Origin: a virus | Lineage: Duplodnaviria; Heunggongvirae; Uroviricota; Caudoviricetes | IMG/VR virus record: IMGVR_UViG_2654587570_000008 | Direction: 5' to 3' (one strand) | DNA length: 9,071 bases | In this document: positions 1 through 9,071 of the stretch, in pieces | Numbering within the stretch: position 1 is the first letter of the stretch | Layout of the letters: each line of letters begins with the position of its first letter | The notes under the pieces: model-generated | Told to the model about the DNA's origin: nothing | Database searches by the model: none | The model's input: only the letters and a program-made list of their open reading frames with translations | Made by a program: the position numbers and the translations under genes

Positions 1-888
1 ATGCCACTGCTGGATAAGCTGCGTGAGCAGTACGGGGTCGGACCGGTATGCAGTGAACTGCATATTGCCCCGTCAACGTATTACCACTGTCAGCAACAGC
101 GACATCATCCTGATAAACGCAGTGCCCGTGCTCAGCGCGATGACTGGCTGAAGAGAGAGATACAGCGCGTATACGATGAAAATCATCAGGTGTACGGTGT
201 GCGTAAAGTCTGGCGCCAGTTGTTACGCGAAGGTATCAGGGTGGCCAGATGTACAGTGGCGCGCCTCATGGCGGTTATGGGACTTGCCGGTGTTCTCCGG
301 GGTAAAAAGGTCCGTACTACCGTCAGCCGGAAAGCCGTTTCCGCATGCGACCGCGTAAACCGTCAGTTCGTGGCAGAACGTCCAGACCAGTTGTGGGTGG
401 CTGATTTTACCTGGGTAAGCACATGGCAGGGCTTCGTTTATGTGGCGTTCATCATTGATGTGTTCGCCGGATACATCGTGGGATGGCAGGTCTCATCATC
501 CATGGAAACAACATTCGTGCTGGATGCACTGGAGCAGGCGTTGTGGGCCCGTCGGCCGTCCGGCACAATCCATCACAGTGATAAAGGTTCTCAGTATGTA
601 TCGCTGGCCTACACGCAGCGGCTTAAGGAAGCCGGATTACTGGCATCAACAGGGAGTACTGGCGACTCGTATGACAACGCGATGGCGGAGAGCATCAATG
701 GTCTTTACAAAGCGGAGGTAATACACCGTAAGAGCTGGAAAAACCGTGCAGAAGTGGAACTGGCCACACTCACGTGGGTGGACTGGTATAACAATCGACG
801 ATTGCTGGAAAGGCTGGGCCATACTCCCCCGGCAGAAGCAGAAAAAGCTTATTATGCTTCCATCGGAAACGATGATCTGGCAGCCTGA
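1..888 (+). CDS. IS3-family transposase OrfB (DDE catalytic subunit)
   Basis: 295-aa ORF running from the window edge. The translation shows the IS3-family integrase-core pattern: D in WVADFTW, D in HHSDKGSQY, E in YDNAMAESINGLYK with K seven residues later. orfA and the frameshift site would lie upstream of position 1. Exact IS name not determinable by eye. Confidence 0.85.
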   Translation: MPLLDKLREQYGVGPVCSELHIAPSTYYHCQQQRHHPDKRSARAQRDDWLKREIQRVYDENHQVYGVRKVWRQLLREGIRVARCTVARLMAVMGLAGVLRGKKVRTTVSRKAVSACDRVNRQFVAERPDQLWVADFTWVSTWQGFVYVAFIIDVFAGYIVGWQVSSSMETTFVLDALEQALWARRPSGTIHHSDKGSQYVSLAYTQRLKEAGLLASTGSTGDSYDNAMAESINGLYKAEVIHRKSWKNRAEVELATLTWVDWYNNRRLLERLGHTPPAEAEKAYYASIGNDDLAA

Positions 889-893
889 GTTCA
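1..893 (+). mobile_element. 3' portion of an IS3-family insertion sequence; right terminus is approximate
   Basis: Contains orfB. IS3-family elements end within a few tens of bp of the orfB stop, usually in ...CA; the first ...TTCA after the stop is at 890-893. The true end could be up to about 60 bp further right, and no partner inverted repeat is available in the window. Confidence 0.55.
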
Positions 894-1312
894 CAGATAA
901 AACACTCTCCAGGAAACCCGGGGCGGTTCAGGCCGCCGGTCGTTATATTCGTTCGCATGAAGCCGTTCAGCACATCAGCATCCGCGACCGGCTGAATGAT
1001 TTTATGCAGCAGCACGGCACAGTACTGGCGGCCGCACTGGCACCGGAGCTGATGGGCTACAGTGAGCTGACGGCCATTGCCCGAAACTGTGCCATACAGC
1101 GTGCCACAGATGCCCTGCGTGAAGCCCTCCTGTCCTGGCTTGCGAAGGGTGAAAAAATTAATTATTCCGCACAGGATAGCGACATTTTAACGGCCATTGG
1201 ATTCAGACCTGACGCGGCTTCGGTGGATGACAGCCGTGAAAAATTCACCCCTGCGCAGAACATGATTTTTTCGCGTAAAAGTGCGCAACTGGCATCACGT
1301 CAGTCTGTGTAA
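894..1312 (+). pseudogene. 5'-truncated remnant of an unknown protein-coding gene, apparently interrupted by the IS3-family element
   Basis: The frame is open from 746 to the TAA at 1310-1312, but its first ~140 nt overlap orfB inside the IS in a different frame. No ATG with a Shine-Dalgarno follows the IS end. Composition is host-like (about 50% G+C by eye). Product not recognised. Confidence 0.35.
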
Positions 1313-1342
1313 AATTCCCCGAAAATCCGCCCGTTTTTACTG

Positions 1343-1376
1343 AAAAAAGCCATGCATCGATAAGGTGCATGGCTTT
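1343..1376. terminator. Candidate bidirectional intrinsic terminator
   Basis: Perfect 9-bp stem AGCCATGCA (1348-1356) / TGCATGGCT (1366-1374) with a 9-nt loop. It is preceded by A6 (1343-1348), giving U6 after the hairpin on the minus strand, and followed by TTT on the plus strand. It lies 35 nt after the stop at 1312. Confidence 0.4.
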
Positions 1377-1403
1377 GCATGCGTTTCCCTGCCTCATTTT
1401 CTG

Positions 1404-1431
1404 CAGACCGCGCCATTCCCGGCGCGGTCTG
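1404..1431. other. Perfect 11-bp GC-rich stem-loop with no adjacent T-tract
   Basis: CAGACCGCGCC (1404-1414) / GGCGCGGTCTG (1421-1431) with loop ATTCCC, inside a GC-rich ORF-free spacer. Function unknown (RNA stabiliser or protein-binding palindrome). Confidence 0.3.
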
Positions 1432-1702
1432 AGCGTGTCAGTGCAACTGCATTAAAACCGCCCCGCAAAGCGGGCGGGCGAGGCGGGGAAAGCACTGCGC
1501 GCCCGGTTGGTGCTCGTTACTAATGTTTTTTGCGCCCGAGCACCGTCGGGAAGGGGCTGGGGGGGGATAGGGGAGGTGCCTGACGTCGCGCGGTAATGTT
1601 GGTAAGTGTGCCGCTGATGGCTTCTGAGGGGAGTGGTAAATAGCCGCCTTTCGACGGTGTAGTGGGGAGAGTATTGCTTACAAACGTAATGAAATTGTTT
1701 GA

Positions 1703-1757
1703 GTAGCTAGGCTACTGCATAGGATTATTTTGTTCTGTTAATATATCCGTTAATATA
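1703..1757 (+). promoter_or_regulatory. Putative promoter/operator region of the two-gene cassette
   Basis: AT-rich block 30-80 bp upstream of the start at 1786/1792. Contains the palindrome GTAGC-TAG-GCTAC (1703-1715), two copies of GTTAATATA (1737-1745, 1749-1757) and weak sigma70-like hexamers (TTGTTC 1730-1735, TAATAT 1751-1756). Spacing is suboptimal, so this is a region call, not a mapped promoter. Confidence 0.3.
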
Positions 1758-1785
1758 GATAGATTGATCCAATTGAGTTTAAGGA

Positions 1786-2175
1786 ATGAGTATGTTTCAG
1801 ATATCAGCTGGAGTGTTCTTTGATTTAGATAAAATAGAAAAACACGATGGCACATTTGTTTTTTATTCAAATGTTGATGTGTCTTTCTCGGTGGAAAACA
1901 CCTCCCCTCTTTTTAAAGCAAATAAAATAAGTCATGATGGTATAAACTGTTATGTGGTAAACTATACTCTCCTGACCGAAAAACCAGAACGAATTGAAGC
2001 TGGAGTCGTAGTTAGGGCTGGTGATGAGGATTATAGGCAACAATTTATTTTATTATGGGAATTCTATTTTGATTGTGTGGCTAGAGTAGAAAAAGAATCG
2101 GTTAAAAAATATGTGCATTATCAAATTTTAATAAACATCACTCAAAAATTGCGCTTGAAGTTGCCCCATATTTAG
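1786..2175 (+). CDS. Hypothetical protein, 129 aa (cassette gene A); start may be the ATG at 1792
   Basis: ORF with an AAGGA Shine-Dalgarno at 1781-1785, better spaced for the ATG at 1792. Strongly AT-rich codon usage. Its TAG stop (2173-2175) shares one base with the GTG start of the next ORF. No recognisable motif or transmembrane segment. Confidence 0.6.
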   Translation: MSMFQISAGVFFDLDKIEKHDGTFVFYSNVDVSFSVENTSPLFKANKISHDGINCYVVNYTLLTEKPERIEAGVVVRAGDEDYRQQFILLWEFYFDCVARVEKESVKKYVHYQILINITQKLRLKLPHI

Positions 2176-3494
2176 TGGAGATTAACCGAAGAGTTTCATT
2201 TGATGATGTCTCTGGGTTTTCTGCTTTTATTAAAGATGTAGTGAATCTAAATAGATCTGCCTTTAAATCTTTAATGGCAGCGTTAAAAATAATTAGTGAT
2301 TCAAAAGAATCATTGTCAACCAACTTTGACCTGACTTATTCCATGTTAGTCTATGCCTTGGAGTCTTTGTCTCAAAGAAATGATAACTATAAGTCTGATT
2401 GGGATGACTACGATCAAAAAACCAGAGGTGAATTAGAGTCTGTATTTGAGCATATGCCTGGTGAGGATGTTTGTAAAATTAAATCAATACTTATTGAAGG
2501 CAAACAATTCAGATTACAAAAAAGGTTCAAAGATTTTATACTGAAAAATCTTGAAGAAAATTATTTCAATGAAACAGAGAGATATCCAATCCGCTATAGC
2601 TTCCTTAGTAGAGCTTTAGATAATTTATACAAAATCAGGTCTTCTTTTGTCCATGAGCTTAAGCCACTTGATGCAATGATCTCGAAAGCCTACAATCCTG
2701 TTGGTGATTGTCTGGTTCTTTTTGGCGAACCTCACTTCAGTTACTCTGGATTGCTTCGACTTCTTCGCCATGTGATAATAAATTTTTGCCGTAAAAACTA
2801 CAGTCAAAAAAGAGAGTATGTTAATTGGGTGATGGAAACATCGGGTGTAATGGTTGCAGAGATATCTGCACAATATTGGCTCTGGAATGCAGACGGATTT
2901 ACAGCTAAAAGTATAGCGAAGTGGTTTAGTGAATACCTAAATATGTTAAATTTAGGCGAAGTCACTGATTTGCAGTCTATCATGGACAAAATTGAGATAA
3001 TCTATGACCAATCCAAAAAAGAATATAAAAATGGGTTGTTGTATTTTTATTTCTTATATAACTTAATGCATAATGGAAATAAGGGTGAATGGCTTGAGTT
3101 TGCGAACAAGCGAAGTTCTATACTTGTTTGTGATATATATTGGTATTCATGCTCTCCATATTTATATAAATCATTTACTAATGTTTCAAATGGTATTGCT
3201 GATATAAAAACATTGAGAAACTTTTTGTCTTGTTTTAACGAATATGATAAAAATAAATTTAAGCCAAATCGTTTAAATCTCCCTGCAATGACCGAAGTAA
3301 TTATGTTGGCTTGCGCAGCAAATTCATTCTTCAGAATTGGAATGTATCAAGACTATGTTTTAATGGGCAATAGAGCGATGAGAGAAATTGCTTCAGTAAA
3401 AGATGTATTTTATTATATAAAAGAACGATTAAGTAATTCACAACTTATTGAATTGGACGAGTGCTTGAGATTGTATAGAAAAAAGGGGGGCTAA
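2175..3494 (+). CDS. Hypothetical protein, 439 aa (cassette gene B); possible HEPN-like Rx4H motif, unverified
   Basis: Long uninterrupted ORF in AT-rich DNA. It starts with GTG overlapping the upstream stop (TAGTG) and its stop TAA (3492-3494) overlaps the integrase stop. Contains R-SSFV-H at residues 155-160 (nt 2637-2654). No Walker A motif or transmembrane helix seen. Confidence 0.65.
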   Translation: MEINRRVSFDDVSGFSAFIKDVVNLNRSAFKSLMAALKIISDSKESLSTNFDLTYSMLVYALESLSQRNDNYKSDWDDYDQKTRGELESVFEHMPGEDVCKIKSILIEGKQFRLQKRFKDFILKNLEENYFNETERYPIRYSFLSRALDNLYKIRSSFVHELKPLDAMISKAYNPVGDCLVLFGEPHFSYSGLLRLLRHVIINFCRKNYSQKREYVNWVMETSGVMVAEISAQYWLWNADGFTAKSIAKWFSEYLNMLNLGEVTDLQSIMDKIEIIYDQSKKEYKNGLLYFYFLYNLMHNGNKGEWLEFANKRSSILVCDIYWYSCSPYLYKSFTNVSNGIADIKTLRNFLSCFNEYDKNKFKPNRLNLPAMTEVIMLACAANSFFRIGMYQDYVLMGNRAMREIASVKDVFYYIKERLSNSQLIELDECLRLYRKKGG

Positions 3495-3510
3495 CCCCTT
3501 TTATTTTTAA
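3483..3510. terminator. Candidate bidirectional terminator at the convergent gene ends
   Basis: Short GC stem GGGG (3487-3490) / CCCC (3495-3498) with loop CTAA, flanked by AAAA upstream and TTTTATTTTT downstream, so a U-tract follows the hairpin on both strands. The stem is short, so strength is doubtful. Confidence 0.35.
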
Positions 3511-4687
3511 CGTATTCACCCCACCAATCCATCAATTCAATTCGCTGCACGAGATAAGTAGAACGATTGTATGCTTTTCTAACTTCATTTTTATCACTGT
3601 GGGCTAAGGCAGACTCGATAACATCAGGATTTAATCCAGCTTCATTCATGGCTGTACTTGCTATTGAACGTAATCCATGGGCAACTAATTTTCCGCCAAA
3701 ACCAATACGTTTTAAAGCTGCATTTGCAGTCTGACTGTTCATTGGTTTCTTTGGGTCATTCCGACTCGGAAAAACATATTCACGATGAGCACTAATAGGC
3801 TTCATCACATTAAGAATCTCTAATGCCTGAGATGATAGAGGAATTATGTGTTCCCGTTTAGCCTTCATCCGTTCGGCAGGAATCGTCCAGAGCTTTGCAT
3901 GAAGATCGATTTCTTCCCACCGAGTACTGGAGGCTTCAGAAGGGCGCACAAGAGTCAGGAGTTGCCATTCAATTAGACAGCGAGTCGGGATAGACAGATT
4001 TGACATGACTAAAGAACGCATCAGCTTTGGTAATTCTTCAGGTCGAAGCGTCGGCATGTTTTGTTTTTTTGGCTTTTCGAAGGCCATGCCAACACCTGAT
4101 GCTGGGTTTGCATCAATCAAGCCAGTGTTAACCGCATAAATCATTATTTCGTTAATGCGTTGCACCAGACGACGTACAGTCTCTAATGCCCCACGAGCTT
4201 TGACTGGCTCAAGTGCTTCGACCAATGTTCTAGCTTTGATCTGCTGAACGGGCATCTCACCAACGGCGGGGAATACATCTTTTTCCAATGAGCGCCAAAT
4301 ATCTTTTGCATAATCAGGGGTAACACTTTTGCTTTTGAGCTGAAACCAATTAGCGGCGACCGTCGAGAAAATACTGTCCTGTGCGATTTGCTGCTGTTCC
4401 TCTGCAATTTCAGCTTGAATTTGCGGGTCAATTCCGTTGGCTAACAAGGAAAGGTAATCCGCTCTTAAGCGTCGGGCGTCAGCAAGTGAAAGGGCTGGGA
4501 AGGCTCCTAGCCCCATCATTGTCCGTTGCTTTGTTGCCGGACGTTGATAACGGAAACGCCATAACTTCTTACCGTTCGTTTTAACGAGTAGAAAAAGACC
4601 ATCGCCATCATGCAACGTTAGATCCTTTTCTAACGCTTTAGCGCGCAGTACTTCTGTGTTGGTCAGGGGGCGTGTCGTTCTTGCCAA
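3491..4687 (-). CDS. intA: P4-type (IntA-like) tyrosine integrase, site-specific recombinase
   Basis: 398-aa ORF. The N-terminus MARTTRPLT...DGDGLFLLV...KLWRFRY is typical of P4-family integrases, and the C-terminal catalytic region carries AHGLRSIAST (H-x-x-R) and a terminal Tyr in NRSTYL. It sits directly downstream of a tmRNA 3'-end att core, as intA does next to ssrA in E. coli K-12 CP4-57. Start codon is TTG (4685-4687) with an AAGGAG Shine-Dalgarno 8 nt upstream. Confidence 0.9.
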   Translation of the reverse strand: MARTTRPLTNTEVLRAKALEKDLTLHDGDGLFLLVKTNGKKLWRFRYQRPATKQRTMMGLGAFPALSLADARRLRADYLSLLANGIDPQIQAEIAEEQQQIAQDSIFSTVAANWFQLKSKSVTPDYAKDIWRSLEKDVFPAVGEMPVQQIKARTLVEALEPVKARGALETVRRLVQRINEIMIYAVNTGLIDANPASGVGMAFEKPKKQNMPTLRPEELPKLMRSLVMSNLSIPTRCLIEWQLLTLVRPSEASSTRWEEIDLHAKLWTIPAERMKAKREHIIPLSSQALEILNVMKPISAHREYVFPSRNDPKKPMNSQTANAALKRIGFGGKLVAHGLRSIASTAMNEAGLNPDVIESALAHSDKNEVRKAYNRSTYLVQRIELMDWWGEYVKNKRG

Positions 4688-4706
4688 TTTGGCCGCTCCT
4701 TCATGA

Positions 4707-4760
4707 ATTGGTATACGCGTTTAGGTATACATCCTACCGTATACCTAAACGTATACCAAT
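4707..4760 (-). promoter_or_regulatory. Long near-perfect inverted repeat upstream of the integrase start (candidate operator or integrase-regulatory site)
   Basis: Left arm ATTGGTATACGCGTTTAGGTATAC (4707-4730) and right arm GTATACCTAAACGTATACCAAT (4739-4760) are reverse complements apart from a 2-nt indel. They carry four GTATAC palindromic cores and lie about 20 bp upstream of the integrase Shine-Dalgarno. Confidence 0.4.
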
Positions 4761-4802
4761 AATCACTGGATTTAGCTGGATATCCTCGGACAACGGTAGA
4801 CA

Positions 4803-4838
4803 CAAAAAAGCCCGCAGAGCTTGTGCTATGCGGGCTTT
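4803..4838 (-). terminator. Intrinsic terminator on the minus strand, downstream of the tmRNA-end remnant
   Basis: Perfect 8-bp stem AGCCCGCA (4809-4816) / TGCGGGCT (4829-4836) with a 12-nt loop. On the minus strand the hairpin is followed by U6 (complement of A 4804-4809). Confidence 0.5.
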
Positions 4839-4871
4839 CAGGATTTCTCCGGACGTATCCGGAAGAGCAAG

Positions 4872-4907
4872 TGGTGGAGCTGGCGGGAGTTGAACCCGTG
4901 TCTGAAA
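4872..4907 (-). other. Attachment-site remnant: 3'-terminal ~36 nt of a tmRNA (ssrA) gene, without the gene body
   Basis: The reverse complement of 4872-4898 reads CGGGTTCAACTCCCGCCAGCTCCACCA, the T-arm/acceptor 3' end of E. coli tmRNA as I recall it. Similarity continues with 2 mismatches to about 4907 and is then lost in AT-rich DNA, so this is a junction core, not an intact gene. Confidence 0.7.
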
Positions 4908-4936
4908 AATATTAACCTGTTGTTTTAATTATATAT

Positions 4937-5404
4937 TTATCTGAACATGGCGTTTGCGGCGCTTTTGCGTATCTTCTCTAGACCTTTTGTAGTCCATTTC
5001 TCTGGTACAGGTGTAAACCGTAGTGCAAAATCTGCCTCCATATTATCACCACTGAAACGTGCCACTCCACGTTCCAATTTTGTTTGCCAAGTGACTTTTT
5101 TAGTTTTACCCTCTATATCTTGATATTCAATAATTAATTTTGGACCAGTGAATGATGAAGAACCGACTAATTTAAGTCTATGTGAAAGATATGCTATATT
5201 CAATAGAATATCAATTGCCGCGGTTGGTACAAAAATGTTTTTTGACTTCTTATCTATACTATATGGTAACGAAAAATCAATATCGTAAGGTGTCGATAAA
5301 GTATTGTACATATATACTTTTCTTTCTTTTATTATTTTGAATATTCCATACTGGGAGTCGGTTGTAAAAGATTTATCTTCTTTTTTGAATTTTTTCGAAA
5401 ACAA
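4937..5404 (-). CDS. Hypothetical protein, 155 aa; probably the C-terminal part of a frameshifted membrane-anchored protein gene
   Basis: AT-rich ORF with no ATG (first start candidate is TTG at 5402-5404), lying 14 nt downstream of the preceding ORF in the -1 frame. No recognised domain. Confidence 0.45.
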   Translation of the reverse strand: MFSKKFKKEDKSFTTDSQYGIFKIIKERKVYMYNTLSTPYDIDFSLPYSIDKKSKNIFVPTAAIDILLNIAYLSHRLKLVGSSSFTGPKLIIEYQDIEGKTKKVTWQTKLERGVARFSGDNMEADFALRFTPVPEKWTTKGLEKIRKSAANAMFR

Positions 5405-5418
5405 CTCTAAATATAGAT

Positions 5419-5715
5419 TTATGTTTTTTTATAATTAAAATCCCAATGATATCTAAGTGAAATTGCCGCCCCCAATCCTATGTTTGAAAATTTTGTTTGT
5501 GGAAGCGTAGGGGCTTGTAAGATATCAACATGAAAACCGTTGAAATCGTTAACATTCATCTTGATATTTAAAGTGTCTATCACTAAATTGGGTTTATAAG
5601 AGAGCCTTCTTTGAAATATCGTTAACCATATTGCATATAATGCAGCAATTGCTGAAATGAAAGTACCAACTGAAGATATGTAGGTGATTAGTTTGTCGAA
5701 TGTAATTGTAATCAA
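5419..5715 (-). CDS. Hypothetical protein, 98 aa, with an N-terminal transmembrane helix; probably the N-terminal part of a frameshifted gene
   Basis: AT-rich ORF with a hydrophobic segment ITYISSVGTFISAIAALYAIWLTIF near the N-terminus. TTG start (5713-5715) preceded by GGGGA. Ends in TAA just after an A7 run on the coding strand (T7 at 5424-5430 on plus). Confidence 0.5.
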   Translation of the reverse strand: MITITFDKLITYISSVGTFISAIAALYAIWLTIFQRRLSYKPNLVIDTLNIKMNVNDFNGFHVDILQAPTLPQTKFSNIGLGAAISLRYHWDFNYKKT

Positions 5716-5720
5716 CTTTA

Positions 5721-5748
5721 AATCCCCGATTTTAAAAATGCGGGGATT
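5721..5748 (-). promoter_or_regulatory. Stem-loop immediately downstream of int that includes the Shine-Dalgarno of the next gene
   Basis: Perfect 8-bp stem AATCCCCG (5721-5728) / CGGGGATT (5741-5748) with a 12-nt AT-rich loop. It lies between the int stop (5757) and the downstream ORF start (5715); the GGGGA Shine-Dalgarno is part of the stem. Confidence 0.3.

Positions 5749-9071: not shown

Follow-up and report, generated by a model that had tools for sequence, protein, structure and literature searches.

The 9,071 bp of DNA analyzed here (the window) are, to judge from the sequence, the junction of two elements that occupy ssrA, the tmRNA gene, in tandem: a P4-like satellite on the left and an e14-like prophage on the right, so that the interval is not one island. 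We are highly confident in the overall reading of this locus, which comprises the tandem ssrA elements, the insertion of an IS629-group element into the satellite gene psu, and the loss of about 12 kb by a deletion linked to IS1. All the components are of well-known kinds, and what they document is ordinary mobile-element decay, which is already known.

An exact-protein look-up identified the window as the complete draft contig JHTB01000077.1 of assembly GCA_001266275.1, from Escherichia coli, and locus L011 has the identical sequence. The contig starts within one multicopy insertion sequence (IS) and finishes within another; these are found at both of its edges because short-read draft contigs break at repeats. 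Relatives with both junctions were located by an exact-protein look-up of a 127-aa ORF that is specific to a frameshift in the satellite cargo gene, described below. The full 9,071 bp are matched at 99.99% identity by locus L005, a 5.3-Mb contig of GCA_040813075.1, and at 99.93% by locus L006, the complete chromosome CP164306.1. Neither exact IS junction was present in 5,426 RefSeq complete E. coli genomes, and the IS-bearing lineage is known only from GenBank and Logan assemblies. Because the window stops inside both IS, the target-site duplication and the 5′ part of psu are visible only in the near-identical assemblies; we infer that the genome from which the window derives would have the same off-window junctions as L005 and L006, each of which is at least 99.9% identical to it. 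The window is a short draft contig with multicopy repeats at its ends, and its junctions could in theory come from the assembly, either as a chimeric contig or through repeat ends added by the assembler. We consider this highly improbable, since identical junctions occur, base for base, in the 5.3-Mb contig and in the complete chromosome, and since the draft assemblies L012–L014 are interrupted at the same points as the window contig. These shared breakpoints suggest a single lineage represented by several sequenced isolates.

Positions 1–930 (+ strand) belong to a 1,310-bp element of the IS629/IS1203 group (IS3 family), of which they are the right-hand 930 bp, as determined from protein domains, Rfam model RF01497 and alignment. 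They include orfB (1–888, + strand), whose product contains the Pfam domains HTH_21, rve, rve_3 and rve_2, and the IS3-family frameshift pseudoknot ALIL (RF01497, 60.5 bits) in bases 1–72, with its 5′ end lost at the window edge; orfA and the slippery site lie outside of the window. IS3-family transposases are made from orfA and orfB by a programmed -1 frameshift, and both L005 and L006 have a gene call for an OrfAB product of 404 aa. The ends of the IS were defined on an independent copy, the IS1203 annotated in the sid gene of strain M25631H (L001), which when compared with the intact sid of strain NS-NP030 shows the ends TGAACC...GGTTCA and a 3-bp duplication, GAG. The alignment of the window to this copy extends through 930/931, and the right terminal inverted repeat occupies approximately positions 906–930, ending ...GGGGCGGTTCA, with last bases ...GGTTCA, which sets the end of the IS at 930. 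The first-pass annotation had placed this end at 893/894, just past the transposase stop (888/893) and hence 36–37 bp too early, and the DNA not belonging to IS is therefore 931–8975 and not the cargo span of 894–8975 that it gave. In L005, the whole element comprises 1,310 bp, with TGAACCGCCCCGGGAATCCTGGAGAC as its left end and the reverse complement of TGAACCGCCCCGGGTTTCCTGGAGAG as its right end. Its assignment to the IS3 family rests on an rve-core DDE transposase, TG...CA ends, a length of 1,310 bp, as against about 1.2–1.5 kb for the family, and a 3-bp target duplication (seen in L005); it shares all of these with the isoforms IS629, IS1203 and IS3411, together with imperfect inverted repeats of around 25 bp, the orfA/orfB layout and the frameshift pseudoknot. 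Comparison of bases 1–930 with the annotated IS1203 copy gives an identity of only 94.7%, and the identity rises to 99.2% with other E. coli copies, the nearest of which are tagged merely as 'IS3 family' in RefSeq. Subtypes of IS629 differ by 4–5% and generate target duplications of 3–4 bp (PMC3271280), and by its sequence the window IS is a subtype inside this known spread of isoforms and no new element. Likewise, its location agrees with the preference of IS629 from E. coli O157:H7 for prophage-like DNA, 62% of the copies in four O157:H7 strains lying within prophages or prophage-like elements (PMC3271280).

The gene interrupted by this element is psu, encoding the P4 polarity suppression protein, of which codons 64–190 of 190 are kept at positions 929–1312 (+ strand). 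The translation of 932–1312 matches the Pfam family Psu (3e-61, profile positions 61–181 of 182), and the remnant aligns with positions 66–190 of the 190 of phrog_6366; at the nucleotide level, window positions 931–1476 correspond, with 98.4% identity, to nt 11079–11624 of the P4 genome (X51522), which are the final 546 nt of linear P4. In IS-free genomes psu encodes 190 aa, and the product of the intact allele is around 98% identical to P4 Psu (PDB 3RX6). The proposal that an IS3-family element had interrupted a pre-existing gene is thus borne out, as is the observation on which it was founded, that the frame ending at 1312 continues back into the IS: this frame is open leftward to position 746 and contains an ATG at 854, which explains the public gene call at 854–1312 on the contig, with its Psu match. 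Neither an independent start nor homologues of the same length were found for the ORF fragment, and an independent short Psu-like gene was accordingly ruled out. The remnant lacks its own start codon and promoter, and a scan of positions 700–1850 for promoters and terminators returned nothing beyond the shuffled expectation, including no + strand promoter-like site above chance for the hybrid IS-psu ORF. This putative hybrid ORF (854–1312) could in principle be translated. The 126-aa "gene" at 931–1312 is better annotated as a psu pseudogene fragment.

The structure of the junctions in the relatives argues for a simple event. In L005 they read ...gtgaatcaGGC|TGAACC...GGTTCA|GGCcgccgg, as compared to ...aatcaggccgcc... 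in intact psu: nt 1–194 of psu adjoin the left end of the 1,310-bp IS and GGC flanks both ends, the right copy of this 3-bp target-site duplication being at positions 931–933 of the window (+ strand) and the left copy off-window. Additionally, the remainder of the satellite in L006 is collinear with an IS-free allele, with 99.1% identity. The continuity of psu across the IS, the GGC duplication and the collinearity in L006 together point to a clean transposition, in which an intact-looking IS629/IS1203-group element of 1,310 bp moved into psu, duplicating GGC. The far side of the IS is unseen in the window, which ends inside of it, and the satellite in L005 has also suffered an insertion of the IS21 family and the loss, linked to IS66, of its primase region; it could be argued that a deletion or rearrangement mediated by the IS produced the IS3-type junction and took away the left part of the satellite along with its boundary. 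This is very unlikely, however, because psu nt 1–194 abut the left end of the IS with a perfect 3-bp duplication in both long assemblies, because L006 retains the rest of the satellite, and because the additional damage in L005 is elsewhere and due to other IS elements. Specifically, positions 1–6070 of L005 (GCA_040813075.1) hold the same satellite with the IS21-family insertion and with IS66 in place of the primase (alpha) region, and four IS families are found there inside 20 kb; neither of these two changes occurs in CP164306.1 (L006).

Clean insertion in psu codon 64/65 parts codons 1–63 and the start from codons 64–190, and Psu should consequently be inactivated. Psu contacts Rho through residues R43, D49 and E56 and through helix alpha7 (PMC11718236). 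We infer that Psu function has been lost in this satellite.

Positions 931–4871 are the int-proximal half of the P4-like satellite, containing the truncated psu, the cohesive end, a cargo gene of low GC content and a P4-type integrase gene. The 19-mer GGCGAGGCGGGGAAAGCAC at 1477–1495 (+ strand), which we take to be the P2/P4 cohesive end (cos), is an exact single match, with none in 200 shuffles, and directly follows the final base of the match to the linear P4 genome. The integrase (398 aa; 3491–4687, - strand) is a tyrosine recombinase with domains Arm-DNA-bind_3, Phage_int_M and Phage_integrase (NCBIfam PRK09692, 8e-178). Besides the truncated psu, cos and int of the window, the flanks of the locus in L006 and in the comparison locus L002 contain delta (Ogr_Delta), sid, AlpA and a primase-helicase gene, in agreement with a P4-like element. 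The order psu, cos, variable cargo, int and att is that of P4-like satellites, with which the element also shares a Psu that is around 98% identical to that of P4, the exact cos 19-mer and an already catalogued cargo gene. P4 itself integrates at leuX, whereas the satellite of the window is integrated at ssrA. It also differs from the satellites with a psu-int hotspot described by Rousset et al. 2022 and de Sousa and Rocha 2022 in that its psu is broken by an IS and its cargo gene is frameshifted.

The psu-int interval is the defence hotspot of P4 (PMC9122126), and in the window it contains a gene at 1792–3494 (+ strand), delimited by alignment to L002, with a GC content of around 33% and encoding 567 aa when intact. 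It corresponds to the candidate 'HEPN-TPR', cloned from E. coli ATCC 8739 in pFR83 (Rousset et al. Table S2B), which these authors place with the 'additional tested systems' and leave out of the validated ones. The protein has a weak match to the Cas13-ApeA HEPN model of PADLOC (7e-6) and contains RSSFVH, a candidate for the R-x4-6-H motif of HEPN domains; sequence searches of Pfam, NCBIfam, PHROGs and PDB returned no match for the 567-aa product. In the window, a change from A7 to A6 (tract 2104–2109) splits the gene into ORFs of 127 and 439 aa. The tract is A7 in all 19 of the complete RefSeq genomes that carry the gene, and A6 is present on at least three haplotypes, the haplotype nearest to the window (one SNP off) being A7; this distribution suggests recurrent slippage or reversion of the tract. 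Between cos and the cargo gene there is also a poly-G tract (approximately 1553–1565), whose length varies by up to three bases among near-identical loci; either true slippage upstream of the gene or noise from the assembly may explain this variation.

The satellite ends on the right at positions 4872–4907 (- strand), where the final 36 nt of ssrA are repeated with 34 of 36 positions identical, as established by reading of the sequence and alignment to the ssrA gene of L002. No complete gene for a tRNA or a tmRNA was detected in the window, either by a tRNA/tmRNA scan or with Rfam, and the ssrA 3′ fragment was recognized by eye and by alignment. The two differences from the functional gene are both G-to-A changes. 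This 36-bp copy is the att junction common to the satellite, on its left, and to the e14-like prophage, on its right: in IS-free genomes without a second element the satellite integrase adjoins the full-length ssrA, and in strain C1 the e14-like prophage is complete, with the full ssrA at its far end. The first-pass annotation had described the whole locus as bracketed by two unrelated IS and had proposed that IS activity may have erased the island or prophage boundaries. Neither a bracketed unit nor erased boundaries are supported by these results, since the window contains parts of two separately integrated elements and its contig ends in repeats, and since the intact att copy derived from ssrA indicates that the boundary between satellite and prophage was not erased. 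Moreover, both IS are internal to their respective elements and not at the element edges, the outer ends of the two elements lying outside of the window.

The remaining sequence, 4908–8975, belongs to an e14-like prophage, of the kind that contains ymf genes, and is its attL-int-xis-early end. Next to attL, and between it and int, is a gene for a product of 259 aa belonging to phrog_7259 (2e-85), of unknown function (4937–5715, - strand, as aligned to strain C1), which is frameshifted by a change from T8 to T7 (tract 5424–5430). The product has a hydrophobic N-terminus. The gene is intact in L006, L012 and L014 and shifted in L005, L011 and L013, all from the same IS-bearing lineage. The A7 to A6 and T8 to T7 changes could be seen as recurrent slippage switches that turn candidate defence genes on and off, as opposed to one-off decay, but we regard this as unlikely. 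All on the - strand, there follow the genes for an integrase of 390 aa (5757–6929; Pfam Arm-DNA-bind_2 and Phage_integrase) and an excisionase (6890–7108; phrog_2917, 1.6e-45), two early genes identified by PHROG matches (phrog_1226, 7156–7371; phrog_583, 7368–7730) and a gene for a YfdR-like 5′-deoxynucleotidase (7721–8257; PHROG match and RefSeq annotation of relatives). Positions 8340–8660 are richer in GC and contain no convincing ORF; relatives have a frameshifted hypothetical gene annotated there, and in some of them yfdQ and yfdP are found between this region and yfdR, two genes that the window and strain C1 both lack. As with other e14-like prophages, the relatives contain immunity genes of the ymfK/ymfT/ymfL type, ymfQ/ymfR, pinE, tfaE and int-xis beside attL; the prophage of the window differs in residing in ssrA and in that its lineage lacks the region from the repressor through the 5′ end of terS.

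Similarity to the IS-free prophage ends at position 8975, and positions 8976–9071 (+ strand) are 96 bp from the left end of IS1, with its inverted repeat GGTGATGCTGCCAAC... and 13 codons of insA counted from the GTG start at 9031, in agreement with the earlier assignment of the right edge to IS1. The three parts of the earlier observation, namely the IS3-family element, the frame open back into it and this IS1, are all confirmed, and chance matches do not account for them. In L005 this IS1 is 768 bp long, with right end ...AAGTTGGAGTCATTACC, and has the Pfam domains Zn_ribbon_InsA, HTH_Tnp_IS1 and DDE_Tnp_IS1; IS1 copies of this length occur in the relatives of the window. Its insertion point cuts two convergent, overlapping prophage genes (8771–8975, both strands), which were defined from the translation of the IS-free allele in L004, PHROG matches and annotation. 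The phrog_3311 gene (+ strand, 81 aa) is cut after codon 68 and now takes its stop from IS1, at 8978–8980, while just the last 13 codons, at 8935–8975, are left of the phrog_3195 gene (- strand, 91 aa). In IS-free alleles the convergent overlap of these genes is of around 80 nt.

The sequences flanking the IS1 indicate a different history from that of the left element. Inspection of target duplications and IS ends in the relatives, which the first-pass annotation had put forward as a check, revealed GGC around the 1,310-bp IS, and an IS1 without duplication: its 9-bp flanks in L005 are unlike (GACTTTCTG vs. GAACCTGTT), instead of repeating the 8–9 bp of a target. The absence of a duplication fits a derivative of deletion or recombination and is no argument against the identity of the element as IS1. 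Both flanks are collinear with strain C1, although they are 12,058 bp apart there, and the right flank is inside terS; in 1,100 IS-free records this flank is internal to terS-terL. The block missing with respect to strain C1 runs from just before the ymfK-type repressor gene, through the replication, Q and lysis genes, to the first approximately 100 nt of terS. The size of about 12 kb is relative to strain C1, with which the right flank shares only 97.4% identity, and the length in the true ancestor may differ. One flank kept, no 8–9-bp duplication and the loss of a collinear block are the classical signature of an IS1 intramolecular deletion or of recombination between two copies. The lack of a target duplication and the absence of around 12 kb relative to strain C1 together indicate an IS1-linked deletion of this part of the prophage, which probably took place by one of these two routes, adjacent deletion by IS1 or recombination between two IS1 copies, which the sequence cannot separate. 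Canonical ends and the start of InsA are found in this 768-bp IS1, one flank is retained, about 12 kb is absent and there is no duplication, as is known for IS1 and the adjacent deletions associated with it, and the lineage of the window has no unusual feature in this respect. This loss should have left the prophage defective. Consequently, the remodelling and deletion by IS that had been proposed for the locus holds for the IS1 side, with no duplication and about 12 kb gone, whereas the IS3-type event was a clean insertion.

The two IS belong to different families, IS3 on the left and IS1 on the right, as had been noted before. A composite transposon needs two copies of one IS, or cross-reactive IS, around its cargo and cannot be formed from two IS of different families, and this structure was therefore rejected for the window. 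Both window edges are IS and the interval contains cargo of the defence type, which might suggest that the segment between them is a mobile or selected unit, with its cargo deliberately bracketed by IS. We give practically no credence to this possibility: the two IS differ in family, transposase and ends, many genomes have this interval, free of IS, at the same ssrA site of the chromosome, an att junction between two distinct elements lies inside it, and the IS are at the edges of the window owing to the ending of contigs in repeats. The preferred interpretation is thus that of two tandem elements at ssrA, each with its own IS-associated damage.

The significance of these results is small outside of annotation, where they illustrate that a short contig with IS at its two ends usually shows a signature of the assembly and not a biological bracket. 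For the lineage of the window, they imply that the satellite would have lost Psu and that the neighboring prophage would be a defective remnant without immunity, replication and lysis genes. For the candidate defence cargo, loss of function through an A-tract prone to slippage is predicted in several haplotypes, and this slippage may bear on the lack of phenotype of the cargo gene or on counter-selection against it.

Follow-up and report, generated by a model that had tools for sequence, protein, structure and literature searches.

Within the window (the whole stretch of viral DNA that was analysed, 9,071 nucleotides), the hairpin-dense region at about 1346-1531 is very probably the packaging site, cos (cohesive ends), of a P4-like satellite prophage that is inserted at ssrA, an ordinary and already-known element and not a novel RNA or G-quadruplex. 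This assignment is built on identities, positions, a conservation pattern and a cargo-gene linkage that we observed directly. The 19-mer at 1477-1495 on the plus strand is cosN, GGCGAGGCGGGGAAAGCAC; the same letters open the P4 record (bases 1-19) and are annotated as cosL/cosR in P2, and the end of the P4 record falls exactly at window position 1476. Upstream of this point, window 1300-1476 is 98.3% identical to P4 11448-11624, from the psu 3' end to the end of the record. Matches to the 19-mer outside Enterobacterales (L011, L012, L028, L031 and L041) were regarded as chance and left out. A 55-bp core is described for P2-family cos sites (Ziermann and Calendar 1990, as cited in PMC5694545); in the window it would span 1448-1502, limits that we drew from the block of P2/P4 identity. 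The features of the region and its surroundings are the following (strand given where a feature has one):

931-1312, plus strand: the 3' portion of the polarity suppression / capsid decoration gene psu, truncated upstream by IS911
1346-1380: distal cos repeats, TGCAT at 1353, 1366 and 1376 (-124, -111 and -101 from the nick)
1346-1356 / 1366-1376: 11-nt inverted repeat holding the TGCATs at 1353 and 1366, loop of 9 nt
1404-1414 / 1421-1431: perfect 11-bp inverted repeat
1448-1502: putative limits of the 55-bp core (TGCGCGC preceded by the 19-nt cohesive end and, left of the nick, by 29 bp); 54/55 positions agree with P4 and 53/55 with P2
1458-1477: GC hairpin directly at the nick site, preceded on the left by AAAA; resembles a terminator when read on the minus strand (stem, then TTTT)
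1503-1665: probable diverged copy of the P2-like spacer between cos and the terminator of the portal gene (Q)
1509-1516 / 1537-1544: 8-bp inverted repeat GGTGCTCG / CGAGCACC, flanking an AT-rich tract at about 1517-1533
1548-1573, plus strand: GGG-GGGG-G8-GGGG, a canonical G4 motif (four tracts, G>=3 N1-7)
1619-1629, minus strand: conserved distal block GGCTTCTGAGG, an 11-mer found exactly in Klebsiella/Raoultella-type P2-like spacers
1642-1657, minus strand: probable degenerate remnant of the portal-gene terminator tQ, with AGCCGCC at 1642 and a weak hairpin at 1644-1657
1680-1791 and 1792-3494, plus strand: AT-rich leader and hotspot cargo gene, the latter frameshifted in the window
3491-4687, minus strand: satellite integrase on the far side of the psu-int hotspot, annotated as integrase beside ssrA in relatives

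The genes on either side of the site agree with this assignment, as the order psu-cos-cargo-int-ssrA is the same in annotated relatives. Positions 928-1312 are identical to psu of E. coli NS-NP030, with the IS911 end at about 928-931, and all full-length matches are annotated as 'phage polarity suppression protein', the psu stop codon lying at 1312. An intact 567-aa cargo gene is annotated at this place in strains ATCC 8739, NS-NP030 and XJ34, whereas the window is short by one A in an A7 run at about 2104-2110. With psu split by IS911 and a frameshift in the cargo gene, this may be a decaying satellite whose cos is perhaps out of use. In a functional element of this kind, the satellite DNA, once excised and replicated, would be recognised by the terminase of a P2-type helper and its strands nicked 19 nt apart, at positions that we infer from where the P2 and P4 genome records end (1476/1477 on the top and 1495/1496 on the bottom strand), and a linear genome would be packaged that has psu on the right and the hotspot cargo on the left.

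The preliminary description had taken the region for a spacer. All the features that it listed are present (the 11-bp stem, the GC hairpin, the 8-nt repeat pair, the G-tracts and the drop in GC content), but the hairpins of 1346-1376, 1404-1431 and 1458-1477 are parts of the cos signal for packaging, a signal shared with P4 (98% identity) and P2. The first of them had been placed at 1348-1374; the hairpin exists, its true arms being those given above. Recognition of the cos site explains the hairpin cluster and clears away the false lead of a small RNA or G-quadruplex element.

What is conserved to the left of the nick is a set of short words at set distances. In 135 unique left flanks (P2-like plus P4-like), TGCAT occurs on average 3.7 times per 160 nt against 0.15 expected, and the window carries it at -124, -111, -101 and -29, offsets that are used in 47-95% of these flanks (47%, 64% and 72% for a start at -124, -111 and -101, respectively). 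The copy at -29 forms a TGCAA/TGCAT pair with a word at -35. The criteria for the TGCAT repeats and for the AT-rich tract were derived in the present analysis and are not published ones; the conservation of both suggests that they may be terminase or bending sites. The left-hand structures, namely the TGCAT repeats, the GC-rich motif, the TGCAA/TGCAT pair and the GC hairpin abutting the nick, are pieces of the packaging signal, with the repeats as candidate binding sites for terminase. The general design of terminase sites is a nick flanked by short repeats at about helical spacing and possibly by a bending AT-rich tract, as in lambda, where cos consists of cosQ, cosN, the I1/IHF site and the cosB R sites. 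The likeness of the window to lambda cos would be a functional analogy only, as there is no sequence similarity and the cohesive end is 12 nt in lambda versus 19 nt here, and the repeated words of the window would, unlike those of lambda, lie on the future right-end side of the genome.

Base pairing in these structures is less well kept than the words. The 11-bp stem is perfect in the window and 10/11 in P4, and at 1404-1431 sequence conservation is confined to the right arm and the bases that follow it (CCCGGCGCGGyCTGAGC). Across 18 distinct P4-like sequences, 66.7% of the cells pair compared to a shuffle mean of 66.3%, and compensatory changes are not in excess. The GC hairpin at 1458-1477 occurs in P2 and P4 alike; in related loci its 3' arm AAGCGGGC[A/G] is nearly invariant, and the 5' arm and the loop are variable, with no compensating changes. 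Folded as single-stranded DNA, 1335-1690 does better than its shuffles (z = -3.29; 1/100 shuffles as good).

The 1346-1376 and 1458-1477 hairpins could also serve as terminators or insulators, perhaps as a second role beside cos, though on balance this is unlikely: on the plus strand they would end the sid-delta-psu operon, and on the minus strand they would block transcription of the cargo (in P2, of the P-Q operon) from entering psu across cos. A terminator scan of 1250-1850 reported 1458-1477 on the minus strand as its sole site (6 GC pairs followed by TTTTAATG), and on the same strand the 11-bp stem of 1346-1376, which lies 34 nt past the psu stop codon, is followed by T6; the scan made no call here because the loop has 9 nt. 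The orientation of P4-hotspot cargo, which is found in either direction (PMC9122126), also fits such a role, as do the sole weak matches of Rfam in this region, three chance-level hits in a permissive scan of 1250-1850 to terminator-like hairpin parts of unrelated families (E = 2.6-4.4). However, one terminator-like site against 0.5 expected is no excess, the plus-strand tail past 1376 is poor (TTTGCATG), and no minus-strand gene within the window is directed at cos. Moreover, the family keeps the TGCAT words in their set positions, and the 3' arm of the GC hairpin, but not base pairing, and in P2 the TGCAT words are direct repeats without a hairpin.

On the right side of the core, all cos sites of the P2/P4 family have an AT-rich tract in common, at about +41 to +55: between +41 and +50, the AT fraction amounts to 0.88-0.93 in every class of cos locus, including satellites with unrelated cargo. 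The 8-bp inverted repeat that flanks this tract carries an uncompensated T-to-C change in its left arm in ATCC 8739. Apparent compensatory changes between this repeat and P2, judged by eye, were set aside, as ATCC 8739 with its uncompensated change is the closest relative. In an energy test, a hairpin around the AT tract scored z = -1.8 in the window, and 47 unique P2-like segments had a mean z of -1.07.

The remainder of this flank, 1503-1665, is best read as a diverged helper-type spacer that ends in a decayed terminator remnant. The P2 record (NC_001895) has cosL at 1-19, a spacer at 20-159 and the terminator tQ at 160-181, and P2 and P2-like prophages resemble the window in their TGCAT offsets, in an AT tract at about +41 to +50 and in a G/T-rich top strand (72 G versus 31 C in 1504-1680 of the window). 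Local alignment of the flank with 87 P2-like spacers gave a score of 74, compared to 45.5 +/- 4.5 for dinucleotide shuffles and 47-52 +/- 5 for block shuffles (0/200 as high in each case). The distal half alone scored 51 versus 38 +/- 3.4 (0/200), and the proximal half (1503-1590, with the inverted repeat and the G-tracts) was not significant on its own (45 versus 42.1 +/- 3.2; 42/200 shuffles as high). From the cos core, BLAST alignments reach 1554-1558 in P2-like phages, whereas blastn with 1496-1700 alone found no phage match and, among the first 38 loci, nothing beyond chance words of 12-17 nt. Since an nhmmer profile of 20 P2-type spacers found nothing at E <= 10 in the core-masked window, we based the homology on shuffle-controlled local alignment and on collinearity with the P2-like spacer from cos to the terminator stem, which holds for the whole flank and is weak for 1503-1590. 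Over +27 to +175 the window is 57-60% identical to P2-like spacers, a distance similar to that among P2-like types of different genera (59-65% identical to one another). Among psu-positive loci of other genera, 10/28 clearly have a spacer of P2 type, and the similarity continues through tQ and into the 3' end of Q.

At the far end of this putative spacer, the alignment with one relative (L009) terminates in AAAxAGCCGCC, which is the tQ stem. The minus-strand hairpin at this place is predicted at -7.5 kcal/mol, compared to -12.6 for tQ of P2. Because it has a 5-bp stem and a broken U-tract and no Q lies downstream, we regard it as a probable remnant and not as an intact member; a functional terminator followed by the portal gene Q was not found, and no Q homologue is present downstream in psu-positive loci. 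Whereas in P2 the portal gene comes after tQ, in the window a cargo gene of the opposite strand comes after the decayed terminator, and to the left of cos the window has psu where P2 has the old/tin hotspot.

A helper-type spacer is kept in the element of the window and in Klebsiella/Raoultella P4-like elements. The spacer could be an extended packaging signal that was captured from P2-like helpers by joining at cos, with a slippage-prone, G4-capable G-run that modulates packaging or the swapping of cargo beside cos, a proposal that we consider a long shot. Were it true, it would be direct sequence evidence of DNA flow from helper to satellite at cos, and would contrast with the exchange of defence genes between P2 and P4, which is reported to be near-absent (PMC13586616). 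The fixed-offset TGCAT repeats, the shared AT-rich tract at +41 to +50 and the helper-type spacer retained by some satellites are by-products that may be useful for engineering P4/P2 packaging signals or for studies of cos-adjacent cargo exchange, and they refine a known system rather than reveal a new one.

The G-tracts at 1548-1573 would, as part of this helper-type spacer, be a stretch prone to slippage. They do fit a G-quadruplex pattern, as had been noted beforehand: G4 prediction found here the sole canonical motif in the 9-kb window, and 1549-1573 has a G4Hunter-type score of 2.76 and is the only stretch of the window with |score| >= 1.5. That this sequence folds into a functional G-quadruplex, acting in cargo expression, packaging or recombination beside cos, is nevertheless very unlikely. 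The top strand of P2-type spacers is generally G-rich (GC skew +0.19 to +0.41), with runs of G4 to G7 at +94 to +160 and of G9 and G12 in other P2-like spacers, and a 9.8-kb deletion in strain XJ34 ends within the G-run, observations that could all be taken in favour of such a structure. Yet the canonical motif is not conserved: of about 33 related cos flanks only 1 has it, and P4, which is the reference satellite for packaging by P2, lacks G-tracts on the right side of cos. Composition alone yields the motif in 6% of dinucleotide shuffles of the G-rich stretch (1380-1680) and in 4% when the whole window is shuffled. Furthermore, the G8 run is G6, G7, G8 or G10 among E. coli copies that are otherwise at least 98% identical, as for an unconstrained homopolymer or sequencing noise, and the XJ34 junction is accounted for by a 7-bp microhomology, GGGGATA.

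A small minus-strand RNA starting at about 1500-1750 and ending at the hairpin 1458-1477 or 1346-1376, which the preliminary description had proposed in similar form, is highly improbable. In its favour are the two minus-strand sites that combine a hairpin with a T-run and a promoter-like site on the minus strand at 1753-1724 that matches 9/12 consensus positions. However, such promoter matches occur at chance frequency (1 found, 0.7 expected), and Rfam matches no family, with the IS911 ALIL pseudoknot at 1-72 being the only call at the gathering threshold in the whole window. The one stem tested (the 11-bp stem) shows no covariation, the candidate terminators are conserved as parts of cos in phages that lack the body of the proposed RNA, and the homologous P2-like spacer lies downstream of a terminator and not of a promoter. 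Only 19 E. coli genomes contain the candidate body itself (1503-1700), and there it is tied to a single cargo gene.

That the GC-rich stretch is a decayed protein-coding region, the outcome that had been named as refuting the earlier description, is scarcely credible and not what we found: a 52-aa GTG ORF at 1365-1523 is indeed in the mechanical ORF list, contrary to the statement that there was no ORF in the track, and strain SCPM-O-B-9504 is annotated with a 68-aa 'hypothetical protein' across the same place, but this ORF is most likely spurious and the region non-coding as described, as the frame crosses the cos core, where P2 and P4 conserve the DNA irrespective of the adjoining genes, the length of the ORF varies with a polymorphic C-run and G-run, and the equivalent interval of P2, from cosL to the Q terminator/stop codon, has no annotated gene.

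The cos site also shows where the variable defence hotspot truly begins on its left side. A boundary had been placed at about 1680, where the composition does shift: GC content falls from 0.555 (1501-1700) to 0.32 (1701-1900) as the spacer ends and the AT-rich leader of the cargo begins. The switch from conserved to variable sequence in E. coli P4-like elements, however, is at about 1503: 2,255 E. coli records match the window, mostly only up to 1503, and 1496-1700 is present in just 19/5,426 complete E. coli genomes, each time beside the same cargo gene, making this cargo variant a rare one. The P4-like satellite defence hotspot has the layout psu-cos-variable cargo-int (Rousset et al. 2022, PMC9122126), and a conserved/variable switch right after the cos core is illustrated there for five strains. 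The layout of the window is the same, but its variable part opens with helper-type spacer and not with a cargo gene. Likewise, P4 cos (NC_001609, 11448-11624 joined to 1-26) sits, as in the window, between psu and a non-essential/defence hotspot that ends at int. Base +20 is T in the window and in P2 and C in P4, and beyond +26 P4 enters AT-rich DNA and gop directly, without G-tracts, whereas the window continues with about 160 bp of GC-rich helper-type spacer.

The retrons Ec67 and Ec86 reportedly offer a parallel in a 186-related prophage, where they are said, after Dodd and Egan in 1996, to replace the DNA between cos and the terminator. What the two cases would have in common is the idea of an exchange of foreign cargo in an interval that is bounded by cos and a nearby terminator; the retron case involves a helper-type phage with the cargo inside this interval, whereas the element in the window is a satellite with its cargo just past the terminator remnant.

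The GC-rich, hairpin-dense region around 1380-1680 is a known element: a cos site of P2/P4 type, bordering a P4 defence hotspot, with a diverged spacer of helper type after it. Bases 1477-1495 (GGCGAGGCGGGGAAAGCAC) equal bases 1-19 of the record of the reference satellite phage P4 (NC_001609) and the annotated cosL/cosR of the helper phage P2 (NC_001895), the last base of the P4 record corresponds exactly to 1476, and identity between 1300-1476 and P4 11448-11624 is 98.3%. The stretch 1448-1502 matches P4 at 54/55 and P2 at 53/55 positions; it takes in 29 bp left of the nick, then the cohesive end, then TGCGCGC. It fits the 55-bp core of cos sites in the P2 family for which PMC5694545 cites Ziermann and Calendar (1990), and the exact limits of which we infer. 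P2 and P4 share the cos signal because P4 uses the P2 terminase (PMC9122126). By established P2/P4 biology, the helper terminase would bind cos and nick it 19 nt apart, at 1476/1477 and 1495/1496, and packaging would follow, with psu at the right genome end and the cargo gene at the left end.

Features of the region and its surroundings (window coordinates; offsets in the text are nt from the predicted cos top-strand nick at 1476/1477)
~931-1312, 3' part of psu, the polarity suppression/capsid decoration gene of P4-like satellites
1346-1356 / 1366-1376, 11-nt inverted repeat
1353, 1366, 1376 and 1448, TGCAT copies
1442, TGCAA
1517-1526, AT tract, extended by a T-run (to 1533), at the centre of an 8-bp inverted repeat
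1792-3494, plus strand, cargo ORF
3491-4687, minus strand, integrase
~4858-4890, partial copy of the ssrA 3' end, after the satellite integrase

In complete E. coli genomes that share this DNA, the annotation runs from alpha-primase to sid, delta and psu, then through a hypothetical 567-aa protein, an integrase and ssrA; the gene layout is that of a P4-like satellite (Rousset et al. 2022, PMC9122126). ARAGORN found no tmRNA, and the window has only part of the ssrA 3' end. The window starts inside the transposase gene (orfB) of IS911, with an IS3-family ALIL frameshift pseudoknot at 1-72 (Rfam); IS911 interrupts psu at about codon 64, so that psu is disrupted in the window's strain, and the gene is intact in three E. 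coli relatives that are 100% identical over 1300-1800. Beyond the ssrA remnant lies a second integrase (5757-6929, minus strand), together with yfdR/yfdQ/yfdP-type prophage genes, and thus two elements are integrated in tandem. The final ~95 nt (8976-9071), probably the left end of IS1, recur at tens of thousands of sites across E. coli genomes.

Of 2,255 E. coli records with a match, most are matched only up to 1503, and P4-like loci whose psu is 96-100% identical have flanks that diverge directly after TGCGCGC. The boundary between conserved and variable DNA therefore lies at ~1503 and not at ~1680, where the preliminary description had placed it; GC content does drop after 1680. An AT-rich tract at +41 to +50 (AT fraction 0.88-0.93) is common to all classes of cos loci; satellites with unrelated cargo have it too, and so do those whose cargo starts right after the core. 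Since all classes have this tract, the functional cos probably reaches beyond the 55-bp core.

Cos regions were gathered by exact 19-mer or 26-mer from species-representative genomes and viral contigs, yielding 135 unique left flanks; among the loci, 30 are P4-like, with psu upstream, and 103 are P2-like, with portal gene Q downstream. The flanks are unrelated to each other apart from motifs: TGCAT starts at -124, -111, -101 and -29 in 47%, 64%, 72% and 95% of the 135 flanks, respectively, with a mean of 3.7 copies per 160 nt versus 0.15 expected. These words are common to P2-like and P4-like elements despite their otherwise unrelated flanks (loci L005-L165), and their 13- and 10-nt spacings suggest phased protein-binding sites. 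Judged solely by conservation, the TGCAT repeats and the AT tract would belong to the functional site, making cos ~180 bp long (1353-1531).

A sequence check located every element of the preliminary description where it had been placed, including a perfect 11-nt inverted repeat (1404-1414/1421-1431), a GC hairpin (1458-1477) with an A-run on its left, an 8-nt pair (1509-1516/1537-1544) and G-runs spanning 1548-1573 that fit the canonical G4 motif; 1335-1690 forms a more stable single-stranded DNA fold than shuffled sequences do (z = -3.29). The observations thus stand, but their interpretation for the most part does not, the region being a cos site and helper-type spacer. The first two TGCAT repeats build the hairpin (1346-1376) that had been read as a candidate terminator at 1348-1374; P2 has TGCAT repeats without this hairpin. 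Among 18 distinct P4-like sequences, 66.7% of cells in the 11-bp stem at 1404-1431 pair versus 66.3% in shuffled data, with no excess of compensatory changes, and its right arm, CCCGGCGCGGyCTGAGC, is sequence-conserved in the P4-like set. At the nick-site GC hairpin the 3' arm is near invariant across related loci, while the 5' arm and loop vary uncompensated. By sequence comparison, the overall pattern is one of words kept at fixed positions, which argues for a protein-recognised DNA site and not a structured RNA. The hairpin-plus-T-run sites could double as insulators against transcription across cos, which is compatible with the cos reading. The small minus-strand RNA proposed earlier, with its body right of cos and its end at the cos hairpins, finds no support: Rfam gave no matching family for this region, the one promoter-like match on the minus strand (1753-1724) is no more than chance would give, the supposed terminators belong to cos and are kept in phages without the proposed RNA body, and the homologous P2 spacer sits downstream of a terminator, not of a promoter.

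The remaining right flank (1496-1700), which is not random DNA, is carried by just 19 of the 5,426 complete E. coli genomes, each time together with one and the same cargo gene, and by one viral contig (L103). In alignments this flank is collinear with the P2-like spacer between cos and the portal-gene terminator tQ; against an E. albertii prophage (L009) it aligns from +29 to +173, ending in the tQ stem AAAxAGCCGCC. Aligned locally to 87 distinct P2-like spacers, it reached a best score of 74, compared with 45.5 ± 4.5 for dinucleotide shuffles (0/200) and 47-52 ± 5 for shuffles keeping local composition (0/200), and the cargo flanks of other satellites scored 25-37. The distal half (1591-1676), which contains GGCTTCTGAGG as an exact 11-mer and, where tQ would be, a weak hairpin on the minus strand (1644-1657), is significant by itself (51 versus 38 ± 3.4; 0/200). 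The proximal half, with the inverted repeat and G-tracts, had no significant similarity of its own to P2-like spacers, and nhmmer and blastn searches on the right flank gave no spacer match; we assign the proximal half to the spacer because BLAST extends from the core to 1554-1558, the architecture is shared and it lies between two anchored blocks. Identity to any single P2-like spacer type is 57-60%, comparable to the 59-65% between spacer types of different genera.

Within the first ~200 nt after cos, 10 of 28 psu-positive loci, of Klebsiella/Raoultella type, have a P2-type spacer that is far easier to recognise, with 70-74% identity to local P2-like phages (L018, L021, L024, L025, L027, L036, L040, L064, L100 and L112). 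A helper-type spacer right of cos thus recurs in P4-like satellites, although the type phage P4, unlike the window element, is without one. The similarity in the Klebsiella/Raoultella-type satellites extends past tQ and takes in the final 15-20 nt of Q, so that these satellites hold a remnant of DNA from helpers. Swapping of defence genes between P2 and P4 is reported almost never to occur, and the satellite helper-type spacer bears on the question of P2-P4 DNA exchange raised in that work (PMC13586616). What is new, and mildly so, is confined to refinements of the anatomy and to the presence of a helper-type spacer in satellites; the rest is already known.

The G-tract is the sole canonical G4 motif in the window (G4Hunter-type score 2.76), and 6% of composition-matched shuffles also give such a motif. 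The top strand of P2-type spacers is generally G-rich (GC skew +0.19 to +0.41; runs of four to seven G at +94 to +160), and the canonical four-tract motif occurs in only one other of ~33 related flanks. G12 and G9 runs lie at ~+85 to +100 in the cos-to-Q spacer of the P2-like viral contigs L065 and L060, respectively, so G-runs have expanded repeatedly in this spacer. Among E. coli copies otherwise at least 98% identical, the G8 run (1559-1566) is G6, G7, G8 or G10 and the nearby C3 run (1502-1504) is C3 or C5, both homopolymers being the region's most variable sites. Across these copies the G-run behaves like a homopolymer prone to slippage, in DNA under weak constraint or none; quadruplex folding in vitro is plausible, and a conserved function is not indicated. 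The RefSeq entry WP_071587287.1, a 68-aa 'hypothetical protein' crossing the cos core in E. coli SCPM-O-B-9504 (L168 17-223, window ~1362-1568), is most likely a spurious gene call enabled by length variants of the C- and G-runs. In E. coli XJ34 (L044 4990-5010, about window 1563), a ~9.8-kb deletion from inside ypjA to the G-run removes the satellite and leaves the cargo gene and int, with its junction in the 7-bp microhomology GGGGATA.

The cargo gene has A6 at ~2104-2110, versus A7 in the intact 567-aa homologues of NS-NP030 and ATCC 8739, and with 1 nt missing it falls into two ORFs, 1786-2175 and 2175-3494, reflecting either a pseudogene or a sequencing error. The 567-aa protein (window 1792-3494; locus L043 9493-11196) had no Pfam match, its sole PADLOC match was weak ('Cas13-ApeA', E = 7e-6, residues 148-273), and it is thus an uncharacterised defence candidate in a P4 hotspot, possibly HEPN/ApeA-like. 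In E. coli EC2641 (L045 ~5001, about window 1639), the cargo gene adjoins a truncated integrase gene among IS elements and, since it retains only 1639-1791 upstream, its promoter probably lies within that interval.

Follow-up and report, generated by a model that had tools for sequence, protein, structure and literature searches.

An apparent two-gene cassette in a P4-like satellite is very probably one frameshifted gene for a candidate HEPN defence RNase

Positions 1792-3494 of the window, as the whole 9,071-nucleotide stretch of DNA analysed here is called (Caudoviricetes; IMG/VR record IMGVR_UViG_2654587570_000008), very probably make up one gene whose intact product is a candidate HEPN defence RNase, and whose copy in the window is most likely inactive. 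An initial annotation had described this AT-rich cassette as two translationally coupled genes of no nameable family, which might form an undescribed defence or toxin-antitoxin module. The candidate system is not a new two-component one; it is a single anti-phage RNase candidate already catalogued in P4-like satellites. The broken gene comprises the following parts:

1792..2175, + strand: 5' fragment of the broken HEPN-TPR gene ("gene A"), with codons 1-105, from the N-terminal alpha/beta domain, followed by 22 out-of-frame codons and TAG
2104..2109, + strand: A6 tract that has lost one base relative to the A7 of intact alleles, located by alignment with ATCC 8739
2175..3494, + strand: 3' part of the same gene ("gene B"), codons 129-567 of the intact protein, placed by homologue alignment

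The two co-directional open reading frames (ORFs) are present as described, at 1786-2175 (129 aa) and 2175-3494 (439 aa) on the + strand, and the stop of the first (TAG, 2173-2175) shares a base with the start of the second (GTG, 2175-2177). They are not two genes, however. When the one A missing relative to Escherichia coli ATCC 8739 is restored, 1792-3494 becomes a single 567-aa ORF encoding WP_000486482.1, and the relatives of this protein are likewise fused. The window gene is 99.8% identical to the ATCC 8739 allele at the DNA level, the only indel being A7 there and A6 in the window, and the ATCC 8739 annotation at this locus is one 1704-nt CDS. All 19 of the 19 complete E. coli genomes that contain most of the stretch give an alignment one base longer than the window. 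The frameshift falls after codon 105 and leaves a 127-aa N-terminal fragment and the 439-aa ORF, with the original reading frame picking up again at 2110, ahead of the ORF B start at 2175. Because the stop of the shifted frame chances to fall on V129, a GTG codon in the original frame, the overlap that had suggested translational coupling is a by-product of a 1-bp homopolymer deletion.

The true start is more likely ATG 1792, two codons inside the initially assigned 1786, because it is preceded by AAGGA at a distance of 6 nt, every homologue starts with MFQIS or MLQIS, and both RefSeq and Prodigal call this codon. No Shine-Dalgarno sequence was found ahead of GTG 2175. The broken tract is the sole homopolymer of at least 7 in the intact allele; E. 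coli and Enterobacter have A7 at this site and Klebsiella has A8, whereas other bases break up the run in Pectobacterium (GTGAAAAAGAT) and Vibrio (CAGAAGAT). A programmed frameshift at a conserved slippery site was rejected because the tract is not kept across genera.

Homology searches place the restored protein in a large family of single polypeptides that lies outside Pfam, NCBIfam and PHROGs. There are 769 family representatives at E<=1e-3, and 119 of the best 150 span 547-678 aa. ORFs of such length at 33% G+C, with hundreds of homologues, are not a product of chance. In 37 full-length homologues the alignment runs end to end across the break, and V104, I107 and C108 at the junction are invariant or nearly so. 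Natural fissions and forms without the N-terminal domain were sought among the family representatives, and those inspected (P0181 and P0122) proved to be cut by contig ends. Each relative examined is a single fused polypeptide, no neighbouring gene is conserved, and the neighbours differ in each genus examined. The proposed pairing of a small partner with a larger effector thus finds no counterpart, and the separate gene pair co-occurs in no other genome examined, a result that the initial annotation had itself named as counting against its proposal. The family is not typical phage cargo, since a tblastn search against phage genomes gave one distant partial match (24.5% identity over 45% of the query).

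The intact protein begins with a beta-rich alpha/beta domain (residues ~1-110), joined to the remainder by a linker with pLDDT <50 at residues 111-118. The downstream part encodes:

2181..2810, + strand: HEPN RNase domain, residues ~131-340 of the intact protein
2637..2654, + strand: codons of R283-S-S-F-V-H288, the Rx4H catalytic motif of HEPN RNases, conserved in homologues
2901..3491, + strand: putative C-terminal TPR-like alpha-helical repeats, residues ~371-567, the most variable part and presumed sensor

All 37 aligned homologues retain R283, S284, V287 and H288, and the helical-bundle fold superposes on solved HEPN domains. Profile matches are confined to ApeA-type HEPN models. For example, the PADLOC model "Cas13-ApeA" gives a weak match (7.3e-6) over residues 148-273, and Pfam HEPN_Apea reaches at most 16.8 bits in 10 of 37 members, below its gathering cut-off of 24.4. 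Neither Pfam nor NCBIfam matched P0001 itself; no Pfam, NCBIfam or PHROGs family scored above threshold with either ORF or with the restored protein; profile searching of the full set of PDB sequences yielded no match even at E<=10; and ApeA chains were absent from the results of both sequence and fold searches of the PDB. The view that no family could be named therefore held for Pfam, NCBIfam and PHROGs above threshold, but gave way to the weak PADLOC match and to the fold comparison, by which the larger ORF has a recognisable HEPN domain. The N-terminal and HEPN domains are conserved about equally and the C-terminal part is variable, a sequence pattern presumed to reflect an effector and a sensor.

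The closest known counterpart is the "HEPN-TPR" candidate carried by plasmid pFR83, which represents the same locus, the same protein (WP_000486482.1) and the same psu-int position (Rousset et al., 2022; PMC9122126). In contrast to that intact published allele, the window copy is frameshifted by its A6 tract, and its satellite has a psu truncated by an IS3-family element. Other HEPN systems share parts of the architecture. DARNA, or PD-T7-3, is likewise a single protein with an Rx4H HEPN domain followed by helical repeats (~300 aa in DARNA), and its 456 aa approximate the size of the 439-aa HEPN-TPR portion described here (bioRxiv 10.64898/2026.02.22.705581). DARNA is an abortive-infection tRNA anticodon nuclease whose helical repeats act as the sensor; its trigger, ssDNA presented by phage SSB, and its dodecameric state are established for DARNA only (bioRxiv 10.64898/2026.02.22.705581). 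However, the DARNA HEPN domain lies at the extreme N-terminus, whereas here it starts near residue 131 behind an extra conserved alpha/beta domain of ~110 aa, and the PD-T7-3 model is absent among the PADLOC matches at E<=1, which sets the protein outside DARNA.

ApeA, too, is a HEPN defence protein that is encoded by one gene and has a comparable length (Gao et al., 2020; bioRxiv 10.64898/2026.01.26.701840), and HEPN_Apea entries occur in P4 hotspots as well (Rousset et al., 2022, Table S1A; PMC9122126). It forms a doughnut-shaped decamer or dodecamer with a deoxydinucleotide ligand pocket and cleaves tRNA anticodons (bioRxiv 10.64898/2026.01.26.701840). ApeA carries its HEPN domain at the C-terminus (catalytic R502 or R521), behind N-terminal and Mid helical domains. 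The protein described here departs from this order, with a central HEPN domain (R283) preceded by a beta-rich N-terminal domain and followed by a TPR-like tail of ~200 aa, and with no catalytic Arg at ~500-520. HepT, AbiV, the AbiA C-terminal domain, Csm6/Csx1 and LsoA, at 4-17% identity, differ further in being either small toxins paired with antitoxins or domains that belong to other multi-domain systems.

The genomic position of the gene agrees with the initial proposal of hotspot cargo beside a P4-type integrase, as the gene occupies the psu-int interval of a P4-like satellite integrated at ssrA, a slot of variable content (PMC9122126). The borders of this slot are:

854..1312, + strand: psu 3' remnant (P4 polarity suppression / capsid decoration gene), Pfam Psu 7.7e-62 over profile positions 59-181 of 182
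1313..1501, + strand: conserved P4 sequence 3' of psu, ahead of the variable cargo, recognised from shared insert starts in Rousset Table S2B
3491..4687, - strand: P4-type tyrosine integrase, right hotspot border, with Pfam Arm-DNA-bind_3, Phage_int_M and Phage_integrase

The psu remnant is the left border of the hotspot, and ATCC 8739 has an intact psu at the same site within a full satellite (primase, AlpA, sid-like, delta, psu). A Pectobacterium P4-like satellite carries a homologue in the same psu-int slot. The cassette is compositionally foreign, as initially stated, with a G+C content of 0.330, whereas the integrase has 0.452 and bases 1-1500 have 0.545.

Describing the module as new overstated the case, since the locus had been recorded by Rousset et al. 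(2022; PMC9122126) and by DefensePredictor. The intact ATCC 8739 allele is catalogued as a P4 hotspot locus (Table S1A), and the one-gene candidate "HEPN-TPR" corresponds to pFR83, the ATCC 8739 allele with its native promoter (Table S2B; PMC9122126). The first 110 nt of the pFR83 insert match window positions 1224-1333 exactly. The candidate appears under "additional tested systems" in Table S2B, outside the seven validated ones (PMC9122126), a listing that is the family's one published test, made on a small phage panel. Literature searches turned up neither WP_000486482.1 nor "HEPN-TPR" in a main text; the information is confined to supplementary tables.

The intact protein may be no anti-phage system and may serve the satellite in another way, such as helper-phage exploitation, RNA processing or inter-element competition, a reading that we consider unlikely. 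It would fit the repeated loss of the gene and the native-promoter construct, for which no protection was reported against eight coliphages or P2-like phages (PMC9122126), TIR-NLR being the only system that protected against P2-like phages in that study. However, small phage panels often miss activity, as authors in the field have noted (PMC13586616), and many of the cargos tested from the psu-int slot are defensive (PMC9122126; PMC13586616). Homologues in unrelated genomes also keep defensive company, adjoining Gabija in Vibrio navarrensis and SIR2-HerA in Aeromonas media, and DefensePredictor scores the gene as defensive (mean log-odds 7.09, "Predicted novel defense gene"). A role as a defence effector is thus plausible for the intact protein because of its HEPN RNase fold and defence-island neighbours. 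The proposal of a defence module survives in this form, with a plausible effector, but loses its two-component architecture. Beyond this locus, the HEPN-TPR family comprises 769 representative clusters, recurs in defence contexts and is predicted to be defensive by machine learning.

To judge from its parallels with ApeA, DARNA, AbiV and HepT, the intact protein is probably a single-protein abortive-infection RNase. Its HEPN domains would form dimers with a composite active site that is off at rest. The variable TPR-like domain, possibly together with the N-terminal domain, might then sense a phage-derived cue and activate the enzyme, which would cut tRNA or mRNA and stop translation. The intact family could add another HEPN immune sensor and reveal the cues that its N-terminal and TPR-like domains sense. 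A further-reaching proposal holds that the abortive-infection RNase is activated unlike ApeA and DARNA, through its N-terminal domain and a fast-evolving TPR-like sensor, and that the junction breaks either turn the gene off reversibly or split it viably into two polypeptides, allowing the satellite to silence a costly immune gene; as a whole, we judge it improbable.

The window copy itself is most likely inactive, because the conserved N-terminal domain is severed, GTG 2175 lacks a Shine-Dalgarno sequence, and the satellite is decaying. Insertion of an IS3-family element has truncated psu here, and an IS21 element lies upstream in the sister assembly L003. Elsewhere the same gene has been disrupted independently by insertion of IS1, by insertion of IS5 and by two further 1-bp deletions. 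One of these deletions, in L002, is an independent A7 to A6 change in an allele with just 92% DNA identity; the other, in L008, lies 48 nt downstream in a third allele (87%). Such repeated, independent inactivation is relevant to the debated question of whether defences at hotspots degenerate where they sit or are exchanged while still intact (PMC13586616).

The recurrence of breaks at one place could instead mean that the split is tolerated or selected, either as reversible ON/OFF switching at A7 (a contingency locus) or as a viable fission maintained by reinitiation, slippage or frameshifting. All three 1-bp breaks are located at the low-confidence linker that joins the N-terminal domain to HEPN, and a neighbouring cargo gene in the window likewise varies in a homopolymer count (T7/T8) among near-identical sister assemblies. 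However, A7, as the longest homopolymer of the gene, is the expected mutational hotspot, and the tract is not conserved in the Pectobacterium or Vibrio homologues. Runs of 6-7 A fall short of the length that favours efficient slippage. The clustering is also partly an ascertainment effect, because any -1 shift in a wide zone before V129 yields the same 439-aa ORF call, and destruction by IS1 and IS5 elsewhere points to plain loss. We therefore regard a tolerated or selected split as distinctly improbable, and plain inactivation remains the preferred reading of the window copy.

A genuine toxin-antitoxin or defence operon, in which the small protein A neutralises or regulates the larger protein B via translational coupling, is extremely improbable: both ORFs and their TAG/GTG overlap exist, and gene callers report two genes on this contig and its sisters, but the overlap was made by the deletion, the final 22 codons of ORF A are out-of-frame sequence, GTG 2175 has no ribosome-binding motif before it, and neither a two-gene state nor a conserved neighbour occurs in any relative. 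It is just as improbable that the A was dropped in sequencing or assembly and that the strain itself has an unbroken gene; errors of this kind are common in homopolymers, and the second cargo gene differs from the sister assemblies at T7/T8, but A6 recurs in every other retrieved assembly of the lineage (L003, L005, L006 and L007, assembled separately), including a 5.3-Mb contig, and the exact ORF A and ORF B sequences are found on 14 and 6 contigs, respectively, from NCBI, Logan and ENA. The split is a heritable single-base loss in this E. coli lineage. An apparently translationally coupled pair in AT-rich cargo can thus be a homopolymer frameshift, which one comparison with a sister genome resolves.

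Three further features complete the map:

1..888, + strand: IS3-family transposase orfB, Pfam rve/HTH_21 on the identical contig L004, with the ALIL frameshift pseudoknot RF01497 at 1-72
3481..3502, no strand assigned: hairpin AAAAGGGGGG-CTAA-CCCCTTTT, spanning the stop codons of both the cargo gene and int
4872..4907, - strand: 3' end of ssrA (tmRNA), 36 nt, satellite att remnant, from collinearity up to 4907 with ATCC 8739, where ssrA is annotated

On the left, cloned inserts of several different P4 hotspot systems begin with this same 1313-1501 sequence (Rousset et al., 2022, Table S2B; PMC9122126), which in the window includes a G+C-rich, terminator-like hairpin at 1458-1477. A promoter scan of 1300-3600 found sites no more numerous than in shuffled sequence, and no promoter is claimed. 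On the right, the gene meets int tail to tail, as initially noted, its stop TAA (3492-3494, + strand) overlapping that of int, which reads CTA at 3491-3493 on the + strand and TAG on the - strand. The same 4-nt overlap between cargo gene and int is present in Pectobacterium, and the hairpin across both stops is likely a bidirectional terminator. The Rfam tmRNA match at 4872-4947 is weak. A second prophage begins past the ssrA remnant (4907).

The AT-rich stretch at 1786-3494 holds a single-gene HEPN-TPR defence candidate, already catalogued but still uncharacterised, in a copy disrupted by a frameshift; it lies in a known hotspot. The initial annotation, which saw in it a coupled pair of genes as a candidate undescribed defence or toxin-antitoxin module, was accurate in observation yet misread what was observed. 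The window is E. coli DNA and carries the following features:

1-888, + strand: IS3-family transposase orfB, with an ALIL frameshift pseudoknot (RF01497) at 1-72
up to 1312, + strand: 3' part of psu, the P4 polarity-suppression gene (Pfam Psu, 7.7e-62)
1786-3494, + strand: the AT-rich stretch in question
3491-4687, - strand: P4-type integrase
4872-4907: 36-nt remnant of the ssrA 3' end
4937-5715, - strand: second AT-rich cargo gene
5757-6929: second integrase, of the Arm-DNA-bind_2 type; prophage genes are also present

Both open reading frames of the supposed pair, of 129 and 439 aa, are present in the sequence. The stop TAG at 2173-2175 has its G in common with GTG at 2175-2177, and the convergent stops of cargo and integrase overlap at 3491-3494, within a hairpin at 3481-3502. 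The drop in G+C is likewise clear (0.330 in the cassette; the integrase has 0.452 and the first 1.5 kb 0.545). The upstream frame was placed slightly too early: the true start of the cargo gene is probably ATG 1792 rather than 1786, because AAGGA lies 6 nt upstream, homologues all start with MFQIS or MLQIS, and RefSeq and Prodigal agree.

When window positions 1600-3600 were compared by megablast with 5,426 complete E. coli genomes, the stretch was found in 20 of them at 99.7-99.9% identity. In all 19 genomes holding most of it, the aligned subject is one base longer than the query; one also has an IS1 insertion. E. coli ATCC 8739 is annotated there with one 1704-nt CDS, whose 567-aa product (WP_000486482.1) is labelled 'hypothetical protein'. 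Compared base by base, the stretch differs from that of ATCC 8739 by four substitutions and one indel, a run of six A (A6, 2104-2109) versus seven (A7) in ATCC 8739. With the seventh A put back, 1792-3494 is an open reading frame throughout; without it, reading leaves the original frame after codon 105 and continues for 22 codons to TAG 2173-2175. This new stop by chance overlaps the V129 codon (GTG) of the intact gene, at which an ORF finder begins a second gene because it is the first start codon past the last stop in frame. The proposed translational coupling is therefore a by-product of the frameshift, and no Shine-Dalgarno-like sequence was found upstream of GTG 2175. Two separate genes are not what the stretch contains, since one A joins the frame and full-length homologues are all fused; it is almost certainly a single gene broken by a frameshift.

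A read error is unlikely as the cause of A6, because A6 is found in every other retrieved assembly of the lineage (L003, which includes a 5.3-Mb contig; L005; L006; L007) and the exact products recur in NCBI, Logan and ENA sources, the 127-aa product on 14 contigs and the 439-aa product on 6. The frameshift is genuine and heritable. An identical A7 to A6 deletion is found in an allele of only 92% DNA identity, and another 1-bp deletion lies 48 nt downstream in an 87% allele. The A7 tract is the sole homopolymer of at least 7 in the E. coli allele and is not kept in Pectobacterium or Vibrio, for which reasons a conserved slippery signal was rejected and the tract is better read as a mutational hotspot.

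A word-indexed search recovered 54 homologues, the full-length members of which (560-584 aa) span the query in full. The genera represented are Escherichia, Enterobacter, Klebsiella, Pantoea, Pectobacterium, Vibrio, Photobacterium, Aeromonas, Ferrimonas and Vreelandella, and a single shorter homologue is from Paenibacillus. Searched exhaustively with a profile, 1.84 billion representatives yielded 769 proteins at E<=1e-3, of which 376 reach E<=1e-30. Among the 150 best representatives, 119 are 547-678 aa long, and most of these 119 match from the first profile positions to past position 500; two shorter ones that seemingly lack the N-terminal domain were inspected, and both are cut by contig ends. 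Over the frameshift site, an alignment of 37 sequences has no break, V104 and C108 being invariant and I107 nearly so. A fused single polypeptide is thus the family's universal state.

An AlphaFold2 model built from this alignment (mean pLDDT 86.4, confident) comprises a beta-rich N-terminal domain with two helices (~1-110), a low-confidence linker (111-118), a helical middle domain (~131-340) and a helical repeat region (~371-567). The middle domain contains RSSFVH, in which R283, S284, V287 and H288 are invariant in 37/37 sequences and which is the Rx4H signature of HEPN RNases. PADLOC 'Cas13-ApeA' gives weak sequence-profile support (7.3e-6 over residues 148-273), and Pfam HEPN_Apea matches 10 of the 37 members, at best with 16.8 bits, below the cut-off of 24.4. 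The intact protein has both the motif and the fold of HEPN. The assignment of the middle domain to HEPN is held with high confidence. Between E. coli and Vibrio, identity is 44-49% in the N-terminal domain and HEPN and 28-30% in the C-terminal repeats, a pattern that would be expected if a conserved effector were fused to a sensor that evolves quickly.

The window copy is most likely dead, because the frameshift cuts off a domain whose conservation equals that of the catalytic domain, the downstream frame lacks a ribosome-binding site, and the host satellite is decaying, with psu cut by an IS3-family element and an IS21 upstream in L003. The break, which lies just ahead of the linker, might instead be an OFF switch or a tolerated fission between domains; nothing in the data requires such a reading, and it is considered very improbable. 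The HEPN-TPR gene has also been lost repeatedly elsewhere: besides the two deletions in divergent alleles, in two complete E. coli genomes it is broken by an IS1A insertion in strain SCPM-O-B-7615 (NZ_CP144926.1; locus L014, 3193-5675) and truncated by ISKpn26 (IS5-like) in strain TOK-001 (NZ_AP018395.1; locus L015, 4835-5590); RefSeq labels these fragments ordinary hypothetical proteins, not pseudogenes.

The corresponding segment of ATCC 8739 holds an entire P4-like satellite, in the order primase, AlpA-type regulator, sid-like gene, delta, psu, cargo and int, and this satellite abuts ssrA and smpB directly. In the window lineage the satellite is degraded, as the IS3-family insertion (window 1-1312) has removed approximately the first 58 codons of psu, and in L003 the AlpA-type and sid-like genes are separated by an IS21 element (istA/istB).

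In P4-like satellites, the interval between psu and int is a hotspot for anti-phage systems, as defined by Rousset et al. (2022, PMC9122126), and the placement of the stretch as cargo of this hotspot holds. Pectobacterium brasiliense carries its homologue at the equivalent position of a P4-like satellite at ssrA/smpB, where it again overlaps int by 4 nt. Other homologues lie in an island remnant near smpB (Enterobacter asburiae), in a variable island with a resolvase (Klebsiella), in an integrase-bounded island beside SIR2 and a HerA-like DUF87 gene (Aeromonas media), and next to a Gabija-type pair of an OLD-like ATPase/TOPRIM gene and a UvrD helicase gene (Vibrio navarrensis). In the Vibrio island (CP051101.1; locus L013, 3131-7492), the Gabija-like ATPase/TOPRIM gene is IS-interrupted, with an rve transposase between its halves, and a large trypsin/NPHP3_N NTPase gene is also present. 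Across the Pectobacterium, Enterobacter, Klebsiella, Vibrio and Aeromonas loci, no partner gene consistently accompanies the family; a two-gene toxin-antitoxin or other two-component system does not describe a single polypeptide with no co-travelling partner.

Nor is the module undescribed, as the intact allele is catalogued in the tables of two studies. NC_010468/WP_000486482 is among the hotspot loci of Table S1A of Rousset et al. (2022), and Table S2B ('additional tested systems') lists pFR83, 'HEPN-TPR', as a one-gene P4 locus from E. coli ATCC 8739 (PMC9122126). The first 110 nt of the pFR83 insert match window 1224-1333 exactly. Validated systems appear in Table S2A, seven of the P4 systems having given protection from one or more of eight coliphages; P2-like phages were countered by a TIR-NLR system only (PMC9122126). 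Because pFR83 stands in Table S2B and the validated systems in Table S2A, the intact allele is an already recognised one-gene candidate for which no protection is reported. DefensePredictor gives WP_000486482.1 a mean log-odds of 7.09 ('Predicted novel defense gene', Table S5), and the protein is absent from the screened units of Table S6 (PMC13092281). No main-text mention of the HEPN-TPR protein was found in the literature.

A defence role of the intact protein is somewhat favoured. By analogy with the characterised HEPN immunity proteins ApeA, DARNA/PD-T7-3, AbiV and HepT, it would probably dimerise via HEPN, forming a composite RNase site that is kept inactive. Activation would follow when the TPR-like region, perhaps together with the N-terminal domain, senses a signal that derives from the phage, and the activated protein would cleave tRNA or mRNA and thereby abort infection. 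ApeA is a decameric tRNA anticodon nuclease activated by deoxydinucleotides (bioRxiv 10.64898/2026.01.26.701840), and DARNA/PD-T7-3, a dodecamer activated by ssDNA, combines an N-terminal HEPN with a helical sensor (bioRxiv 10.64898/2026.02.22.705581). The HEPN-TPR protein falls outside both groups: its HEPN is central, whereas that of ApeA is C-terminal, and its HEPN_Apea score is sub-threshold; it has no DARNA profile match and an extra N-terminal domain. Even so, its mode of action may well resemble theirs. The window finding itself is ordinary, and the intact family would be worth screening against a larger range of phages.

Downstream, the window records a tandem integration at ssrA (4872-6929). 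Just the last 36 nt of ssrA follow the P4-type integrase, and no tmRNA was found in the window by ARAGORN. The second element starts past this remnant, with its own integrase (5757-6929) and a xis-like gene; in this second prophage, an Rfam match to the sRNA STnc100 at 8469-8683 (- strand) scores 42.1 bits, just below the gathering threshold of 47 (E 1.3e-6). The second cargo gene (G+C ~0.28-0.31), between the ssrA remnant and the second integrase, is split in the window into 155-aa and 98-aa frames. In the sister assemblies L005 (4104-4883) and L007 (4006-4785), it is one 259-aa frame whose product has a hydrophobic helix at its N-terminus; what sets them apart is a T7 versus T8 run at window 5423, in assemblies that are >99.96% identical. 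Its product has no match in Pfam, PADLOC or NCBIfam and matches phrog_7259 (unknown function) at 2.1e-85.

Follow-up and report, generated by a model that had tools for sequence, protein, structure and literature searches.

Organization of the locus

The window analyzed here is a 9,071-nucleotide stretch of DNA from a virus of the Caudoviricetes (IMG/VR record IMGVR_UViG_2654587570_000008). Its left end is occupied by an IS3-family transposase OrfB with rve domains (positions 1 to 888, plus strand), with an ALIL frameshift pseudoknot at 1 to 72; the annotation of a related genome includes an IS3-like element, IS1203. This insertion sequence has cut psu, the polarity suppression gene of P4-like satellites, leaving the 3' part (928 to 1312, plus strand) and removing the 5' end. 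The called gene that matches Pfam Psu extends from 854 to 1312, similarity to other P4-like satellites begins at 928, and a full-length psu is present in ATCC 8739. The right border of the interval is formed by a P4-type tyrosine integrase gene, int (3491 to 4687, minus strand), which matches the Pfam families Arm-DNA-bind_3, Phage_int_M, and Phage_integrase. Between the psu remnant and int, and convergent with the latter, lies the gene considered here (1786 to 3494, plus strand), referred to below as the HEPN gene. A terminator-like hairpin, detected by consensus scan only, overlaps the stop codons of both the HEPN gene and int (3481 to 3502, plus strand).

An identical layout is found in ATCC 8739, where the gene again lies between psu and int and the integrase adjoins ssrA. 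The psu-int interval of P4-like satellites is a hotspot of defense genes (Rousset et al. 2022, PMC9122126), and the ATCC 8739 locus appears in Table S1A of that study. We regard the gene as a candidate anti-phage gene, carried in E. coli by a P4-like satellite that has integrated at ssrA.

A single-base deletion divides the gene into two reading frames

In the window, the gene is read as two open reading frames (ORFs). The upstream ORF of 129 amino acids (1786 to 2175, plus strand; 127 amino acids when counted from the ATG at 1792) encodes an N-terminal alpha/beta domain and then runs on out of frame: from the ATG, 106 codons are authentic, matching residues 1 to 106 of an intact 567-amino-acid homologue (P0001) and diverging from it after ESVKK. 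The downstream ORF of 439 amino acids (2175 to 3494, plus strand) has a GTG start, encodes the HEPN and C-terminal helical-repeat domains, and is 99% identical to residues 129 to 567 of P0001. What the preliminary description had treated as a 439-amino-acid protein is thus a frameshift fragment of a 567-amino-acid one. Alignment with ATCC 8739 placed the lesion in a poly-A run (2104 to 2109, plus strand), which counts seven residues (A7) in intact alleles and six (A6) here, so that a −1 frameshift splits the gene. The A6 allele is present in all contigs of the window lineage, and A7 in 19 of 19 complete Escherichia coli genomes that carry the gene. Sequencing error was rejected as the source of A6, as the allele was recovered from 10 or more contigs, drawn from several assemblies that include a Logan read-set assembly.

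Breaks of this kind are not confined to the window lineage. At least three independent indels have occurred in the A7/A8 run (−1 in E. coli, −1 in a Yokenella-like lineage, and −2 in a Klebsiella-like lineage), and a further two deletions of one base, plus one IS insertion, fall elsewhere in that linker; all leave the same downstream ORF. The searches for these breaks were queried with the 439-amino-acid and N-domain fragments, which biases them toward breaks at that boundary. Two apparent natural members lacking the N-terminal domain (P0056 and P0057) were discarded: one of them proved to be an IS-split gene, and the other has N-domain coding sequence upstream.

These observations raise the possibility that the split is functional, with the 129- and 439-amino-acid products both made, by termination-reinitiation, as a two-polypeptide system, or with the poly-A run acting as an on/off switch of a costly toxin. 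The stop codon of the upstream ORF overlaps the GTG of the downstream one (TAGTG), the break falls in a low-confidence linker between folded domains, independent frame-breaking alleles in or near the A7/A8 run leave the same downstream ORF, and the A6 allele persists in several independent assemblies. Set against this, no Shine-Dalgarno sequence is evident upstream of the GTG. Programmed −1 frameshifting or transcriptional slippage at A6 was rejected, as the 0-frame T-AAA-AAA is not a canonical X-XXY-YYZ heptamer, and the lesions of other lineages (−2, other sites, IS) could not be rescued by any single recoding event. Given how varied the lesions are (−1, −2, further single-base deletions, IS insertion), one mechanism of recoding or coupling does not account for every one of them, but loss of function does. 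The complete E. coli genomes uniformly have A7, nearly all family representatives are single proteins, and the fragment queries favored breaks at the boundary. We consider a functional split in the window unlikely. The broader proposal, that the A7/A8 linker run is a phase-variable contingency site at which slippage repeatedly turns a costly HEPN abortive-infection toxin off, and possibly on again, among satellite-bearing populations, or that breakage there yields a viable stop/start-coupled two-polypeptide form, appears distinctly unlikely. Given that the gene is split at A6 and that psu of the same satellite has also been destroyed by an IS, the window copy is most likely a decaying pseudogene, and its allele is probably dead. 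As the copy is frameshifted, it should be annotated as one disrupted gene and not as two proteins.

Conservation of the R-x4-H motif

Bases 2637 to 2654 (plus strand; AGG TCT TCT TTT GTC CAT) translate to R-S-S-F-V-H, residues 155 to 160 of the 439-amino-acid ORF, and R155 and H160 correspond to R283 and H288 of the intact protein. This putative HEPN catalytic Rx4H is the sole occurrence of an Rx4-6H pattern in the ORF. The preliminary description had offered it as a tentative pointer to a HEPN-type RNase active site, cautioning that a lone Rx4H arises by chance at appreciable frequency. The caution was justified: among 20,000 shuffles of the 439-amino-acid protein, 24% had one or more Rx4H and 57% one or more Rx4-6H, and RSSFVH by itself is not significant. 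The motif stands beyond chance because of its conservation among homologues. Arginine and histidine do not vary across two homologue alignments (30 and 49 sequences; identity down to 17 to 21%), and in a larger set of 181 full-length family representatives (median identity, 26%) R283 and H288 are each kept in 179. Y280, three residues ahead of the arginine, S284, directly after it, and W204 are present in all 181, and a leucine at position +7 is present in 179; the family signature around the motif reads N-x-Y-x-x-R-S-x-[YF]-V-H-x-L. Across the whole protein, 19 columns are conserved at 90% or more, 14 of which fall inside the central (HEPN) domain.

It had also been suggested that the adjacent H-E-L-K might be read as an ExK nuclease-like element. 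This alternative did not hold up. Although the frequency of a single Rx4H in shuffled proteins speaks for a chance occurrence, conservation contradicts both that reading and the one in which H-E-L-K is the relevant site of an ExK-type, PD-(D/E)xK-like DNase: E161 is kept in 76 of 181 representatives (42%) and K163 in 81 (45%), against the near-universal R and H, and the region is predicted to be all-helical, lacking a restriction-endonuclease-type beta-sheet core. We regard either version as most improbable.

A predicted HEPN domain surrounds the motif

A HEPN domain was delimited at approximately residues 7 to 212 of the ORF (2193 to 2810, plus strand) from an AlphaFold2 (AF2) domain model (pLDDT, 86; pTM, 0.82), conservation, and a PADLOC match. 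The predicted elements are helix 1 (residues 27 to 47), helix 2 (51 to 69), a helical insert (70 to 140), helix 3 (141 to 161), a beta-hairpin (179 to 188), and helix 4 (190 to 207). R155 and H160 sit in the C-terminal stretch of helix 3, a long helix that closes at H160 and is followed by a loop, the hairpin, and helix 4; structure prediction therefore sets the motif within a helical domain, as the HEPN reading would have it. Model confidence falls just past the motif (pLDDT, 78 for residues 151 to 160 and 58 for residues 161 to 170). Predicted helix 2 contributes a conserved acidic residue, E63 (codon at 2361 to 2363, plus strand; E191 of the intact protein), in the motif Y-A-L-E-S-L-S-Q; it is kept in 180 of 181 representatives. 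The residue at +4 from this glutamate is Q in 146 of 181 and K in 14, making the pattern mostly Ex3Q and not Ex3[KR].

By the published definition of the superfamily, the Rx4-6H motif closes core helix 3 and precedes the loop that leads to helix 4; a polar residue, most commonly N, D, or H, follows the arginine; helix 2 carries an acidic residue, typically in Ex3[KR]; and an insert may be found between helices 2 and 3 (PMC3710099). The predicted order (helix 1, helix 2 with its conserved glutamate, insert, helix 3 ending in Rx4H, helix 4) is the order of this definition. The serine at +1, invariant among the 181 representatives, is polar but less typical than N, D, or H.

Sequence links to HEPN families are weak but consistent. 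The PADLOC model Cas13-ApeA (PDLC01679) matches the window ORF over residues 20 to 145 (E value, 3.6e-6) and also 11 of 30 relatives, its alignment ending about 10 residues ahead of the motif. The Pfam family HEPN_Apea (PF18739) gave sub-threshold scores of 14 to 18 bits in 5 of the 30 relatives, over the motif-bearing region; the best, 18.3 bits against a gathering threshold of 24.4, aligned residues 181 to 291 of one relative (P0023) with profile positions 3 to 101. Neither the window ORF nor P0001 matched HEPN_Apea in Pfam searches at E ≤ 1 and 0.1, and the validated Ec2ApeA likewise fails to reach this model. One relative (P0028) bears the UniRef name "Apea-like HEPN domain-containing protein." Nothing above threshold was returned for the window protein by Pfam, NCBIfam, or PHROGs, and a PDB sequence search with family profiles gave only a spurious match to a peridinin-chlorophyll protein.

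Foldseek comparison of the HEPN-domain model with PDB and BFVD yielded no match with E ≤ 0.001; over all Foldseek searches, including that of the full-length model described below, the best E values were 0.15 to 0.7. The weak matches with the highest TM-scores are HEPN proteins, namely AF0298 (2hsb; TMt, 0.53), AbiV (9bj7; 0.39 to 0.40), and sacsin (3o10; 0.33), and one weak BFVD match is a MAE_28990-like HEPN protein. Since the fold searches were not significant, the HEPN assignment rests on topology, the motif, and the weak sequence matches. With R and H each retained in 179 of the 181 representatives and the predicted fold in agreement, the R-x4-H is almost certainly the putative catalytic site of a HEPN-type RNase, and the pointer in the preliminary description was well placed.

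Architecture and distribution of the family

Homologues are about 567 amino acids long and share three parts: an N-terminal domain, HEPN, and C-terminal helical repeats. In the intact protein, an alpha/beta domain (approximately residues 1 to 105) precedes the central HEPN domain (approximately 135 to 340, with E191, R283, S284, and H288), which is followed by about 225 amino acids of TPR-like helices. In the full-length model, the N-terminal domain comprises strands between residues 15 and 63 together with helices, and the inter-domain linker at residues 111 to 116 has a pLDDT below 50. The C-terminal all-helical, TPR-like domain spans approximately residues 217 to 439 of the ORF (2823 to 3491, plus strand) and forms about 10 helices in the AF2 model. 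Foldseek found no significant match to the full-length model in PDB; the weak matches include TPR and further helical-repeat proteins, among them Rap, LGN, and APC, and one relative has a weak match to Pfam TPR_14.

The family comprises at least 1,227 representatives at 50% identity, nearly all of them single proteins of about 565 amino acids, and is spread over Proteobacteria, Firmicutes, and Actinobacteria. Genes of distant homologues neighbor SIR2 plus HerA and an integrase, lie in a prophage between terL and portal, or stand next to a DUF4145 gene; the DUF4145 domain has been linked to a HEPN family (PMC3710099). A search with an N-domain profile for fusions to other effectors returned seven short fragments only, with no alternative architecture; as the profile evidently missed the full-length proteins, this search says little about fusions.

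The intact allele has been cloned as "HEPN-TPR"

The intact allele of ATCC 8739 (WP_000486482) was previously cloned on plasmid pFR83 under the independently chosen name "HEPN-TPR" (Rousset et al. 2022, PMC9122126). The pFR83 insert is equivalent to window positions 1224 to 3554 (plus strand): its opening 105 bases, and the reverse primer where it is gene-specific, agree without mismatch with the window at the respective ends. It is the same gene, in the same psu-int position by ssrA, with 99% protein identity across the 439-amino-acid ORF; the ATCC 8739 allele is intact (567 amino acids, A7), whereas that of the window has A6, is split, and is accompanied by an IS-truncated psu. pFR83 was tested against eight coliphages and figures in Table S2B, under "additional tested systems," rather than with the validated systems of Table S2A; in that paper "HEPN-TPR" is a label only, given without mechanism or validated phenotype (PMC9122126). 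A full-text literature search for the term found no paper. The HEPN reading is thus already in the literature and the kind of system is known; the label "hypothetical protein" conceals a HEPN gene that one paper had flagged.

The record of this clone bears on a further alternative, in which the protein is HEPN-like and perhaps catalytic, yet is no anti-phage abortive-infection effector, serving the satellite or prophage instead through RNA processing, helper-phage interference, or addiction, or acting as a nucleotide-binding module without RNase activity. In its favor, the list of systems validated against eight coliphages lacks the intact allele (Rousset et al. 2022), no defense model recognizes the protein except for the weak Cas13-ApeA match, and HEPN proteins have non-defense roles as well (PMC3710099). 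However, the conserved R/H dyad, the polar +1 residue, and the helix-2 glutamate argue for catalysis, and the gene recurs in defense hotspots and prophage accessory positions of distant taxa. Moreover, many specificities escape a panel of eight phages, and of eight unknown P4 hotspot loci picked at random, six gave protection (PMC13586616). We consider this alternative improbable. The named P4 hotspot systems Crouga, Bandua, Aernus, Toga, Reve, and Hailong (PMC13586616), as well as HepS, were considered as identities of the window gene, and none corresponds to it.

Proposed function and comparison with known systems

We favor as the likely reading that the motif is the Rx4H of a HEPN endoribonuclease belonging to a three-part family of hotspot cargo, of which the window holds a decaying pseudogene copy. 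RSSFVH would then be the catalytic Rx4H of a HEPN-type, metal-independent endoribonuclease domain. In the superfamily, dimerization creates a composite active site, and metal-independent RNA cleavage leaves a 2',3'-cyclic phosphate (Anantharaman et al. 2013). By analogy with ApeA, DARNA/PD-T7-3, HepS, and PrrC, two HEPN domains of the intact protein would pair to form such a site, and, as in other HEPN defense proteins, the non-catalytic domains may hold the enzyme off until a phage cue is sensed. We infer, again by analogy, that the activated enzyme would cut RNA, most probably the anticodon loops of tRNAs, so that translation and phage growth would cease. Should the intact protein prove to be an active HEPN abortive-infection nuclease, the family it stands for would be a large one (at least 1,227 clusters), and one that defense-annotation tools do not recognize as a system. 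Its architecture of a small N-terminal domain, a central HEPN domain, and a TPR-like tail differs from those of ApeA and DARNA, and the trigger could therefore be new.

With the HEPN superfamily at large, the family shares the Rx4H with a polar +1 residue, the insertion that separates predicted helix 2 from helix 3, and links to mobile elements and defense loci (PMC3710099); predicted helix 2 also carries a conserved acidic residue, though mostly within Ex3Q. ApeA is likewise a single HEPN defense protein of about 580 amino acids with large non-catalytic domains that is found on E. coli mobile elements, and its catalytic arginine (R502/R521) is essential (Gao 2020; Juozapaitis et al. 2026 bioRxiv 10.64898/2026.01.26.701840; Drobysheva et al. 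2026). Local signatures are similar, with W-I-A-x-E-S-L in ApeA against Y-A-L-E-S-L here and Y-R-x-R-N-x-x-x-H against Y-x-x-R-S-x-x-x-H. The architectures differ: the HEPN domain of ApeA is C-terminal and split, its arginine falling at about residue 502 to 521 of some 583 to 600 amino acids after helical N and Mid domains, whereas the present family has HEPN at its center (R283 of 567), behind an alpha/beta domain of about 105 amino acids, in place of the ApeA-NTD1 of about 300 (PMC3710099), and ahead of about 225 amino acids of helical repeats. The spacing from glutamate to arginine is 92 residues here and 131 in ApeA. The PADLOC ApeA model (PDLC02157) matched neither the window ORF nor any of 30 relatives, while Ec2ApeA (P0213) matched it at 2.2e-12. 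ApeA sequences were taken from the supplement of the ApeA preprint, and the Ec2ApeA clade was collected and compared by hhalign. The full-length comparison was not significant (E value, 0.16; probability, 0.36 as printed), its single alignment setting R283/H288 on R502/H507 of ApeA within Y-x-x-R-[SN]-x-x-x-H, and the domain-only comparison gave nothing. ApeA entries (9hx*) were absent from the 50 Foldseek matches listed, though they are present in the PDB sequence copy. As the hhalign results were not significant, and in view of the missing PDLC02157 match and the different architecture, membership in canonical ApeA was rejected.

DARNA (PD-T7-3) is an abortive tRNA anticodon nuclease whose HEPN dimers assemble into larger oligomers (Puteikiene et al. 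2026 bioRxiv 10.64898/2026.02.22.705581). With R117x4H122 followed by a helical C-terminal domain of about 300 amino acids, in a protein of about 456, it is very like the 439-amino-acid ORF with its R155x4H160 and helical C terminus. The PD-T7-3 model was absent from the PADLOC matches of the window ORF and of 30 relatives, indicating no detectable sequence similarity at that level. Unlike DARNA, the intact protein has an extra conserved N-terminal domain, and the ssDNA/SSB trigger of DARNA is not to be assumed for it. HepS of the Gifsy-1 prophage is a HEPN abortive-infection anticodon nuclease with an RX4H motif (R100-H105) that stays inactive until a phage protein binds (PMC13043305). Compared by description, HepS differs from the three-part family considered here in consisting of HEPN alone, with fewer than 250 amino acids and no accessory domains.

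Conservation of the RSSFVH motif in a family of ~565-aa proteins

The codons AGG TCT TCT TTT GTC CAT at 2637-2654 translate to R-S-S-F-V-H, residues 155-160 of a 439-codon open reading frame (ORF; 2175-3494, plus strand, GTG start), as the preliminary description had read them. The ORF holds no second Rx4-6H. The same description had cautioned that a single Rx4H is uninformative alone, and rightly so: in 20,000 shuffles of the 439-aa protein, Rx4H occurred in 24% and Rx4-6H in 57%. The 439-aa product, there taken as a whole protein, proved to be a fragment of a 567-aa gene product. A search of 5.8 billion proteins returned 67 relatives, mostly 560 to 584 aa long. The closest, P0001, a 567-aa E. 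coli protein with 344 member sequences, is 99% identical across the entire 439-aa ORF, and its residues 1-106 match an upstream ORF (1786-2175) of 129 aa, or of 127 aa when counted from the ATG at 1792. HMMER was run over 1.84 billion representatives and gave 1227 family members at E ≤ 0.001, of which 483 reached E ≤ 1e-30; of the 150 matches listed, almost all were ~565 aa long and aligned end to end.

The single junction-region difference from E. coli ATCC 8739 is a run of six A residues at 2104-2109 where that strain has seven; this -1 frameshift divides the gene in two, and the motif corresponds to R283-x4-H288 of the intact protein. The stop codon of the N-terminal fragment overlaps the GTG of the 439-aa ORF (TAGTG), and no Shine-Dalgarno sequence is evident upstream of this GTG. 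The window corresponds to contig JHTB01000077.1 of GCA_001266275.1. The A6 allele recurs in at least 10 contigs drawn from several assemblies, one of them a Logan read-set assembly, and we therefore regard it as a lineage allele and reject sequencing error as its source. Of 5426 complete E. coli RefSeq genomes, 19 contain the gene, and all 19 have the A7 form.

Alignments of 30 and 49 homologues, down to 17 to 21% identity, showed R and H to be invariant. In a set of 181 full-length representatives, whose median identity to P0001 is 26%, R283, H288, and L290 are each retained in 179; S284, Y280, and W204 are present in all 181 and E191 in 180. The family signature around the motif is N-[AL]-Y-x-x-R-S-x-[YF]-V-H-x-L, and 14 of the 19 columns in the whole protein that are ≥90% conserved lie within residues 135-340. 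An alternative reading of the adjacent H-E-L-K as an ExK nuclease-like element was rejected, as its E is kept in 42% and its K in 45% of relatives. Elsewhere in the protein, conservation across the family is also striking at the very start of the split gene (1792-1830), which reads M-[LF]-Q-I-x-S-G-K-F-[FY]; M1 and Q3 are conserved in ~95% and N27 in 95% of the 181 representatives. This suggests that the N-terminal domain has a function, perhaps as a sensor or interface, from which the frameshift has disconnected the rest of the protein.

Predicted fold of the motif region

A full-length AlphaFold2 model built with the family alignment (mean pLDDT, 85.5) contains an N-terminal alpha/beta domain (strands at 15-63, helices to ~109), joined by a linker of low confidence (111-116) to a helical central domain, after which comes a C-terminal domain made up of helices only. 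ORF residues 1-224 were also modelled alone (pLDDT, 86; pTM, 0.82). In ORF numbering, this domain model has two helices (27-47 and 51-69), then a helical insert (70-140), a helix at 141-161 with H160 of the motif exactly at its end, and a loop and beta-hairpin followed by a helix at 190-207. In HEPN domains, Rx4-6H ends helix 3 ahead of the loop that leads to helix 4, R is followed by a polar residue, an acidic residue lies in helix 2, and inserts occur between helices 2 and 3 (Anantharaman et al. 2013, PMC3710099). The modelled elements follow this order, with R and H predicted to close a long helix and E63 (E191 in the intact protein) in predicted helix 2. Foldseek returned no significant match for the full-length or domain model; the highest TM-scores among the weak domain-model matches were to HEPN proteins, namely, AF0298 (2hsb; TMt, 0.53), AbiV (9bj7; ~0.4), and sacsin HEPN (3o10). 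On structure, the assignment of the modelled domain leans tentatively toward HEPN.

Sequence matches were weak. The PADLOC model 'Cas13-ApeA' matches residues 20-145 of the 439-aa ORF (E = 3.6e-6) and 11 of 30 relatives. Pfam HEPN_Apea scores 14 to 18 bits in five relatives, short of its 24.4-bit threshold, over residues 181-291, expected from alignment position to contain the motif. One relative is named 'Apea-like HEPN domain-containing protein' in UniRef. Conservation, helix order, and these matches support the proposed HEPN-type RNase site, and we consider RSSFVH very likely to be a HEPN catalytic motif.

A P4-like satellite cargo gene

E. coli ATCC 8739 has the gene in intact form (WP_000486482) within a P4-like satellite located at ssrA, with psu on one side and the satellite integrase on the other; the interval between these two is a hotspot of anti-phage systems (Rousset et al. 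2022, PMC9122126). That study lists this locus in Table S1A and, in Table S2B, plasmid pFR83, a one-gene system from ATCC 8739 labelled 'HEPN-TPR'. The cloned-sequence start and reverse primer of pFR83 exactly match the window, at 1224 and 3554, so a HEPN reading of this gene had been published before. Systems of this kind are known, and a label already exists. HEPN-TPR is among the 'additional tested systems' and absent from those validated on an eight-phage panel (PMC9122126). Within the literature searched in full text, no later paper names it, and the P4 systems to which PMC13586616 gives names are other genes.

A Klebsiella homologue lies in an island with a resolvase, and a homologue of the HEPN region occurs on one uncultured phage contig. 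Neighbourhoods of the distant homologues show a pattern typical of defence cargo. The Aeromonas media homologue (L014) adjoins SIR2+HerA and an integrase, the Lacrimispora homologue (L013) sits in a prophage between terminase (terL) and portal genes, and the Ferrimonas homologue (L012) is beside genes for DUF4145, a Ser/Thr kinase, and a PP2C phosphatase; these three may be further defence loci.

Recurrent lesions in the linker

Breaks recur at the A7 run (A8 in Klebsiella) that separates the N-terminal domain from HEPN, as seen in the window and in loci L002, L003, L010, L015, and L017-L022. Independent indels comprise -1 in E. coli, -1 in a Yokenella-like sequence (A6), and -2 in a Klebsiella-like sequence (A8 to A6); the same A-rich linker has two further single-base deletions, both within ~60 nt, and an IS insertion. 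After every linker lesion a downstream ORF of 431 to 443 aa remains. Such clustering could reflect phase variation at the A run or a two-polypeptide form of the split gene, but the lesions differ in kind, so no single recoding mechanism fits, and the queries used favoured detection of breaks at this boundary, for which reason we rate this idea as improbable. The most economical interpretation is that a costly gene has been lost repeatedly where it is most prone to mutate.

Remainder of the contig

Within 1-927, an IS3-family element (transposase OrfB, 1-888) has cut psu, removing about its first 188 bases; an ALIL frameshift-stimulating pseudoknot lies at 1-72 (Rfam RF01497, 60.5 bits). Two integrative elements lie in tandem at the ssrA site: beyond the P4-type integrase on its right, 4688-9071 holds the end of a lambdoid prophage, with an integrase (5757-6929), an excisionase (6890-7108), small phage ORFs, and, at 7721-8338, a 205-aa protein that has matches to 'deoxyribonucleoside 5' monophosphate phosphatase' phrogs. 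Similarity to ATCC 8739 stops about 27 bases into ssrA, and no tmRNA gene was found within the window. A second homopolymer frameshift, in a T7 run at 5424-5430, breaks a gene for a 259-aa protein of unknown function (phrog_7259, ~30% GC) beside the neighbouring prophage's attachment site, leaving 155-aa and 98-aa ORFs (4937-5404 and 5419-5715, minus strand). This gene is intact (T8) in L006; in L008 and L009, which are same-lineage assemblies, one 259-aa gene is called at the corresponding position.

Proposed mechanism and comparison with ApeA

Members of the family share the conserved Rx4H and its accessory residues, have helices in a HEPN-like order and an architecture of three parts, and occur in mobile-element and defence contexts. 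By analogy with ApeA, DARNA/PD-T7-3, HepS, and PrrC, the HEPN domains would dimerise to form the active site, and the N-terminal and TPR-like domains might detect a phage signal or serve in oligomerisation. Once activated, the enzyme would cut RNA without need of metal ions, with tRNA anticodon loops as the likeliest target, and abortive infection would follow. Taken whole, with a defence role for the intact gene and pseudogene status for this copy, the explanation seems to us likely.

ApeA sequences came from the supplementary data published by Juozapaitis et al. 2026, the clade of Ec2ApeA (a true ApeA protein) was collected, and profiles were compared. The sole hhalign alignment, which was not significant (E = 0.16), placed N-L-Y-K-I-R-S-S-F-V-H on ApeA R-R-I-Y-R-T-R-N-x-I-V-H, with R283/H288 on catalytic R502/H507. 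Domain-only profile comparisons gave no match, and the PADLOC ApeA model, which detects Ec2ApeA at 2.2e-12, gave none to the HEPN-TPR family. Pfam HEPN_Apea does not match the experimentally validated Ec2ApeA at E ≤ 0.1, and the PADLOC ApeA model misses three Ec2ApeA relatives (35 to 37% identical) at E ≤ 0.01; current models therefore under-detect canonical ApeA. In ApeA, the HEPN domain is C-terminal, behind helical N and Mid domains, whereas here it is central. On the basis of this architecture and the profile results, membership in the ApeA family was rejected. Local signatures are alike, W-I-A-x-E-S-L in ApeA versus Y-A-L-E-S-L here, and the two proteins probably have their chemistry in common.

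Follow-up and report, generated by a model that had tools for sequence, protein, structure and literature searches.

The DNA analysed in this study, referred to throughout as the window, is a stretch of 9,071 bp that contains part of a P4-like satellite inserted at a 3' fragment of ssrA, and it is this satellite that carries the palindrome described here. A P4-type tyrosine integrase gene, int, which encodes 398 aa from a TTG start, was identified by domain matches on the minus strand at 3491-4687, and its Shine-Dalgarno sequence AAGGAG was recognized on the same strand at 4696-4701 from the sequence and from the alignment of relatives. Further upstream in the sense of int lie the palindrome (4707-4760), an element-borne, intrinsic-terminator-like hairpin with a T-run that was located by hairpin and terminator scans (4801-4838, minus strand), and the ssrA 3'-end fragment (4872-4900, minus strand), which includes the att core TTCAACTCCCGCCAGC (4879-4894) and was delimited by a partial Rfam match and by the junction with a lambdoid prophage. 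Where the element directly adjoins ssrA, the terminator at 4801-4838 acts as the ssrA terminator. The original prediction spoke of ssrA-intA intergenic regions, to which our annotation brings a correction: ARAGORN detected no tmRNA gene in the window and the Rfam match to ssrA is partial, covering the last ~29 nt (4872-4900), so that the window holds a 3' fragment of ssrA alone. The real ssrA is separated from the satellite by the lambdoid prophage, whose end, with an integrase gene of its own (5757-6929, Arm-DNA-bind_2), lies to the right of 4911, and the ssrA 3' fragment (4872-4911) is the junction of this tandem array. Such a tandem arrangement of prophage and satellite is present in 5 of 5426 E. 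coli genomes, and GPEC1035 is among the strains that have it.

To the left of int there are two ORFs, followed by psu, which is cut by an IS3-family element. This insertion occupies window positions 1-927 and includes an IS1203-like transposase and an ALIL frameshift pseudoknot at 1-72. With psu interrupted by the IS, this copy of the satellite is damaged, and the window does not reach its far end, where the P-arm sites are. The two ORFs, of 129 aa and 439 aa (1786-3494, plus strand), are one uninterrupted 567-aa ORF in E. coli ATCC 8739; in the window, the loss of 1 nt from an A-run near 2103 has divided this cargo ORF, which sits in the psu-int cargo hotspot of P4-like satellites. PADLOC matches the 439-aa part weakly to ApeA (E = 3.6e-6), and Pfam gives no match for it. 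E. coli ATCC 8739 is 99.8% identical to the window over 928-4700 and 100% identical over 4560-4870. Its satellite is intact, ~10.5 kb long and directly beside a complete ssrA, and it displays the P4 gene order of primase, an Icd-like gene, an HTH (Vis-like) gene, a gene in the sid position (annotated hypothetical), delta, psu, cargo and int.

Sequence organization of the palindrome

Inverted-repeat analysis of the window confirms the near-perfect palindrome of 54 bp, with arms of 24 and 22 nt, that had been noticed at this place. Positions 4707-4730 (ATTGGTATACGCGTTTAGGTATAC) pair with 4739-4760 (GTATACCTAAACGTATACCAAT), and the arms are reverse complements of each other with a 2-nt CG indel as the sole exception. 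The palindrome results from two inverted copies of a 22-bp module, ATTGGTATACGnTTAGGTATAC, with 8 bp between them, and in the sense of int it reads ATTGGTATACGTTTAGGTATAC, then the 8 bp, then the inverted copy of the same module. The four cores reported within it prove to be four copies of GGTATAC, at 4710 and 4724 on the plus strand and at 4739 and 4751 on the minus strand, and the motif occurs nowhere else in the window, where 0.51 copies are expected.

These units are spaced by 12 and 14 bp and half of them are inverted. Site 1 (ATTGGTATAC; 4751-4760, minus strand) is the direct unit farthest from int and overlaps the predicted -35 element. Site 2 (TTTAGGTATAC; 4739-4749, minus strand), recognized from the sequence and the alignment of relatives, is also direct and follows 12 bp after site 1. 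Site 3 (GGTATAC; 4724-4730, plus strand) has the opposite orientation to sites 1 and 2, overlaps the predicted transcription start and is the most variable unit in relatives, and site 4 (ATTGGTATAC; 4707-4716, plus strand), likewise inverted, is nearest to the Shine-Dalgarno sequence. Both site 1 and site 4 are near invariant within each motif class. On the basis of this anatomy and of its retention in diverged elements, the palindrome as a whole (4707-4760) is annotated as a putative P' arm-type site cluster on the minus strand. The original prediction placed it upstream of a P4-type integrase, which holds in the sense of the gene but not in window coordinates, int being on the minus strand; the distance of ~20 bp to the Shine-Dalgarno sequence needs correction, since the palindrome ends 5 bp from AAGGAG (4701-4696) and 19 bp from the start codon.

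A matching site pair at the far end and comparison with known attachment regions

The argument for two arms rests on the near-identical element of ATCC 8739, because the far end of the window's own copy is cut off by the IS in psu. Apart from the palindrome, ATCC 8739 has GGTATAC at only two places: once in host DNA upstream of ssrA, and as a tandem pair at the opposite end of the satellite. This far-end pair, GTATACCTAATCGTATACCAAT (locus L002, 1467-1488), lies 54 bp from an imperfect copy of the ssrA core, TTCAAACTCCGCCAGC. The ATCC 8739 element has three copies of the 22-bp module, two inverted beside int and one across the core. The same motif is present at both ends of the element also in GPEC1035, at loci L003-L005 and at 10 further loci, and this arm motif is distinct from the core-type sequence TTCAACTCCCGCCAGC.

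The study named in connection with the attP arm repeats of P4 is reportedly that of Pierson and Kahn in 1987. The GenBank record of P4 (NC_001609) annotates 'attP arm sequence repeat' features on both sides of a 20-bp core, in the order of two direct repeats (TTGGGGGCAT) and one inverted repeat at the int start, then the core, then two tandem repeats. The element studied here resembles P4 in its integrase family, in having two direct units spaced by 12 bp and, after them, inverted unit(s) immediately before or across the int start, in having two tandem units 54-56 bp past the core with an A/T-rich spacer on that side, and in the 10-bp-phased TCC(G/A) repeats between the core and the int-side units. 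It differs from P4 in the motif, which is TGCCCCCA in P4 and GGTATAC in the window, in the number of int-side units, with three in P4 against four here that form a 2+2, near-perfect palindrome, and in the target, which is leuX in P4 and ssrA here, the two integrases being 37% identical. Arm repeats of this kind are thus known already from the P4 record; the present element has a lineage-specific motif and a 2+2 layout in place of 2+1.

A similar comparison can be made with CP4-57, a P4-like cryptic prophage linked to ssrA in E. coli K-12, which has two direct AGGCCCA units 12 bp apart and an inverted TGGGCCT before the intA Shine-Dalgarno sequence, and two tandem GGACCA units at its far end. 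CP4-57 has the same attB (the ssrA 3' end), a 60% identical integrase, the same geometry and a sigma-70-like promoter (TTGATA, 17 nt, TATTGT) in the same relative place. It differs in its AGGCCCA motif with two direct units and one inverted unit, and in being a 22-kb island rather than a P4-like satellite of roughly 10.5 kb. The last far-side unit is 54 bp from the core in ATCC 8739, 55 bp in K-12 and 56 bp in P4, and the first int-side unit is 119 bp from the core in the window, 141 bp in K-12 and 112 bp in P4. Judged by these distances, the geometry is conserved across the window and ATCC 8739, K-12 and P4, while the motif is not. In lambda, the arm sites P'1-P'3 are all direct repeats and int is not transcribed from inside attP; the palindrome, in contrast to the lambda P' sites, includes inverted units. 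What is shared with lambda is a heterobivalent integrase whose N-terminal domain reads arm sites that are distinct from the core (PMC2951348).

Motif classes and the arm-binding domain of the integrase

A survey of relatives, with one genome per species, yielded 79 loci whose integrases are 91-55% identical to that of the window, all from Enterobacterales save a few oddly labelled assemblies. The same overall architecture is seen across different motif classes at these loci. Classes GGTATAC, GGTACAC and GGCCTAC each have two direct and two inverted units, class GGTACC has five copies, and classes AGGCCCA, AGGCACC and AGGCATA mostly have two direct units and one inverted unit. Sites 1, 2 and 4 hardly vary among members of one class, and between classes all sites switch in concert. 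Wherever the far end fell in the fetched DNA (L002-L005 and 10 other loci), its motif class is that of the int side, as in 88COLEC of the GGTACAC class, where both ends, about 7 kb apart, are of the same class; at 6 of the 10 far-end loci a core-like sequence follows ~80 nt downstream of the pair. Far-end copies were sought by 6-mer within 10-kb flanks, a span that most elements about equal or exceed in length, and at most of the 79 loci this search detected no far end.

The least conserved unit is site 3 (window 4724-4730; L007 20125; alignment A4 columns 78-84), which reads GTATGCC, GTAGGCC, GTGGTCC and others in relatives. GPEC1035, which has the tandem arrangement of the window, has lost the exact match at this site. 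Perhaps not all four sites are functional, since site 3 is so poorly conserved. On this comparison, the layouts grade continuously from the perfect palindrome of the window, at one extreme, toward the 2+1 arrangement of P4.

The integrase itself consists of Arm-DNA-bind_3, Phage_int_M and Phage_integrase domains and shares 60% identity with K-12 IntA and 37% with P4 Int. Its Arm-DNA-bind_3 domain (PF13356, aa 8-91, E = 9.6e-23) is presumed to be the reader of the GGTATAC sites. When 14 integrases of the GGTATAC class were compared with 10 of the GGTACAC class, 17 alignment columns separated the classes completely, and 14 of these fell within residues 1-95, the arm-binding domain. Identity in this N-terminal domain (aa 1-95) is 64.8% between classes against 77.4% within the GGTATAC class, the corresponding values being 78.7% against 79.2% for the central domain and 80.9% against 81.0% for the catalytic domain, so that the drop between classes is confined to the N-terminal domain. 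Proteins of the GGTACAC class are mostly 79-83% identical to the integrase of the window, and those of the GGTATAC class from Dickeya, Rahnella and Yersinia are 72-77% identical to it. Because the GGTACAC-class proteins are overall the closer ones, the N-terminal signal is not simple phylogenetic distance. The arm motif and the N-terminal domain of the integrase switch together in lineages that use the same ssrA core, and this co-variation is the pattern expected if the N-terminal domain reads the units.

A predicted int promoter within the site cluster

The int gene adjoins the tmRNA gene in the same orientation and attL thus falls in the int upstream region, where there is little space for a promoter between the terminator (4801-4838) and the Shine-Dalgarno sequence. 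A predicted -35 element, TTGGTA (4754-4759, minus strand), and a predicted -10 element, TAGGAT (4731-4736, minus strand), the latter in the centre of the dyad, are separated by 17 nt and match 8 of 12 consensus positions. A promoter scan of 4600-4960 with a threshold of 9/12 returned no site, and for this reason the promoter argument rests on a weaker scoring across relatives, in which 75 upstream regions were compared. In 65 of these 75 loci the top-scoring sigma-70-like site falls at one and the same relative position, with the -10 element between the direct and the inverted units and a spacer of always 17 nt. Relatives carry a -10 hexamer of the form TAnnnT (TATAAT, TATACT, TAAGAT, TATCAT, TATTGT), in which T1, A2 and T6 are kept and positions 3-5 vary. 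We infer that TTGGTA-17 nt-TAGGAT is the only plausible int promoter, and the transcription start is predicted near 4724, within the palindrome; for intA of K-12 the corresponding prediction is about position 2,756,133 of NC_000913.3. Bound integrase probably represses its own promoter, since the -10-like hexamer sits in the 8-bp centre, 17 nt after TTGGTA.

An autoregulated int promoter agrees with what Piazzolla et al. 2006, a study cited in PMC2951348 and PMC7286903, reportedly state for P4 in their title. A further parallel is the attL/intS region of KplE1 (Panis et al. 2010, PMC2951348), where the intS promoter overlaps attL and negative autoregulation has been shown experimentally; its authors predicted autoregulated, attL-overlapping promoters for most tRNA-linked integrases (PMC2951348). 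There, too, the integrase gene is beside a tRNA-type gene and co-oriented with it, and arm-type and excisionase sites overlap the int promoter (PMC2951348). KplE1 differs in its integrase lineage, in its TAAA-containing P' sites and in having no dyad arrangement. The original prediction had offered an operator for a regulator of int expression as one option. A conserved sigma-70-like promoter inside the site cluster, as predicted in silico, is compatible with this option. The operator option and the integrase-site option are probably one thing, because the predicted promoter lies inside the site cluster and the regulator would be Int.

Alternative explanations

That the palindrome arose by chance, or persists as a neutral relic without function, is extremely improbable. 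Selection on this damaged copy of the element may be relaxed, given the IS inserted in psu and the frameshift in the cargo gene; yet GTATAC occurs six times in the window against 1.1 expected, a number reached in none of 200 shuffles, and no exact inverted repeat of the window has a longer arm than the 13-nt inner arm of the palindrome, where the best arm in 60 dinucleotide-preserving shuffles measured 11 nt. These values exceed all shuffles, and the palindrome is kept from E. coli to Yersinia, Dickeya and Pantoea whereas the flanking spacers vary, so that the original claim that such a dyad is unlikely to be neutral stands and the conservation data effectively refute a neutral relic already. 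More can be said for an RNA stem-loop in the int 5' leader that would attenuate or stabilize read-through from ssrA or from a promoter upstream of 4760, although we hold it to be improbable. The RNA fold of 4680-4875 is strong (-80.7 kcal/mol, z = -7.0), with the palindrome forming a long hairpin in it; 24 relatives retain the dyad symmetry in 88.6% of cells, with 9 pairs changed on both sides; and in ICEKp1 stem-loops in the int 5' UTR attenuate tRNA-int read-through (PMC13023037). However, each seemingly compensatory change is one substitution that recurs in every copy, also in the direct repeats and in the far-end pair, which is kilobases away, a uniformity that pairing does not need, and we judge the covariation count to be non-diagnostic because symmetric protein sites yield the same pattern. 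Classes with 2+1 units would form a short stem only, with a loop of about 25 nt, and the terminator with its T-run stands between ssrA, which in the window is only a fragment, and the palindrome. What further leads us to disfavour the RNA hairpin that had been proposed for the int leader is that a transcription start within the palindrome is predicted from the conserved -10-like hexamer in the loop, that the palindrome hairpin is not followed by a U-tract, that relatives often have a broken inner stem (site 3), and that the far-end copies are unexplained by an RNA model. ICEKp1 is alike in having a dyad-symmetric sequence between a tRNA-type gene and the neighbouring integrase gene (PMC13023037), and differs in that the function there is at the RNA level on read-through transcripts, whereas here a terminator precedes the palindrome and a promoter is apparently inside it. 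An attenuator of the ICEKp1 type was considered as a candidate and rejected, as motif-independent pairing and a U-tract are not what is found, the stem being broken and the changes being common to the direct and far-end copies.

Another possibility is that the palindrome serves a protein other than Int, either an excisionase of the Vis/AlpA type or a host GntR-type repressor such as UxuR/ExuR, for which it would be the operator; this we regard as very improbable. The late-promoter region of the satellite, on which Vis acts in P4, has no GGTATAC, and the concerted switching of the motif with the integrase N-terminal domain (GGTACAC, GGCCTAC, AGGCCCA and others) is not a host-repressor pattern. 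Elsewhere in the attachment region there are better candidates for excisionase sites, which we tentatively regard as Vis/AlpA-type boxes: one with three TCC(G/A) repeats (4790, 4780, 4770) at 4767-4790 and a second with three TCCnGA repeats (4863, 4853, 4843) at 4838-4863, both on the minus strand and both with exact 10-bp phasing. P4 has both of these 10-bp-phased TCC(G/A) sets between its core and its arm sites. Two Vis boxes between int and the core of P4 were reportedly described by Cali et al. in 2004. Footprints of P4 Vis in attP, between int and the core (PMC2603039), would favour an excisionase operator at this place, but excisionase sites are direct repeats one helix turn apart (PMC7498355), a description that the TCC(G/A) repeats adjacent to the palindrome fit, whereas the units of the palindrome are 12 or 14 bp apart and partly inverted. 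An AlpA/Vis-type regulator is more likely to use the TCC(G/A) repeats than the palindrome. At the late-promoter region of the satellite, TCC(G/A)G-type motifs show no clear enrichment, with one phased pair in ATCC 8739. As for a host repressor, ATTGGTATAC and GTATACCAAT (4707-4716 and 4751-4760) each match 10 nt of the UxuR operator AAATTGGTATACCAATTT (PMC8092373). A UxuR/ExuR operator was nevertheless rejected as a candidate, for the contiguous palindrome AAATTGGTATACCAATTT is absent and there are just separated, half-site-like ends; the half-site resemblance is probably coincidental. The UxuR operator was the only match when the literature was searched as text for the arm motif.

Interpretation of the palindrome as a probable set of integrase arm sites

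Taken together with the comparisons above, we consider it highly probable that the palindrome is the int-proximal (P') arm-site set of an ssrA-targeting P4-like satellite, a set that would be read by the integrase and would cover the int promoter. Of the options raised in the original prediction, that of integrase binding sites belonging to the att region is the one strongly supported, by four observations, namely the third module at the far end, the geometry matching that of P4, the concerted switching of the sites and the co-variation with the integrase N-terminal domain. Physical binding of Int, the position of the promoter and its repression are steps of the arm-site reading that we infer from these patterns. 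The element's own integrase would recognize each GGTATAC unit through its N-terminal arm-binding domain, and the four P' units together with the two tandem units across the core, in excised attP or in attR, would let the integrase bridge arm and core DNA and in this way build the recombination complex. Integrase on the sites would also cover the -35 element, the spacer and the start region, and bound integrase may thereby block RNA polymerase and hold its own synthesis low. No new mechanism is revealed by this arrangement, which is a well-known one and does not amount to a new kind of element.

It seems rather unlikely that the switching of arm classes is a selected 'orthogonality code' or, in a related reading, that the 2+2 dyad is tuned mainly as an autoregulatory operator. 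If the former were true, several elements could stand in tandem at one attB without cross-excision, which would be avoided because the junctions between neighbours carry arms of two classes; the internal junction of the Pantoea contig described below is an example of such a pairing. If the latter were true, the perfect dyad, which is centred on the predicted -10 element, would act chiefly in autoregulation and the variable site 3 would set the expression level.

For the arm-site reading that we favour, the analysis offers a testable map of the attachment region of an ssrA-targeting P4-like satellite, on which are placed the core, both candidate excisionase boxes, the terminator, the four P' sites together with the predicted promoter inside them, and the far-end P pair. 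Satellites of this type are common and carry anti-phage defence cargo. The motif classes and the N-terminal variants amount to a natural series of arm specificities on one core, which could guide integrase engineering and the prediction of tandem elements that are able to excise independently.

Some minor observations were made outside the satellite of the window. A contig of a Pantoea MAG (DKJK01000011.1; L086 9724-9985, the contig being shared with L013) holds two tandem P4-like elements of different arm classes, and their internal junction has, in this order, a P-arm pair of the GGTATAC class, a core, a terminator and a P' cluster of the GGTACAC class that lacks one direct unit. Inside the lambdoid prophage of the window there is a sub-threshold Rfam match to the STnc100 sRNA at 8469-8683 on the minus strand (42.1 bits against a gathering score of 47; E = 1.3e-6).

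Follow-up and report, generated by a model that had tools for sequence, protein, structure and literature searches.

Features of the locus

The window (the whole stretch of 9,071 nucleotides that was analysed) comprises two groups of mobile-element genes, those of a satellite on the left and those of a temperate phage on the right, which meet at a short copy of the 3′ end of the tmRNA gene ssrA (Table 1). That an orphan 3′ core of ssrA joins two integrative elements at this position had been proposed earlier from the letters alone (in the following, the sequence-only reading), and the presence of a separate tyrosine integrase on each side of the core bears this out. Comparison sequences are cited by L numbers where coordinates are given or where individual copies have to be told apart.

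Table 1. Features of the window in order of position.
Feature	Position	Strand	Evidence or remark
IS3-family element, 3′ part (IS1203-like), orfB transposase	1–927	+	Pfam rve, HTH_21
psu (polarity suppression) 3′ remnant, cut by IS	928–1312	+	phrog_6366 Psu, profile positions 65–190 only
psu-int hotspot cargo gene, 567 aa in L002 (WP_088551761.1)	1792–3494	+	33% G+C
Satellite P4-type (IntA-like) tyrosine integrase, 398 aa	3491–4687	−	Pfam Arm-DNA-bind_3, Phage_int_M, Phage_integrase
Palindrome of GGTATACG-N-AGGTATAC units	4707–4760		Inverted repeats upstream of satellite int
Intrinsic terminator, 14-bp GC-rich stem and U run	4804–4838	−	Satellite-borne
Small hairpin	4847–4860		Minus-strand reading
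ssrA 3′-end copy, 27 nt exact	4872–4898	−	Identical to annotated ssrA of L002, L003, L013, L014
tmRNA-like extension, 9 nt	4899–4907	−	Mismatches at 4899 and 4903; phage-derived, on the phage side of the predicted crossover
AT-rich int-proximal arm of phage att site	4908–4936		Same in L001, L004, L007–L012, whatever the flank opposite
Phage cargo gene, 259 aa in relatives, function unknown	4937–5716	−	phrog_7259; between int and attP
Phage tyrosine integrase, 390 aa	5757–6929	−	Pfam Arm-DNA-bind_2, Phage_int_SAM_5, Phage_integrase
Excisionase, 72 aa	6890–7108	−	phrog_2917, E = 1.6e-45
Early-left genes: phrog_1226, DUF551 protein, YfdR-type 5′-deoxynucleotidase	7156–8338	−	Pfam, phrog profiles

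A fragment of ssrA at the junction

The minus strand of 4872–4907 reads TTTCAGACACGGGTTCAACTCCCGCCAGCTCCACCA, and the 3′ end of E. coli ssrA reads TTTCGGACGCGGGTTCAACTCCCGCCAGCTCCACCA in the annotated tmRNA genes of the strains NS-NP030 (L002), GPEC1209 (L003), K-12 (L013) and C1 (L014). All 27 nucleotides of the block that ends in the CCA agree with these genes, as do 34 of the 36 nucleotides overall. The coordinates, the sequence and the mismatch count given in the sequence-only reading proved exact in this comparison with four annotated genes, and similarity to tmRNA indeed extends with two mismatches to about 4907 and is gone upstream of this position. The identical block takes in the acceptor 3′ strand with the CCA and the larger part of the T-arm, that is, the 5′ strand of the T-stem (three of the four retained pairs' worth), the T-loop, the 3′ strand of the T-stem and the 3′ strand of the acceptor. 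With up to three mismatches allowed, the 36-mer occurs at a single site in the whole window, and none of 200 dinucleotide-preserving shuffles yielded a match to it.

ARAGORN detected neither a tmRNA nor a tRNA in the window, and the Rfam tmRNA model RF00023 reached 18 bits with a gathering score of 47. The absence of a tmRNA body to the right of the core, which had been read from the letters, is in agreement with both results; a functional tmRNA with tRNA-like domain, pseudoknots and tag reading frame was found in the window by neither of the two. The sequence at 4872–4907 is a fragment of ssrA and not a gene, and its 27-nt block is the att core common to both elements. Judged by the Islander criteria for tDNA fragments at island ends (PMC4383910), the core provides a 3′ tDNA fragment that significantly matches the gene, and the integrase within the interval between the tDNA and the fragment is that of the phage, with xis adjoining. 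A 73-aa open reading frame on the plus strand (4672–4893), which runs over the core, was set aside as a mechanical ORF; it crosses both the terminator and the tmRNA fragment.

The prophage to the right

The DNA to the right of the core is AT-rich and of phage origin, as had been stated before: the segment 4908–5756 has a G+C-content of 31.6% (the same figure holds for the 259-aa cargo gene) compared with 44–47% in the adjoining integrase genes, and is followed by int, xis and early genes of a phage. The phage int is transcribed toward the core, from which it is 850 nt away. In the window the phrog_7259 gene is split into open reading frames of 155 and 98 aa by the loss of one T from a run of eight (around 5417–5424), as seen against L001 and L004.

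A protein search found the phages LLS and phiNP as relatives of the phage integrase, which is 86–92% identical to the integrases of LLS, phiNP and Kp4866-6. In a megablast search against sequenced phages, the DNA from about 7325 rightwards was 95–96% identical to SfV, SfII, SfIV and others; for the int-att module the same search yielded no near-identical sequenced phage, all matches starting only at about 7325. The window reaches 4.2 kb into the prophage, ending at 9071, and itself contains only int, xis and the early-left genes of the lambdoid/SfV-e14 set, the rest of which is found in L001, L003, L004 and L014. In E. coli GPEC1209 and C1 the phage segment runs on into a complete temperate phage. 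The sequence of C1, in which the prophage is complete, is 99.4% identical to the window over 4797–8975. The control region of these relatives encodes the LexA-family repressor YmfK, YmfT, YmfL, RusA, a Q antiterminator and a lambda-family holin, and their structural region comprises an HK97-type head and a contractile tail, with baseplate genes, pinE and invertible fibre genes. The term lambdoid, which had been used for this prophage, is appropriate for its regulatory and early region, but not for the tails of the relatives, which are contractile and of the SfV/e14 type. With a size of about 40 kb, the right-hand element is very probably a temperate phage of the SfV/e14-like kind.

In this phage family, cargo slots occupy both ends that adjoin attP. 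The ssrA-proximal slot of GPEC1209 (L003, 11673–15526) encodes a type II restriction enzyme, a Dcm-type methylase and a GIY-YIG protein, and the slot between int and attP of phiNP (L005, 4171–6900) contains an AAA ATPase, separated from the tmRNA fragment by about 1 kb of DNA that has no annotation. Rfam gave a sub-threshold match to STnc100 (42.1 bits; threshold 47) at 8469–8683 on the minus strand, within the early region of the phage in the window. This stretch overlaps a 101-aa open reading frame for which relatives annotate a frameshifted hypothetical gene. Being below threshold and having no bearing on the core, the match was set aside.

The satellite to the left

Read on the minus strand, the CCA end of the core is followed by the small hairpin, the terminator, the palindrome and the P4-type int. 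The last three of these had been recognised correctly in the sequence-only reading. The integrase matches NCBIfam PRK09692 with 591 bits, and 238 of 413 residues (58%) are identical to IntA from K-12. The GGTATACG-N(1–5)-AGGTATAC unit forms an inverted pair next to this gene, where all four GGTATAC heptamers of the window are located, and a third copy is found where the satellite of GPEC1209 has its far end, attR (L001, 13132–13150). The palindrome probably consists of arm-type Int sites or forms an int operator.

In NS-NP030 (L002), DNA that is 99.9% identical to window positions 928–4907 is joined straight to an intact ssrA, so that the flank with the terminator stands directly 3′ of the gene; the alignment begins inside psu. 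Where the satellite directly adjoins ssrA in this manner, its terminator would be the one that ends the gene. Three different P4-type islands (those of the window, L004 and K-12, L013) possess a similar terminator, AAGCCCGCAyrGCrCAAGCyCTGCGGGCTTTTTT, 40–75 nt past the CCA, and this shared terminator is distinct from the native one of ssrA. An Rfam match to IsrM (31 bits; threshold 376) was rejected, as it consists of the terminator hairpin only. The match hints at an origin of the 3′ end of Salmonella IsrM from such an island arm.

The cargo gene in the psu-int hotspot appears in the window as open reading frames of 129 and 439 aa, one A being lost from a run of seven (around 2098–2104). PADLOC reported for its product a weak match to Cas13-ApeA (7e-6, residues 148–273), and searches of Pfam, NCBIfam and PDB yielded nothing for this 567-aa protein. 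For the two cargo proteins of the window taken together, the weak ApeA-like match was the only result from Pfam, NCBIfam, PDB and PADLOC. The gene for the 567-aa protein may be a so far uncharacterised defence gene with a HEPN-like product. Both cargo genes in this 9-kb window have lost a nucleotide from a homopolymer run, which suggests either sequencing error or, possibly, slippage-type switching.

The insertion sequence at the left end carries an ALIL frameshift pseudoknot (1–72; Rfam, 60.5 bits), and the matching region of an E. coli genome is annotated as IS1203. The satellite is probably defective through this insertion in psu, of which the C-terminal two-thirds are left. From the P4-like core set (int, psu, delta, sid, alpA, epsilon and the alpha primase) the window contains int and the psu remnant. 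Further along, relatives with the same int flank encode ogr/Delta-like, derepression and Icd-like proteins and an HTH regulator, and a primase-helicase is present in GPEC1209; no gene named sid occurs among the satellite genes of these relatives. The left-hand element is very probably a P4-like satellite.

The native site and the origin of the left flank

The 3′ half of ssrA was combined with the DNA that GPEC1209 carries past the far end of its satellite, and the resulting test sequence runs without a break in 709 of 5426 complete E. coli genomes, with 100% identity among the matches listed. These genomes provide the uninterrupted site as it is defined in TIGER. In this empty site ssrA is followed by ATCATGATTGG... 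(also ATCATGATTGGACGG...), and the native sequence after the CCA, ATCATGATTGGACGGTG..., ends in a different terminator, AAAGCCCGCTGATGCGGGCTTTTTT.

In the window, the CCA is followed by CTTGCTCTTCCGG.... The sequence-only reading had taken this left flank for native DNA downstream of ssrA. This idea has to be abandoned, since the native site continues with ATCATGATTGGACGG... and the other terminator; the flank is the satellite's own att arm. Three observations argue for its being satellite-borne. Firstly, a copy of the GGTATAC unit is also present at the opposite end of the satellite, and such a placement at both ends is what would be expected for Int sites on both arms of attP. Secondly, CP4-57 and the C1 island have unrelated sequences after the CCA, with a similar terminator at the same distance. 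Thirdly, the left boundary that RefSeq gives for CP4-57 falls inside ssrA, 15 nt from its end. The K-12-like order of ssrA, terminator and intA was rightly seen in the sequence-only reading; compared with K-12, the sequence after the CCA is unrelated except for the terminator.

At the far end of the satellite in L001, a degenerate fragment, TTCAAACTCCGCCAGC--CCA, lies beside native DNA. Both integrases of the presumed tandem array are in the window, where the core is the tDNA fragment that belongs to the phage. The far junction itself (L001, 13055–13080) reads TTCAAACTCCGCCAGC-CCAATCATG and is 4 nt shorter than the clean recombinant CCAGCTCCACCAATCATG; it may be a decayed attR which blocks excision.

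Intact ssrA in relatives and the phage attachment site

In GPEC1209 and C1, intact smpB-ssrA lies 40.2 kb and 41.2 kb, respectively, to the right of the core and in the same orientation. In these two relatives, which share the arm and the core, the intact gene stands past the far end of the prophage, as the sequence-only reading had expected; in the genome from which the window derives, ssrA would be located correspondingly. In both relatives the gene is followed by about 155 nt which are 93% identical to the native downstream sequence, including the terminator, and then by phage DNA. Copies of this native-like stretch are located at L003 15570–15760, L014 7848–8020 and L006 5093–5250. As the free phage LLS carries GAATTACGGGCGC-GGGTTCAACTCCCGCCAGCTCCACCA-ATCATGATTGG...terminator, the stretch is phage-borne. 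An attP which holds a copy of the ssrA 3′ end and of the terminator implies that integration swaps both for the phage versions. The homology of attP to attB reaches far past the tmRNA gene. An IS3 element has inserted into the terminator of the 155-nt copy in strain C1.

The two junctions of the prophage differ from each other. The distal junctions (in the window, L001, L004 and six IMG/VR contigs) read TTTCAGACAC, and the intact ssrA of the same genomes reads TTTCGGACGC, so that within one and the same genome the ssrA-proximal junction is wild-type (GGACGC) and the distal one phage-type (AGACAC). This combination places the strand exchange 3′ of 4899; as the CCA end sets the limit on the other side, the exchange in the window must fall inside the 27-nt block. 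Integrase subfamilies reportedly prefer particular sublocations within such genes, and in view of this preference the T-loop with the flanking arms of the T-stem is the likely overlap region. A search of the reconstructed attP for arm-type repeats of the phage Int found one 10-mer pair at −102/+93, which is within chance expectation.

Recurrence of the junction and order of integration

The exact composite junction of the window is present in 9 of 5426 complete E. coli genomes, which argues for a real, recurrent structure and against an assembly artefact. No complete E. coli genome covers at least 80% of the window, and an exact-pattern scan of the GTDB species representatives did not reveal the junction in any of them. 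One phage arm with the core is combined with four different left flanks, and in all cases the sequences diverge exactly past the CCA. These flanks are the satellite of the window type (window, L001), the C1-type island (L004, L007), CP4-57 (L009–L011) and native or native-like DNA (L008, L012). Core and phage arm are unmutated in the window relative to eight other copies.

The site is very probably an internal att junction within a tandem array of two integrative elements at E. coli ssrA. Two orders of assembly yield the observed structure, namely integration of the phage into an intact ssrA or integration of the satellite into the distal core. As the core is identical in all copies, it gives no signal for the order. 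The sequence-only reading had let the phage arrive second and displace the fragment next to an older island; the structure fits this course of events, but the reverse history results in the same structure. After integration, a core is again present on each side of the inserted element, and either of the two may become the target of a further element (PMC7192596). It is possible, if rather unlikely, that the phage first entered an unoccupied ssrA and that the P4-like satellite then inserted into the distal orphan core, in which case the fragment was never displaced. The 27-nt core does contain the P4-type segment CCGCCAGC...CCA, as delimited by the CP4-57 boundary in K-12 and by the satellite attR in L001, and the phage alone at an otherwise empty site does exist (in L008 the distal core is followed by native DNA). 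However, three different P4-type islands are found next to one and the same phage arm; two of them (the window type in L002 and CP4-57 in K-12) are also joined straight to an intact ssrA without the phage, and the window-type flank together with the core is annotated as ssrA in many further genomes. One mobile phage that enters several island backgrounds is more parsimonious than three islands each picking the distal copy. Moreover, the satellite looks old and decayed, with psu cut by an insertion sequence and the cargo gene frameshifted. For these reasons of parsimony and decay, integration of the phage as the second element is somewhat favoured over later arrival of the satellite.

Considerably less probable is the idea that the junction is a relic scar left by one or both elements being dead, with a truncated prophage and no ssrA linked to the core via a complete element. 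Signs of decay are indeed present: the insertion in psu, the 1-nt homopolymer deletions in both cargo genes and a satellite attR in a relative that falls 4 nt short of the clean recombinant, to which may be added that the whole window is matched by no complete genome. Yet both integrase reading frames and xis are full length and match RefSeq proteins end to end, over 4.2 kb the phage segment shows 99.4% identity with the complete prophage of C1, and the core with the phage arm has accumulated no mutation with respect to the eight other copies; sequencing error may account for the homopolymer deletions. A chance or convergent tRNA-like match, or a chimeric assembly without any att site, is already refuted: the match is only 36 nt long, but it is absent from all 200 shuffles, the identical composite junction occurs in nine independent complete genomes and both flanks are recombination modules.

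Proposed arrangement and mechanism

For a tandem array at ssrA, the order in the sense of the tmRNA would be the intact ssrA beyond the right end of the window, the phage of about 40 kb, the core (4907–4872) and the P4-like satellite. The phage would present xis, int and one cargo gene (7108–4937) toward the core. The satellite would continue after it with its own terminator, the palindrome of Int sites, the IntA-type int, the hotspot cargo and the IS-truncated psu. The phage attP would be made up of the last 36 or so nucleotides of ssrA (with the two mismatches) and about 155 nt of native downstream sequence with the terminator. Assuming that the integrase is active, it would exchange strands within the 27-nt block of identity, most probably at the T-loop. 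The chromosomal ssrA would in this way keep a wild-type 3′ end, then supplied by the phage, and the int-proximal end of the prophage would be left with a hybrid of the phage-type TTTCAGACA and the common core. The crossover of the satellite, if its integrase is active as well, would take place nearer to the 3′ end, in CCGCCAGC...CCA, which agrees with the RefSeq boundary of CP4-57. The 27-nt core would hold the sites of both integrases, which would use overlapping parts of it, and serve as the int-proximal att of the phage and as the ssrA-side att of the satellite. The attP of an excised phage circle, for which a PCR had been suggested, would be expected to read ...AATATTTTTCAGACAC-core-ATCATGATTGG....

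A much more far-reaching proposal starts from these overlapping targets of two unrelated integrases and has the array resolve in several ways; a separate part of it takes the AT-rich cargo genes on either side of the junction for slippage-switched anti-phage genes. The proposal is very improbable. If it were true, the phage alone, the satellite alone or both as one composite could excise, in the last case through the action of the satellite Int at the intact ssrA and at the satellite's far end. In that event a P4-like satellite would travel or recombine as a unit with a non-P2 phage, and the 567-aa hotspot protein with its weak ApeA-like signal and the 259-aa phrog_7259 protein would be uncharacterised anti-phage genes.

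Practical relevance

The junction implies no new biology, and its value is mainly practical. The core supplies base-precise boundaries for two mobile elements, which is of use where the hypervariable ssrA-glaH region of E. coli is annotated or compared between genomes. In addition, each incoming element brings a replacement 3′ end and terminator. What is called the ssrA terminator in reference strains such as K-12 is for this reason that of the resident island and not of the chromosome, which corrects a common assumption.

Comparison with known systems

The window phage resembles two sequenced phages at its attachment site. The Escherichia phage LLS (PQ299149; Int 86% identical) shows the same order of xis, int, cargo slot and tmRNA 3′ fragment. 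In the LLS record, the first gene downstream of int is followed by a "tmRNA pseudogene" and attP, both annotated by the depositors, and then by native-like downstream sequence and terminator. The Citrobacter phage phiNP (OR565852; Int 92% identical) likewise has a tmRNA 3′ fragment downstream of int. The cargo slot differs, being occupied by gp31 in LLS and by the AAA ATPase with further unannotated DNA in phiNP, and the degenerate part of the tmRNA fragment reads GAATTACGGGCGC in LLS but TTTCAGACAC in the window. Unlike these two phages, the remainder of the window phage is SfV-like.

The satellite is comparable to CP4-57 of K-12, an island which is situated directly 3′ of ssrA, supplies the last nucleotides of the gene together with a terminator some 50–75 nt further on and carries a P4-type int in the same orientation. 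In contrast to CP4-57, the window satellite has an integrase with 58% identity to IntA and a flank after the CCA which is unrelated except for the terminator; it is a recognisable P4-like satellite (psu in the window, delta and primase in relatives), and a prophage lies between it and ssrA. P4 itself integrates at a tRNA-Leu gene. The window satellite differs from P4 in being located at ssrA, in its IS-truncated psu and in a cargo gene that reads as frameshifted. P4-like satellites with a defence hotspot between psu and int have been described (PMC9122126, PMC8628076), and the layout of int, variable AT-rich cargo, psu and delta is shared by the window satellite, whose cargo has a G+C-content of 33% and no known domains.

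The closest likeness is to tandem arrays at tDNAs. In such arrays an intact tDNA stands at one end, which is here represented by the ssrA of the relatives, and every element comes with a tyrosine integrase of its own and with a 3′ piece of the tDNA that has been displaced but keeps the orientation of the gene; the piece between two neighbours marks their boundary. Different integrase families use different sublocations, as appears to be the case in the window. An arrangement of this kind has reportedly been described for the tmRNA gene by Williams (2003). No difference in kind separates the window from these arrays; specific to it is the pairing of an SfV-like phage with a P4-like satellite, found in 9 of 5426 complete genomes. 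The structure is very probably an ordinary, textbook tandem island array at the tmRNA gene and as such already known in kind.

Follow-up and report, generated by a model that had tools for sequence, protein, structure and literature searches.

Does the AT-rich DNA between the integrase gene and the attachment site of this prophage encode two small proteins or one protein whose reading frame has been broken at a single base, and, if the latter, how did the break arise and what kind of gene was broken? The window, i.e. the whole 9,071-nt stretch of DNA that was analysed, is identical to contig JHTB01000077.1 of GCA_001266275.1. An earlier note made from its sequence had described a membrane-anchored accessory gene between att and int that is split by a frameshift in a T7 homopolymer, and had listed inactivation, phase variation, ribosomal or transcriptional slippage and assembly error as explanations. 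The relevant features of the window are as follows.

Upstream of int, minus strand: lambdoid prophage early genes (yfdR-like and others), followed by an excisionase-like small ORF.
5757-6929, minus strand: prophage tyrosine integrase of 390 aa (Pfam Arm-DNA-bind_2 and Phage_integrase), immediately upstream of the cargo gene.
5721-5748, minus strand: conserved hairpin between the int stop and the start of the cargo gene (AATCCCCG...CGGGGATT), from folding and covariation.
4937-5715, minus strand: the whole cargo gene, phrog_7259 family, encoding 259 aa with an A8 run and frameshifted in the window.
5419-5715, minus strand: ORF1, 98 aa, TTG start, from the ORF list.
4937-5404, minus strand: ORF2, 155 aa, TTG start, from the ORF list.
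5424-5430, minus strand: A7 run on the coding strand (T7 on the plus strand), the site of a one-base contraction from A8, from the run census.
4872-4898, minus strand: attR core, 27 nt identical to the 3' end of ssrA (tmRNA), 38 nt past the stop of the cargo gene.
3491-4687, minus strand: P4-type integrase of a second element.

The two ORFs are collinear on the minus strand and separated by 14 nt; the ORF list and the run census confirmed all of the coordinates in the earlier note, including this gap and the T7 run at plus-strand positions 5424-5430. Direct reading of the minus strand gave ...AAT TAT AAA AAA ACA TAA at the 3' end of ORF1, which stops at a premature TAA (5421-5419), while the frame of ORF2 (-1) is open from 5428. 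Addition of one A to the A7 run yields ...YKKNINLYLELFSKKF... and a fused product of 259 aa, compared with about 258 aa in the note. In its intact form, A8, this run is the longest homopolymer in the cargo gene. ORF1 contains the transmembrane helix (residues about 9-34), a QRRLSYKP motif and an invariant N-I-G-L-G-A-A motif, and its exact 98-aa product is present on eight short contigs, seven of which are shown. ORF2 comprises the C-terminal 60% of the protein and aligned with residues 105-259 of intact homologues. No good ribosome-binding site was seen by direct reading upstream of its TTG at 5404. The G+C content across 4937-5715 is 32.3%, compared with 44-47% for the adjacent int, intA and early genes, in agreement with the earlier description of the region as AT-rich.

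Intact relatives are plentiful. An 861-nt query spanned 862 nt in 50 of 50 matching complete E. coli genomes, each of which has one hypothetical protein annotated at this position. The sequence in NZ_CP018991 differs from the window at only two places in 862 nt, the missing A and a SNP at 5342, and is annotated as a single CDS of 259 aa (WP_127490476.1). The exact repaired protein (P0038) was found on 69 contigs and a one-residue variant of it (P0037) on at least 999, such that exact intact proteins occur together on at least 1,068 contigs. Homologues with 40-95% identity numbered 21 and came from Escherichia, Enterobacter, Klebsiella, Cedecea and Citrobacter; 19 of them are single proteins with lengths of 246-269 aa, and the other two have 188 and 197 aa. 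A profile search of 1.84 billion representatives (50% identity clusters) returned 707 clusters; nearly all of the best 150 of these are 230-290 aa in length, with one uninterrupted match crossing the break. The repaired protein matched phrog_7259 with an E value of 2.1e-85 (residues 7-259 on profile positions 6-270 of 277), as did 49 of 49 diverse relatives. The window allele departs from the single protein of about 230-290 aa that is found in this family, encoding 98 and 155 aa instead.

The predicted structure is also continuous over the break. The protein modelled was P0002, which is 89% identical to the repaired protein and was used in its place. The AlphaFold model had a pLDDT of 78.9 and a pTM of 0.71, and a helix at residues 95-110 spans the junction with a pLDDT of about 96.

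ORF1 and ORF2 could in principle be naturally separate genes for a small membrane protein and a soluble partner, as each ORF has a possible start codon. However, the only split homologues are the same one-base variants, the P0002 model is one continuous fold over the junction, and ORF2 is without a convincing ribosome-binding site. We reject this arrangement, which has next to no chance of being correct, because every homologue is a single ORF. Comparison with intact homologues, which had been suggested as a check, therefore gave single ORFs and no naturally two-gene form, and supports the original claim that one gene was split by a single-base homopolymer change. We conclude that 4937-5715 is one gene of about 259 aa, not two, and that the window allele is a disrupted member of phrog_7259. 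For annotation, the interval is best recorded as a single disrupted gene and not as a pair of hypothetical proteins.

The representative of the 90% cluster, P0001 (WP_407241446.1), reads YKKHKSIFRVVFEKIQKEDK. This protein looks doubly shifted, with an out-of-frame stretch between two A runs, and searches based on representatives consequently understate identity to the true protein.

To establish the status of the A7 run we turn to closely related assemblies. Six further assemblies share the arrangement of the window at ≥99.96% identity over 8-9 kb. The run varies in length among these near-identical isolates, as is seen at contingency loci: A7 is present in four clone assemblies including the window, which have four different accession prefixes (JHTB; JHQY, L046; JBFOBC, L043; JBFOBF, L009), and A8 is present in three (JHSV, L045; DABEOK, L047; and the Logan assembly of SRR10271917, L048). 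The contigs with each run length are listed below.

A8 contigs: L001, L018, L023-L028, L030, L045, L047 and L048.
A7 contigs: L009, L029, L043, L046, L051 and L052.

The clone assemblies differ only at the A run, at an intergenic G run (1559-1566) and at a SNP at 7172. At the G run, the window has G8, whereas two clone-mates have G9 and a more distant relative has G10. G8/G9 and A7/A8 vary independently, with all four combinations found among the clone assemblies. The T/G SNP at 7172, which lies inside a 71-aa ORF (7156-7371), sets the window apart from all six clone-mates.

Contigs with other allele backgrounds likewise have A7 as their one indel: L004, L005, L007, L029, L051 and, across the gene region, L052. 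At least three backgrounds carry A7: the I and M variants, and an M variant that also has a SNP in the hairpin. Broken alleles are outnumbered by intact alleles by more than ten to one. The 69 contigs with a 124-aa C-terminal fragment are unusable as a count of frameshift alleles because they include contig-end cuts (L053 and L054) and the error-laden L049. From these comparisons we conclude that contraction of A8 to A7 appears to be a recurrent event at the longest run of the gene, and that A7 in the clone of the window is most probably a real inherited allele.

The alternative that the missing A is a sequencing or assembly error, such that the strain truly carries an intact A8, is unlikely. 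The affected run is the longest in the gene, and A7 was also read in contigs rich in homopolymer errors, among them L003 and, with 13, 5 and 4 gap openings respectively, L002, L006 and L008. L049 has three miscalled runs and reads A11, and P0001, judged from its protein sequence, appears doubly shifted. Moreover, compared with its nearest relatives, the window is short at both runs of eight or more in the region and long at none. These observations are countered by the occurrence of A7 in four clone assemblies with four different accession prefixes. No other indel accompanies A7 over 0.9-4.7 kb in the 104-kb contig L051 and the IMG isolate genome L029. In addition, an A7 to A6 contraction at 2103, in a second accessory gene of the window, is fixed in all clone assemblies read, which marks it as a genuine allele rather than noise.

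Three shorter runs had raised the suspicion that a long-read assembly had under-called homopolymers systematically. This possibility was downgraded because the window is a 9,071-bp draft contig, its clone-mates share A7, and A6 at 2103 is fixed.

Could the A run instead be a contingency tract, with A8 as the ON state and A7 as a reversible OFF state by which lysogens shed a costly or self-targeting function? Several observations are consistent with this idea: A7 and A8 coexist among near-identical isolates, A7 arose in at least three allele backgrounds, and the distributions of the A run and the G run conflict, implying repeated change in at least one of the two tracts. The same clone also carries a second frameshifted accessory gene. 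However, eight A residues constitute a short tract, and A8-type runs in E. coli slip far below classical phase-variation rates. Intact alleles prevail over broken ones, and A9 was not seen except in one error-laden contig. Furthermore, the run is not kept in diverged alleles, which have A5-A6 or no run at this position, and its absence there argues against both a maintained contingency tract and programmed recoding. The gene resembles slipped-strand pseudogenes and phase-variable genes in that its product is cut short by contraction of a mononucleotide run whose length varies among close isolates. It differs from slipped-strand phase variation in that its run is short (8) and not conserved in the family. 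We consider a contingency tract improbable.

Programmed decoding of A7, in which -1 frameshifting or transcriptional slippage would give the full protein plus a 98-aa form, is more improbable still. A runs are slippery sites in E. coli, e.g. in dnaX and IS1, and the exact 259-aa sequence would be regained if tRNA-Lys shifted by -1 within AAA AAA A or if RNA polymerase inserted one further A. However, the heptamer is imperfect, with a T preceding the run, and no stimulatory element was identified. The in-frame A8 prevails in close relatives. Whereas recoding genes such as dnaX, IS1 insAB' and those of IS3-type elements would be expected to have a conserved two-frame layout and slippery run, neither is conserved here: all homologues are single ORFs and the slippery run is missing from diverged alleles.

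The reading that we favour, with good but not full confidence, is that slipped-strand loss of one A created a null allele, so that the gene in the window would be a young pseudogene with no designed switch. Of the four explanations in the earlier note, inactivation is thereby the best reading. Programmed slippage falls on the single-ORF homologues and the absence of the A run from diverged alleles, while assembly error and phase variation become less likely given A7 in four clone assemblies and as the sole indel in other backgrounds. In mechanistic terms, A8 has contracted to A7 in this contig, probably by a slip, and translation from the TTG at 5715 stops after 98 residues. The truncated product retains the membrane helix and the first small beta-sheet but not the remaining ~160 domain residues. 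At most, a trace of full-length protein might be made by a -1 slip of tRNA-Lys or by stuttering of RNA polymerase on A7. The frameshift is an ordinary inactivating mutation and is routine in itself; the gene family is more useful than the frameshift.

What, then, is the gene? Its position is informative. The attachment site assigned in the earlier note was borne out, as 4872-4898 comprises 27 nt identical to the 3' end of ssrA. This attR core is followed by the ssrA terminator and then by the P4-type integrase gene. Rfam gave a partial tmRNA match at 4872-4947 (E = 6e-5), and similarity to a genome without the downstream island stops at 4872. ARAGORN detected neither a tRNA nor a tmRNA gene in the window, since ssrA is represented there by the 27-nt fragment alone. 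The proposed cargo slot is likewise real, since the gene lies between int and the att site of an ssrA-integrated prophage. Rfam also gave a weak, partial match to IsrM, a Salmonella island sRNA, on the minus strand at 4804-4911 (31 bits, where the gathering score is 376). This match spans the 3' fragment of ssrA and the terminator, and probably reflects shared att/terminator sequence.

The same slot is found in other elements. In each of 14 viral contigs the gene lies ~45 nt past the same integrase, and no other gene separates it from an ssrA-type att site or the contig end. The order xis-int-gene-attP(ssrA) holds in all 14 of these contigs, in Klebsiella, at another E. coli locus and in the isolated phage LLS, for which attP was placed at the ssrA 3' end with integration at ssrA (PMC12315714). 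Across the same loci the integrase is 86-100% identical, compared with 26-100% for the cargo gene. This combination of a conserved integrase and a diverged cargo gene indicates that the slot holds a fast-evolving or exchanged cassette. More distant family members were found after the integrase of a P2-like prophage and beside a P4-type integrase, and remnants in Enterobacter and Cedecea have kept the gene beside int fragments. The gene is situated at a module boundary in a temperate phage and its G+C content of 32% contrasts with the 44-47% of its neighbours, as is characteristic of morons.

The Enterobacter hormaechei remnant (L011-L014, 4791-8160) adjoins smpB/ssrA, with conserved unknown genes of 272 aa and 191 aa on its flanks. 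In Cedecea neteri (L010, 4621-6804) the gene adjoins an AbiTii-domain gene, and a SymE toxin gene is nearby.

The arrangement shares with integrase-side cargo hotspots a fixed slot beside the integrase in which diverged or unrelated cargo is exchanged between conserved flanks. Moreover, a family member follows a P2-like integrase, and a P4 psu-int hotspot gene lies next door in the window. It differs from such hotspots in that the ssrA lambdoid prophages examined hold diverged alleles of one family rather than many different systems.

The junction between int and the cargo gene contains a conserved hairpin. The sequence from 5700 to 5765 folds at -16.4 kcal/mol (z = -4.4), and the hairpin is kept in 10 diverged alleles with compensatory changes at 8 of 12 pairs. 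Besides the window, it occurs at the corresponding position in L011, L015, L017, L022, L028, L032, L034, L035 and L036. The sequence of the outer stem is fixed (AATCC.C / G.GGATT), while the inner stem covaries. The 3' arm holds a GGGGA Shine-Dalgarno sequence 7 nt before the TTG start of the window gene. Across alleles this sequence is GGGGA or GAGGA and lies 5-10 nt before a start codon that is often TTG or GTG. These features point to a hairpin that hides the Shine-Dalgarno sequence and would thereby restrain translation. It is possible that the hairpin also ends or processes int transcripts. Promoter-like sites between 5792 and 5746 were not above background, with 8 sites compared with 5.7 ± 2.5 in shuffled sequence. 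The tI/sib region of lambda lies downstream of int, and the hairpin resembles it in being a conserved stem-loop directly after int that could end or process int transcripts. It differs in preceding a cargo gene, in its predicted occlusion of the Shine-Dalgarno sequence and in the absence of a clear U tract.

The N-terminal transmembrane helix proposed in the earlier note was supported by a hydropathy peak of 1.99 at residues 16-34 and by a modelled helix at residues 6-39 of P0002. Residues 7-42 are nearly invariant among alleles that are only 40% identical overall, and carry the small-residue pattern SSxGTxxSAxAAxxA. The invariant core of the wider family is N78-x-G80-x-G82-x-A84. The helix is preceded by MITITFDK and followed by QRRLSYK, and because of these flanking charges the positive-inside rule would predict a single-pass inner-membrane protein with an N-out/C-in topology and a domain that is probably cytoplasmic.

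The repaired protein matched nothing in Pfam, NCBIfam or PADLOC, and 49 diverse relatives gave no PADLOC match and no consistent Pfam match. A profile search of PDB sequences with the family had no match. Foldseek searches of the PDB and of viral models returned no fold match, and none to a characterised defence or exclusion protein. In the phage collection, a DNA search gave no match and a protein search identified gene 31 of phage LLS only, at 26% identity. The LLS paper is silent on gene 31 (PMC12315714), and literature searches with the family, its protein accessions and the assembly accessions found nothing. phrog_7259 is thus a widespread family, with 707 clusters at 50% identity, that is without annotated function.

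From its position, diversity and membrane anchoring, we infer that the gene may act in phage exclusion or defence; the exclusion or lysogenic-conversion role suggested in the earlier note would follow from position. The intact protein would consist of an inner-membrane anchor with a highly conserved helix rich in small residues, and a fast-diverging cytoplasmic domain. Masking of the Shine-Dalgarno sequence by the hairpin, together with starts at TTG or GTG, would keep translation of the protein low. The integrase-end position, the cassette-like hypervariability and the survival of the gene in decayed remnants would fit superinfection exclusion or abortive infection, and a fixed integrase-side position with evolution far faster than that of int is the pattern seen for phage-against-phage weapons. 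HK97 gp15, P22 SieA and lactococcal Sie2009 are prophage superinfection-exclusion cargo genes. The cargo gene shares with them its occurrence as a single temperate-phage gene near the integration/immunity end, a predicted membrane anchor, low G+C content and high allelic diversity. It differs from them in that no sequence or fold similarity to known exclusion or defence proteins was found and in that most of the protein is predicted to be cytoplasmic, not periplasmic. Our broader proposal is tentative and more likely wrong than right: phrog_7259 may be a hitherto undescribed membrane-tethered anti-phage family, acting by exclusion or abortive infection, that occupies a dedicated and rapidly exchanged slot between int and attP in ssrA-integrating lambdoid prophages and in other temperate elements, has its dose lowered by the hairpin and, in E. 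coli, has repeatedly been shut off through the A8 run as costly. For a defence screen, the intact allele offers an inexpensive and clearly defined candidate, and the natural A7/A8 pairs within one clone are ready-made isogenic controls.

Two unrelated integrative elements lie in tandem at ssrA (3491-4898 and 4872-9071). An LLS-type lambdoid prophage is on the side continuing from ssrA; beyond the displaced 3' end of ssrA comes a P4-like satellite, which has an integrase of its own. Another E. coli (L036) has a comparable tandem, with a SIR2-HerA pair in its satellite. The window corresponds to an entire draft contig of 9,071 bp. An IS3-family transposase gene at one end interrupts the psu gene of the satellite, and long contigs of clone-mates have an IS1 element following the other end (relevant coordinates 1-888, 854-1312 and 8991-9071). 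The presence of IS elements at both ends indicates that the contig breaks at repeated insertion sequences.

The second AT-rich accessory gene of the window (1786-3494, plus strand) is split by a contraction at 2103-2108, with A6 here and A7 in NZ_CP123059. In the latter genome it is intact as a single 567-aa CDS (WP_074507673.1), and the intact form was found on 137 contigs. The window encodes 129 and 439 aa instead, and the split allele is fixed in every clone assembly read. This gene occupies the psu-int hotspot of the P4-like satellite (PMC9122126), and PADLOC matched it weakly to ApeA (E = 7e-6).

Follow-up and report, generated by a model that had tools for sequence, protein, structure and literature searches.

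Directly after the integrase gene (int) of a lambdoid prophage, in the 9,071-nt stretch of viral DNA that we analyzed (hereafter, the window), a hairpin at 5721 to 5748 on the minus strand includes the ribosome-binding site of the next gene, and comparison of homologous junctions confirmed at the level of sequence that this hairpin is real and conserved. The hairpin is almost certainly a cis-regulatory RNA element of that downstream cargo gene. The explanation that we favor, to which we give about an even chance of being correct, is that the hairpin hides the cargo ribosome-binding site on RNA reading through from int and that a promoter of the cassette's own permits translation.

Genomic context of the hairpin

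Sequence matches identified the DNA of the window as Escherichia coli, and its minus strand carries the left end of a lambdoid prophage. An excisionase gene (6890 to 7108, minus strand; phrog_2917, E = 1.6e-45) overlaps the start of int (5757 to 6929, minus strand), which encodes a tyrosine integrase with Arm-DNA-bind_2 and Phage_integrase domains and ends with a TAA stop codon at 5757 to 5759. The cargo gene follows at 4937 to 5715 (minus strand); in relatives it encodes a 259-aa protein with an N-terminal transmembrane helix that belongs to phrog_7259, a family of unknown function. The end of the prophage is marked by an att core at about 4869 to 4907 (minus strand), a copy of the 3' end of ssrA (tmRNA) that is common to the prophage and an adjacent P4-like element, and prophage homology has its left limit at 4872. 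The stretch that holds the cargo ORF is low in GC (~30%). A tRNA scan of the window found none. In the prophage early region (8469 to 8683, minus strand), a match to the STnc100 small RNA fell below threshold, at 42.1 bits against a gathering score of 47.

Past the att core, a P4-like satellite (1786 to 4687) lies in tandem, with its int gene (3491 to 4687) on the minus strand at the duplicated ssrA 3' end. The satellite has a low-GC, two-gene cargo encoding proteins of 129 aa (1786 to 2175) and 439 aa (2175 to 3494). These genes, which gave only a weak Cas13-ApeA-type PADLOC match, are probably an uncharacterized defense pair, and the same satellite slot in strain GPEC1035 holds DUF262 and HEPN genes. 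An IS3-family transposase at 1 to 888 interrupts the satellite, and an ALIL frameshifting pseudoknot was matched within this transposase region (1 to 72; 60.5 bits). We also observed 11-bp perfect inverted repeats at 1404 to 1431 and, just upstream of the P4-like int, at 4720 to 4749; a hairpin, AAAAGGGG/CCCCTTTT, at 3481 to 3502 between the convergent 439-aa gene and satellite int; and an ssrA-type terminator, consisting of a stem and a T run on the minus strand, at 4808 to 4837.

The hairpin includes the cargo Shine-Dalgarno sequence

A preliminary description of this DNA had reported an 8-bp perfect stem with a 12-nt loop at 5721 to 5748, located between the int stop codon and the downstream ORF and holding the GGGGA Shine-Dalgarno sequence of that ORF within the stem, and each of these particulars was borne out. 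An exhaustive inverted-repeat scan gave exactly these coordinates, at which the plus strand reads AATCCCCG-ATTTTAAAAATG-CGGGGATT and the minus-strand RNA reads AAUCCCCG-CAUUUUUAAAAU-CGGGGAUU. The 5' arm, AAUCCCCG (5741 to 5748, minus strand), is the anti-Shine-Dalgarno arm, and its first three bases are the last three of an AATAAT hexamer. The 3' arm, CGGGGAUU (5721 to 5728, minus strand), contains GGGGA at 5723 to 5727; the cargo ORF begins with a TTG codon (5713 to 5715, minus strand) 7 nt further downstream. This TTG is the start annotated by the NCBI pipeline in identical genomes, and the N terminus of the protein is conserved in the family. The int stop codon lies 8 nt before the stem, and the TTG codon lies 5 nt after it.

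Structure prediction on the minus-strand RNA, a check proposed in the preliminary description, returned a stable fold. A 66-nt RNA was predicted to fold with -16.4 kcal/mol (z = -4.4), with none of 200 shuffles as good, and the segment from the hexamer to the start codon was predicted to fold with -12.3 kcal/mol (z of -3.3). Four more A-U pairs can form within the 12-nt loop if one C is bulged out, and in junctions of the window type the pairing can reach outward as far as the stop codon of int on one side and the start codon of the cargo gene on the other. An Rfam scan of the window (E <= 1) gave no match at 5700 to 5780.

When drawn from a single sequence, such a hairpin is weak evidence. 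Block shuffles of the window produced 2.3 +/- 1.9 perfect 8-bp stems with loops of 3 to 14 nt, and about one such stem is expected per 9 kb, which by itself would agree with a chance inverted repeat that has no function in AT-rich intergenic DNA. Because a single 8-bp stem is close to chance level, the weight of the argument rests on conservation of the hairpin with compensatory changes.

Compensatory changes conserve the hairpin across homologous junctions

We recovered DNA for 21 distinct homologous junctions, 17 at first and four added later, with cargo proteins of identity down to 40%. The cargo gene family is small, with 21 clusters in the Enterobacteriaceae. A hairpin was present at the same position in 15 of the first 17 junctions, with stems of 7 to 11 bp by inspection and loops of 6 to 14 nt, and in all four of the added junctions, with stems of up to 13 bp, for a total of 19 of 21. 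Among the first 17 junctions, those with a hairpin had predicted minimum free energies of -11 to -21 kcal/mol and z scores of -2.5 to -6.9. The weak hairpin cases, L171 and L172, both occur at loci where int is only a remnant.

The stems differ in sequence among homologues (CCCCG/CGGGG, CCCCACA/TGTGGGG, TCTCGTCC/GGGCGAGG, CCCCCGGCA/TGCCGGGGG, CCCCATCAG/CTGATGGGG, and TTCCCGCTC/GAGCGGGAA), and this variety is plain by eye. In a nearly gapless alignment of the 21 sequences, 85.3% of cells were paired, compared to 33 to 53% when partners were slid by 1 to 3 columns, and double changes were found in 28 cells, compared to 4 to 11 in the slid controls. None of 500 column shuffles of the 21 sequences reached the observed percent-paired, double-change, or covariation values, although the relatedness of the sequences means that these shuffle tests overstate significance. 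A 17-sequence version of the covariation test had been run before the 21-sequence one, and RNAalifold, unaided, found the same helix. A functionless chance repeat is contradicted by this covariation and by the presence in 19 of 21 junctions of a hairpin at the same place with different stems, across cargo identities down to 40%, so that we find this explanation scarcely credible.

In most homologues, inspection of the 3' arm identified a Shine-Dalgarno-like, purine-rich tract located 7 to 8 nt before the start codon. Since most homologues have their Shine-Dalgarno tract in this arm, the conserved pairing points to translational control of the cargo gene. The comparative data on homologous junctions support the earlier proposal that the element could regulate the downstream gene.

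The hairpin belongs to the cargo cassette

Approximately 360 of 410 E. coli matches to 5400 to 6100 share int, lose homology at about 5796/5797, and carry other cargo. This break lies inside the last ~13 codons of int, and these codons (to ~5796) belong to the low-GC cargo module. The alternative cargos include a convergent three-gene cassette with a STAS-like protein, a ParA-type three-gene cassette, and, in Citrobacter phage phiNP, an AAA ATPase. When the motif was searched for with a covariance model, only cassettes of the 259-aa gene family matched, and neither the motif nor a match to the model was found in the alternative cargos after the same int (L003, L004, L006, and L181). Because other cargos follow the same int without the motif, the hairpin and the int tail codons are part of the cassette of the 259-aa gene.

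At least four alternative contents (the 259-aa gene, STAS-like, ParA, and AAA ATPase) occupy the interval from int to att, which is a cargo hotspot, and one copy of a 259-aa homologue is cut by an IS10-like element (hotspot loci L003, L004, L006, L181, and L005). The exchange boundary is inside the int tail, so the C-terminal tail of the integrase changes with the cargo. An integron-like attC/attI reading of the motif was rejected, given that the motif is tied to one gene family and absent from other cargos and that int is codirectional with the cargo.

Sib-like and terminator-like functions

The preliminary description had likened the arrangement to sib, in which case read-through RNA would form an RNase III site past int and lead to 3'-to-5' decay of int mRNA. 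Lambda sib is located beyond att and is separated from int by integration. The hairpin in the window lies on the int side of the att core, ~810 bp from the ssrA 3' fragment (4869 to 4907). Being located between int and att, it stays linked to int in the prophage and cannot tell prophage from free phage in the way that sib can. The best argument for an RNase III substrate is that the window-type hairpin can be extended to ~24 bp with bulges (-16.4 kcal/mol, z of -4.4), but the outer helix joining the int stop region with the cargo start is confined to the window type, is missing from many homologues, and is equaled by shuffled 5' flanks (median fraction of 0.34), and we rejected it as a conserved element. 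Across the homologues, we found no long conserved duplex of the RNase III type (about two helical turns); the conserved helix is 8 to 13 bp, which is short for RNase III. Furthermore, the hairpin travels with the cargo gene and not with int. A literature search on sib retroregulation returned no matching paper. With its position relative to att, its short conserved helix, its inheritance with the cargo, and the lack of a sense-strand U tract described below, the sib-like reading did not stand, and we consider a retroregulator of this type very unlikely.

The hairpin might instead mark a transcript boundary, either as a terminator or insulator between int and the cargo gene, possibly one acting on the opposite strand against antisense transcription into int, or as a 3' stem that protects int mRNA from exonucleases. 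A GC-rich stem directly after int would suit any of these roles. On the sense strand, however, at least 5 T in 8 nt followed the stem in only 1 of 21 homologues, and a terminator scan did not flag the window hairpin, findings on which we rejected a sense-strand intrinsic terminator. On the plus strand of the window, the stem is followed by ATTATT and more A/T, and at least 5 T in 8 nt were found after the stem on this opposite strand in 17 of 21 homologues, with only 4 in the window type. The terminator scan flagged L020 (opposite strand) and L180 (both strands) but neither the window nor L022, and counts of G.U versus A.C (17 versus 14) favored neither strand as the one that folds. Against this, the sense strand is 49% A in the segment concerned, and composition gives at least 5 T in 8 nt in 45% of trials, which indicates that the opposite-strand T-rich tail is largely due to composition and the invariant hexamer. 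There is also no gene or known promoter in the opposite direction, and a U tract needs no six invariant bases, two of which are A. A boundary element would leave the regular placement of the Shine-Dalgarno tract in the 3' arm unexplained, and the other cargos that follow the same int without the motif argue that the hairpin is not the terminator of int. On balance, we view a boundary function as improbable.

Promoter-like hexamers at the base of the stem

The AATAAT sequence at 5746 to 5751 (minus strand) abuts the 5' arm, overlapping the base of the stem, and is a predicted -10 hexamer. It is invariant in all 21 junctions, with variation in both flanks. A predicted -35 hexamer, TTGCAT (5769 to 5774, minus strand), lies 17 nt upstream within the codons for the C-terminal tail of the integrase, with TTGAAA or TTGCAA at this position in two sequences. 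Of the sigma-70-like pairs in the 120 nt upstream, TTGCAT-17-AATAAT ranked best in 15 of 17 sequences. A Leu codon provides the TTG of the -35 hexamer; this codon is TTG in 16 of the 17 junctions examined, and the coding constraint of int could explain part of the conservation of this hexamer. Promoter function alone gives no explanation for the invariant, nonconsensus A at the first position of the -10 hexamer. Both hexamers are mediocre, with 9 of 12 matches to consensus, and matches of this quality occur near chance level in the AT-rich region (10 found versus 6.8 +/- 2.6 expected).

With the usual spacing from -10 to +1, transcription from these hexamers is predicted to start at 5738 to 5741 (minus strand), with the seventh nucleotide after the hexamer, around A5739, as the likely site. 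This position is at the junction of the 5' arm and the loop. In partition-function models of the 21 homologues, the median probability that the Shine-Dalgarno sequence is unpaired was 0.006 for read-through RNA, compared to 0.42 for RNA that begins 7 nt past the hexamer. For the window, the modeled probability on read-through RNA was ~0.00, and the Shine-Dalgarno sequence still pairs with coding sequence in the modeled own transcript (-8.3 kcal/mol, z of -2.2). Low values in the own-transcript model were also obtained for L012 (0.08) and L013 (0.18).

In the metagenomic homologue L171, the only homologue with a stronger promoter-like site further upstream, we observed a decayed hairpin (~740 to 806; -3.3 kcal/mol, z of -0.5) and a much stronger promoter-like site, TTGATA-17-TATTAT, located 12 nt upstream of the usual hexamer. 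As a single case judged from its sequence, L171 would be in keeping with the notion that the hairpin can be tolerated only if transcription begins within it.

The cargo gene persists without an intact int

In ~50 complete E. coli genomes, int is followed by a single 259-aa gene (WP_127490476). In the window, an A run at 5424 to 5430 (minus strand) lacks 1 nt, being A7 where GPEC1035 and ~50 other E. coli genomes have A8, and the resulting frameshift divides the gene into ORFs of 98 and 155 aa. This frameshift reflects either a sequencing error in the homopolymer or a true inactivation, and control by the hairpin may be idle in the window as a consequence of the frameshifted cargo gene.

An AlphaFold model of the cargo protein (pLDDT of 80) has a mixed alpha/beta body after the transmembrane helix. 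Comparison of the protein with Pfam and PADLOC gave no match, leaving phrog_7259 as its only family assignment. The model had no convincing match in the PDB, and a search of BFVD returned only two uncharacterized viral proteins at E <= 0.001, with TM scores of 0.36 and 0.12. A protein-alignment scan of genome contigs found no relative of the cargo, and a DNA-pattern scan for the int tail and hexamers gave only unrelated AT-rich matches in genome contigs; among other matches, the same pattern scan of viral contigs found the known viral loci again.

At several loci, the cargo gene is maintained where int is not. It is intact beside a 3' remnant of int in L017, L022, L171, L172, and L173/L174, and in L179, where there is no int match at all. 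Int at such loci is reduced to its last 50 to 110 codons or has an insertion sequence in its place, and L171 and L179 have no codirectional gene upstream of the cargo gene. Since the cargo gene stays intact without a full int or a codirectional upstream gene, it needs a promoter of its own in the short segment before it. In Enterobacter, Cedecea, and other hosts (L022 to L024, L172, L173/L174, and L179), we observed the cargo gene in degraded islands at ssrA or elsewhere. In Cedecea, it lies beside AbiTii and SymE-toxin genes, neighbors that hint at a defense or toxin-like role for the cargo gene.

A model for control of the cargo gene

We propose that a mobile cargo ("moron") cassette, located between int and att in an ssrA-integrating lambdoid prophage, has the hairpin as its 5' regulatory element. 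On read-through RNA from int, such as the xis-int transcripts made upon induction, the C-rich 5' arm would pair with the purine-rich 3' arm and bury the cargo Shine-Dalgarno sequence, so that the membrane protein would not be translated from this RNA. The cassette would have its own weak sigma-70 promoter, consisting of TTGCAT, a 17-nt spacer, and AATAAT. Because the predicted -10 hexamer shares bases with the foot of the 5' arm, transcripts from this promoter would start at ~5739, just past the arm, and by lacking the inhibitory strand would be translatable, for instance in a lysogen when int is silent.

The main competitor is simple occlusion of the Shine-Dalgarno sequence without an internal promoter, where all cargo transcripts would carry the whole hairpin. 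A possibly toxic membrane protein might be kept very low in this way, or the stem might be opened by ribosomes finishing int, by a trans-acting RNA or protein, or by temperature. Occlusion draws on the same structural evidence as the model that we favor, and the weakness of the promoter hexamers speaks for it. Moreover, the int stop codon ends 2 to 5 nt before the hexamer in all 16 junctions readable in frame, and a terminating ribosome would therefore reach the base of the stem. The stem's GC core, however, begins 9 to 12 nt after the int stop codon, and the mRNA unwound by a terminating ribosome, estimated from geometry, stops short of this distance. Behind stems of -16 to -21 kcal/mol, such as several homologues have, a gene that has clearly been kept intact would lose nearly all translation, and the stems look too stable for an RNA thermometer. 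The survival of the gene beside an int remnant, or beside an insertion sequence replacing int, removes coupling to int, and the invariant AATAAT island would be left unexplained. We consider occlusion without an internal promoter possible but unlikely.

A more ambitious form of the favored model, which we advance tentatively and would not put at even chances, is that the cassette acts as a "transcript-origin filter" in which the promoter is nested in the anti-Shine-Dalgarno arm. The cargo would be made in the lysogen from the cassette's own promoter and remain silent on strong xis-int read-through upon induction, and the filter, the promoter, and the last int codons would move between phages as one module. 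If the favored model is correct, a gene for a possibly harmful membrane protein could sit directly behind a strongly induced operon of a temperate phage and escape mistimed expression. Two products of the analysis are a small, well-defined RNA motif of ~45 nt, described by covariance model R1, and, for the uncharacterized phrog_7259 family, a promoter prediction that can be tested; this family occupies a cargo hotspot beside int. For annotators, the lesson is that not every hairpin after int should be taken for a counterpart of sib or tI.

Comparison with known systems

The closest precedent is found in IS10 and IS50, where the distal arm of an inverted repeat covers the translation initiation region and the element's own promoter starts transcription between the arms, with the result that only read-in transcripts fold and are silent. 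Davis, Simons, and Kleckner (1985, Cell 43:379) reportedly described this protection of IS10 and IS50 from outside transcription, termed "fold-back inhibition." This work is cited in PMC13181058. The junction described here has the same order of parts, with the predicted -10 hexamer, the 5' arm, the loop, the 3' arm with the Shine-Dalgarno sequence, and the start codon in succession. In contrast to IS10/IS50, the host of the element is a prophage cargo cassette rather than an insertion sequence, the upstream transcription comes from the phage's own int operon rather than from random host promoters, no antisense RNA partner is evident, and the start site is a predicted one.

A stem-loop in the 5' untranslated region of IS200 tnpA sequesters the Shine-Dalgarno sequence and blocks 30S binding (PMC4513863). 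It shares with our hairpin a cis-acting stem-loop that holds the Shine-Dalgarno sequence and a mobile element that guards against impinging transcription, but the IS200 stem-loop lies inside the element's own 5' untranslated region and affects every transcript, and it is a separate terminator that deals with read-in (PMC4513863). In our model, one hairpin would do the discriminating.

The likeness to lambda sib/tI is that a structured RNA lies downstream of int and that its effect would depend on the promoter from which the transcript came. Lambda sib is a long RNase III substrate that overlaps a terminator and acts on int mRNA stability. The long duplex with a terminator, the position beyond att, and the unlinking by integration do not hold for the hairpin in the window, and an action on int mRNA stability is very unlikely for it.

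Phage morons are cargo genes that come with a promoter of their own, and one published study is said to deal with hotspots for cargo in prophages and satellites. The cassette resembles a moron as a low-GC, swappable gene in a fixed slot of a temperate phage genome, with apparently its own promoter and several alternative cargos for the slot. It differs from morons in having no terminator of its own after the cargo gene before the att core, in occupying a slot between int and att of a lambdoid phage, and in having an exchange boundary inside the 3' tail of int. The hairpin is a new example of a known regulatory design and, if our model is correct, would extend a trick of insertion sequences to phage cargo cassettes.
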